Part shown: in pieces, positions 1-64,000 of the stretch
Position numbering within the stretch: the stretch's first letter is position 1
Layout: each line of letters begins with the position of its first letter
Assembly: GCF_039654945.1 (NCBI RefSeq)
Contig: NW_027361838.1
Location: 434,001 to 498,000 of the forward strand
Source of the DNA: Dendrobates tinctorius
Lineage: Eukaryota
Direction: 5' to 3'
Length of the DNA: 64,000 bases
Made by a program: the position numbers and the translations under genes
The notes under the pieces: model-generated
Databases searched by the model: none
What the model saw: only the letters and a program-made list of their open reading frames with translations
Told to the model about the DNA's origin: nothing

Positions 1-650
1 GTGCAGGTGTCTCTGAACATGAGGACAAAGGACCACAACTCCAGAGTCTACTAAATCTTTCTGATGGTCTATTACAGTCAAGCTGGGGTTCTGATTTGGC
101 TTTCTAACAATCCCATGAGCAGCTCGCTGAAATTTTGCTTGTTCTTCCAGACCTTATCTTGACTTCCACTGTTCCTACCTGTTAACTGCCATTTGTTAAT
201 TACATTTTGAACTGAGGAAAGGTCAACTTGTTGGCAACTTTGTGGGCCTTCAGCATTTTCAGTTTCAGAGTGATAGGCAGCTGCTTAGAAGAACCCATGG
301 CTGATGTTTTTTGGCACAAGATTAGAGGAGGCTGGATTTTTATAAAGCTGGGAAATTGGCATCACCTGGCCTAAAGATGATCGTGAACAAGTCATAACCC
401 TAACAGACTATTTAAGGTCTGAACCCTTGGTCAAACTTATCTGAGCACACAAATCTCAAAGGGTACCAAAACGTTTGCATCAGCCCATTTTCTTTTTGCA
501 ATTTTTAAAATGTAAAAAAATGACAATTTTTTTTTGCCTAAAATACAAAGAAAATGTGTCATCTTTAACTTTAGCCCTTTTAGCCCTTGTTTAACTGTCT
601 GCAATAGATGTAATTTTGATCAGGGGTGCCCAAACTTTTACCTGCCACTG
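1..650 (-). mobile_element. Decayed Tc1-family DNA transposon, 5' part (window starts inside it)
   Basis: Ends in a Tc1-type terminus (caggggtgcccaaacttttacctgccactg) followed by TA at 651-652. Positions 1-230 are the reverse complement of the transposase 5' region of the copy at ~7500-7740. Confidence 0.8.
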
Positions 651-1541
651 TATGTCTTTTTAGGCAAAGGGGAGTTGAATATTGTTATAAAAATGGAAAA
701 AAAGATGTAAAAAAATACACACTTACCTTTTTGAATACCTATCGTACAAGTCCAATTTGCCAACCATACATAATACAACAATACTGCATTCTGCTGCCAC
801 ATTTTACTTTTCAAGCCTCTACCTACCAATGTATAATTTTTTATGCCCTTTTTGCTTATGGTCTAAATTGCCAATCATACATGCCACACCTGTACAGTGG
901 TCTGTTGCCGCATTTAGCTTTTATGGTGTGTGTTTACCAATGTACTGTAGCATTTTTTTATCAAGGGAAAAGAATAGTGTGAAAAAATAAATTTATTTTT
1001 TATAATATACACGTTTAACTTTTCACATACCTGTTTTACTAGTCCACTTTGCAGCGATACATGCCACAACAAAGTTGTGGCCTTTAGCTGAAATTTGGTT
1101 TCTGGGAGTGTACCTATCTGCCATTTCTTGTTGCATCTTTCTTTGGAAAAGGGGATATAAATTTCTTAATAAAATAGAAAAGAATATCAACACATTTCAA
1201 TGTGCGGGTTTGTTTTTGCACACGAGTTTAAGTTGTAAAATGCAAGACTCATACACGCCACACCAATACTAAAGAATTTTGTTGCATTAGTCTTTTATGA
1301 GACAAATGTACCTACCTAACATTTCCTGTTCATCATGTTTTTGTCAATGGATGAGAACTGTGGTTGAAAATTTTTGGGAACATTAATTATTTACATCTGA
1401 ATGGAGTGCAATTGCTATCCAATTGCAATGCGATTTCAACACAAGTTTTTGCATACAGCAATTCTCTGTCATTTACACATCGTTTTCAAAGGAAATATTC
1501 TTCAAAACACACAAACATATATATACTGTATATATATATAT

Positions 1542-2896
1542 ATCATAGAATCATAGAATCATAGAATCGTAGAGTTGGAAGGGACCTCCTGGGCCATCTG
1601 GTCCAACCCCCTGCTCAAAGCAGGATTCGCTAAATCATCCCAGTCAGATGTCTGTCCAGCCTCTGTTTGAAGACTTCCATTGAAGGAGAACTCACCACTT
1701 CTCGTGGCAGCCTGTTCCACTCATTGATCACTCTAACTGTCAAAAAGTTTTTTCTAATATCTAATCTGTGTCTCCTCCCATTCAGTTTCATCCCATTGCT
1801 TCTAGTCTTTCCTTGTGCAAATGAGAATAAAGTTGATCCTTCTACAATGTGACAGCCCTTTAGATATTTGTAGACAGCTATTAAGTCTCCTCTCAGTCTT
1901 CTCTTTTGCAAACTAAACATTCCCAAATCCTGCAACCTTTCCTCATAAGACAGGGTTTGCAGACCGGTCACCATTCTGGTTGCTCTTTTCTGAACTTGCT
2001 CCAGTTTGTTGATGTCTTTTTTAAAATGTGGTGCCCAAAACTGGACACAATATTCCAGATGAGGTCTGACCAAAGAGGAGTAGAGGGAAATAATGACTTC
2101 ACGTGATCTAGACTGTATGCTTCTGTTAATACATCCTAGAATTGCATTTGCCTTTTTTGCTGCTGCATCACACTGTTGACTCATATTCAGTCTGTGATCT
2201 ATTAGTATACCCAAGTCTTTTTCACATGTGCTGTCACTTAGCCCTATTCCTCCCATTCTATATATGCTTTTTTCATTTTTATTGCCCAGATGTAGTACTT
2301 TGCATTTCTCCCTGTTAAAAACCATTCTGTTAGTTGCTGCCCACTTCTCCAGTTTATTTAAATCTTTTTGAATCCTCTCTCTCTCTTCTCTAGTATTAGC
2401 TATCCCTCCTAGCTTTGTGTCATCAGCAAATTTAATCAGTTTACCCTCAATTCCTTCATCTAAATCATTGATAAAGATGTTGAACAATACAGGGCCCAGG
2501 ACAGAGCCCTGTGGTACCCCACTTGAGACATTCTTCCAACTGGATGTGCAGCCATTTACGACCACTCTTTGGGTCCGATCACTAAGCCAGTTATGAATCC
2601 ACCTAACAGTTGCCTTGTCCATTCCATACTTAGTCATTTTTTCAATAAGGATTGTATGAGAGACTTTGTCAAATGCTTTGCTGAAGTCAAGATATACTAT
2701 ATCTACAGCATTTCCTTGATCCACCCAATCAGTGATACCGTCATAGAAGGAAATTAAGTTAGTCTGACATGACTTATTAGTTACAAACCCATGCTGACTC
2801 TGTTTAATCACTTCATTCTTATCCAGGTATTGACATACATGTTGTTTAATAATTTGTTCAAAGATCTTTCCTGGTATAGAAGTCAGACTCACCGGC
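1542..2896 (-). mobile_element. 5'-truncated CR1 LINE
   Basis: 3' tail of (ATTCTATG)n octamers (catagaat repeats on + strand, ~1542-1572), typical of CR1. The RT ORF runs up to the truncation point. Confidence 0.95.
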
Positions 2897-2904
2897 TCAC
2901 TCAT
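1630..2904 (-). CDS. CR1 ORF2 reverse transcriptase, C-terminal 424 aa, uninterrupted but N-terminally truncated
   Basis: Motifs [38 protein letters not shown] and the CR1 C-terminal RPHLEYCVQFWAP and WNRLP. The start codon comes from flanking DNA. Confidence 0.9.
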   Translation of the reverse strand: MSEPVSLTSIPGKIFEQIIKQHVCQYLDKNEVIKQSQHGFVTNKSCQTNLISFYDGITDWVDQGNAVDIVYLDFSKAFDKVSHTILIEKMTKYGMDKATVRWIHNWLSDRTQRVVVNGCTSSWKNVSSGVPQGSVLGPVLFNIFINDLDEGIEGKLIKFADDTKLGGIANTREERERIQKDLNKLEKWAATNRMVFNREKCKVLHLGNKNEKSIYRMGGIGLSDSTCEKDLGILIDHRLNMSQQCDAAAKKANAILGCINRSIQSRSREVIISLYSSLVRPHLEYCVQFWAPHFKKDINKLEQVQKRATRMVTGLQTLSYEERLQDLGMFSLQKRRLRGDLIAVYKYLKGCHIVEGSTLFSFAQGKTRSNGMKLNGRRHRLDIRKNFLTVRVINEWNRLPREVVSSPSMEVFKQRLDRHLTGMI

Positions 2905-3989
2905 ACTCTCCTGGTATATATATACAGTATATATAGTATATATATTAGAAGGATGGATGGATAGATAGATAGATTAAAAGCCGGCAATTCATCTGCCACA
3001 CACAATATAATCACAGAGTGACAAGTTATAATAGAATAGATAGAATAGATATATACACATAGAATAGATGTATATCTATCAGTGACACACACGCCTACTG
3101 TATATATATATACTATATGTATGTATTTATATTGCATAGATAGATAGAATAAAAGCCGGCAATTCATAATTCATCTGCCGTGTTCTGTAAAATCACTGCA
3201 GGAGCCGACAGGATAGAAGAGATGAATTACATATAGTAAATACAAATAGAAAAGGTAGATATATAGATGTCTGTGACAAATACAATTAGCGCAGTGTGTG
3301 TGCAAATTACTGTTCATGTATTTAATTTATAAAAGATTATTTTTTGGCAAAAAAAGGTGTGGACTCCCGTGCAATTTTTGTAACCAGAAGAGGGAAAGCT
3401 GATGGCTGGGGACAGATGTTTATAGCCTGGGAAGGGGGTGATATCCATGGAGCTTCCCAGGCTATTAATATCAACACCCCATAAAAAATGACATGGGGTG
3501 CCCCTATCATTAATAACCAGCAAAGGCAATGCAGACAGCTGCGGGCTGATATTAATAGCTTACGAAGGCGCCATGGATACTGCCCCCGGCTGAAAACATC
3601 AGCTCTCAGCCGCCCCAGAAAACACGCCAATTATGGCACCTAACCTTGCGCTTCCCACTTGCCATGTAGTGGGGGCAACTGGGGTGATAGTTGGGGGGTT
3701 GATGTCACCTTTGTATTGTCAGGTGACATGAAGCCCAGAGGTTAGTAATGGAGAGGTGTCAATAAGACACCCCCATTATTAAACCCATAGCCACATTGTA
3801 AGAAAACACAGACACCAAGAAAAAGTGCTTTAATTGAAAGAATGACACAGACTCCTTTAATATTCTTAATTTCACCGTACTTATAACCTCGCCGATTCCC
3901 CCGATGCCCTCGTCATCTGCAAATGAGCCGCCATATACTGTGGCACCCCCATACATTATGCCCAGCTTGAGCTTCTGGTGATACATACC

Positions 3990-5912
3990 TGTAAATGAAA
4001 TGCCTTCTCTCCATTACAATAATGCCAAACATGTGGCCGCGTACTGCAGGTTACTCACAGTGGGGCTCAGAAGGAGGGGGGATTTGGATTTGGGAGCACA
4101 GAATTCACTGGATTTTATTTGAGGGGTTGGGAGTCATGTTGATTTTCCAGAGTTTTTGTTCTACCAGTAATGTGGGAACCCCGTATAGTTCCAGTGACAG
4201 ATGATGGACCTGAGTGGGGGCTGGATTTGCTTTGGGGTACATAACATTTTTTGATTGATTTCCGAATAAGGCTGGATCACATTTTTGTCTTCTTTGCTGA
4301 GCACTTAGTCAAGGTTTCTGTATAAATCCCACAAAAATGCGATTCAGATGGAATCACCCATCATGAGGCAGATGGAGACACTTCGTACTCTGTTGTCTGC
4401 TCCGGTCGTATCCATCTTATAGGTCGCCAACACTTGTGCGCTAAAAAGATGCCTAAAATGATGGGACACCACCAGAAGACAAACCAGTTCATAGTGACTA
4501 CATCTTCCTCATAAATTTGTGGTTCAATCCAGGGTTTTGTATGATTCGTGGTTTTGGGAAATTTACACTGAAACACTCACTTAAGGTCTCAGCGGAGAGA
4601 GTGCAGGATAAATGTAAGCCAAAGCTTATTCCAATTTTTGGGAGGCAGTATGAACAAATAGACAGCCGTACAAAAATAGTTTTTATTTTTGCATAGTTCA
4701 CTATATGGTATCAGTGATGGGGCAGATTTATTCTTCGGGTCTGTGCGATTACAGCGATATCAAATTTATATAGGTTTTTAGGTTTTGCTGCAATCACACA
4801 ATAAAATTTATTTTTTTATTAAAAAAAGGAAAAAAAGGAGTTTTTTGTCTCCATATTCTGAGAGCTGTAACTTTTTTTCATTTTTTGGCGAACAGAGCTG
4901 TATGGGGTTTATTTTTTGTGGGACGAGTTGCAGATTTTTTGGTGTCATTTTGGGAACATAATATTTTTGATCACTTTTTACTCAGACTTTTCAGACACAG
5001 AATGAACAAAATCCAGCAATTCAGTTACTGTTTTTATTTTTTATGTTTTGTGACGTTCACTTTACGGTAAAAGTGATAAGACTGATGTGTTCGTTGGGTC
5101 GGTACGATTACAGCAATAATAGATTTATATTTTTTTAATGTTTTGCTCTGTTTACAACTAAAAACAAATAGTTTTATTTTTTTGAAAAATGAGCCATATG
5201 AGGGCTTGTTTTTTGTGGTACAGTTTGGTATTTTTGTTTATACCATTTTTGGCATGTTTTTTATTATTTTTTTACAGAGTTCACCAAGCGGAATAAATAA
5301 CATGCCAGTGTTATAGAGCAGGTTGTTATGTACACGGCAATAACAATTTTGTGTACTTTTTTGTTTATTTTTGTTTTATCCAAAACGCTGTGTTTAGTGA
5401 TTTGTGTGCACTTTTTTGTGTGGTTTTTACTTTTTACATATTTTATTTTACTTTTTTCACTATCACTTGTCTCATACACTGCTGTAGTCATGTACAGCAG
5501 TGTATGAGACTGTCAGTGACTCACTGACTGTGCCTGTGAGGCCCAGCTGACTTCTGGATCTCAGGCAACCATACCCTGAGGTCATCACATGACCTCAGTG
5601 TACCATGGTAACTATCGGGACTTGCAATTCTTATCGCGGGGTTCCGATGGATACTAAGGGGATCTTGTGACCCCTTGTAACAACATAAATACCACTGTTA
5701 TGATTTACAGTGATATTTAATGGGCTAATCAGCCCTTATCAGCCGCAAAACCGGCCGGGGTCAATACTCCAGGGGGTCAGCTGTCATGCACAGCTGACAC
5801 CCGCTGGGATCACTGCCGCTATTTCCTTATTCTCACCACTTTAAAACGGCAATGAGGGAATAACTACCCTTAATGACTGCCATTTTAATGTGTATCGATG
5901 GTCATTAAGGGG
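3990..5912. mobile_element. Degenerate non-autonomous TTAA (piggyBac-like) element, right part
   Basis: Ends gtcattaagggg|TTAA. Internal blocks resemble the elements at 33.6-38.4 kb and 39.4-41.4 kb. Left boundary not resolved. Confidence 0.55.
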
Positions 5913-5916
5913 TTAA

Positions 5917-6251
5917 TTCACCACTCGTTAACAGAGTATCTATTCCTCTTCCAGTCTGTTCTGTTGATAGGGTACCACTGCAGATGTCACACTGATTGAC
6001 AGCCAGCTTCTTTCAGTTAGGCAGGGGGAAACCCAGCTTTCAATCAGCATGACAATGACAGAGATGCCCCTTCCAATAGAGCAGAAGCGAAGTTGCTGCT
6101 CTGTCAACATGACATCAGTGGAAGCAGGGAAATTGCCGGTTCAGAGCGGTCAGAGATCAGCGCTGGGAAGAGCAAACAAACAGCTTAGAACTACCTGCCT
6201 GTTATTTGTTCGCCCCATAGCAAAAAATAATAAATGTCCCGGATAACCCCT
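5917..6251. mobile_element. Partial T2/Kolobok-type MITE
   Basis: Ends ggataacccct|TTAA and has internal inverted motifs. Left end not found. Confidence 0.4.
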
Positions 6252-8925
6252 TTAACCACAATATTATATGATAATCATTTTTATCCTCTTTCCTCTTTTT
6301 CTGTCCTGTTATGTTTTAGAAAGCTTGTTAGTCTATGTAATAACTACTGATTATGCTTTCTGAACTTACCTCTTAATCTGGTTGATTTTCTAATACAAAA
6401 TGCCTATAAGATCAATTTAATTCCAGTGCATTGTTTAGATTGAGAAATGCTTTAATTTTCTAATGGTTGACCTAATTGCTTATTAATGCAATTTAGATGC
6501 ATTTCTTTTTACTGCATTCTCTACAGGGCTGTTCAACTAAAATACGGTATCAAAAAGATCTATATTTGGCTCTTTTATACAAACATTTGTGAGGCAAAGA
6601 ATAATAATTTACAATGAGAAGATATGAACCTTCAAGATAAAATATTGAAATGCCTTAACCTCCTAAGGACTAGGACATTTTTCATTTTTTCGCTTTTGTT
6701 TTTTCCTCCCCCTCTACCAAGGGTCAGAACTTATTTTATTTTTATGTCAACATGATGGATTATTTTTTTTCATTTCGATGAATTAGAAGCAGATTTACAA
6801 TTTTATGATTTTAGATTCCAAAAAACGAAAAGGAATTTTCTGTGCAAGACAGAGCCACCTACGGGGAATCATAACAGTGTGTTATATCTACGCTGTTAGG
6901 ATTTAGCTTTGATTCATAATTTCAGCATTTGTCACGTGAATGCCTTCTCTACCACTTCTCTTAATGCTGCATGGCTACAGAGGGGAACATACATATCTGC
7001 AAGCCCTCTATGGAAGTCTTCAGGTTTTATGCAGATTCAAAATGTTGCGATAATATTTTATGTATGGAGCAGCATACCGTTTCATGTAAAAATGTGGGCA
7101 CTCCTGGTCAAAATTACTTTATTGTGAACAATTAAGCAAATTGAAGATAAAATGATCTCTAGAAGGCCTAAAGTAAAAGATGGAACATTTCCTTTGCATT
7201 TTAGGCAAACAAAATATATATATTGTACTTTTTAAAAATAACAAAAAGGACAATGGGCCTATGCAAAAGTTTGAGCACCCTTGGAGATTTGTGTGCTCAC
7301 ATAACTTTGACAAAGATTTCAGACCTTAATTAGCCTGTTAAGGTTATAGCTTGTTCACTATCATCGCTAAGAAAGAATAGGTGGTGCAAATTTCCCAGCT
7401 TTATGAAAACCTAGCCTCCTCTTACCATGTGCTGCCTAGCACTCTGAAAATGAAAATGGTGGCGGTACAGACAGAAGGAAATGGCTACAATAATAAAGCA
7501 AAGCATTTTCAAGTTACCCTTTCCTCAGTTGGAAATGTAATTAAGAAATAGCAGTTAACAGGAACAGTGGAGGTCAAGATAAGGTCTGGAAGCCCAAGCA
7601 AAATTTCAGTGAGAGTTGCTCACAGGATTGCTAGAGAGGCAAATAAAAACCCATGCTTGACTGCAAAAGACCTTCAGAAAGATTGTTGGAGTTGTGTTAC
7701 ATGGTTCTACTGTTTAGAGACATCTGCACAAATATGGCCTTCATGGGCGAGACATCGGAAGAAAACCTCTCCTGCATTCTCACTATAAAATTCAGCTACA
7801 GAAGTATGCAAAAGAACATCTAAACAATGCTGATGCATTTTGGAAACAAGTCTTATGGACCAATGAGGTTAAAATAGAACTCTTTGGTCACAATGATCAA
7901 ATGTATGTGTAGAGAAAAAAAAGGGCACATAATTTCATGAAAAGAACATCTCGCCAACCATTAAGCATGGGAGAGGCTCAATTATGCTTTGGGGTTGTGT
8001 TTCAGCCAATGGCATGGGGAACATTTCACAGGTAGAAGGAAAAATGGATTCAATGAAATTTCAACAATTCTTGATGCAAACATAACACTATCTGTAAAAA
8101 AGCTGAAGTTGAAATGAGGATGGTTTCTACAAATGGATAATGAAAGATCCTAAACACAGTTCAAAATCCACAATAAACTACCTCAAAACACGCAAGCTGA
8201 AAGTTCTACAATGGCCCTTACAGTCCCCTGTTCTGAACATCTTTGAAAATCTGTGGCTAGACCTCAAAATATAATTCCATCACTCAAACAAGAATTGAAA
8301 GACTTTGTTACACCAGGTAATTAAATTTCTACTTCTACCAATATTAAGCCCATGCACGTAGTAGCCACCACTTACTCACAATTAGTTCCATATTGGTAGG
8401 GGAATTAGATAGAATCAAGAGAAATTGCAGTGAATCAGAACATATTGAACAAATAAATAGGAGACTCTAGTTCTATATATCCAAAAGAGGTTCAGCCTGG
8501 ACATTAATTATAGCATCCAAAATTGTCCAGAACAAAAACAGGCAGGATCTTTTGATAAAAAATAACCTAAAAACAGGAAAAGTAAACAGCAAACCATTTC
8601 TTGCAATACGGTATAGTGCTCAATTCACTCATATCAAATCTATTATCACAACATTTTTGCTAATATTACACCAAGATCCTATATCTATATCCTATATAGA
8701 TAGTGCCGTCATGGCAACATGGGCAACTACCATTGGCAATATTGTTTCTCTGAGTTATTTCTCTTCTTTAAATAAATCAGAGACTTGGTTATCATGTAAT
8801 GGTTTTTTATAGATGTGGCAGTAAAAGATGTAAAACATTTTCACATGCATTTGCTGCAAAAACTTTTTCAATCATGACAGATCCTGTAAATATGATATCA
8901 AGATTACATTAACTGTAAAACCCTG

Positions 8926-9165
8926 AATAATAATCTTTATATAGAGCTAACATATTCCACAGCACTTTACAGACATTATCATCACTGTCCTCGATGGGGC
9001 TCACAATCTAAATTCCCTATAAGTATGTCTTTGGAATGTGGGAGGAAACCCACGCAGACACAGGGAGAACATAACTCCTTGCAGATGTTGTCCTTGGCGG
9101 GATTCGAATCCAGAATTCCAGCGCTGTAAGGCTGCAGTGCTAACCACTGAGCCACCGTGCTGCCC
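8926..9165 (-). mobile_element. tRNA-derived SINE with an L2-type 3' end
   Basis: Minus strand begins gggcagcacgg-TGGCTCAGTGG (A box) and has GGATTCGAATCC (B box). The 3' end resembles the L2 tail at 14431-14591 and ends in short (TTA)n. Confidence 0.9.
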
Positions 9166-9351
9166 AGAAATACATTATCAATTGTTCTGTATGTCACAAA
9201 ATTTACATTGGCTGCTCAGCACACAAATTAAAGGTTCGCATCTCAGAACACATCACGGATATAATCAGTAGCAATGTTAATCTTAGGATTTCATTTCATT
9301 ACATATAATAAACAGACTACAAGTTTTTGTATCGAGAAAGTCAGTAAGTTA

Positions 9352-9757
9352 AGCCCCCGTTACACACTGCGATATCACTAGCAATATCGCTGTAAAGTCA
9401 CCGATTTTGTGACGTTGCAGCGATATTGCTAGCGATATCGCTGCATGTGATACTTACCTCCGACCGGCTCCCCCGCTGGTTATCGCTGATCGCGCGAGAA
9501 GCTGCTGGACCATTTCTCGTCGGTCACTTCCTGCGGCGCTTCCTGCTGTGACGACGAGCGACGCGTGGAGCCGGGCGGGAGGACGCAGGATCGCCGCGTC
9601 TGACAGGTAAGTAGCGATCCCCGTCCCCAGCGATGTTGCTGGTGAGATCTGCCTGAGTGGCAGCTCACTAGCGACCACCTAGCGATGCACCAGCGATCCT
9701 GACCGCGTCATATCGCTAGTCGGGATCGCTGGTGCATCGCTAGGTGTAACGGTACCC
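9352..9757. mobile_element. Harbinger-type palindromic MITE
   Basis: TTA on both flanks. Termini agcccccgttacac / gtgtaacggtaccc. Many gcgat/atcgc inverted motifs. Same family as 21382 and 59190. Confidence 0.8.
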
Positions 9758-11355
9758 TTAGAGAGAGGGTGAAACCACCGGAGACACTTACGTACCAGGG
9801 AAGTATTTTGGATGCATAGTCTAGGTACTTGTGTTCCTGATGGTCTGAACATGTGCAAAGAAGTCAGGTTCCACTGTTAGTAGTAACACAAGACATATTT
9901 GTAATTTTGTTTCTCTGTTATTTCTCCCCTTTTATGTATAATTTTTCATCTCTTGTTTTTGTAATCATGATGAAGATTGGTTAACCTTTTGTTGCAATAC
10001 TATAATAACGTTTGTACCTTTGGAATCGTCCGTGTAATCACTTCCCCACATATGGGGATTTCGAATGTTCATTCGGCCACCTGAGCCTAATTATTTGTGC
10101 ATATAGTGTTGACTCATTTGTAACAGAACAACTTTGACAAAGGACGCTGGTGTCACGTCTGAAACGCGTTGTATTTGTTTATCAAATTTCTACTACCTCT
10201 TCCCCCTTTTTTCATGGAGTTGCTATTTTAATATGTAATAATATATAGTATACATATTGCCTGAAATAGAAAGGAAATGCATCATCATTAATGTTAGCCC
10301 TTTTAGAAATCATTTCATCTTCAACTTGCTTAACTATTCACAACAGCAGTAATGTTGACCAGGGGTGCCAAAAGTTTTACATGCCACTATACAAGTGCAG
10401 CCACCTCTCTTATAACATGTATGGAAAATGTAACCATCAGTTATAGACAACTAGGCACTATAAATATGTGACTCTCATAGACTTACAGTGTTAAGTGATT
10501 TCTGGATCACCCAGTAAACACTAGACCAATGTGTCAGGTCACAACCTGAAGAAGTCGATTGGAGCAATGCTGTGAACAGAAGTCGGCAACTGTTAAGTAT
10601 TTTACTAGGGGCAAGGAACATGCATTAGTGATATCATTGTGGTAGTGAAATAAAAAAACAACAACTTTTGTTTCCTGATTCAATTTTGGCACTGTAGCAT
10701 TTTTTTTTATATCTGCAGCATCTTTGCAGCATTTTTTCCACTCATAGAAGAGCATATAAATTGCAAAAACCTGAAGCAAACAGATTTTGCTGCAATTTTT
10801 CAGCATTTTTGGTGAATAAAGCTAATAAAGTGAATAACATTTCTTAAACTTCATGCACATGCTGCTTAGTTTTTTCCATACTATAAAGGAGCAAAAATGA
10901 TTTTTCTCCTGCAAATACTGAATGTGTGCACATACCCTTATAACTGATCACTTCTTTGGGAATACATGGTTGGTACTTGCTCTCACTTTGGGGTGTCGAT
11001 TAAGAATAATGAAAAATAAACAGTGAGATATTTGCCCTTATTTGGAGGCCTAAATATGACATTAATTTGTACAATAACAGTTTATCTTTTGCTTATTAAA
11101 ACAAAATACCTTTGTTTGAGCATCAATCCCTCATACTGTAGGTACCTTCTAAATGATGCACAAATGATCTCTAGCCATAACTGGGATAAATAGACTTCAG
11201 AGGCATTAAGGACTTTTGAGTTATTCTACTATGCCAAATGCTCATTGACAGGTAATGGATTGTTCTTTTACACTTTGCAAGTTTGTTAACAGATTAGACG
11301 AAAAAAAGGAAAATAGTTTTAAAGTATACCTCTCAATGTTTTGTGTAAAATTTAA

Positions 11356-11600
11356 AGGCGTTGACAGGAAAATGTATTTATTCAGAAGATTACAGCTATA
11401 GAAAATAAGAAACTAAGCTGTTCTTATCCATTCCCCCGAGGTTCCGGACTTCCTCTCTGCCCCTGTTCTGGTCTATATTGATATGCTGCAACAAAGAGTA
11501 GAGTAGTGGCAGAGAGGCAATACAGGATCTGGGGAGGTGAAAAAAGGTGATTTTCTTATTTTCTGTAGCTGTGTCCCCATGGATAAAAAAGAAATCTCCT
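11356..11600. mobile_element. T2/Kolobok-type MITE
   Basis: TTAA|AGG ... CCT|TTAA termini with imperfect inverted arms (tacagctatagaaaataagaaa / tttcttattttctgtagctgtg). Confidence 0.65.
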
Positions 11601-13239
11601 TTAAGATATGCAAGTACTTGCTAATATACAGTATTGTAAGCCTCTTTACAATAAGCTTTATCGGTCAACACTCCGCACCAAGTCTTGAAGACCCTAGAAA
11701 ATGTTGCCTTTCTTCTAGAGATGACTGTAAGGCATTCAGCCGGACTGTTATGCCAGGTGGGGCACATAGCCTCGGATCCAGTTTATTGGCAGCCTGATAA
11801 GACAGAAATAAAAGAAAAATGGAGACGAATAGGTGTAAAAGTACTTGCCGTAGAAGTGCCAAGTTGATATAGCGACAAAATTCTGATAAAATGATGAGGG
11901 TTCTTGTACGATAGTAAAACATAGGTGTAGAGTGATTGGTTGCAAAGGATCCCAATGATTAGTATGCAGATGGTAAGAAGCAGGTGTTTCTGCACATTAA
12001 AAATGGAAAACGAAAAAGTAGCGAAAACTAAAAAAGAAACATTTGGGCTTTAGGGATTTATATGCAAGTTTATGCTTCTTGTATGATCGTTTCCTTCTCT
12101 GTGCTCCTTTGGGCACTATAATCCCCTTAGTTTTGTTTTACATTTCTCTCACCTAGGAAAGCACAAGCAAACATTTTATAGTCAGCGGAGACATATAAAC
12201 GCGACTATAAATGTATATAAATGTCAACATTCAATATATATTTATTTATACAAAACATAGCTGCATGTTTTGGTGTGAATTCTTATGAGTGTAAGACAAT
12301 AGATTTATAAAAAAATACAATCGTTACTATTACACAAATCATAATATGCAATCAAACAAATGTCTGTAATAATTACTAATAGGTGATTTATTAAGAAAAA
12401 AAACAGTAAAATGTGCAATGTCCTCATTCTATGATATCACATTAAAGAGTAGGCACATTACAGGCTCATATATAGGTCTTATGATATCAAAATATGTTAT
12501 GCTCTACTTATACCACATTTTGGGCTAACATTTGGAATATGCATATACTATACTAGAAAGCACAAAAGAAAAAAACCCTAAAATGTAACTTTTAATTCAA
12601 TCATTAAAAAAGACACACAGAATGTGAAATCACTAAATACCAGGGGGTTCTGCTGTCATCAATGGCTGATAAGTATTTTTCTTTAACACACTGCACTTGG
12701 CACACCGCTATATCACATGATTAATTGTGATTTAGGCAACCCTGGTAGCCTCATGAACTGATTGTGCTACACGGAGGTCTGCATACTATATGAAATCTCT
12801 GTGAGCAATTTTTGTGCCAGCCATCGCCTGGTGAGGTGGACACAGGGCCGGCGTTATGGGCAGGCAGACCAGGCAGCTGCCTTGGGCCCCCGCTCCTCCA
12901 GGGGCCCCCAGCCAGCGGCACATCACACAGCCACTATGGGGACCCTGTGAGGCAGAGGGGGCCGCCTGCCCCCTGGGCCGACTCCCGCTGCCGCCGCATT
13001 GAAGGAGGCAGTGATGGAGGAGAGAGCGTCAGCTGACACTCCCTCTCCCATCATTCCCCGCTCTGCCTCTGACACAGCGGGGGCACGATGACATCATCGC
13101 GCTCTCACTGTGTGCCAGACAGAGCAGGAGGAGACAGGAGCAGCCAGCAGCGCAGGCACGAGGAGAAGGTGAGGAGTGTTTTTTTTTTTTTTTTTTTAAA
13201 TCAGCGTGAGTACTGGACTGTGGGGCAACTCTGGGGGGA

Positions 13240-14430
13240 CTATATACCATGCTCAGCTGTATCATACCATGCTGGGGGTCTATATACCATGCTCGGCTGT
13301 ATCATACCATGCTGGGGGTCTATATACCATGCTCGGCTGTATCATACCATGCTGGGGGGTCTATATACCATGCTGGGCTGTATTACACCATTCTGGGGGG
13401 GCTATATACCATGCTCGGCTATATTATACCATGCTCAGCTGTATCATACCATGCTGGGGGAGCTATATACCATGCTGGGCCATATTATACCATGCTGGGC
13501 TGTATCATACCATGCTGGCCCGTATTATACTATGCTGGGCTGTATTACACCATTCTGGGGGGGCTATATACCATGCTGGGCTGTAATATATCGTGCTGGG
13601 CTGTATTATACCATTCTGGGGGGCTATATACCATGCTGGGCTGTATTATATCATGCTGGGCTGTATTATACCATTCTGGGGGGCTATATACCATGCTGGG
13701 CTTTATTATACCATTCTGGGGGGCTTTATACCATGCTGGGCTGTATTATACCTTGCTGGGCTGTATTATACCATTCTGGGGGGGCTATATACCGTGCTGG
13801 GCTGTATTATACCATTCTGGGGGGCTATATACCATGCTGGGCTGTATTATACCATTCTGGGGGGCTATTTACCATGCTGGGCTGTATTAGACCATGCTGG
13901 GCTGTATTACACCATTCTGGTGGGGCTATATACCATGCTGGGCTGTATTATACCATTCTGGGGGGGCTGTATACCATGCTGGGCTGTATTATACCTTGCT
14001 GGGCTGTATTATACCATTCTGGGGGGGCTATATACCATGCTGGGCTGTATTATACCATTTGGGGGGGCTATATACCATGCTGGGCTGTATTATACCATTC
14101 TGGGGGGGCTGTATACCATGCTGGGCTGTATTATACCTTGCTGGGCTGTATTATACCATTCTGAGGGGGCTATATACCATGCTGGGCTGTATTATACCAT
14201 TTGGGGGGGCTATATACCATGCTGGGCTGTATTATACCATTCTGGGGGGCTATATACCATGCTGGGCTGTATTATACCTTGCTGGGCTGTATTATACCAT
14301 TCTGGGGGGCTATATACCGTGCTGGGCTGTATTATACTATTCTGGGGGGCCATATACCATGCTGGGCTGTATTATACCAATCTGGGAGGCTATATACCAT
14401 GCTGGGCTGTATTATACCATGCTGGGCTAT
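13240..14430. repeat. Minisatellite of ~20-bp subunits (gctgggctgtattataccat / tctggggggctatataccat)
   Basis: Directly visible tandem array. It continues in diverged form at 17567-18490 beyond the L2 insertion. Confidence 0.95.
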
Positions 14431-17400
14431 ATTATTATTATTATTATTATTTATTGTTATAGCGCCATTTATTCCATGGCGCTTTACATGTGAGGGGGGT
14501 ATACATAAAAACAAGTACAATAATCTTAAACAATACAAGTCATAACTGGTACAGGAGGAGAGAGGACCCTGCCCGCGAGGGCTCACAATCTTCAAGGGAT
14601 GGGTGATAATACAGTAGGCGAGGGTAGAGCTGGTCGTGCAGCGGTTTGGTCGATCGGTGGTTACTGCAGGTTATAGGCTTGTCGGAAGAGGTGGGTCTTC
14701 AGGCTCTTTTTGAAGGTTTCGATGGTAGGTGAGAGTCTGATATGTTGTGGTAGAGAGTTCCAGAGTAGGGGTGATGCGCGAGAGAAATCTTGTATGCGAT
14801 TGTGGGAAGAGGAGATAAGAGGGGAGTAGAGAAGGAGATCTTGTGAGGATCGGAGGTTGCGTGCAGGAAAGTACCGGGAGACGAGGTCACAGATGTATGG
14901 AGGAGACAAGTTGTGGATGGCTTTGTATGTCATGGTTAGGGTTTTGTAATGGAGTCTCTGGGCAATTGGGAGCCAGTGAAGGGATTGACAGAGGGGAGAA
15001 GCTGGGGAATAGCGGGGGGACAGGTGGATTAGTCGGGCAGCAGAGTTTAGAATAGATTGGAGGGGTGCGAGAGTGTTTGAGGGGAGGCCGCAGAGCATGA
15101 GGTTGCAGTAGTCAAGGCGAGAGATGATGAGGGCATGGACTAGGGTTTTTGCAGATTCTTGGGTGAGGAATGAACGGATGCGTGAAATATTTTTGAGTTG
15201 AAGTCGGCAGGAAGTGGAAAGGGTTTGGATATGTGGTTTGAAGGAGAGATCAGCATCAAGGATTACTCCGAGGCAGCGGGCTTGTGGGACTGGGGAGAGT
15301 GGGCAGTCATTTACTGTAATTGATAGGTTCGTAGGGGGGGTCACGTGAGATGGGGGAAAGATGATGAATTCTGTTTTGTCCATGTTGAGTTTCAGATATC
15401 TAGTGGAGAAGAAGGATGAAATAGTGGACAGACATTGAGGGATTCTGGTTAGTAGGGAGGTGATATCTGGTCCAGAGATGTAGATCTGTGTGTCATCAGC
15501 ATAAAGATGATACTGAAAGCCATGAGATTCTATGAGCTGTCCCAGGCCAAAGGTGTAAATAGAGAACAGCAGGGGCCCTAGGACTGAACCTTGTGGGACT
15601 CCGACAGATAGGGGGCGAGGTGAGGAGGTGGTGTGTGAGTGGGAGACGCTGAATGTCCGGTCTGTTAGGTATGATGAGATCCAGGAGAGGGCCAAGTCTG
15701 TGATGCCGAGGGATGAGAGGGTCTGTAATAATAGGGAATGGTCCACTGTGTCAAAGGCAGCCGACAGGTCCAGGAGGAGGAGGACAGAGTAGTGTCGCTT
15801 GCTCTTGGCAGTTAAGAGGTCATTGGTGACCTTAGTAAGGGCAGTTTCAGTGGAGTGGTGTGACCGGAAGCCAGATTGTAAGCGGTCGAAGAGGGAGCAA
15901 GAAGAGAGATGGGAGGACAGTTCAAGGTAGACGTGTTGTTCCAGTAGCTTGGAGGCGTATGGGAGAAGTGATATAGGGCGATAGCTAGATACAGAGGATG
16001 GGTCAAGAGAGGGCTTTTTGAGGATAGGTGTGATGGAGGCATGTTTAAAGCTTGAGGGGAAAACACCAGTTGTTAGTGATAGGTTGAAGAGATGGGTTAG
16101 GGTTGGGATGAAGACTGTGGTGAGGTTTGGGATGAAGTGGGATGGGATCGGGTCGAGTGCACAGGTGGTGAGATGTGATCTTGAGAGTAGAGTGGAGAGT
16201 CGATCTTCTGTAATGGTGGAGAAGTTGGTTTTGAAGGTGGAGGGCTGGGAAGTCGGGAGGAAGGGCTCTGGGGGTTGTTGACCAAAACTGTCCCTGATGT
16301 TATCAATTTTCTGCTTGAAAAATGAGGCAAAGTCTTCAGCTGAGATGAGTGGGGAGGGAGGAGGTGCTGGGGGGCGGAGGAGAGAATTGAAGGTGTTGAA
16401 TAACTGTTTAGGGTTGTGAGACAGGGAGGATATGAGAGATGAGAAGTAGGTTTGTTTAGCTGTGGCGAGTGTGGTCTTGAAAGTAGTGAGGGACTGTTTG
16501 AATGCGATGAAATGCTCGTTGGAGTGGGATCTTTTCCATCTGCGCTCAGCAGCCCTGGAAGCTCGCCTCAGCTCTTTGGTCAGGCTGGTGTGCCAGGGCT
16601 GTCTGTTGATTTTGCGAGTTTTGGTATGTGTAAGTGGGGCAGCGGATTCCAAAGCTACAGCTATTGTGGTGTTATATAGAGCGGCAGCGTCATCCGCATT
16701 GTGTAAGGAACTTATATCTGTAAGAGGGAGGAGGGATTCGGAGAATGAGTGTAGGTCAAGGTGTTTAAGATTCCTGCGAGGGTGTGAAAGTTTGTGGGGT
16801 GGGGATTGTAGACATGGAGTGAAGAGGGAAGAGAATGTGAGCAGGTTGTGGTCAGAGAGAGAAAAAGGTGAGTTAGAGAGGTTAGATAGGGAGCAGAGGC
16901 GGGTGAAGATGAGGTCCAGTGTGTGGCCATCTTTGTGGGTGGCTGTAGAAGACCATTGAGTGAGGCCGAAGGAGGAAGTGAGAGATAGAAGTTTAGTGGC
17001 AGCTGAGAGGGAAGTGTCAATGGGGATGTTGAAGTCGCCCATGATGATAGTAGGGATGTCCGCGGAAAGGAAATGAAGTAACCAGGTGGTGAAGTGGTCA
17101 AAGAAGGTGGTGGCTGGCCCTGGGGGGCGGTAGATGACAGCCAGTTGGAGGTTGGAGGGGGAGTAGATGCGCACAGAGTGCACCTCAAAGGAAGGGAGGG
17201 TAACAGAGGGTGGCAGTGGGATTGGGGTGAAGGAGCAGGTATCTGACAGGAGAAAACCAACTCCTCCACCATGTTTGCTGCTGGGGCGGGGGGTGTGAGA
17301 AAGGTGGAAGCCGCCATACGAAAGTGCAGCAGGAGAGGCTGTGTCAGAAGGGGTGAGCCAGGTTTCGGTGATGGCGAGGAAGGAGAGTTTGGTAGTAACA

Positions 17401-17566
17401 AAAAGATCATGGATGTAGGAAAGCTTGTTGCAGACAGAGCGAGCGTTCCACAGAGCTCCTGTTAGTGGGACTGGGGAAGCGGGGGCTGGGTGAATGGGTA
17501 TAAGGTTGGAGAGGTTACGGAAGGTTGTGATAGAGCGTGGATGGGAGGTAGAAATGACTGTGGGAA
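14431..17566 (-). mobile_element. L2-clade LINE, 5'-truncated just upstream of the ORF2 endonuclease
   Basis: (TAA)n tail at 14431-14450, L2-type 3' UTR, and a complete EN+RT reading frame. Confidence 0.95.
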
Positions 17567-17618
17567 TATACCATGGTGGGCTGGGCTGTATACCATGTGG
17601 TGCTGGGGTATATACCAT
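14661..17618 (-). CDS. L2 ORF2: AP endonuclease plus reverse transcriptase, 985 aa without stops
   Basis: EN motifs WNARS, ITETW, IYRPP, MGDFN, LDL, SDH. RT motifs [27 protein letters not shown]2 C-terminus SRLDYCN and LHWLP. The first ~18 codons come from the minisatellite. Confidence 0.93.
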
Positions 17619-18490
17619 GTGGTGCTGGGGTATATACCATGTGGTGCCGGGCTATATACCATGTGGTGCTGCCGCATATATACTATGCGGCTGTGTTATA
17701 TACCATGGGGGGTACATTTTACATTATATTCTATAGGGGGGAGGCTGTGTTATATAATATGGGGGCTACATTATATTCTATAGGGAAGTGGGCTGTATTA
17801 TATTCTATTTGGGGCTACATTATATTCTATGGGGGGCTGTATTGTATTTATTATATTCGATGGGGGCTGCATTATACTATATGAGGAGGGCTACATTTTA
17901 TTCTATGGAGGGGCTACATTATACTATATAAGGGTCTGCATTATATCCTATGAGGGGGTTGCCATATATTCTATGGAGGGGCTGCATTATACTATATGGT
18001 GGGTGGGGCTGCATTATATTCTGTGGAGTGGCTGTATTATACTCTGGGGTAGCTGCATGATTCTCTAAGGGTGGCTGTATTATACTATAAGAGGGGAGCT
18101 GCATTATATTCTATGGGGGTTACATTGTATTGTATGGCGGGGCTGCATTATACTCTGTGGGGTGGCTGCATTATGCTCTATTGGGTGGCTGCATTATACT
18201 ATATGTGGGCTGTATTATACTGTATCGAGGATTATGGGGAATACATTATATGAAGAACTATGGGGTGCATTATGCTATGGGAAGTGAATTGTAATACATG
18301 GGTGACTATGGCGGTGCATTATACTATATGGAGAACTGTGAGGAGTGTATTATACTATATGGAGGACTGAGCAGTGTATTTTAATATATGGAGGGCTATG
18401 AGGAGTGTATTATACTATATGGAGGACTGAGGAGTGTATTATACTATATGGAGGACTATGGGGCAGATTATATTATATGGAGGACTATGG
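17567..18490. repeat. Diverged continuation of the hAT-internal minisatellite
   Basis: Units drift from tataccatgtggtgctgggg to gggctgcattatattctat to tattatactatatggaggact. Confidence 0.85.
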
Positions 18491-18544
18491 GGTGTAAACT
18501 GTAGATGTGCTGCTGATAACATGATAGTGTATGGTGATCTGTTA

Positions 18545-18951
18545 GGGTGTGTGCACATGTTGCGGATTAGTCTGTGGCTTTTTCTGCAGAGAATCCATCT
18601 CTTGGCAGAAACCGCAGGGTAAAACACATGCATTTTTCCTGCGGATTCCAAGCATGTGTACAGCGGATTTGATGGAGGTTCTAGTGCGGTTTGGCAGTGC
18701 GGATGAGAGATTGATTGATTTGTATGTCCCGGAACGTACACTGCAGCTGCTATTCCGCAAAAAAAAGAAGTAACATGCTGTGTAAAATAAACCGCAGCAA
18801 ATCTGCGCTGAATTTTCCGCAGCATGTGCACGGCAGATTTGGATTTCCATAGGTTTTCATGGTACTGTAAACTGCATGGAAACTGCTGCGGATCCGCAGG
18901 ACCAAATCCGCTGTGGATCCGCAGCAAAAACCGCAACGTGTGCACATACCC
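18545..18951. mobile_element. Harbinger-type MITE
   Basis: TTA|gggtgtgtgcacatgttgcgg ... ccgcaacgtgtgcacataccc|TTA. Confidence 0.85.
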
Positions 18952-19399
18952 TTAGTGATCCATTAGTGATCGTTCTGTTCCCATCATTCTGTCTCAGACA
19001 GTGGAAAGAGGCCGGGAAACAAGTGTTGAACGACTTCTTCAATTTTGTCGATCACACTCATTTAGAGGCCTGAACTCAGCGCATGTAAATACAATCGAAA
19101 TGCTTCTGTGATGTGCAATATGTTAGCATTTGGGGCCCCATTTTAAACTTTGCCTAGGGCCCCACTTTGCCTAAAACCGGCCCTGTGGACATAGCCTCTT
19201 GCTACACAGGGATATGACACCTTCGTTTTTGCCTTATGTGATATAGGATTACTATATACCCCTGCCTTTTTTTCAACAGACATCACATGTGGAATGTATT
19301 TCTTCACCAATCTGTCTGTCACTTTATGTGCAGCGTGTTTTTACAGGCTGTTCTGTATTGCTGGACAGTTTCTATAAGTGCTGATTATTGTATATCTCT

Positions 19400-19925
19400 T
19401 TGTTAGACACTCTTTGAATATTCTAAGGGGGTATTTACCCATTGGTCTGCTTACTATCAGCTGTTAGTATTTTTTTGACTACGAGATAGGTGTTATGAAG
19501 CTGCATGCTGTGTACCCTTATTTTACTCCCAGATAAGATTTCATTATTGAGGTATTTATACTACGAGATAATTATTGTATATCCATTATATTCCTTTCTA
19601 AGACACTTTTTGAATTTTTTAAGGGGGTATTTACACACTGGTCTGCATGCTAGCAGCTGTCAGTATTTTTTGACTACGAGATAAGTGTTATGAAGCTGCA
19701 TTTTTCATACCCTTACTTGACTCCGAGATAAGATTCCATTATTGGGGTATATATACTATGAGATAATTATTGTATATCCAGTATATTCCTTTGTAAGACG
19801 TTTTTTGAATTTTTGATAGGGGTATTTACTCACTGGTCTGCATACTAGCAGCTGTCAGTGTACCCTTGCTTGACTCTGAGATAAGATTTCATTGTTGCGG
19901 TATTTATTCTACGAGATAAGTTTAC
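19400..19925. repeat. ~195-bp tandem repeat, about 2.7 copies
   Basis: ggggtatttac..ggtctgc recurs at ~19428, 19624 and 19819, with sub-repeats of ctacgagataa. Confidence 0.8.
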
Positions 19926-20780
19926 AGCACTACAGCACTTTTTGAAAGTATTGTTTTTCGGTATCATAGATGTGAGTGTGTTTTTCTTTTTTGTGTCCTT
20001 TTTTATATACGTAGGGTGGTCTACGCCGACGTTGAGCGGGGATGCCATGTCGTCTACAACTAAGGTGCCAACCTCCGCAGTCAGGAAGGGCGGAATTATG
20101 GTTTATTAGGGCATGATAGCCTACTGCCCTTCTGATATATATACACACTCTGAAAATGGATCATACTACTGTGCTGCTTTATTGATTTCGGACCCCCTGG
20201 TATTTAGTGATTTCACATTCTGTGTGTCATTTTTTTAATGACTGAATTAAAAGTTACATTTTAGGGGATTTTTCTTTTGTGCTTTCTGGTATATTATCTG
20301 ATTTTTAAACCCCAGATTATTCTTTTGTTGAGGAATATGCATATACTCTAGATTTCTGCAAATATATTTCTATATTTCTATTTTTCTCACTGCTAAGCTT
20401 TCTGCCTGCCATGCTTGAGGTTGTGAGTTTAAATCCAGGGAAAGACCACACAAAAACGTTCATGCATGCCAATTCAAAAGAAATGTACTCCAGTCAGTGA
20501 CTAAAGTGGTGTAACTTTTCATGAATTTGATGGGCATGCTAAGCCACACCCTGTCCTGCTTGTGCTTTGCAGATGAAAAATCGCAATTCTTTTTAACGCA
20601 ATCCATACCCATAATGTGCTTATAAGTTAGAGAACCTAACAATTATCCTGTTTATTAAATGAGTGTTAAAATTAACAGTTTGTAATAAAGTGCTCGTTAG
20701 CAGGTTGGTTTTTAGTTTACAGAAGAATGTATCTCCTGAACAGTTATAAATTCTTCAGACTGCTTAAAGGTAGGCTCATA

Positions 20781-21293
20781 CAATGAAGGAAATAATTATT
20801 TGATCCCTTGCTGATTTTGTAAGCTTGCCCACTGACAAAGACATGGACAGTCTATGATTTTAAGGGTAGGTTAATTTTAAATTGAGAGATAGAATATCAA
20901 AAATAATATCAAGAAAATCACACTGTATAAATTATGTAAATTTATTTGCATTTTGCAGTAAGAAATAAGTATTTGATCCCTCTGGCAAACAAGACTTAAT
21001 ACTTGGTAGCAAAACTCTTGTTGGCAAGCACAGCAGTCAGATGTTTTTTGTAGTTGATGATGTTTGCACACATGTCAGGAGGAATTTTGGTCCACTCCTC
21101 TTTGCAGGTCATCTCTAAGTCATTAAGATTTTGAGGCTGACGCTTGGCAACTCGGAGCTTCAACTCCCTCCATAAGTTTTTTATGAGAGTAAGGTCGGGA
21201 GACTGGCTAGGCCACTCCATGACCTTAATGTGCTTATTTTTGAGCCACTCCTTTGTTGCCTTGGCTGTATGTTTTGGGTCATTGTCTTCACTG
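20781..21293 (-). mobile_element. Internally deleted Tc1 element: 3' TIR, transposase C-terminus and only ~8 bp of the other end
   Basis: TA flanks on both sides. ORF 20996-21220 reads EWPSQSPDL...FATKY. Ends cttcactg|TA. Confidence 0.85.
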
Positions 21294-21381
21294 TATGTCT
21301 ATAGTCAAAAGTAGGAATAGACATAAAGTGGTGGGGTTTATAGCATCATTGTATGTGTACAAATCACATGTCCTCATATAA

Positions 21382-21816
21382 AGGCCCCGTTACACATAAC
21401 GATGTCCCAGCGGTCCCACCAACGATCCGTCATGGATGGGATCTCTGGGACATGTTAGGCTGATTGCTGGTGAGCTGTCACATAGACAGCCCCTCCAGCG
21501 ATCAGGACCAGCGAGCAAGCTGGTTTCCAAGGTAAACATCGGGTTTCTAAGAGCCGTACGGCTCTTAGAAACCTGATGTTTACGTTGGATACCAGCGTGC
21601 AGCATCACTGATCACTGGCTCCCGCTGCCACATGCAGCGATGTGTGCTGGCCAGCGGGAGACCAGAGATGAAAAAACATCCCATGACGTTCAGCAATATC
21701 CGGCGTGGGGGCCGGTCGCTGCTGGATGTCACACACAGCGATATCGCTGGAGAGATCGCTGATGTGTCACAAACTCAGCGATCTCACCAGCGATATCGCT
21801 GTGTGTAACGCGGCCT
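21382..21816. mobile_element. Harbinger-type palindromic MITE
   Basis: aggccccgttacaca ... tgtgtaacgcggcct with TAA/TTA flanks. Confidence 0.8.
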
Positions 21817-22646
21817 TTATGTTAAAGATGGTAATGCACATAAAGAACCACAGTAACATGCCACTGTCACCATATAAAAATGGATTCAAAGAAAATTCAA
21901 GTGCTACCAGCCAAAATATATTAACTGTGTATAAATAAATGTTGCACTGTGCTTAAGCCTACACTGCCTAAGAGTATAACAAATGTTTGTTATGAACGAG
22001 TGTCAGCCATATAACTTTGATCACTACGCAGTGCCCAAACTGACTGTCGACTCTCCCAACCTGAATATGTCAGCAGGTATTTCTATGCAGCTGTCATGCT
22101 CCTGTCGGGTGAGCCATCGGCCAGTCTCAGCATTGCGCTCAATCCCCATTTGAGATATACGGCCATATGACTCTTCCCTAATGATGACTAATTGTAAATA
22201 AAGCTGTCTTTAATTGAAAAGCTGCTGTCTCCTAGCCTTTATAGGTATAGGCTTTTGACACACTAACACTGAAACTTCTTGGGACTCCCAGCTTACAGTT
22301 GCAGGTGGTCCTGAGCTTGTAACCTTATACCAATTCACCTCTCACTATTGGGCTGTGGTATAAGAAGTTCTATTGCCTCCATCTCAGTGTTTGCTTTTTT
22401 AATTCACCTTCAAGATCTTAATGCCAGGGTATTCTCTGGTGCCCTTATTGACAATAAGTGTGTTTCCTCTACTATTATCAGTCATTTGCTGAGTGTTTTT
22501 TTCTACACACATGTACAATACAAAATAAATTTGTGGTACCGTATTAGCCAGAAAAATAGATGTAAATACTTATGTCCCTCCAAAAAAATTGAGAAAAGTA
22601 TTCAAGGTGTGATACCTTTATTGGCTAACCAGAGAAATTATATTTG

Positions 22647-22689
22647 CAAGCAAGCTTTCAGGGCTCAAAAGGCCCCTTCATCAGGCTTG
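22647..22689 (-). ncRNA. Minimal type I hammerhead ribozyme motif (Penelope pLTR)
   Basis: Reverse complement of the motif at 23838-23880. Confidence 0.75.
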
Positions 22690-22830
22690 ATTACAAGTGA
22701 ATTACTGAGAAAAGATGGCAACATTTAAATAGGAATTACAACAGGACATGAGATGGTGCTAGCTATAGACAGGCCAAGGAAATCAAATTAAGGTTTTTGT
22801 TACACATGCAGATGAGGACCAAGTGTTCTA

Positions 22831-23273
22831 TTAGAGATCTGAAGACCTTCTTGTGGAGGTGTGAACTGTGTTCATGTAATGAGTCATGAACCCAGGTGTC
22901 AAATTCAGTCCTATTGTTAGCGATTGGAACATATTTATAAATTTAAACTCCCAAATCTTCCTTTCTCTGTCACTATTAAAATGACCTTTCAATATTAGGA
23001 CTTTTAGATCTGCCAAGCTGTGTCCAGGTCTAGAGAAGTGTATCCCTACAGGTGTGTCCAGCTCATTTTTTATCGTATGTCTATGCAGATTCATCCTTGT
23101 TTGTAGTTTTTGCTTAGTTTCCCCGATGTATGTCCCTGCATTCCACCTTGTACACTGTATCATGTACACGACATTGGAGGATGTACATGAAAAAGAGTCC
23201 ACGATCTTATAGTCCTGATTTGTGTTTGGTATGGGGACTTTATCTATTGGTGATATGTGGGTGCAGGTCTTGC
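22831..23273 (-). CDS. Penelope GIY-YIG endonuclease domain (truncated C-terminal fragment)
   Basis: FSCTSSNVVYMIQC...YIGETKQKLQTRMNLHR...HF...RKIWE...GLN is the typical PLE GIY-YIG pattern. Confidence 0.9.
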
Positions 23274-23283
23274 TTAGGTAGGT

Positions 23284-23696
23284 GCAAGACCTGCACCCAC
23301 ATATCACCAATAGATAAAGTCCCCATACCAAACACAAATCAGGACTATAAGATCATGGACTCTTTTTCATGTAAATCCTCCAATGTCGTGTACATGATAC
23401 AGTGTACAACTAAGCAAAAACTACAAACAAGGATGAATCTGCATAGACATACGATAAAAAATGAGCTGGACACACCTGTAGGGATACACTTCTCTAGACC
23501 TGGACACAGCTTGGCAGATCTAAAAGTCCTAATATTGAAAGGTCATTTTAATAGTGACAGAGAAAGGAAGATTTGGGAGTTTAAATTTATAAATATGTTC
23601 CAATCGCTAACAATAGGACTGAATTTGACACCTGGGTTCATGACTCATTACATGAACACAGTTCACACCTCCACAAGAAGGTCTTCAGATCTCTAA
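23284..23696 (+). pseudogene. Inverted copy of the Penelope GIY-YIG fragment with an in-frame deletion removing the YIG motif
   Basis: Reads VYMIQCTTKQKL versus VYMIQCTRWNAGTYIGETKQKL in the other arm (10 codons lost). Confidence 0.88.
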
Positions 23697-23837
23697 TAGA
23701 ACACTTGGTCCTCATCTGCATGTGTAACAAAAACCTTAATTTGATTTCCTTGGCCTGTCTATAGCTAGCATCATCTCATGTCCTGTTGTAATTCCTATTT
23801 AAATGTTGCCATCTTTTCTCAGTAATTCACTTGTAAT

Positions 23838-23880
23838 CAAGCCTGATGAAGGGGCCTTTTGAGCCCTGAAAGCTTGCTTG
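23838..23880 (+). ncRNA. Minimal type I hammerhead ribozyme motif (Penelope pLTR)
   Basis: caagc-CTGATGA-aggg(gccttttgag)ccct-GAAA-g/c-TT-gcttg. Stem I is caagc/gcttg, stem III is the palindrome AAGCTT, and the predicted cleavage triplet is CUU. Confidence 0.78.
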
Positions 23881-24670
23881 CAAATATAATTTCTCTGGTT
23901 AGCCAATAAAGGTATCACACCTTGAATACTTTTCTCAATTTTTTTGGGGGGGACATAAGTATTTACATCTATTTCTACACACATGTGATTATTTTTTCTA
24001 CACACATGTGATTATCTACTATATATTTGCATACTCGGCAAAATATATTATTTGCACTTAGAGATGAGAGGATCAATTTGCGGGACTCCAATCCGGCATC
24101 CAGGCTGCTAGATGAGAGGTTCGCAAATTTCTTACCTTCCAGCATCCTTGGTGCACATTTAACTTGTCAGGGCAGGCACAATGTCATCTGTGCAACATGA
24201 TGCATAGATGACATTGTGCCAGCCTTGGCTAATCTAAAGCTGTGCCGGGACGTAGGAAGTTAAAATATTGACGGGCCTCTTATCTAACTGCCAAGCGCCA
24301 CTGACCTGGAAGCTGGATCGGAGTCCCAAGAATCTACGCTTGCACTGATTTCTTAACTAGCTAATTAAATTATTATACTAGTGTACACTAAAACTTAACT
24401 GAACTTTTTGCTCACTTGAATCTAATATGCTTTCTTGCATGTATACCTTGCTACATTTTTAGAAAAATCAATAAAAAGTCAACAAATAAAAATAAAAAGT
24501 AACATTGATGTTAACTGACCGCTGAAGCTCTTCAAATAGCGTTCTTCCTAAGGTATAAAAGCCAATACCTGATAGGTTGAGGAAGCCACCCTAGACAGCA
24601 TGCATTTTGCTTTTACTTGCCTTGCTTCATCAAATGCAGGGACAAATGGAAATTAGTTGTACACTCTGTC

Positions 24671-25057
24671 GTCCTGATTCATGAAAGTATTTTCTCTAAA
24701 AATCTGGCTTAAAACACTTTGATGGGTCACAACATTTTTGCAACTTTTGACATTTTCATGCCAGTTTCACCCTGTTCCATCAAATTGTGTGGAGCAGAGA
24801 CAAGAGCAGAACTGGAGCCTGACTTCACAACTGGTCTAGTCAATGACAAGCTGTGGCATAACTTATGCCAGAAATCTTTCTCCAGTGCTTGAGTGGAGAA
24901 AGATTTGTGGTGAGGCACACATAGGCGCACACCACTTTTTAAACTTGCCGGATTCATTAAGAGGTGCGAGCCTCTTAATGAATCTGGAGCATCTGACTCC
25001 AGCAAGCCCCCTCATGAAGTCCGTTATGAATAAAGACAGTCTTGATGAATCAGGGCC
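24671..25057. mobile_element. Harbinger-like MITE
   Basis: Imperfect TIRs gtcctgattcatgaa / ttgatgaatcagggcc. Internal hairpin at ~24950-24986. Confidence 0.55.
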
Positions 25058-26770
25058 TGTGTGTTCTTGGCTTCACTGTGTACAGGAACATTGTTGCTTC
25101 TTTTTTAAAATTGAAACTTGTCAAAAATCTATTTTCTAAAGATCTCAAAAAGAAAAAGTAGTGTTAGATACTTAAATATAATAAAATTCTTCCAGCTTGA
25201 ACGATTTGACTATTAATTCACCATTCCAATTCTCAAAGTCTTATTATTATGCAAGACCGGCTTACAATCTGTCTCCATTGTGGAAAAGAAACAATTTTCG
25301 CAGTACTTTGGTAATAGCTAGATTTATTCTAATTTACATTAAAAGTTTATGGTTAGTAAATTATTTTACTTTGTACATTAAGGCAGGTAAAGTGTTGCTT
25401 GGCGTTTCGCAATCAGGAAGCTAAGAAGTGACTTGTAAGTAGCATTGCTATACCTAGAACATATTGCATTATCCTGTGGGACCATGGAGTAATCTTGAGA
25501 GGAGAAGAAGCATGGAGTTTGTTTTTCACTGGGGTTTTACTCAATGGCTAAGTGCAAACACCTGCTGAAGTACTGCTAATTAGTAGGTAATTAGTAGCTA
25601 ATGTTCTTAGAATTTTAAAAGAAAGCTTACATAAGTAATTACTTACTATTTCTGATAATACACTGCCTGCCCTGAGAATTTGTATCCCCTGGAATATTTG
25701 CCAAGTTGCTGTTTCCTCTGTGTACTAAATTGTTTAATAATTACTCACTTACATTACCTACAAAAAAGGCGAAATGTCAGAAGACGAGGAGACGTCTACA
25801 ATCTGCATCCATCCTTGTTTACCGTTTGCAAAACTGGTTCTGGGAATGAGGTTTTTTTTTTTTTAAATTGGATTAATTAAAACTGATGGCTGCTTCGTCT
25901 ATACGATTCGTAATTGGATAACCGATTGATCTCAATTCTGTGGTCAATTTGTGAGACAGGTCTTTGTAATCTATAAAGAGCTGTAACTTGTATCCACGCA
26001 TTTTGTTTTTGCTGGACTTTTAATATGTTGCTATAAAATTGACAGAAAAGGAACATTTTTACAAAAAATATGTGGCAAAAATGGTAAAAATCAGACGCAG
26101 ACACATCGATCCAGTAACATCTGTATAGATAGAGCTGAAGTTTGATTTATGGCTTCATAAAGTTCCTCATGCCAGATTTGAATAATAGAGCTGCATCCAT
26201 ATAAACTGTAGGCCCCATCCTTAACAAGAATTGCATACAGGATAATGAATAATGAGTAGTGTTGAGCATTCCGATACCGCAAGTATCGGGTATCGGCCGA
26301 TACTTGCTGTATCGGAATTCCGATACCGACTTCCGATATTTTTTCAATATCGGAAGTCGGCATCGGAATCGGAAGTTCAAAGTTGATTGACAGCCTGACG
26401 TCATCATGATGCGCGGTGTGTGCGCATCATGATGCGCCGTCATTTCGGGCCTTCCGGGGGTCTCTGCCGGCCTGCCGGGGGGCTGTGTGGACTGCCCGGG
26501 GTCTGTACCGGCCTGCCGGGGGGCTGTGCCGGCCTGCCGGTGGTCTGTGCACCCTGTGGGGGTCTGTACCGGCCTGCCGGGGGGCTGTGCCGGCCTGCCG
26601 GGGGGCTGTGCTGATGTCCGGGGGTCTGTGCAAGCATCGTCCGATGGGACTACAAGTCCCATCTGGCGATGCCTGCTACCATGACAGTGATTGACACATT
26701 AGCCAATGATGGGACAGTAGTAGTCCCATCATCCGGCTAATGTGTTAAATGTTAAAAAAAAAAAAAAAAA

Positions 26771-27745
26771 TACTACATACATACTACATGCATACTACAT
26801 ATATACTACATGCTACATACATACTACATACATACCACATACATACTACATACATACTACATACATACCACATACATACCACATACATACCACATACATA
26901 CTACATACATACTACATATATAACACATATATACTACATGCATGCTACATACATACTACATGCTACATATATACTACATACATACTACATACATACATAC
27001 TACATATATACTACATGCATGCTACATACATACTACATGCTACATACATACTACATATATACTACATGCATACTACATACATACTACATGCATGCTACAT
27101 ACATACTACATGCTACATACATACCACATACATACTACATACATACTACATACATACTACATGCATGCTACATACATACTACATGCTACATACATACTAC
27201 ATATATACTACATGCATGCTACATACATACTACATGCTACATACATACTACATATATACTACATGCATACTACATACATACTACATGCATGCTACATACA
27301 TACTACATGCTACATACATATCACATACATACTACATACATACTACATACATACTACATGCATGCTACATACATACTACATGCTACATACATACTACATA
27401 TATACTACATGCATGCTACAAACATACTACATGCTACATACATACTACATATATACTACATGCATGCTACATACATACTACATGCTACATACATACTACA
27501 TATATACTACATGCATGCTACATACATACTACATGCTACATACATAACACATACATACTACATACATACTACATGCTACATACATACTACATATATACTA
27601 CATGCATGCTACATACATACTGCATGCTACATGCATGCTACATACATACTACATACATACTACATGCTACATACATACCACATATATACTACATACATAC
27701 TACATACAATACATTCATACAATACATACATAGACATACAGTACA
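26771..27745. repeat. (tacatacatac / tacatgc)n compound minisatellite, left arm
   Basis: Direct inspection. Confidence 0.95.
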
Positions 27746-28344
27746 TATAACATAGAGTAACATACTTACCAATACTTGTCACATTGTTCCCCGAAGCCAT
27801 TGTCTTTTACGGAATAAATATTAACATAACAAACCACAAAAATACTCACCCACGATCCGAAGCAGTCCACGAGTGTGTCCCACGACGATCTTGGGTAGAG
27901 AACTGCAGCATCAGCTGTTGCTGCCGTTCTCTACGGGCTGCAGGAATCCAATGACGGAAGGTAGGTATCCTTCCGCACTGTATTCCTCCGCCACTTAAAA
28001 AAAAAAAAAGTCCCTAGTCTCACTTTATGCCATTGCTGCGTGGGAAATTCCCACACAGCAATGGCATAAAGTGAGACTAGGGACTTTTTTTTTTTTAAGT
28101 GGCGGAGGAATACAGTGCGGAAGGATACCTACCTTCCGTCATTGGATTCCTGCAGCCCGTAGAGAACGGCAGCAACAGCTGATGCTGCAGTTCTCTACCC
28201 AAGATCGTCGTGGGACACACTCGTGGACTGCTTCGGATCGTGGGTGAGTATTTTTGTGGTTTGTTATGTTAATATTTATTCCGTAAAAGACAATGGCTTC
28301 GGGGAACAATGTGACAAGTATTGGTAAGTATGTTACTCTATGTT

Positions 28345-29025
28345 ATATGTACTGTATGTCTATGTATGTATTGTATGAATGTATTGTATGTAGTATGTAT
28401 GTAGTATATATGTGGTATGTATGTAGCATGTAGTATGTATGTAGTATGTATGTAGCATGCAGTATGTATGTAGCATGCATGTAGTATATATGTAGTATGT
28501 ATGTAGCATGTAGTATGTATGTAGTATGTATGTGGTATGTATGTAGCATGTAGTATGTATGTAGCATGCATGTAGTATGTATGTAGTATGTATGTAGTAT
28601 GTATGTAGCATGTAGTATGTATGTAGCATATATGTAGTATGTATGTAGCATGTAGTATATATGTAGTATATATGTAGCATGTAGTATGTATGTAGTATGT
28701 ATGTGGTATGTATGTAGCATGTAGTATGTATGTAGCATGCAGTATGTATGTAGTATATATGTAGTATGTATGTAGCATGTAGTATATATGTAGTATGCAT
28801 GTTGCATGCATGTAGTATATATGTAGTATGTATGTTGCATGTAGTATATATGTAGTATGTATGTTGCATGTAGTATATATGTAGTATGCATGTTGCATGC
28901 ATGTAGTATATATGTAGTATGTATGTTGCATGTAGTATATATGTAGTATGAATGTAGCATGTATGTAGTATGTAGTATGAATGTAGCATGTATGTAGTAT
29001 GCATGTTGTATGTATGTAGCATGTA
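28345..29025. repeat. Reverse-complement minisatellite, right arm
   Basis: (gtatgtatgta / gcatgta)n, the mirror of 26771-27745 but shorter. Confidence 0.95.
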
Positions 29026-30361
29026 ATTTTTTTTTTTTTTTTTTTTACATTCAACACATTAGCCGGATGATGGGACTACTACTGTCCCATCATTGGCTAA
29101 TGTGTCAATCACTGTCATGGTAGCAGGCATCGCTCGATGGGACTTGTAGTCCCATCGGACGATGCCTGCACAGCCCCCCGAAGCCTGCACAGCCCCCCGA
29201 AGCCTGCACAGCCCCCCGGCAGGCCGGCACAGCCCCCCGGCAGGCCGGCACAACCCACCGGAGCCTGCACAGCCCCCCGGCAGGCCGGCACAGACCACCG
29301 GAGCCTGCACAGACCCCCTGGCAGGCCGGCACAGCCCCCCGAAAGGCCCGTACAGACCCCAGAGAGGCTGTACAAGGGAAAAACAGGATTTTTCTTATTC
29401 CGATACCGGAAGTCCCATAGACTTGAATGGGACTTCCGGTATCGGAATCGGCGATACCGATACTTTTTTTTAAGATTGGCCGATCCATTCCGATCCGATA
29501 CTTTGAAGTATCGGACGGTATCGCTCAACTCTAATAATGAGCCATACATTATTTTCTATTCATTAACTAGTTCAAAATCAAACCATTTTCCCCATTCATG
29601 ACCAGGCACAATTTTTTTTGTAAATTTGGTTTTAAAGAGCTCTAATATTTTATCTAATTCAGTGATTTAAATAATTTTAGTCTTTTTTAACATAATATGT
29701 GGGACCTCATTTTAATGTCATTTAAATGTTCCTATTTATTAGTTTTGTTTATTTCAGGGTAATAAGTAAAAAAGTATGCATATTATTTTCACTTTTTTTT
29801 TTTTAATATTTATGAGACCAAAAAGGGTCACTTAGATTTTAATTTACATCCCCCTTTACACTACAATTAATTTTACATATGGATCATTCTAATAACTGAC
29901 AGTGGTTCAGACTGGCAGTAGCTTTCTTGCTTTTGATTCCGCTCTCTGTGCCCGTGCCATGTTACCACCTTGTGTAAATAATGCGTTTATTTCTCTGTAT
30001 TTTTGGGGGGCATAAAATCTGCAGCGTTCATCTGTCCAAGCAAAGTGGATGTACTTTCATGATAACGCATGCCCAGTGTGTGTCTAAAGACACTGTTCAA
30101 ATGTGCGTTTTTTCTCAATGGACTTTTATGGCGAGCCAGAAAAAATGCATATAAAAAAAGCCTGTAAAAAATGAACATATATATATATATATAAAAAAAG
30201 TTACATTTTTAAGTGCAAAAGGAAAGCTTTTCTGTGCTAAATAAGAAACAAAAATTCATTAAAACCACTGTTTCATATCTGAAACAAATCAAATAATGGG
30301 GGAAATGCAGCAAAAACATCCTGCAAAAACACTAACTAGAGAAAATTATTATTGAGATTAA

Positions 30362-30686
30362 GGCTGTGTGCACACTTTGAGCAAATGGATGCAGAAATTT
30401 ATCTACAATTTCTGCATCTCTTGGCAGGAAAAATGTAGCTGCAAAAAAGGTCATAGTTTTTGCCTGCGCTCGTGCTCTGTGTTTTTGGTGCATTTTGCCC
30501 TGCGTTTTCACCATTGACTTCAGTCAAAAACGCAGGGCAAAAATGCACCAAAAACACAGAGCACGAGCGCAGGGCAAAAACGCACAGAGAATTGACGCAG
30601 CAGATTTTGGTTCAGGATTTGCTAACAAATCGGCATGGCAAAAACCCACTAAATACGCACCAAATCTGCAACATGTGCAAAAGCCC
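30362..30686. mobile_element. Harbinger-type palindromic MITE
   Basis: Termini ggctgtgtgcaca / tgtgcaaaagccc. Strong internal inverted repeat at ~30457-30580. Confidence 0.7.
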
Positions 30687-30879
30687 TTGTAGTGCAGACA
30701 ACTGGAGAAAATGTGCATACAAAAATCAGCAGAAGAAATGCAGCTTGTACCCTACATATCAACATGGCCTTGAAGGTGAGGTCCACTTTCAGGAAAATGG
30801 GCTGCAAACTGAGCAAAATAAATGAGATAAACTCAGCTGGTGTTATAAAGTATTCTAATTTACTGAGACAATGACTTTT

Positions 30880-31050
30880 GGGCTTTCATTGGCTGTAAGC
30901 CATAATCACCAACATTAACAGAAATAAACACTTGAAATAGATCACTCTGTCTGTAATGACTCTATATAATATATGAGTTTCACTTTTTGTATTGAAGAAC
31001 TGAAATACATTAACTTTTTGATGATATTCTAATTTTGTGAGAAGCACCTG
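30880..31050. mobile_element. Isolated Tc1 TIR fragment
   Basis: Ends gatattctaattttgtgagaagcacctg|TA. Confidence 0.6.
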
Positions 31051-32184
31051 TAAGTGCACAAGCACTGAAATCAGTGATTGGTTAGAGCGGTGAAGCATAC
31101 TGCTGATGTGATGTCATGGTTTCAAAACTAGAGATAAGATAGAGCCATCCCAATTGGGTACAACTTGTCGCGGTGGGATGGCTTTTACACTTATTTGATC
31201 AAAATAGTGTTAACTAAGCATGCTATGATATTTGCATTTGTATACTGTTACTATTCAATTATTTGCTTACTACAGAGTATATTCTCATTTAGATTTTTTC
31301 TTGAGTTTTATCTGTGAATTGGCCACTGTGTGAACGTGCTCTTACACATTGCACATATACCAACTTATGCTCTGGCTCATTTATTTGGTTTTTCTGTAGT
31401 TTCTTGTACTTTGTACAAACAGAGGAGTGCCCCCCATTTTTTAGCTAGACATTTCATCTATATAACTTCCCATGGACAGGTGTCTGAACAGTTGGTTCCC
31501 TGTCCTACTCTGCCCTTATTCACATTAATGTTGGCTGACACAAGGTAAGGTTTTAATACTAGGGACAGGATAGGACCTTCCCAATTGAGTACACCTTTGG
31601 GATGGCTTTTAAGCTATTTTTTTTATCAAAATAGTGTTAATTAAGTACCCTATGTTATTTATACGTACAATAGCTATTTGCTTATTTACTTACTACAGGG
31701 TATATAGTCATTTTTTTTTTTACTTAGGTTTTGTCTTTGAAATGTGCACAGTGTGAATGAGTTCTTAGACATTGCATGTATACCAACTTATGCTCCAGCT
31801 CATTTCTTTGGTTTTTGAGTCATGGATAAAGTCAAGAACTGAGACCGATGCTGGACCCAGGGAGGGTGAGTACCTGTAATGTTTATTATTACTAGAGCTC
31901 GAATTCCGGTCCAAGATGTTTGGCACTTGTTACACATCCAATAAACATGCAGGGATTGCCTGCCGGTCACTGTAATGCCATAACCATCTTGGTAGTGGCA
32001 TTATTGTGATTGGCTGGCTGCATTATCTCATCAGAGGTTAAAAAAGAATAGGCGTCGCCATGCTGGCAAACTGACGCCACAACACCTCAGGGACAGTTGT
32101 GATTGGAGGGAGAGAGCAGTTATCCAGGCATGTGTGTGCAAAGTTTAACTAATCAGAGTCCTCTAGTGTTGATACTGATGCTAA

Positions 32185-32400
32185 GGGCTCATGCTCACTT
32201 GCGAGTGACTCGCACGATTCTCGTGCGAGTCTCTTGCATGAAAATCTGGCACTGCCGCCGGCTCTCAGACCAGAGCATGCGGCTGCATAGAAATACATGT
32301 AGCCACACGCTCTGGTGTGATTGCCGGTGGCAGTGCCAGGTTTTCATGCGAGAGACTCGCACGAGAATCGTGCGAGTCTCTCGCAAGTGAGTATGAGCCC
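32185..32400. mobile_element. 216-bp near-perfect palindromic Harbinger-type MITE
   Basis: TAA|gggctcatgctcacttgcgag ... ctcgcaagtgagtatgagccc|TAA. Confidence 0.9.
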
Positions 32401-35099
32401 TAATGCTGAGCAACTATAATAGCAGTCCTTTCAAGGGCTAATCTTGTGGTTTGCTGTTTGCATCAGATACATTTTGCATTTAGCCTTGGGACAGTTGCAG
32501 GTGCAGGTAAAGTGGCAGAATATAGCCTCTAGGCAGAGCTTAGGGCTGCTGCACTTGACCCCATTCTTTTTTTTGGGGTGCAAAATTGGACTTTATTGTC
32601 ATCCATACAGTATTACGTGCTTTGTGTTACATTTCAGTGGTATATAACACTCCAAAAAAAGCAATCAAAAGTTATTATGGATTGAATTTGTCATCCATGG
32701 AGTATTACGTGCTTTTTGTTACATTTTGGTGGCATATAACATCCCAAAAAAGCGGTAAATTTTTTTTTCTAGACTGAATTTATCATCCCCAAAGTATTAC
32801 CTAATTTGCGTTACATTTTGATGGTATATAACACGCCAAAAAAGCATTCAAAATGTTTTCTGGATTTAATTTGTCATCCATAGAGTATTAGAGTCACGTT
32901 CCTCAATATGGCAGGGCAACATCACTGGCATGAGGTGGGTGTGATCAGAGAAGGTAGGAAGCAGGATGAATCCTTCTTGCAAAATGAATGGGCCTGAGAG
33001 AGGCTCCTTGAGGTGGATCGTAATTTTTGACAGGCTTTGCACTGTGCAGAACTTTCATGAGTGGAGGAGTAAGACAACTATGCTTTGCTCACAATATTTG
33101 AATATGGCACTACAGTTGATGCCTTCAAGAATGTATGGATGACCCTGCTTCTAATTTTCGGCAAGCTTTGCACTCTGTGTCAAGCTTTTATGAGTGTAGG
33201 AGTACCACAAGTACACTTTTTTCACAATATTTGAATGAGGCACTACAGTTGGTGTCTTCAAGGGTACCATGATCCTCCTTGTAATTTTTGGCAGGCTTTG
33301 CACTTGCCTTTATGAGTCTAGGCATCGCTACATGACAATTTAAACATAATGTGTATGATGCCCTCCTTTATGTCTAATACAGGGTGTATCTGATTCCCTC
33401 AGCCATCTAATTTTTGGCAGCTCTTTTTTAATAAAATAATTACAGAAAATGTAATAAAAAATAACAAAAATTAAATTTTGTTTTTCTTAAATTATTATTA
33501 TCTTTAAATCCTTTTTAAATGTTACCTTATATATAAGTCATTATATAGGACAGAAGGTTTCTTGACATTTTTTCCTATAAACTCCAATTTAGCATCGATT
33601 TTGAATGTTTTATTTTATTTTCAGTCCTTAACCCCTTCCTGACATCCGGCGTACTATCCCGTCCACGGTACCCGGGCCCGTATGACCGTGGACGGGATAG
33701 TACGTCTACCGCGATCAGCGGCGCCCACGTGGTGAGCGCCGCTGATCGCGGCCGGGTGTCAGCTGATTATTACAGCTGACACCCGGCACAATGTGTCAGG
33801 GGCGGTCACGGACCGCCCCAACACGTTAACCCCTTGCACACCACGATCAAACACGATCGCGGTGTACCGGGGGTTAAAGGGAAGCATCGGCAGGGAGGGG
33901 GCTCCCTCCGTGCTTCCCTGAGCCCCCCACGGCAGCGCAATGTGCAGCGCTGCTGCGGGGGGCTCCTTTCCTCCAGGCCCCAGAATCCAAGATGGCGACG
34001 GGGGCCTTCGGGGGCCTGATGAAGCTGGCTTCCTCAGTGCCTGAAAGCGCAGGCATGAGGAAGCCTTCTACAGTGCCTGTGTCAGATCGCTGATCTGTCA
34101 CAGTGATCTGTGATGTGACAGATCAGCGATCTGTCACAGGACAGTGATGTCCCACCTGGGACTATTTAATAAAGTAAAAAAAAAAATAAAAAAAAGTGTA
34201 AAAATAATTAAAAAAAAATCGCCAAATATATTAGAAAAAAAAAAAAAAAAATTCCCCCAATAAATCCATTTTTTGGAAATAATAATAAAAAAAACAATAA
34301 AAGTACACATATTAGGTATCGCCACGTCCGTAACGACCCACCCTATAAAACTGTCCCATTAGTTAACCCCTTTAGCGAACCCCTTAAAAAATAAAAATAA
34401 AAAACGAAGCAAAAAATAATGATTTATTATCATACCGCCAAACAAAAAGTGTAATAACGCGCGATCAAAAAGACGCATATAAATATCCATGGTACCGCTG
34501 AAAACGTCATCTTGTCCCGCAAAAAACGAGCTGCCACACAGCATTATCAGCAAAAAAATAAAAAAGTTATAGCTTGCTGAATAAAGCGATGCAAAAATAA
34601 TTATTTTTTATATAAAATAGTTTTCATTGCATAAAACTGACAAAAACATAAAAAAACGACCTAAATGAGGTATCGCTGTAACTGTACTGACATGAAGAAT
34701 AAAACCTCTTTATCAATTTTACCGCACGCGGAACGGTGTAAACGCACCCCCCCAAAAGAAATTCATGAAACGCTGGTTTTTGTTCATTCTGCGTCCCAAA
34801 AATCGGAATAAAAAGCGATCAAAAAATTCCACGTGCCCGAAAATGGTACCAATAAAAACGTCAACTCGTCCCGCAAAAAATAAGCCCTCACATGACTTGG
34901 TGGGTCAAAATACGGAAAAATTATAGCTCTCAATATGTGGTGATGCAAAAACTATTTTACAATAAAAAGCGTCTTTTAGCGTGTGACAGCCGCCAAACAT
35001 AAAAACCGCCATAAATAGTAAATCAAACCCCCCGTTATCACCCCCCTTAGTTAGGGAAAAATAATAAAATAAAAAAAAGTATTTATTTCCATTTTTCCA

Positions 35100-35217
35100 T
35101 TAGGGTTAGGGTTAGGGCTAGGGGTGTGTTGGGGTAAGGTTAGGGCTAGGGTTAGGGTTAGGTCTAGGGTTAGGGCTAGGGTTAGGGCTAGGGTTAGGGC
35201 TAGGGTTAGGGTTAGGG
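35100..35217 (+). repeat. Interstitial telomere-like (TTAGGG/CTAGGG)n tract
   Basis: Direct inspection. Lies inside the piggyBac-like element. Confidence 0.9.
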
Positions 35218-35244
35218 GCGTGTTGGGGTTCGGGTTGGAGTTAG

Positions 35245-37790
35245 AATTGGGGGTTTCCACTGTTTGGGCACATCAGGGGCTCTCCAAATGCAACATGGCG
35301 TCTGATCTCAATTCCAGCCAATTCTGAGTTGAAAAAGTCAAATGGTGCTCCTTCCGTTCCAAGCTCTGCTATGCGCCCAAACAGTGTTTTACCCCCACAT
35401 GTAGGGTATCAGCCTACTCAGGACAAATTGCAAAACAATTTTTGGGGTCCAATTTCTCCTGGTACCCTTGGGAAAATAAAAAAATGGTGACTAAAAGATC
35501 ATGTTTGTGGAAAAAATACGAATTTTTTATTTTCACGCCCGGGCGTTGTAAACTTCTGTGAAGCACTGGGGGGTTCAAAGTGCTCACCACACAACTAGAT
35601 AAGTTCCTTGGGGGGTCTAGTTTACAAAATGGTGTCATTTGGGGGGGTTTCCACTGTTTAGGTACATTAGGGGCTCTCCAAAGCCAACATGACACCCACA
35701 GACCATTCCATCAAAGTCTGCATTCCAAAACGTCACTACTTCCCTTCCGAGCCCCGACGTGTGCCCATACAGTAGTTTTCTCCCACGTATGGGGTATCAG
35801 CATACTCAGGACAAATTGGTCAACAACTTTTGGGGTCCAATTTCTCCTGGTACCCTTGGGAAAATAAAAAAATGGTGACTAAAAGATCATGTTTGTGGAA
35901 AAAATACAAAATTTTTATTTTCACGCCCGGGCGTTGTAAACTTCTGTGAAGCACTGGGGGGTTCAAAGTGCTCACCACACATCTAGATAAGTTCCTTGGG
36001 GGGTCTAGTTTACAAAATGGTGTCATTTGTGGGGGTTTCCACTGTTTAGGTACATTAGGGGCTCTCCAAAGGCAACATGACACCCGCAGACCATTCCATC
36101 AAAGTCTGCATTCCAAAACGTCACTACTTCCCTTCCGAGCCCCGACGTGTGCCCATACAGTAGTTTTCTCCCACGTATGGGGTATCAGCATACTCAGGAC
36201 AAATTGGACAACAACTTTTGGGGTCCAATTTCTCCTGGTACCCTTGGGAAAATAAAAAAATGGTGACTAAAAGATCATGTTTGTGGAAAAAATACGAATT
36301 TTTTATTTTCACGCCCGGGCGTTGTAAACTTCTGTGAAGCACTGGGGGGTCAAAGTGCTCACCACACATCTAGATAAGTTCCTTAGGGGGTCTAGTTTCC
36401 AAAATGGTGTCATTTGTGGGGGGGTTCCACTGTTTTGGTACATCAGGAGTTTTCCAAAAGCGACATGGTGTCCGATCTCAATTCCAGCCAAAAACGTCAA
36501 ATGGCGCTGCTTCCCTTCCGAGCTCTGCCATGCGCCCAAATAGTGGTTTACCCCCACATGTGGGGTATCAGCGTACTCAGGACAAATTGCACAATAACTT
36601 TTAGGGTCCTGTTACCCTTGGAAAAATAAGAATTGAGGGTGAAAAGATCATTTTTGTGGAAAAAATATGATTTTTTAATTGTATGGCTTTATGTTATAAA
36701 CTTCTGGGAAGCCCATGGGGGTTCAAAGTTCTCACCACACATCTAGATAAGTTCCTTAAGGGGTCTAGTTTCCAAAATGGTGTCATTTGTGGGGGGTTTC
36801 CACTGTTTTGGTACATCAGGAGTTTTCCAAACGCGACATGGTGTCCGATCTCAATTCCAGCCAAAAACGTCAAATGGCGCTGCTTCCCTTCCGAGCTCTG
36901 CCATGCGCCCAAATAGTGGTTTACCCCCACATGTGGGGTATCAGCGTACTCAGGACAAATTGCACAATAACTTTTAGGGTCCTGTTACCCTTGGAAAAAT
37001 AAGAATTGAGGGTGAAAAGATCATTTTTGTGGAAAAAATATGATTTTTTAATTGTATGGCTTTATGTTATAAACTTCTGTGAAGCCCATGGGGGTTCAAA
37101 GTTCTCACCACACATCTAGATAAGTTCCTTAGGGGGTCTAGTTTCCAAAATGGTGTCATTTGTGGGGGGTTTCCACTGTTTTGGTACATCAGGGGTTTTC
37201 CAAACGCGACATGGTGTCCGATCTCAATTCCAGCCAAAAACGTCAAATGGCGCTGCTTCCCTTCCGAGCTCTGCCATGCGCCAAAATAGTGGTTTACCCC
37301 CACATGTGGGGTATCAGCGTACTCAGGACAAATTGCACAATAACTTTTAGGGTCCTGTTACCCTTGAGAAAATAAAAATTGGGGTGAAAAGATCATTTTT
37401 GTGGAAAAAATATGATTTTTTAATTGTACCGCTGTACGTTATAAACTTCTGTAAAGCCCTTGTGGGTTCAAAGTTCTCACCACATATCTAGATAAGTTCC
37501 TTGGGGGGTCTAGTTTCCAAAATGGGGTCACTTGTAGGGGGTTTCCACTGTTTAGGTACATCAGGGACTCTCCAAACGTGACATGGCGTCCAATCTGAAT
37601 TCCAGCCAATTTTGCATTGAAAAAGTCAAACGGCGCTCCTTCCATTCTGAGCTCTGCCATGCGCCGAAACAGTCGTTCCCCCCACATATCAGGTATCTGC
37701 GTACTCAGGACAAATTGCACAATAACTTTTGCAGTTCAATTTCTCCTGTTACCCTTGGTAAAATAAAAAAAATTGAACCTGAAGTATTTT
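35245..37790. repeat. Tandem array of ~373-388 bp units (about 7)
   Basis: Marker tactcaggacaaattg at 35415, 35803, 36191, 36574, 36947, 37320 and 37702. Confidence 0.92.
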
Positions 37791-39397
37791 TTTTATGAAA
37801 AAAAGTTAGATGTTCATTTTTTTTAAAATATTCAAAAAAATTCCTGTGACGCACCTAAAGGGTTAATAAACTTCTTGAATGTGGTTTTGAGCACCTTAAG
37901 GGGTGCAGTTTTTAGAATGGTGTCACTTTTGGGTATTTTCTATCATATAGACCCCTCAAAGTGGCTTCAAATGTGATGTGGTCCTAAAAATAAAATGGTG
38001 TTGTAAAAATGAGAAATCGCTGGTCAACTTTTAACCCTTATAACTTCCTAACAAAAAAAAATTTTGGTTCCAAAATTGTGCTGATGTAAAGTAAACATGT
38101 GGGAAATGTTAGTTATCAAGTTTTTTGTGTGCCGTATCTCTGTGATTTAAGGGCAAAAAAATTCAAAGTTGGAAAATTGCGAAATTTTCAAAATTTTCGC
38201 CAAATTTCCATTTTTCTCACAAATAAACGCAAGTTATTTGAATGAAATTTTACCACTAACATGAAGTACAATATGTCACGAGAAAACAATGTCAGAATCA
38301 CCGGGATCCATGGAAGCGTTCCAGAGTTATGACCTCATAAAGGTACAGTGGTCAGAATTGTAAAAATTGGCCCGGTCATGAACGTGCAAACCACCCTTGG
38401 GGGTGAAGGGGTTAAAGTCGACTAAAACTGTGACACCATTGTTCTTAGCAGTGATCTGGTAGTCAAATATGATTCCACGTCTTCCTCGTGCTGTTCTTCC
38501 ATTCAGTACTTATTCCATCCATTTCAACATTTTCACTACCCCCCAGACCTTCTTGTAGGGTCTGCTGGAAAGATTCTCAGATTTTCCAATGACTCCCATT
38601 ATAATCGTTACTCGAAACAAGTATCCAGACATTAGGAATTACTCGGTATGAGTTATGACCATCCAAGCAATTTAGTGCTCGCTCATCCCTACTTCTAATC
38701 CTTCATTTTAGTGATTCAAGTGGATCGCAGCATCCAGAACCCTACTGATCAAAACCTGTATCACACCTTCATTACATATCCATTACATATCAGTGTAATC
38801 AAACTATAGAAAGATCCAGTAATATGGTAACAGGGCATCTCAAGAAATCAGACAGTTTCATTGTGGAAATATTGTTGAAACCGAAAGCCAGTATTTAGTA
38901 AGTGGGCTGGTTATGAATACAGCAGATCCCATTTTAGAAAATGATGAGCTATTACTCAGTATAGTCTCAACATCTGAGATTTTAAAAACAGTCATCAGAA
39001 TTCCCACCAGTCAATAGAAGCAAACACCCTCATCTTCTTAATTAACATATGAAATAAACAAAATCTGTGACCCTGGTGTCTACCAGCAATTAAGAGCTAT
39101 TGCTTAGTTAGGCCTGCTAATACCTCATTTAAATATGCAATTAAGGAATAATTGCATCCAATCAATAAAACTTTTAGCATTTTGCTGTGGCTTCAATTAT
39201 TTCTGCAAGTCTATTTATAATATCCACGTTACAAAATGGTTCTGAAGTTAAGCTTTTCTTTTCTTGGGGTAACACACAATACCATACACCTTAGGTCTGG
39301 TCTTGTAAGATGGTAAATAAAACTGTGAAGAAAATGCTACATGTGCTGTTAGTAAACGTCTATGCATGGGTGAAAACTAAGCTATATGAGCATTTAA

Positions 39398-41358
39398 CCC
39401 CTTCACCCCAAAGCCTGTCTTCACCTTTCTAGCAGGCCAATTTTTTTTTCAATTCCGACCACTGTTACTTTATGAGTCATAACTATGAAACGATCCCACT
39501 GATTCTGATACTGTGTTTTCTTGACTTGTTGTACTTCATGACAGTGGTAGAATTTCTTTGCAATGATTTACAGTTATTTGTGAAAAAAATAGGAAATTTG
39601 GCGAAAATTATGATTCACAGCAATTAATGAAATGTAGAAGAAAAAAAATAAACATTTAACTTTCACAAAAATGTTCCTAATTTTTTTTACTTTAGTGGAA
39701 ACACCCCACAAGTGACACCATTTTGGAAACTAGACCACTTAGGGAACTTATCTAGATGTGTATTGAGCACCTTGAGCACACCAGGTGCTTCACAGAAGTT
39801 TATAACGTTGAGCTGTGAAAATAAAAAAAAATCACACTGTTCCCACAAAATATTTTTAGCCCCAAACTTTGCATTTTATTAATGGTAACATGAGAAATTG
39901 CACCACACAATTTGCTGAGCAATTTCCTCTGAGCATTCTGATACCCCAGAAGGGAAGGAGCGCCATTTGATTTTTCGAATGTAAAATTTGCTGGAATAAT
40001 TAGCAGACGCCATGTTGCCTTTGGAGAGCTCCTGATGTGTTTAAATAGTGGAAACCCCCAACAAGTGACCCTATTTTGGAAACTAGACCCCTTAGGGAAC
40101 TTATCTAGATGTGTATTGAGCACCTTGAACCCCCAGGTGCTTCACCGAAGTTTATAATGATGAGCCTTGAAAATAAAAATAAATCTAATTTTCCCACAAA
40201 ACATTTAAAGCTCCAAATTTTGTATTTTCACAAGGATTAAGAGGAGAAAATGGACCCCAAAATTTGTTGTGGAATTTCTCCTGAGTTCTCCAATACCCCA
40301 TATGGGGTTGAAAATGACTTTTGAGGCATAATGCAAAGCTCAGAAGGAAAGGAGCACCATGTTACAGTGCAGGTTTTGCTGTACTGGTTTGAGGATGCCA
40401 TGTCACATTGGCAGAGCCCATGAGGTGCCAGAACAGCAGAACCCCACATAAGTGACCCCATTTTACAAGCTAAACCTCTCAATGAATTCATCTAGGGATG
40501 CAGTGATTATATTGACACCACAAATGTGTCACAGATTTTTATATCACTGGGCAGTTAAGAAAAAATGATTTACATTTTTTATCATCAAGATTGTGTGTTA
40601 CACCAAGTTTTACATCTCATACTGGAAAATGAGTGAAAATGGTACCAAAGTTTATCCCACAATTTCTGCTGAATTTAGAAATACCCCATATGTGGTTATA
40701 CGGTACTGCTTAGCCACACGGTGAGACTTGGGAGGGACAGTGCAGTATTTGCCTCCTGGAGCTCAGATTTTTCTAGAATAGTTAGGATTAATATTGTTTC
40801 TTTTTTATTAGTTATTTATTTGGGGATTTTTTTCTTACATTTCACACTTTTTATTATAATTTTTTTACTGTTTTACATTGACCCAGGATGGAACATCACT
40901 GTACAGTGGCAGATTGCTGATCTGATATTCTGAAATGCTTCTGCACTGCAGAGCATCAAATCAACATCTGACAGGCAGGGAAGGAGGCATGTCAGTTCCT
41001 GCTCTGAGCAGGTACTGAAAAGCCACCTTCCCTGATGGATCCTGCGGTCATCTTGCGACCGGGCGTCACCATGGAGACTATCAGCACAACGTGATCGCAT
41101 CTTTGTGCTAATGGAAGCACACAGGGAGTCCACTCCCTGTGCAATCTCCTTGATGTTGCTGTCACTATTAACAATGGCATCAGAGGGGTTAAACGCCAAT
41201 AATCAGTGCTAGCAGTTCTCACACAGAGCTGACAACCGCACCCGATTGCAGCGGTGCTCAGCGTGAGACCCCCCGATCGCGGCATCGTACATGTACCGTG
41301 GTTTAAGGGAATGCAGTTCCCACAGCGCTGTACATGTACGGTGCATGTCAAGAAGGGG
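39398..41358. mobile_element. 2-kb piggyBac-like element related to 33632-38411, in the opposite orientation
   Basis: TTAA|ccccttcacccc ... catgtcaagaagggg|TTAA. Contains reverse-complement copies of the ~380-bp unit. Confidence 0.85.
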
Positions 41359-41864
41359 TTAAACAGTAATCAGTGTTTTAACTAAAAATATACCTTAAAA
41401 GAGTATTGGTTGTTTTAAGAATTTTTTAATAGGTTAGAGTAGAGTAAGGCTTGGCCAGAAGAGTCTACCTTATCGTGTCTACCTTGTCGTGGTGGTGGTG
41501 GCGGCGTAAAAAATCTTTTGGGCCAAAACAAAAGCTGCTGGCTATGTATGTGATATAGTGTTCTATGGGAACTTTTAATGTGTGATTGATGAGGATGAAA
41601 GGGCTGAATCCGAAGTTGTTTATTTTATTACTGAGCAGGTGGTGCTTCGGGTTGGAATTCTGCATAGGAGAGGGTTTCATTCTATATACTTCTTAACCTG
41701 TCACATTTTCTTCTTCTGGTCCTGTCATGGCTACGTCTCCATGAAACTGTAATAGACTGAAGATCTGGTGAAGTGTTTTGCTTGGGATAGTTTTGCCATG
41801 AGAAGCATCTTCTTCCTATAAGTCTAGTTCATCCATCACTGACTCAGTCTAACCTGCTGGGCCT

Positions 41865-44514
41865 GCCACCCACTTAGTGGTCTTATGCAGATGTCTTTTA
41901 CAAGAGGGAGGTTAAGATGTTACCTCCACACATGCCATATGACTGTCCTATTGACCTACTCCTGGAATCTTCTCCCCCTTGAGGCTGTATCTACCCTATG
42001 ATTCAGACTGAGATCCACACCATGTCTGATTCCATCAAGGAAATGCTAGCAAGGGAATTCATCCAGAAGTCATCCTCCCTGGCAGGAGTTGGTTTATTCT
42101 TTGTTAAGAAGAAGGATGGAACTCTCCGACCCTGTATTGATTATAGGGGACTCAACCAGATCACAATCAAAACAAATATCCATTGCTACTGATTCCAGAA
42201 CTGTTTGATCCACTTAGAAGTGCCAAGATCTTCATAAAGCTCGATCTGAGAGGAGCATGCAATCTAATCTGCATACACGAAGGAAACGAGTGGATGACTG
42301 CTTTCAACACCAGAGAAAGTCACTACAGGTACCGTGTTATTCCATTTGAGCTCAGTAACACCCCAGTTGTCATCCAAGAGTTTGTGAATGACATATTCAG
42401 AGATCTCCTTTACGCTTGCATGTTGCTTTATCTGGATGATATCCTGGTCTTCTCTATAGATCTGCCATCTCATAGAAGGAACTTTCGCCAGGTCTTGCAG
42501 AGACTAATGGAGAATCTCCTGTATGCCAAATTTGAGAAGTGCATCTTTGCCATCTCTTCCATTCCTAGGTTATATCATTTCGGCCACAGGTTTGAAGATG
42601 GATCCTGAGAAGGTGTCTTCCATTTTTAAATGGCCATGTCCAATTGTCATTAAAGCAATCCAGCGATTTTTGGAATTTGACAACTTCTTCCGCCAGTTTA
42701 TTCCTCACTTCTTGTCCTTGACTGCTCTTATTTAAACTCTGATGCACAAGGGCACCAATCCTAAGTTCTGGTCTGAGGAGCCTGAGAATGCATTTCTTTC
42801 CCTTTAACAGTCCTTCTCTTCTGCTCGTTTAATACACAGACTCAAGATCAGCAAACAATTTTTTCCTGGAAGTGGATGCTTTATCATTTGGAGCAGGGGC
42901 AATCCTCACACAGATGTCTTCCTTTGGACAAATGGTAACCTGTGGTTTATTTTCCAAGTTATTTTCTGCTCCTGAATGAAACTACTGAATTGGCGACCAT
43001 GAGTTGTTAGCCATTAAGATGGCTCTACACTCTGGAGTCTAGAGGAATGGCATTATTTTCTCGAAGTGGCTGTAAATCCAGCCATCATATACACCTACCA
43101 TAAGAACTTGGCCTATCGGCAGTCTGCACATAGGCTCAATCTGCGCCAACTAGGTGGTTGTTGTTTTATTGCCTGTTTTGACTACATTTCCAGCCGGTGG
43201 ACAAAAATGTCAAGGCGGATATTCCCTCCCTGTCCTTTCTACCCACCGATCAAGCAGAAGAGCCACAGCATATAACTGAACCCTCCCAGATGGTTACAGT
43301 TGCCCCTTTGAACTCGTCCCAGATTCCCCCATAAAGATAAGAAGCAAGTTCTGCTGTGTGGGCGCCCTTCTTAGTTGTCTGGTTATGTCGGGCAGAGAAA
43401 GACTGCACAACTGATTTCCCGTTATTATTGGTGGCCTAACATGAGAAAGGATATTCTTGAATATGTTTAAACTTGTCGGGCGACTTTTACCTTTTCCTCT
43501 TCCTTCAGCTCCCTGGCAGCACATCACAGTGGACTTTATTAGGATGGTGATGGCCCTCTTCTCGAAAATGACTAATTTTAATTTTTCTTCAATGCCTGGC
43601 CTGTCATCTGCTGCCCGGCTTGCAGAGAGGTTTATTCAGCACATCTCTTGTTTTCATAGCTTCCCACTTCACATTATGTCCAACAGACTTCTGGAGATAT
43701 CTGTGTAAACTGTTGAATATGGTATTGGACCTCTCACCTGCACACCATTCTCAGTAAAACGGTCAGGTGGATAGTCAACCAGATACCGTCTAACTTTCTG
43801 TGGCATTTCAGGAATATCGACCATCATGACTAGGTAAAGCTTTTGCCTTTGGCTGAGTTCTCTTGTAATAATCATGTGAGTCCTCTGCGAAGTCACCATT
43901 TTTGTTGTTTGTGGTTACCAGTCTGGTATTCCTCTTCCGGTGTTAGCCACGTCAGGCCTTCCTGCAGATGATACGGTAACTGATGATTTCTCCAAAATTT
44001 GGAGGGACATTAAAGCTAACCTGGAGAAGTTGTCCAAATTGGTGAAAAGGCATGCAGACAGGATACGCATGGATTCACTGTCCTTTTAGCTGGAAGAGAA
44101 GGTGCGTCTCTCTTTACGAGACTCATCTGTCTGATGATGCGGTCTTACAACTTGGGTCCTCGCTTTATCAATCCTTTCGAGGTTCTTGAGCAGATCAATG
44201 TGGTATCCTACAAATTGAATCTCCCAGCTTTGTTATGTGTGCCTAACTATTTCCATGTATCTCTTCTCAAGCGAATTGTCTTAAGTCCCATCTTCAAAAA
44301 TCTGGGTACTACTCCTGCACCAGTGAGTTCGAGGATGTCTTCGATGTGGAGAGCATCTTGGTCATGAAGGTGAGAAGTAAAACTTATTTCTGGTGGATTG
44401 GAGGGGGTCAGTCTTGAAGAGAGATTATTTGAGCCAAAGGTGAACATTAATGCCCCACTTCTAGAGAAATTCCTTGCAGGATTGATGAAGAGTTGGTGTA
44501 AAGGGAGGGGATAT
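41865..44514 (+). pseudogene. Decayed Gypsy (chromovirus-type) pol: RT, RNase H, integrase, chromodomain-like tail
   Basis: [62 protein letters not shown]. Many stops and frameshifts. Polypurine tract aaagggagggga at 44500-44511. Confidence 0.92.
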
Positions 44515-45135
44515 TGTAATGCTGGCATCCCTGTATGCCTCCACTCCTCCCTCCCTCCCAGCCGAGATGCCGTTATGCTCACCACCCCAGCCATCCAGAC
44601 GCATCCTCTGCTCCTGCCCCGATGTCCCAGGCCCTGTGCACACCATGCAAGTCACCTGGTAGCATGTTCCCTGACTCTTAAGCAGACATCAGACAGAGCA
44701 CGCACAAGATGTACCCCTAGCCAATAGTTGGGAGGCACTTAGTACTTAAGACACCTTCACCCATTAGATGGTGCCTAAGCAAACTTAGCATATTGTTAGT
44801 TTGTATTTGCTTCCTTGTTGTTAGGTCACTCGGTCTGTCTAGCCTGAACCTTATCCTGTACTGTCCATTATGAACGTGTTCCGTACCTAACCTGCCAGTA
44901 CCTAGTCCTGAACCTGAAATTGCTTTGTCCAGGCCTTGTTCCTTGTCTTGTATCCAAAAATCGCATAGTCTGAACCAATACCAGTGGCCATCCTGTCTTG
45001 TATCCAGAAGCCAGACTATGTGCACCGTTACCAATATGCAGTCCTACCTGGGACTCTGAACTTGAGCCAACGTCCCTGAGCCTTGGGGTCAGCAGTTACA
45101 GTTCTGGACACTGTCCTGGAGTGCTACCTGTCAAC
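44515..45135 (+). mobile_element. 3' LTR of the Gypsy element, right end lost or interrupted
   Basis: Begins TGTAA just after the polypurine tract. No terminal TTACA with TSD was confirmed. Confidence 0.65.
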
Positions 45136-45589
45136 TACCTTCACAGCGACGAAGCAACTAAGCGAAACGCACGTTAGGGTCTCCCTGTTCACACTCCAGC
45201 GAGGTTGGTCTTTGATATTATATGTCTATATTGGCCTTTATGTTTGCATTGAATTTTTGAACCACTGAATCTTATGGAAAAAACGCTGCTGACATTTTAT
45301 ACATATCTCTTTATATACATTTTTTGTAGGTCCATTTTTGGGTCCACACATACTGCACTATTGCACTTTATATTGTATATTATTCACTTTTTGAGAGATA
45401 TTTGCTGTTTTACCTGTGTGTATATATTTACTTTATGAAGGTCTCTTTGTGACCATATACATTATATATATATATATATATATATATCTTTTTGCACTTT
45501 ATATCTGGCAGTAATTTCCTATTTGTATTTTCATACTGGTAGTTCACCTTACATATCGCTGACTGTGATTGCTAAACAGCGTAGCGAGA

Positions 45590-46183
45590 AAAAAAGTAAA
45601 AATGCCAGCATTAGGTTTTTTGGCCAATGCGACATTGCATTAAAATGGAATAATAACGGGTGAACAAAAGATCTTATATGCACCAAAATGGTATCATTAA
45701 AAATGTCAGCTCAGCACGGAAAAAAATAAGCCCTCACCTAACCTAAGAACACAAAAAATGGAGATGCTACAGTTATCGAAAAATGGCGCAATTTTTTTTA
45801 ACAAAGGTTGGAATTTTTTTTTCACCACTTAGATGAAAAAGAACCAAGACATGTTTGCTGTTTATGAACTAGTGATGACCTGGAGAATCATAATGGCATG
45901 TCGATTTTAGCATTTAGTGAACCTAGTAAAAAAGCAAAACAAAAAAACAACTGTGGGATTGCACTTTTTTGCAATTTCACCGAACTTGCAATTTTTTTCC
46001 CATTTTCCAGTCCACCATATGTTAAAACCAATGGTGTCTTTCAAAAGTACAACTTGTGCAGCAAAAAACAAGCCCTCACATGGCCATATTGATGGAAAAA
46101 TAAAAAAGTTATGGCTCTGGGAAGAAGGTGAGCAAAAAACGAAAATGCAAAACCTAAAACACCTTCGGTCATGAAAGACTTAA
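45590..46183. mobile_element. Terminal fragment of a piggyBac-like non-autonomous element
   Basis: Similar to 34430-34940 (aaaaaataagccctcac, aaaaagttatggct). Ends cggtcatgaaagac-TTAA. Confidence 0.55.
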
Positions 46184-47081
46184 TGTAGGTTTATAATTTA
46201 CTGTAATCATATCATTTTGAAACATTACACAAAGCAATATCAGGTTTCAGTAATAGGTTGTAGTACATTTCACTTTTTCTTACCTTAATGTACACACAGT
46301 AAGTAAGAATGCAAGAAGACACAAGTCCATCAAGGTCAAGCTATTATTTTGATGCTGTGCTGATATCGATGTAGTAAACGTGCAATCAATATGCTCTGTG
46401 ACTACTTATTTCACATTTCCTCCATAATCTGTATATCCGTGAATAATGCAAATTACACAGTGAAATTCCTTGAAAAATAATAAGAGGCCACATCAGGAAT
46501 TCAGGGTGATAATGTGTCAAGGTCTATACAACATGAAATATCATTGTTAGCGTTAAGAAAATAAAGACATGTTGCTATTCCTATCATTATTCAAAAAGCA
46601 AATCACTGCTGCTGAATGTCTGATGAATCTGCTGCCTGCAAGACAGTGTGTAATGATCCTTTGGTCTGTGCTATAATGGGTTTAGTCTGACATACCATTG
46701 GGAATTGAGTACTTCCTTAACAGGAAAATACTTGTTTCATTATCTTTAGTGCATTGGACTTTCTCAACAATATAATCGCAATAGTACAGCTACATAAAGT
46801 TACATACATTGATCTAATGATAATGCTCTACATCAGAGAACAAAAACAATGATATTACCCCCCTGAGAGAACACTGCACAAAAATGGAGATACACTGTCA
46901 GAGTGAAATAATGGTAACAGTTGCCAGAGAGGAAATAAGTAAAAGTATTGCCAGCGATGATAGCTGGAATCTAGAATTATACCCATTAAAAAGTGCTCTT
47001 CCTCCAAGCAATATCTTAAGTAATTAACTATCTTGCTTATATCTTATTTATGATAAAATATACAAGTTCCAGGACATAAAT

Positions 47082-47194
47082 CATCTTTTTTTAATTATTA
47101 CACATAATTTTCCTCTCTTCTGCAATCAGTTAAGCTTGTACCTAGAAATTCATAAAGATCACTATATAGTGACAGCCCTTGCTATCAAGTCACG

Positions 47195-47240
<46 letters not shown>

Positions 47241-47349
47241 ACTTGATAGCAAGGGGTGACAGTATATAGTGATCTTCACGAATTCCTAGGTACAAGCTTA
47301 ACTGATTGCAGAAGGGAGGAAAATTATGTGTAATAATGAAAAAAAGATA
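47082..47349. repeat. ~110-bp inverted repeat enclosing a (TATC)n microsatellite
   Basis: 47082-47190 pairs with 47241-47349, with (tatc)~11 in the loop. Confidence 0.9.
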
Positions 47350-47361
47350 TACAGTATATAT

Positions 47362-47863
47362 TGTAGGGCTGTACTCACTGAGGTGCGGCAGGAGGAAGAC
47401 AGGAGGCTCATTTCTTTGAAAAAGTCCATGTGGGTTTATTTGCTCCATAAACCCCTAAGCCATAACAAAAGGTAAACGGCCTTTAGAGCAGGCAAAACAA
47501 CACAAATGTCCTTAGCCGGGTTCAACTCCCTCAGACCTATGAGCACACAGGCTGGGCAATGTCCAGCACGCAGGCTAGGTCTGGAGCCCCGCACACACAG
47601 AAGGCTTCTCCCTTTCTGCACACAGACCATGTGCCAAACTACAGCCTCCATTATGTAGGCTGTAACCACACCCACATGTGAGGTATTTGGGTAGCCAGAC
47701 CCACCCATCTCTCATAGTTACCCGCAACCTGGACCCAGGTGCACTAAACGACATCTTAGTGCTTACGTGCACTAAAGAAAAATACTCTGGGTTACATCAC
47801 AGGGAGCAGCCATCCATGTGACACATTCATCCCATTGATTACACGGCCATTAGCCTCCTTACA
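47362..47863. mobile_element. Solo LTR (502 bp)
   Basis: TGTAGGG...CCTTACA with the 4-bp duplication ATAT on both sides (low-complexity flank). Confidence 0.7.
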
Positions 47864-47986
47864 ATATATATATACCCCCTCTAAAGACACCAATGAAAGG
47901 GGAGAAGAATTGAATGTCCTATGCACTTTTACAGTAGCAAACAGATGTAGCAAAAGTTATCTTAATGCACAGCAAATCTTGATAGC

Positions 47987-49297
47987 TAGACATGAGCAAA
48001 CTTGTTCGGAAAACGTTCGCCAATTTTAAATTCGACACAAACATAGCACATTTGGATTTGTATTCGGTTTCACAAGCATTTCTACCCAAAGTCGGCAAAA
48101 TTTGGTCACACTTCGGTAAATCATCACGTTTCCACTAATTCTTTTCTTCTTACTATAGCAAGGATAGTGGTTCTGTATGATGAGCTGGGGAGAGGGGGCA
48201 GGGTGATGTGTTTTATGAGTGGATGGGGTGTGGAAAGGTTAGAGTAGCAGTACGCTTTTTTCTCTTAACTTTATTTGTGTTGATTCCGGCAGCCAATCAG
48301 GGCGCGAAAACCATCCACAACGTCATGACACAAGGTCTTCTGTGATTGGCTGCCAAAATCACATGTCTCTGGCAATATAAAAAGAGGAAATCTTGTTTTG
48401 CTGGTGCCATTTGCACAGTGTCACAGTGCAGTTAAGAGATAAGCTGCTCCTGATAGTGCTGAAAGTGAACTTGTCAGTTAGCTAGATAGGATCCTGTCCT
48501 TTGTGAAATCGATCTTTCAGCATCTAATTAGATTGTCCAAAACCTGTGTGGCAGTCTCCAGAGGCCCCATTTGCTACTCCAAATTGTTTGTGATAAAACT
48601 GTGTTTCAGGGCAAGTTCCAACGGTCAGTAAACGCTGCGTACATCCGCAGCGTCGAACCCGCAGTGTCCACATGTTACTGCATGGTGGATGGGCTTTCAA
48701 GAAATCCCATGTCTACTATGTGTCCTCCGGCACCCGTGGCTTATCTGTGGAGACGGACATAAAACGCTTCTTTCCAGACCAAAGCATGTCTATTTATCTT
48801 GCAGAGTAAGGAACCATGAGGAAAGAAAGGATTACCTAATGAAAAGTGCACACTCAAATATAAAAAATATATGAATCAACTTTAATTATACTGACACAGC
48901 AAACACGTGAGTGTAAAAACAATTAAAAAGATATGCCGATGACGTCCCAGACCCAAATGCCAATAAGACATTTATGAGTGCGATAAGATATCAAAAAATG
49001 GCAGTATACAGCAATAAATGATACAATAAAGACGAACCATATGGCGGTATAGTGAGCGTGCAACAAGCAAACCCAGCAGCCAAATCAGAAGGCCAAATTT
49101 CGACTTCAAAATTGTTAGACTTAATATTGGGGTGCAGCCACAAGTCCCAATTAGCTAATCCAAATAGTTTGTGATAAAACTGTGTTTCAGAGACAAATCA
49201 GAAGGCCAGATTTCGACTTACAAATTGTAAAGCCTAATATTGGGGTGCAGCCACGGGTCCCAGTTAGCTAATCATTTGAAAGGTTCACTCGTTACTA
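47987..49297. mobile_element. Non-autonomous hAT element with nested fragments
   Basis: Termini tagacatgagcaaac / gttcactcgttacta. 8-bp TSD ttgatagc / ttgataac (7 of 8 match). Confidence 0.7.
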
Positions 49298-49691
49298 TTG
49301 ATAACTTGTCACAGACTCTACTAAAGGTAAGAAGAGTAACATAACTTTGAATTTTTATAGGCCATTGACTAATAGGTGTCTATTTACAATTTTTTTGAGC
49401 TTTGATGATTCTGTGCAGTGTGTTATCGCGTCAATTTAGCCTTTACTAGATCTGTTTGTCACTGACTTCTACTGGAGTTTTACTTCTGTATGTGTGATTT
49501 CAGACATATTACTTATAACGTCACATGTTGTGTGCCTGTCTTTGATAAGGGCTCTCACACTGAGCCCGCATCTCTCCCTGCACATGATGACTGATTTAAT
49601 CAAGCATGATGTGCCTATTTTTTCCTACTTCTTTGATGATGACACTTTGATTGAGAATCCCAGTACATGCTTGGTTACTCAAGCAAAGCCT

Positions 49692-50454
49692 TGTAGGGAA
49701 GGTGACCTGAAGGACGGACGGACTTGTCAGAATAGAGAAAGGAAGGTTTGCACAGTTTAGGCAGGTGTCAGTTACTACAGTGGGGAAACAGCTGAGAAAG
49801 TGTAGTGGCCGTGCGTACCTTGGGTTGACCATTAAAGGGTAGGGAGGAGTGTGAGCAAAGGACTTGACATCAGCTTAGGGCTTAGGAAACCTTTGGTCAT
49901 GGGGGCGGAGTTATAGGGAACCGGGAATGATATAAATTTGACAGGAGGGTTCCAGAAAGTTCCAGTCTCCAGGGGAGCTCAAGTGACAGGAGGACTATGA
50001 CAGTTTGTGCACTGTGAGGAAAACCAAACCAGGGGGACTGAGGAGAGAGAAAGTCAGGGGGGTGATCCTGACATAAAAGTACCGCAGTATAGACAAGGCA
50101 TCGAGGTAAAAAACACCGCATTAAGAAAGACGACTGATCAGTAAAAGTACTGTTGGTTTACGGGCCTAAGGCGGCCACAGTGACGGATCTGACAGGAGCG
50201 TCGAAGAGTGAAGAGGGGACAGTGCGTTTATGTACGTCCCTGGTGTAAAGTACAGTGTGAGTGAAGCGGCCCTAGAAACGGAGGGCTGAGAAGCAAAGTG
50301 AATTGAAGTGCGGTGTACTTCGGAGGCCGTCAGGCGTACGGCAAGAGAATAAACTTGGACCTGTTGTACCCGACACTTGTCTCCATCGTGTCTCTGTTAC
50401 GTCTCTGTGCGGTAAGAGAGGGACCACCCCCCAGTCCGGCCCACCGACCCTACA
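49692..50454 (+). mobile_element. Solo LTR (763 bp), Gypsy-type 4-bp TSD
   Basis: Perfect TGTAGGG...CCCTACA ends, TSD gcct (49688-49691; 50455-50458), AATAAA at ~50348. Confidence 0.88.
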
Positions 50455-51302
50455 GCCTCATCAGGGGACAGCCTCTGCTACCTGCCTGAAAAAGGGTTTC
50501 ATCATTGACGCTTGTTTCAGGGCATGGGCTAGTCCCTGTCTGCTGTGCACTGTTCATTGTTCACAATTGTAACATGCTCCCTTGCAGACTCACATTGGTA
50601 AAAATGAACTAGCAACAGAGTGCTCTGTCAGTATACCCGGAGAAAGATTTCCAGTTTGTCAAGGAGCGCTTCCGGCTGATTCATTAATTACTCCGAGTAT
50701 TTCAAGGAATATCCAGAAAAGGAAGGGGAGTGCAGATCAAAGTGCAGAGTTTTAATTATGTCAGATAGAAATAAAAAATTCTCACCTTTTTGGTGTCTTG
50801 TTGCTCAGCGTATAACCCTGTGTTTGGGTACTGGAGTAATCGTCTGAATCTGCTGGCCTGCAGCTCAAAACAGGTAGAACGAACTACCTTGTAGGAGATT
50901 CGTCAGAGAATGCAGAAAAGAATTTTCAGTTTGTCAAGGAGCGCTTCCGGCTGATTCATTAATTACTACGAATATTTCAAGGAATATCCAGGTTGTTAGA
51001 CATAAAAACACAACGAGTTTCAGCTATATATAAAATTAGAATTCATCAGGTAAAATCATATATATCTTTAAAAAACACATTTATATAGGGGAAAAAACAA
51101 AAAAGTTCCACCCTTCAATCAATTATCATGGATTAAAACCACATGAACACCTCTCCAAAGTGTTGGGAGGTTAGTTGTAGGTGGAATCTATATTACTCGG
51201 AATCTAATAAAAAACCTCATTTTCTATGTGGGGTTTTTTTTCCATCTCTTCTTTTCCTCTCCCTTTCTCCCTTTTATTTTATCAGGTAAAATTGTTCTTA
51301 TA

Positions 51303-52949
51303 CAGTCATATGTTAAAGTTTGGGCACCCCTATTAATGTTAACCTTTTTTCTTTATAACAATTTTGGTTTTTGCAACAGCTATTTCAGTTTCATATATCT
51401 AATAACTGATGGACTCAGTTATATTTCTGGATTCAAATGAGGTTTATTGTACTAACAGAAAATGTGCAATCTGCATTTAAACAACATTTCACCGGTGCAA
51501 AAGTATGGGCACCCTTATCATTTTCTTGATTTGAACACTCCTAACTACTTTTTACTGACTTCCTGAAGCACTAAATTGGTTTTTTAACCTCATTGAGCTT
51601 TGAACTTCATAGCCAGGTGTATCAAATCTTGAGAAAAGGTATTTAAGGTGGCCACTTGCAAGTAGTTCTCCTATTTCATTCTCCTATGAAGAGTGGCATC
51701 ATGGGCTCCTCAAAACAACTCTCAAATGATCTGAAAACAAAGATTATTCAACATAGCTTTTCAGGGGAAGGATACAAAAAGTTGTCTCAGAGATTTAACC
51801 TGTCAGTTTCCACTGTGAGGAACATACTAAGGAAATGGAAGAACAGGTACAGTTCTTGTTAAGCCCAGAAGTGGCAGGCCAAGAAAAATATCAGAAAGTC
51901 AGAGAAGAAGAATGGTGAGAACAGTCAAGGACAATCCACAGACCACCTCCAAAGACCTGCAGCATCATCTTGCTGCAGATGGTGTCACTGTGCATCGGTC
52001 AACAATACAGCGCACTTTGCACAAGGAGAAGCTGTATGGGAGAGTGATGCGAAAGAAGCCGTTTCTGCAAGCACGCTACAAACAGAGTCGCCTGAGGTAT
52101 GCAAAAGCACATTTGGACAAGCCAGTTACATTTTGGAAGAAGGTCCTGTGGACTGATGAAGCAAAGATTGAGTTGTTTGGTCATACAAAAAGGCGTTATG
52201 CATGGAGGCTAAAAAACACAGCATTCCAAGAAAAACACTTGCTACCCACAGTAAAATTTGGTGGAGGTTCCATCATGCTTTGGGGCTGTGTGGCCAATGC
52301 TGGCACCGGGAATCTTGTTAAAGTTGAGGGTTGCATGGATTCAACTCAGTATCAGCAGATTCTTGACAATAATGTGCAAGAATCAGTGACGAAGTTGAAG
52401 TTACGCAGGGGATGGATATTTCAGCATGACAATGATCCAAAACACCGCTCCAAATCTACTCAGGCATTCATGCAGAGGAACAATTACAATGTTCTGGAAT
52501 GGCCATCCCAGTCCCCAGACCTGAATATCATTGAACATCTGTGGGATGATTTGAAGCGGGCTGTCCATGCTCGGCGACCATCAAACTTAACTGAACTGGA
52601 ATTATTTTGTAAACAGGAATGGTCACAAATACCTTCATCCAGGATCCAGGAACTCATTAATAGCTACAGGAAGCGACTAGAGGCTGTTATTTTTGCAAAA
52701 GGAGGATCTACAAAATATTAATGTCACTTTTATGTTGAGGTGCCCATACTTTTGCACCGATCAAATTTTGTTAAAATGCAAATTGCACATTTTCTGTTAG
52801 TACAATAAACCTCATTTGAATCCAGAAATATAACTGAGTCCATCAGTTATTAAATATATGAAACTGAAATAGCTGTTGCAAAAAACAAAATTGTTATAAA
52901 GAAGAAAGGTTAACATTAATAGGGGTGCCCAAATTTTAACATATGACTG
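51303..52949 (+). mobile_element. Full-length Tc1 transposon (1647 bp) with long IR/DR-type TIRs
   Basis: TA|cagtcatatgttaaagtttgggcacccc ... ggggtgcccaaattttaacatatgactg|TA. TIRs ~210 bp. Confidence 0.96.
51701..52721 (+). pseudogene. Tc1 DD34E transposase with a single frameshift near 51845
   Basis: MGSSKQLSNDLKTKII..., then GRPRK, WTDE, QHDNDPKH, SPDLNIIE. 34 residues lie between the second D and the E. Confidence 0.93.
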
Positions 52950-53179
52950 TAGTTTCCATAGGGAATATGAATGCATGAGTTCCAGTCCCGAAAGAAACTA
53001 GTTAAACTGATGGTCCCTAGTGATGAAATTAATAAAAATAAATTATCTACGGGTTGGAAAAATGGTTTTGTCTCACCCGAGATATATACAAAATCTTTAA
53101 TATTGATGCTAAAAGATAAATTACTTTATTAATTTTATTAATTTTAAACATGGAAGAAGTTATCTTTTATAATCATTTC

Positions 53180-54042
53180 TGTTATGAATGGGTCACCGAG
53201 GAGAAAAAAAGCAAAACAAGCTAAGTCACAGAAAACCAGAGAGGTTGGCATCTATGCTGATTGCAGATCCCTAATCCTACTGCACAACTAGCAGCAGCCG
53301 TGGAGCGTACCTGCGATGATCCTAGACGCCTCGGCACGGCTGGAGGACTAAATAAGCCTAAAGCAAGAAAAGGGGAAACCTAACTGCCCCAGAGCAGACC
53401 CCAAAGGAAAGACAGCCCCCACACATGTATTGACGGTGAAACAAGATGAAAGCACAAACACAGGCAGGAAAATAGGCTGAGCAAACGATGGGGCCCAAAC
53501 TAACTAGAAAGGAAAGGAAAGGGAAAGACACTGTCTGCAACCTACAAAAAACCCTACAAAAATAATGTCCAACACTTCTGATAGCAAAATTAACCCTGAA
53601 GTCTCTAGACTTCTCCCACTATATCAGCACTCTGAAATATTCTGAGACAGAGCAAAAAGAGGCCAAACTAGTAAGGGACAAAAAAGCAAATTGGCATAAT
53701 AAGAGTGGAAATTCAGCACAGCCCCCAGCCGGGGCTGGCTGACCACACAAAAGCTGAATAGACCAACAAAATCAAGTGTGAACATTAGCAGAAAAACTTA
53801 GCTTTATATGACTGGAACAGAGCTGAAAACCAAGAGCTGACAAGCCAGAAGGAATCACCAGCAACTGAATAGGGCGTCGGCTGTCTTAAATCCAATCTGA
53901 GATTCCTGAGGTCCAATCGTCATCCTCATTCTCAGGTGGCAGATCTCCACCGATCAAATCAGCCTCACTACCTCCTGTTACCACCAGAGGGAGTCCGGAA
54001 GGAGAACTCGCAACTGGTAAACCAGAGAATGAACTCACAACA
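53180..54042. mobile_element. Solo LTR (863 bp)
   Basis: TGTTATGA...TCACAACA termini with catttc duplicated on both sides (53174-53179; 54043-54048). Confidence 0.88.
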
Positions 54043-56042
54043 CATTTCCCTGTTTGAGCATTGGGATTTTGCAATCTTCTTAAAGAAATGGGAACTATAA
54101 GAACAATTTTACCTGATAAAATAAAAGGGAGAGAGGCAGAGGAAAAGAAGAGAAGGAAAAAAAAAACCCACATAGAAAATGTTTTTTTTTATTATATTCC
54201 AAGTAATATAGATTCCACCTACAACTAGCCTCCCAACACTTTGGAGAGGTGTTCATGTGTTTTTAATCGATGATAATTGATTGAAGGGTAGAACTTTTTT
54301 TTTCCTCTATATAAATGTGTCTTTTAAAGATATATATGATTTCACCTGATGAAGGCTAATTTTATGTATTGCCAAAACGCGTTGTGTTTTTATGTCTACT
54401 ATTAAACTGGATATTCCTTGATATATTCAGAGTAATTAATGAATCAGCTGGAAGCGCTCCTTGACAAACTGGAAATCCTTTTCTGCTGTCAGTATACCCG
54501 ACATTCAGAAACCAGCGTGGCCTCAGCATGTTCTGAGATTCTCAAATGAATTGTCACCAAAAAGGGAGTAGGAAAAAAAAGATAAGAAAAGCAGTTACAT
54601 AATGTAGTTTGGAAGGAAAGGGAATTTTTTAATTAAAATAGTATTAGAAAATAGTTTAGATCATGGCATTAAATAGATAAACGTTTAGGATGAAAATTAA
54701 TTTGTATTTTGGACCACTCCTTTAAAGCAAGAAATCAACAGTAATCTGAGGAATAAGCAACATAATCTTCAAATTACTGAATCCAGCAACCTCTTTATAG
54801 TACTTACACTTAGGAAACAGAAATGTTATTAAAAGTTAAATCAAGTAAAATGTTTGGTTTCAAATTAAGAAAACATAAAAAGGCATAGTATTATAATGTT
54901 AAGCAAGGACAATGGGCAGTAGGAAGTGTGAAGTGAATATATGTAGGTCTTAATGAATACTTTCAAATGAAATGATTAAATATGGAATCCGGGCGGTAGG
55001 GCTAGCTGGCAAGCATTGATTGCCATTTGTCTGGCTATGCTGTTGTAAGCTCCCGACCACTCCTGTCAAATTTGCATTTCCTGCTGTTTCCTTTGTGACT
55101 AGAGTTATTGAAAATGTTTTCCATGAAAATCTAGTGGGCAAAGTTAAAGGAAAATATATTTTAATTTTAAAATGGCATAAAAAGGGTTTAACTATGCTCT
55201 GTAATTTACAATAGAAAATGTAAAAGTTGCTTTGATTTATTCCTGACTGCATAAAGTAGCATTTATGGTAAGATTAGAAAAAGTGTTATTCATAAAGTAC
55301 CTGTTACTGGTGTGTGTGATAATTACAATGTTCTACATGTAAACCTTTCTCTGTCAACTTTTTCCTTTTCCACAATAAACCAATTTCATTAAGGTTAACT
55401 CTTTGGCTACTCCTTTTTATTACTTAAGATGGTAATTCTTAGTCTAAGGAGTTTCATAGCTCTTTAAAATCAGTGGCCTATTTTTATTGATTGGTGGAGA
55501 TCTGACTCTTTTCACCTCTTCCAAAATAATAAATGACAACTTAAAGAATACATGTAAAAATATAATATAAATGCACAGCCCTATATTGCACATGATCCTT
55601 ATGGTATTCTTTCACTTTTGATCCTCCCAGTTGTTCATATGTCTACTCTAGCATACCAATTAGCGTGAAATGCTTCTTTAAAGGTTATGGATTCTTTTTA
55701 AGTGGAAATTTTACAGTGTTAGTGTTTACTTTTAGCTACGGTAATAAAATTGCACTAAGTTTCAGTCAGTAAATGTCATTCCTTTATTAATTTTCAGACC
55801 CCCCTAATATACAAATTGCAGCTTGACAAAAGTTTCAGAATTTTCTCTTGTGGGACTGTTCACCGGTAGTACAGTCTGGATGTGAAATCTGTATGTGACC
55901 AGGGAGCTGAGGTTGTCAGTAGCACATGCATCAGCACAGACTTTATCCTGCACTTATTTGCTTTACATGTACTTTCCCATGTATTTGTAGCCTGTTTAGT
56001 CTGCCCTCCCTGAGATACTTTTTCCCCACTCCATGATATGTA

Positions 56043-57646
56043 CAGTTGAAACCAGAAGTTTACATACACTATATAAAAAGACATGTTTTTCTCAATATCT
56101 GGCATGAAAGTAGTATAAACCTTTCCCATTTTAGGTCGATTGGGATTACGATAATTATTAATATTTGCCAAATGCCAGAATAATGAGAGAGAGAGAATGT
56201 TTTAAGGCATTTTTCTTACTTACTGCAAAGTCAAAAGTTTACATACATTAAGATTACTATGACTTTAAACAATTCTGGACTGCCCATATGATGATGTCAT
56301 GTGTTTGGAAGCTTTTGATAGTTTTTTTTACAACATCTCAGTTAATTAGAGACACACCTGTGGATGTGTTTTAATGCACACCTGAAACACACTGATTCTT
56401 TGTGTAGCATCATGGGAAAGCCTGAAGAAATCAGCCAAGATATCAGGAAGAGAATTGTGAACTTGCACAAGACTGGCTCATCCTTGGGTATAAGTTCAAG
56501 ATGCCTGAAGGTGCCTCGTTCATCTGTACAAACAATTATACGCAAGTACAAACAAGATGGGAATGTCCAGCCATCATACCACTCAGGAAGGAGACATTTT
56601 GTGTGTCCCAGAGATGAACGTGCTTTGGTCTGACATATGCATATCAACCCAAGGACAAAAGCAAAAGACCTTGTGAAGATGATGACAGAAGCTGGTAAGA
56701 TTGTGTCAACATCCACAGTGCAAGGAGTACTGAATCAATATGAGCTGAAAGACCACTCTGCAAGGAAGAAGCCGTTACTCCAAAAGAAACATAAAATAGC
56801 TGGAATAATGTTTGCAAATGCACACAACAATAAAAACCTTAATTTTTGGAGCCATGTCCTGTGGTCTGCTGATGAAACTAAAATTGAACTTTTTGGGTAT
56901 AATGACCATCATTATGTTTGGAGGAAAAAGGGAGAAGCTTGGAAGCCTAAGAACACCATCCCAACTGTGAAACACGAGGGGTGGCAGCATTATGTTTTGG
57001 GGTTGTTTTGCTGCAGGAGGGACTGGTGCACTTCACAAAATAGATGGCATCATGAGAAAAGAAGATTATTTGGAAATACTGAAGCAACATTTCAAGACAT
57101 CAACCATGAATTTAAAGCTTTGGCAGAAATGGGTCTTCCAAATGGACAATGACCCAAAGCATACTGCCAAAATGGTAAGAAAGTGCCTTAAGGATAACAA
57201 AGTCAATGTTTTGGAGTGGCCATCACAAAGTCCTGATCTCAATCCTATTGAAAATTTATGGGCAAAGCTGAAAATGCAGGTGCGTGCAAGGCGACCTGAA
57301 AACCTGGATCAGTTACACCTGATTTGTCAGGAGGAATGGGCCCAAATTCCAACCAACTATTTTGAGAAGCTTTTGGAAGGATATCCCAAACGTTGGACCC
57401 AAGTCATTCAGTTTAAGGGCAATGGTACCAAATACTAATGAAATTAACTTTTGACTTTACACTAAGTAATAAAAATGCCTTAAAACATTCTCTCTCATTT
57501 TTCTGGCATTTGGCAAATATTAATAATTATGGTAATTCTAAGTGACCTAACATGGGAAAGGTTTATTTTGAGTTCATGTCAGATATTGAGAAAAACATCC
57601 ATATGTGTCTTTAAATATAGTGAATGTAAACTTCTAGTTTCAACTG
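56043..57646 (+). mobile_element. Full-length Sleeping-Beauty-like Tc1 transposon, decayed
   Basis: TA|cagttgaaaccagaagtttacatacac ... tgtaaacttctagtttcaactg|TA. Confidence 0.95.
56412..57438 (+). pseudogene. Sleeping-Beauty-like transposase pseudogene
   Basis: MGKPEEISQDIRKRIVNLHK, ARKKPLLQ, FQMDNDPKHT, SPDLNPIENLW, QFKGNGTKY. Stop at ~56631 and a frameshift near 56985. Confidence 0.92.
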
Positions 57647-57739
57647 TATATCTCTGAATAACCCCCCTCACTGCTGCAGTCTCTAAGGCTATGTGCACAC
57701 GTTGCGGATTTTGTTGCAGATCCGCAGCGTTTTAAACAG

Positions 57740-58520
57740 CAGGTAATATCCCACAATACCAAGAAACGCCCTCACCTGCTTCTTGAAAAGCGGTTGAGGC
57801 CACTTCTGAATCGCCTCAACCTTGTTTATATGTGGCTTGGTATCTCCTCTACCGACGATATAGCCTAAGTACTTGGTTTCTTACTTTCCTACGGCAGATT
57901 TTTTCAGATTATGATAAACTCAGCTTTTCTCAAAGCATCCAGAATTGCATGCATCTTTGGTAGATGACTACCCCAGTCAAGGCTGAAGACCACAATGTCA
58001 TTAAGGTATGCTGCGACATAATTCTTATGCAGAGCTAGGTTCTGATCCATAGCTCTCTTGAAGGTAGCTGGGGCCTCCTGCAGTCAGAAGGGCATTCTGA
58101 TGTATTGAAAGCACCCATCAGATGTTGAGAAGGCTATCTTCTCCTCTGCACACTGTGACATGGGGATCTGCCAGTAGTCCTTTGTCAGGTTGAGGGTTGT
58201 AATGTACCTTGTGGGTCCAAGTCACTCAATTAATTCATCAATGTGGGGCATCAGATACGTGTCAAAACTGGACACCTCATTCAGCCTGTGGTAGTTGTTA
58301 CATAACCTCCTCTCACCGTCAGGCTTCGGCATGATGGGACTTGACCACCCACTTTTTGACTCCTCTATCCCGCTAAGGACAAGCATTTTCTTCACCTCAG
58401 TGATTCCACCACCTTGCCCGTTCCACTCCATCTGCTGGGTTGGCTATAGTGGAAGAGGTGCCAGTCTTCATTATATTAGTTATACTCTAGTGAAATTGAT
58501 GCCACTTTGGTGGAGTCTAC
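57740..58520 (-). pseudogene. Decayed Gypsy reverse transcriptase fragment (second family)
   Basis: IEESKSGWSSPI.PKPDG..RLC..Y.RLN, PHIDELIE, LTKDYWQIP, AAYLNDIVVFS, QVRAFLGIVGYY. Confidence 0.85.
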
Positions 58521-59189
58521 CACTAATTTTTGGAAATGTGTAGACTCCTGGTTGGGTCTCCTTCATGTGTGTTGCCTGTAGCAGTAGGCCTCTGAGACCG
58601 GCAGACTTCCACTTCCTTGCAGTCAACTAACAGTGTGACTATCCTTACATTTTTCTGACAATAGTAGTCTACGAAACTGATATTTGTGCCACCTGAGTGT
58701 GGCTGAGCATGAAATCAGGTTGAGCTGTTGCATGTGGTATTAGAGATCCCAGCACAGCAGGCCTACACCGATGCCTCATCCAACTCATCTTATATGAAGT
58801 TAATTTCAAATCTGTAAATGCTGGCCCAGACCCTGATACCTCAAGCATGGCTGATTGATGCCGTGTCATTCTAAAATTTGCACTGTGGGTCAATTGAGGT
58901 CACTTTCCTGGTGTCTGCCCCTAATTTGATGTGTTTTGGCAGCTTTTGAGCCCATTTGAAGGTGTTGTGTATGTGTTTGTTTTTGCCTCACATTGACTCC
59001 GATGGCTTTCAACTATGCTTGATGAATATTCAACTAAATAAATCAGTGAGTATTGCAAAATCGGCGATCGTAATCTGAACCGAATATTGAAATATTCGCT
59101 CATCTCTTCTTACCTGCACTGAGGATTGCTGGGCGTTTGTCTGTTCAGGTTGCCTCCTACTCCATCGCCTCCTTATCTGGTCTCAGTAA

Positions 59190-59778
59190 AGGCCCCATCA
59201 CATATAGCGACTCACCAGCGATCCCGACAACGATATTAACATGTCAGGATCGCTGGTGAGTCGCTACATGATCGCTGGTGAGCTGTCAGACAGACAGCTT
59301 CACCAGCGATCAGCACCAGCGACACCCAGTGCGCGGCATCGCTGTGTACTTAGTTACCAGCGCACTGATGCAGGGAGCTGGTAACTAAGGTACACATTGG
59401 GTTTCTAAGGGACGTGCATCACTTAGAACCCTGATATGTACCTTACTTACCAGCTCCCTGCATCAGCGCGCTGGTAACTAAGGTACACATCGGGTTTCTA
59501 AGCACAGCGCCGTGCTTAGAAACCCTGCGTTTACCTTAGTTACCAGCTGATCACTGGTCTCCCGCCTGTCACACGCAGTGATGCGTGCTGGCCAGCGGGA
59601 GACCAGCGACCAAAAAAATGTCCAGGGCTTTCCTACAGCGATCAGCGATACCGGCAGGGGGGCCGGTCGCTGATCGCTGTCACACACAGCGATCTCGCTG
59701 GTGAGATCGCTGTTGCGTCACAAAAAATGTGACTCAGCAGCGATCTCGCTAGTGAGATCGCTGTGTGTGATGGGGCCC
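59190..59778. mobile_element. Harbinger-type palindromic MITE
   Basis: TAA|aggccccatcacaca ... tgtgtgatggggccc|TAA. Internal duplicated hairpins. Confidence 0.88.
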
Positions 59779-61213
59779 TAAGACCTGCACCACCAACTTC
59801 AGCACAGCTAGGTGGAAACGATAGCAGGCTGTTCTGAAACTCATCTGTTTGGGGGACAAATCCCACAATGCACAACAACTATGGACTGGTATCAAACAGC
59901 AGACAGATGCTGGTGAATCTCAAGCCTTGTCTTGTGGGGTGCAATAACGGGCAAAATCTCATAGAAGCGCTAAGCCTAGGTGGTTTGAAGCACACCCCTA
60001 TTCTCAATTATCACTGTTAAGCTAAGTTATTAAAAAATCGTTTCGGCTTCATTCAGAAAACTCAGAAGATTTTTTTCTCAATTGTCATTCATATAACTCT
60101 TTTTATACTTCAGAAGTTATTAAAATGCATGAAATTAAATACGGTTTCCTATGTTATAGAATTGCAATACATCTGGAAAATCTGATGTTGAACTGCTGCT
60201 TTTTGCAAACCCATAGACATTGAAGGGCAAGTCTCATACAACATACAGACTCAAAATGTGAAAAAAATGCTCATCTGCTTTGCACCGTTGATTAACATTG
60301 GCATGATTGCTGTCCGTGTGCTTGTTTGTTTTTTGAAGGCAGCACTCAGACCAAAAATATGCTCTTGAGAACTTGGTCTAACAGTGAGGTTTAGTTTTGT
60401 GATTTTTTTCAGTATATTCTTCTCTTGGTCATTTACTCCATCATCCAGGACCATGATTTGTCTGGTTTTCTGTGAATACTAGTTATGCAAATAGCAATAA
60501 GTTAGCAAAAGTTAGTTAATTTGTAAAGCAGAAGAAGGGTATTAAAACCACAGAGCATCCTTGTCCAGCATGCTGGACATAAAAGAGAGCAGGATGGGCA
60601 GAGAAATAAAGTTATTCACAGGGGTGGTGAGGAGCAGATTCACTAATGTAGTAGCTGGGCCAGCTTTTTATTGACTCCAGTTGCTGTTTTTCAGTGGTGC
60701 AAGTTATTGCTCCCATGGTCAGTAAATCCGAGGGCTATTTGCAATACTGACAGTGACTCAGATTTTATATGCATGAATGCTTAACTAGTAACATGAATGA
60801 ATAATTTCCGAATGATAAGGAAATAATTTGCCAAAACTATAAATTTCTAGTGGGCCTTGTGGGATATCTTATAGGACAAATAGCTTACAACAGCTGCATA
60901 TCCTTCCCAGCTTTAATAATTATTCTCCATTTCATAAACACTAAAATGTAAATGTTGTCCAAAAGCACCATGAATATTATTTAATTTGCCAACCTAAAAT
61001 TTTAGAATATTTTTTATTGTTTCTGTCTCTAAAACGGTCAGGCTTATTCATTTTATGTTTTGTTTCAGAAATTAAAGGAGCATCTCTGACATTTTTTTTA
61101 TATTGATAATACATTTTCCTATTACATACATTTTTATCAACACCCCTAACTGGTGCATTGCATATTATGTATAGTGTGGATTTGACTTTAACAATTATAT
61201 TGTTACCTAATTA

Positions 61214-62522
61214 CCGTATATACTCGTGTATAAGTCGACCCGTGTATAAGTCGACCCCCCTAATTTTACCTCAAAAAACTGGGAAAAATGTATTGACTCG
61301 CGTATAAGTCGAGGGTGCACAGTGAGTGGCCTCAGTTATCTGCATAGTATGTGGCCCCAGTTATGATGCACAGTATGTGGCCCCAGTTATGATGCACAGT
61401 GAGTGGCCCCAGTTATCTGCACAGTGAGTGGCCCCAGTTATCAGCACAGTGAGTGGCCCCAGTTATGATGCACAGTGAGTGGCCCCAGTTATGATGCACA
61501 GTGTGTGGCCCCAGTTATGATGCACAGTGTGTGGCCCCAGTTATGATGCACAGTATATGGCCCCAGTTATGATGCACAGTATGTGGCCCCAGTTATGATG
61601 CACAGTGAGTGGCCCCAGTTATGATGCACAGTGAGTGGCCCCAGTTATGATGCACAGTGAGTGGCCCCAGTTATCATGCACAGTGAGTGGCCCCAGTTAT
61701 CATGCACAGTGAGTGGCCCCAGCTTTTCTGCACAGTGAGTGGCCCCAGTTATTTGCACAGTGAGTGGCCCCAGTTATTTGCACAGTGAGTGGCCCCAGTT
61801 ATTTGCACAGTGAGTGGCCCCAGTTATTTGCAGTGAGTGGCCCCAGTTATTTGCACAGTGAGTGGCCCCAGTTATTTGCAAAGTGAGTGGCCCCAGCTTT
61901 TCTGCACAGTGAGTGGCCCCAGCTTTTCTGCACAGTGAGTGGCCCCAGCTTTTCGGCACAGTGTGTGGCCCCATCATGTTGCTGCTGCCGCTGCCTCACT
62001 TACAAAAAAAAAAAAACCTGTATGCTCACCTCAGTCGCTGCCCCCTGCTCATCAGCGTTGCGCTCTGCAGTGACTGTGCAGGCAGAGAGCGCGATAGCGC
62101 CCTCTGACCTGAATGTCACTGCAGAGGACGCAAGACAGCAGAGCGCAGGGACAGGTGAATATGCCTCCCAACCCCCCCTTCATACTCACCGGGTCCTGGC
62201 GCTTGTCTCTGCAGCTCCTCTGCTTGTTCCATGTTGTCGGAGCTGCTCTCTTCCTGGTTCAGCGGTCACGTGGTACCCGCTCATTAAATATGCGCATATT
62301 TAATGAGCGGGTACCGTTTGACAGCTGAAGCAGGAAGAGAGCAGCGCCGACAACATGTAACAAGCAGGGGAGCTGCAGAGAAGGGTGAGTATGATCTGAC
62401 ACCCCCGCTCCCCCTCCCCCGCCGATCCCCCCCGGTATATGACTCGTGTATAAGTCGAGAGGGGGGACTTTCAGCCCAAAAAAATGGGCTGAAAATCTCG
62501 ACTTATACACGAGTATATACGG
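61214..62522. mobile_element. Non-autonomous Tc2/pogo-group element (CCGTA termini) with minisatellite and central palindrome
   Basis: TA|ccgtatatactcgtgtataagtcga ... tcgacttatacacgagtatatacgg|TA, perfect 25-bp TIRs. Confidence 0.9.
61316..61972. repeat. 25-26 bp minisatellite (gcacagtgagtggccccagttatgat)
   Basis: About 25 tandem copies, direct inspection. Confidence 0.95.
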
Positions 62523-62688
62523 TATTTTTATTCAGTAAAACCAGATCCTGGACCTATTTCTAATCTGCTTTTATTTTCTTGTTCTAGATTTATTTGGTTC
62601 CCTGTGCATCATTTTACCCTATAATGACCATTTTACCCTAACTGCTGATATACTTGGGCTAGATGGCAGCGTTCAGTGCTATGAGCTA

Positions 62689-63210
62689 CAGTTGTGGCCA
62701 AAAGTATTGACGCCCCTGCAATTCTGTCAGATAATACTCAGTTTCTTTCTGAAAATGATTGCAAACACAAATTCTTTGGTATTATTATCTTCATTTAATA
62801 ATATAATATATAAAAAACACAAAAGAGAATGAAGCAAAAACCAAAACATTGATCATTTCACACAAAACTCCAAAAATGGGCCATAGAAAAGTATTGGCAC
62901 CCTCAGCCTAATACTTGGCTGCACAACCTTTAGCCAAAATAACTGCGACCAACCGCTTCCGGTAACCATCAATGAGTTTCTTACAATGCTGTGCTGGAAT
63001 TTTAGACCATTCTTCTTTGGCAAACTGCTCCAGGTCCCTGATATTTGAAGGGTGCCTTCTCCAAACTGCCACTTTTAGATCTCTCCACAGGTGTTCTAAG
63101 GGATTCAGGTGTGGACTCATTGCTGGCCACCTTAGAAGTCTCCAGTGCTTTCTCTCAAACCATTTTCTAGTGCTTTTTGAAGTGTGTTTTGGGTCATTGT
63201 CCTGCTGGAA
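62689..63210 (-). mobile_element. Tc1 transposon 3' end, interrupted in the catalytic domain by the retrozyme array
   Basis: TA|cagttgtggccaaaagtattg TIR. Codes FQQDNDPKHT...WPAMSPHLNPLEHLW...AKY (62908-63210). Confidence 0.92.
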
Positions 63211-63392
63211 TGTGCAAAACAGAAGCCGCGGAGACACCATCACATGTTTCTCAACGCAAGCAATGACCAGCCAGGTCTTTCCCCGGGAAGGAACAACCAC
63301 GGGAAGGGCAGTCTCCAATGAAGGAAAAGTTCATTCATCCTCATTTTCACAGTCTTTTACTAGGCATTTCTCCTACCAGCCAGTTTCCTACT

Positions 63393-63434
63393 CCACACTG
63401 ATGAGGGGCAATACCCCGAAACAGCTGTCTGTGG
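63393..63434 (+). ncRNA. Type I hammerhead ribozyme
   Basis: ccaca-CTGATGA-gggg(caata)cccc-GAAA-cagctg-TC-tgtgg: complete catalytic core, stems I and II, palindromic stem III ACAGCTGT, GUC cleavage after 63429. Confidence 0.93.
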
Positions 63435-63743
63435 ATGGATACCATGTTTTGGCATAGGTGGTTTCCTTCATTGGAGACTGCCCTTCCCGTGGTTGTTCCT
63501 TCCCGGGGAAAGACCTGGCTGGTCATTGCTTGCGTTGAGAAACATGTGATGGTGTCTCCGCGGCTTCTGTTTTGCATGTTTTGCATATTTCCCATAAGGG
63601 ATGGGGGCATTGCTCTAGAATCACTGCGTTGAGAAACATGTGATGGTGTCTCCGCAGTGTTGGATGTTGATCTCCATGAGTTCATTCATCCTCATTTTCA
63701 CAGTCTTTTACTAGGCATTGCTCCTACCAGCCAGTTTCCTACT

Positions 63744-63785
63744 CCACACTGATGAGGGGCAATACCCCGAAACAGCTGTCTGTGG
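63744..63785 (+). ncRNA. Type I hammerhead ribozyme, second identical copy
   Basis: Same sequence 351 bp downstream. GUC cleavage after 63780. Confidence 0.93.
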
Positions 63786-64000
63786 ATGGATACCATGTTT
63801 TGGCATAGGTGGTTTCCTTCATTGGAGACTGCCCTTCCTGTGGTTGTTCCTTCCCGGGGAAAGACCTGGCTGGTCATTGCTTGCATTGAGAAACATGTGA
63901 TGGTGTCTCCGCGGCTTCTGTTTTGCATGTTTTGCATATTTCCCATAAGGGATGGGGGCAGTGCTCTAGAATCACTGCGTTGAGAAACACGTGATGGTGT

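What the first reader, a model, noticed from the sequence alone, without database searches (positions are those of the whole stretch)
63211..64000. Tandem hammerhead retrozyme array, predicted to yield a 351-nt self-cleaved (possibly circular) RNA
Seen: near-identical 351-bp non-coding units, each with a perfect hammerhead core (CUGAUGA, GAAA, GUC), 5-bp stem I, 4-bp stem II and a self-complementary stem III (ACAGCTGT). Each unit also has an internal 31-bp direct repeat (63531-63561 and 63626-63656). Established: this layout matches newt satellite 2 and metazoan non-LTR retrozymes, whose short-stem-III hammerheads cleave as dimers and release monomer RNAs that can circularise. Inference: this is a young anuran retrozyme family, possibly undescribed, spread by rolling reverse transcription of a circular RNA. 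It postdates the Tc1 it interrupts.
Basis: partly seen in the sequence, partly recalled or inferred. Interest (0 to 1): 0.9.

Follow-up and report, generated by a model that had tools for sequence, protein, structure and literature searches.

The report
Frog hammerhead retrozyme, Penelope-style insertion
This is a real but ordinary copy of a very abundant frog "retrozyme", a 351-base non-coding repeat that carries a self-cutting hammerhead RNA motif and was pasted into an older Tc1 transposon, apparently by Penelope-type machinery.

Summary
Positions 63328-64000 are 1.9 head-to-tail copies of a 351-bp non-coding unit, 5 differences in 322 bp. Each unit has a complete canonical metazoan type-I hammerhead with predicted cuts after 63429 and 63780. 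A structural descriptor finds these motifs and none in 300 shuffles of the window. Rfam does not confirm them: no gathering-level hit, best 16 bits.

That head-to-head leader is the signature of Penelope-like element (PLE) insertions. Its outer end lies about 147 nt 3' of the ribozyme cut, near a right-hand end that other copies share. So reverse transcription probably began inside a multimeric or circular RNA, not at a self-cleaved end.

The family is very abundant in this species and in a second one. The insertion breaks a Tc1 transposase gene, so it is younger than the Tc1.

Self-cleavage, circular RNA and rolling-circle copying remain untested. All the runs laid were assembled contigs, which cannot show RNA ends.

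Non-LTR retrozymes derived from PLEs are already described in amphibians, frogs included. This scan's notes also list 351-354-bp hammerhead arrays on other DNA of the same genome. It is a new member of a known kind, of low interest.

The parts
62689..63210 (-). 3' part of a Tc1-like DNA transposon. Its terminal inverted repeat starts at 62689, next to a TA at 62687-62688. The transposase C-terminus is cut off at 63210 by the insertion.
   Evidence: The minus-strand ORF reads FQQDNDPKH...WPAMSPHLNPLEHLW. Pfam DDE_3 matches at 1.3e-09, above its cutoff. In other copies of this Tc1 the sequence continues after 63210 with GACCCATGACC... in four runs (table 7).
63211..63212 (.). Two filler bases (TG) between the Tc1 break and the inverted leader.
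   Evidence: The inverted arm starts at 63213. The Tc1 family sequence stops matching after 63210.
63213..63327 (-). Inverted, 5'-truncated partial copy of the unit, the reverse complement of 63462-63576. Its 3' end faces the Tc1.
   Evidence: 115 nt, 100% complementary to 63462-63576 and 98% to 63813-63927.
63328..63678 (+). Complete 351-bp retrozyme unit 1. It is non-coding, with 48% G+C.
   Evidence: No Pfam family for its ORFs.
63679..64000 (+). Retrozyme unit 2: 322 of 351 bp, cut by the end of the window.
   Evidence: 98.4% identical to unit 1. Five differences, two of them CpG decay in unit 2.
63386..63439 (+). Hammerhead 1, a canonical metazoan type I motif. Predicted cut after C63429.
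   Evidence: Rfam scores it only 16 bits.
63737..63790 (+). Hammerhead 2, identical to hammerhead 1. Predicted cut after C63780.
63531..63561 (+). First copy of the internal 31-nt repeat, which folds into a hairpin. A shared right-hand (3') end of the family lies 15-21 nt downstream, at about 63576-63582.
   Evidence: The leader's outer end gives 63576. The loose end at 63933, equivalent to 63582 in unit 1, gives the other figure.
63625..63655 (+). Second copy of the 31-nt repeat. It forms the same hairpin, lengthened by different flanking pairs. A second shared right-hand end of the family lies about 45-50 nt downstream, at the equivalent of 63698-63705.
   Evidence: Loose ends at 63698 in three runs.

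Best explanation
The stretch is one insertion of a high-copy, non-coding, non-autonomous retroelement of the metazoan 'non-LTR retrozyme' kind. It consists of a 115-nt inverted, 5'-truncated leader followed by at least 1.9 head-to-tail 351-bp units, and it sits inside an older Tc1-like transposon.

Shown:
- The anatomy of the insertion.
- A complete type-I hammerhead in each unit.
- The lack of coding capacity.
- The abundance of the family in two species.
- The broken Tc1.

Inferred:
1. A Penelope-like element's reverse transcriptase/endonuclease inserted it. The enzyme nicked both target strands and primed cDNA from each. The top-strand cDNA became the short inverted leader. The bottom-strand cDNA became the multimer.
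2. Reverse transcription started at an internal site of the RNA, about 147 nt 3' of the hammerhead cut, not at a self-cleaved 3' end. The template was therefore a multimeric or circular RNA.
3. In transcripts of the array, adjacent hammerheads pair through the palindrome ACAGCUGU into a double hammerhead. They would cut after C63429 and C63780 and release a 351-nt RNA with a 5'-OH and a 2',3'-cyclic phosphate. A tRNA-type ligase could circularise that RNA, as shown for axolotl retrozymes.
For: Anatomy.

Hammerhead:
- All core positions are present. Helix I is 6 bp, helix II is 4 bp, and helix III is 1-2 bp capped by a palindromic tetraloop. This matches the 'canonical metazoan type I' description in PMC4209133 and HHR_Amex1 in PMC7229834.
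- The descriptor finds it, and finds 0 hits in 300 shuffles.
- The single-motif hammerhead fold scores -13.7 kcal/mol against a misfolded minimum of -18.9. Two copies together score -43.3 with an 8-bp intermolecular helix III.

Family:
- 6,021 contigs were laid in a DNA run of the same species and 2,255 in a second species (counts that include contigs of the flanking Tc1). The summed depth over the unit is of the same order as over the Tc1 family.
- In an RNA library of a third organism only the hammerhead and about 65 nt downstream are matched.
- The only variant at 10% or more inside the hammerhead proper is in loop 2; one more lies at its outer 5' edge.

PLE link:
- The inverted leader.
- Head-to-head joints at other positions in other copies (table 5).
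- Right-hand ends with diverse flanks at the equivalents of 63582 and about 63705, with none among the listed ends at the cut site (table 7).
- A purified PLE enzyme cleaves and extends both strands, starts reverse transcription internally at two nearby sites, and does not need hammerhead cleavage (PMC11167929).
- Vertebrate retrozymes group with PLE terminal repeats.
- A PLE fragment with minimal hammerheads lies in the same window.
Against: - Rfam gives no hit at gathering score. The best is 16 bits, E = 2.9.
- There is no evidence here of cleavage, of unit-length RNA or of circles. All runs laid were assembled contigs, which cannot show RNA ends. The two same-species runs guessed to be RNA may be DNA. 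In the one of them that was laid, the unit is about ten times less represented relative to the Tc1 than in the DNA run.
- Only 1 of 9 predicted Xenopus retrozyme dimers cleaved in vitro.
- The right end of the insertion and any target-site duplication lie beyond 64000.
- The unit has no sequence similarity to the one PLE fragment in this window.
- Only 24 of 539 loose ends were listed, so the picture of the family's ends is partial.
Confidence: 0.75

Rival explanations
1. The element is the same, but the hammerhead plays no part in its life cycle, being inactive or cutting only with protein help. The family spreads as unprocessed multimeric transcripts copied by PLE enzyme, like a SINE, and no circular RNA is involved.
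For: - The PLE hammerhead was not needed for insertion in vitro, and no RNA-seq reads began or ended at its cut site (PMC11167929).
- 8 of 9 Xenopus dimers did not cleave.
- The leader's outer end and the shared family ends are not at the cut site.
- The isolated hammerhead fold is not the lowest-energy fold.
Against: - The hammerhead is the canonical type with a loop-1 and loop-2 architecture, not the minimal PLE type.
- Motifs of this type in axolotl retrozymes cleave as dimers and give abundant circles (PMC7229834).
- The hammerhead module is the only part still matched in the more distant organism C.
- Within the family, variation in the hammerhead proper is confined to loop 2.
Confidence: 0.3
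2. The array and its inverted leader arose by DNA-level events, namely unequal crossing-over and a foldback rearrangement of a satellite. It was not inserted as a multimeric cDNA.
For: - Tandem repeats can grow by unequal exchange.
- The leader is 100% identical to unit 1, whereas units 1 and 2 differ by 1.5%. That could mean a later local duplication.
Against: - The block starts at a precise break inside a Tc1 transposase codon, with 2 filler bases.
- Head-to-head junctions recur at other positions in other copies and in other species.
- Zero differences in 115 nt is not unusual at 1.5% divergence: about 1.8 are expected, so P is about 0.17.
- Two of the five differences between the units are CpG decay, which fits units that were identical when inserted.
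Confidence: 0.08
3. The units are the terminal repeat (pLTR) of a full-length autonomous Penelope-like element whose coding region lies beyond the end of the window.
For: - PLEs carry hammerheads in tandem terminal repeats and often have an inverted leader.
- The window ends inside unit 2.
Against: - Two units follow one another directly, with no ORF between them.
- The hammerhead is the canonical retrozyme type, not the minimal PLE type.
Confidence: 0.05

Closest known systems
Axolotl non-LTR retrozymes Rtz331/Rtz353 and newt satellite 2 (Cervera & de la Pena 2020, PMC7229834)
   Same: Tandem non-coding units of about 330-350 bp. Each has a type-I hammerhead with a 4-bp helix II and a very short helix III capped by a palindromic tetraloop, so it is predicted to act as a dimer. 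Very high copy number. G+C below 50%.
   Different: The host here is a frog. I could not test sequence similarity of the unit to the salamander families. No cleavage or circular-RNA data exist for this family, whereas the axolotl elements were shown to cleave as dimers and to accumulate as circles.
Xenopus non-LTR retrozyme families, e.g. REP4_XT (Li, Clavereau & Pollet 2026, bioRxiv 10.64898/2026.07.22.740005)
   Same: Anuran tandem repeats carrying a hammerhead, with an average amphibian consensus of 316 bp. They are interpreted as non-autonomous derivatives of PLE terminal repeats.
   Different: The species here is not identified, and no sequence comparison with those consensus sequences was possible. 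That paper does not describe the inverted-leader junction or internal 3' ends.
Penelope-like elements: Poseidon PAc of the green anole (Frangieh et al. 2024, PMC11167929) and PLE minimal hammerheads (Cervera & de la Pena 2014, PMC4209133)
   Same: Tandem organisation. A head-to-head partial copy that fits cleavage and extension of both target strands. A 3' end set by internal initiation downstream of the hammerhead rather than by the ribozyme cut. Two alternative 3' ends.
   Different: There is no reverse transcriptase or endonuclease ORF. The hammerhead is the canonical type with helix III, not the minimal type. The two 3' ends are about 120 nt apart rather than 30-40. The start region is GU-rich, not an AC-rich stem-loop.
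Schistosoma Sm-alpha hammerhead repeat
   Same: From my own recollection, not a tool result: the same 6-bp proximal helix I with a UAC bulge opposite a single U, and a CAAAUA-type loop 2. Here loop 2 is CAAUA, and a CAAAUA variant is present in the family.
   Different: An unrelated host and unit. Sm-alpha is a SINE-like element with a longer helix III that is active as a monomer.

Membership tests
Hammerhead ribozyme, canonical metazoan type I | Conserved core: C3-A9 (CUGANGA), the G10.1-C11.1 pair, G12-A14, the A15.1-U16.1 pair, and H17 at the cut site. | tested here: met
   Read directly. Exact in both units. The descriptor gives 0 hits in 300 shuffles.
Hammerhead ribozyme, canonical metazoan type I | Helix I about 6 bp, helix II 4 bp, helix III 1-2 bp capped by a small palindromic loop (PMC4209133). 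| tested here: met
   Helix I 63392-63397 with 63430-63435. Helix II 63405-63408 with 63414-63417. Helix III is C-G plus A-U with loop AGCU.
Hammerhead ribozyme, canonical metazoan type I | Match to the Rfam hammerhead covariance models at gathering score. | tested here: not met
   0 hits at gathering score. Best is Hammerhead_3 at 16 bits against a required 48.5, E = 2.9. The very short helix III and the open helix I probably cost most of the score, but the curated test is failed.
Hammerhead ribozyme, canonical metazoan type I | Site-specific self-cleavage. | not testable with these tools
   This needs in vitro transcription of monomer and dimer constructs.
Metazoan non-LTR retrozyme | Tandem non-coding units of about 170-400 nt (51-972 in vertebrates), with at least two consecutive units each holding a complete hammerhead. 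| tested here: met
   Criteria from PMC7229834 and bioRxiv 10.64898/2026.07.22.740005.
Metazoan non-LTR retrozyme | A dispersed multi-copy family with G+C below 50% and no LTR, primer-binding-site or polypurine-tract features. | tested here: met
   Thousands of contigs in two species. G+C is 48%.
Metazoan non-LTR retrozyme | Target-site duplication flanking the array. | not testable with these tools
   The right end of the insertion lies beyond position 64000.
Metazoan non-LTR retrozyme | Expressed as linear and circular unit-length RNA. | tested here: inconclusive
   Contigs matching the unit occur in one run of the same species guessed to be RNA. Its hammerhead part also occurs in one true RNA-seq library of another organism. 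Contigs show no RNA ends, and DNA carry-over is not excluded.
Penelope-type insertion | A tandem or partial-tandem body preceded by an inverted, 5'-truncated copy whose 3' end faces the target. | tested here: met
   63213-63327 is the reverse complement of 63462-63576, joined to the forward array at 63328.
Penelope-type insertion | 3' ends at fixed internal sites of the RNA, not homologous to the target, with two alternative sites ('tail'). | tested here: inconclusive
   The leader ends at unit position 63576. Family loose ends with diverse flanks lie at the equivalents of 63582 and about 63705. Only the best-supported 24 of 539 loose ends were listed.

The most novel reading that the evidence does not exclude
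The duplicated 31-nt hairpin (63531-63561 and 63625-63655) could be the module that a Penelope-like reverse transcriptase recognises. Each copy keeps the same hairpin, lengthened by different flanking base pairs. Each lies shortly upstream of one of the two right-hand ends shared by the family. If so, this retrozyme would show which RNA signal a non-autonomous element borrows from its PLE partner, and that would make the pairing directly testable.
Probability: 0.15. Interest if true: 0.5.

Novelty: new member of a known kind. Interest (0 to 1): 0.22.

Why it matters
This is a clean example of the insertion scar that links animal retrozymes to Penelope-like elements. It has an inverted leader, its 3' end sits away from the ribozyme cut site, and the insertion can be dated relative to the Tc1 it broke. 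That adds junction-level support to a link so far argued from co-occurrence and sequence trees. It does not change what is known: hammerhead retrozymes are already described in amphibians, frogs included, and this genome holds many such copies.

Tried and rejected
- Rfam at gathering score over the whole window found nothing. The permissive search over 63100-64000 gave only 16-bit matches to Hammerhead_3 and a chance lncRNA match.
- BLAST of the unit against the rest of the window found no other copy and no similarity to the PLE fragment at 22500-24010.
- Pfam on the unit's ORFs gave only one sub-threshold chance match. Pfam on the PLE-fragment ORF gave nothing, even at E up to 10.
- The scan's findings index gave nothing by sequence.
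- The supplement held for the 2026 preprint is an oligo order form with no species or consensus list.
- I looked for microhomology that would explain the leader as a snap-back of one cDNA. I found only an unconvincing 6-nt inverted match near 63317-63336 and dropped the idea.
- I did not try to name the species. Run names are coded, and a large protein search seemed poor value.
- The depth figures were not used as copy numbers or expression levels.

Full report
**What is there**

Tandem Repeats Finder reports a period of 351 over 63328-64000, with 1.9 copies and 98% matches. The repeat finder and BLAST agree: unit 1 is 63328-63678, and unit 2 is 63679-64000, cut by the window end and 98.4% identical. 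The units differ at five sites. Two of these are CpG decay in unit 2. That fits units that were identical at insertion and have since drifted by about 0.8% each. The copy is young but not brand new.

The units have no coding capacity. Their short ORFs match no Pfam family above threshold. G+C is 48%.

**The hammerhead**

The 32-nt core string occurs exactly twice, at 63398-63429 and 63749-63780, with none expected by chance. Read directly, the first motif is:
- helix I: 6 bp (63392-63397 with 63430-63435), then an internal loop of UAC opposite a single U, then 3 more pairs;
- CUGAUGA;
- helix II: 4 bp with loop CAAUA;
- GAAA;
- helix III: only A15.1-U16.1 and C-G, capped by AGCU, then C17 at 63429.

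This is the published description of the canonical metazoan type-I hammerhead: helix I of 6 bp, helix II of 4 bp, and helix III of 1-2 bp with a small palindromic loop (PMC4209133). It also matches axolotl HHR_Amex1 (PMC7229834).

A descriptor I wrote finds these two motifs and two minimal hammerheads elsewhere in the window. It finds none in 300 dinucleotide shuffles.

Folding supports dimer action. The single-motif hammerhead fold scores -13.7 kcal/mol, above a misfolded minimum of -18.9. Two copies together reach -43.3, with an 8-bp intermolecular helix III made by the palindrome ACAGCUGU. The 351-nt RNA folded as a circle scores -122.1 kcal/mol, z = -3.3 against shuffles.

There is no hit at gathering score, and the best match is only 16 bits, E = 2.9. 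I attribute this to the near-absent helix III, but it stands as a failed curated test.

Positions 63213-63327 are not a forward unit. They are a perfect 115-nt reverse complement of 63462-63576. The insertion therefore reads: Tc1 up to 63210, two filler bases, an inverted 5'-truncated copy with its 3' end facing the Tc1, then the forward array from 63328. A separate note of this scan on the same stretch (s1-377082) already called this a Penelope signature, and I confirm the anatomy.

Penelope-like elements (PLEs) typically insert as partial tandems. A purified PLE enzyme cleaves and extends both target strands. It starts reverse transcription at two nearby internal sites of the RNA that are not homologous to the target, and it does not need hammerhead cleavage (PMC11167929).

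Here the leader's outer end corresponds to unit position 63576, which is 147 nt 3' of the predicted cut. That is not what priming on a self-cleaved linear monomer would give.

**Evidence from other copies**

All four runs laid are assembled contigs, so no RNA ends, strands or levels can be read from them. They do show the following:
1. The family is very abundant. 6,021 contigs were laid in a DNA run of the same organism and 2,255 in a second organism; these counts include contigs of the flanking Tc1. The summed depth over the unit is of the same order as over the Tc1 family.
2. Other Tc1 copies continue after 63210 with GACCCATGACC..., so the insertion begins at 63211 and is younger than the Tc1.
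3. Contigs leave the unit rightwards into diverse flanks at 63933 (equivalent to 63582, close to the leader's end) and at 63698, effectively about 63705. These look like two shared 3' ends of the family. No listed end falls at the cut site, although only 24 of 539 loose ends were shown.
4. Head-to-head joints occur at other positions in other copies.
5. The only variant at 10% or more inside the hammerhead proper is in loop 2; one more lies at the outer 5' edge of the second motif. An insertion variant restores CAAAUA.
6. In a true RNA-seq library of a third organism, only 63376-63505 is matched, meaning the hammerhead and about 65 nt downstream. This part is therefore the most conserved.

Expression in the source species is not shown. 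The run laid that was guessed to be RNA may be DNA, and in it the unit is about ten times less represented relative to the Tc1 than in the DNA run.

**Context**

The host element is a Tc1-like transposon. The minus-strand ORF reads FQQDNDPKH...WPAMSPHLNPLEHLW, and Pfam DDE_3 matches at 1.3e-09. Its terminal repeat starts at 62689, next to a TA.

The same window holds a foldback PLE fragment at about 22500-24010, with a minimal hammerhead in each arm. Its ORF resembles GIY-YIG endonucleases by language-model features only; Pfam finds nothing. It shares no sequence with the 351-bp unit, so it is not shown to be the partner.

**Mechanism**

My best reading, at about 0.75 overall, has three parts:
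- It is a non-autonomous retrozyme inserted as a multimer (about 0.9).
- PLE machinery inserted it, using both target strands and internal initiation on a multimeric or circular RNA (about 0.7).
- Its transcripts are predicted to cut as double hammerheads after 63429 and 63780 and to release a 351-nt RNA that a cellular ligase can circularise (about 0.5).

The last step rests on the axolotl precedent. It is tempered by the report that only 1 of 9 predicted Xenopus dimers cleaved in vitro. Nothing here tells rolling-circle copying of a circle from copying of a long tandem transcript.

A speculative extra concerns the 31-nt internal repeat. Both copies form the same hairpin, lengthened by different flanking pairs. 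Each lies shortly upstream of one shared 3' end. It could be the enzyme's recognition module.

**Comparison with what is known, and novelty**

Hammerhead tandem repeats are classic in newts and are defined as non-LTR retrozymes in metazoans (PMC7229834). A 2026 preprint finds them in all seven amphibians sampled, defines 57 families in Xenopus frogs, and derives them from PLE terminal repeats. Xenopus tropicalis was already known to carry about 9,000 minimal hammerheads.

The scan's own notes list 351-354-bp hammerhead arrays, some with inverted arms, on other pieces of this same genome. These are unchecked leads, but they agree. I could not name the species or compare the unit with published consensus sequences. 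I therefore file it as a new member of a known kind, of low interest.

Noticed in passing
window 22500-24010: A foldback made of two inverted copies of the 3' end of a Penelope-like element. Each arm has a minimal hammerhead (CUGAUGA at 22684 on the minus strand and 23843 on the plus strand; helix III reduced to the palindrome AGCU; 5-bp helix I). Each arm also has an ORF with a GIY-YIG-like motif. Pfam finds nothing for that ORF, while the protein atlas points to GIY-YIG clusters at score 0.95. The scan already noted this as s1-377173.
   Followed up: partly
window 35100-37771: About 20 degenerate TTAGGG telomere-type repeats (35100-35217) are followed directly by 6.6 tandem copies of a 373-bp unit at 89% matches (35249-37771). 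My scan found no hammerhead there and Rfam found no hit. It could be another tandemly inserted retroelement or a subtelomere-type satellite.
   Followed up: no
window 61209-62527: 30-nt terminal inverted repeats (61209-61238 and 62498-62527, 97% complementary) enclose a 26-bp minisatellite of 25.7 copies (61316-61973) and an 88-nt perfect-centre palindrome (62206-62381). It looks like a MITE-type element that carries a minisatellite, just upstream of the Tc1.
   Followed up: no
window 63525-63710: Both copies of the 31-nt internal repeat fold into the same hairpin, lengthened by different flanking base pairs (a 7-bp CACUGCG/CGCAGUG stem in the second copy). Each precedes one of the two right-hand ends shared by the family.
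   Followed up: partly
window 7528 (minus strand): A lone CUGANGA...GAAA match with a 3-bp helix II. It fails the full hammerhead descriptor and is most likely chance.
   Followed up: yes
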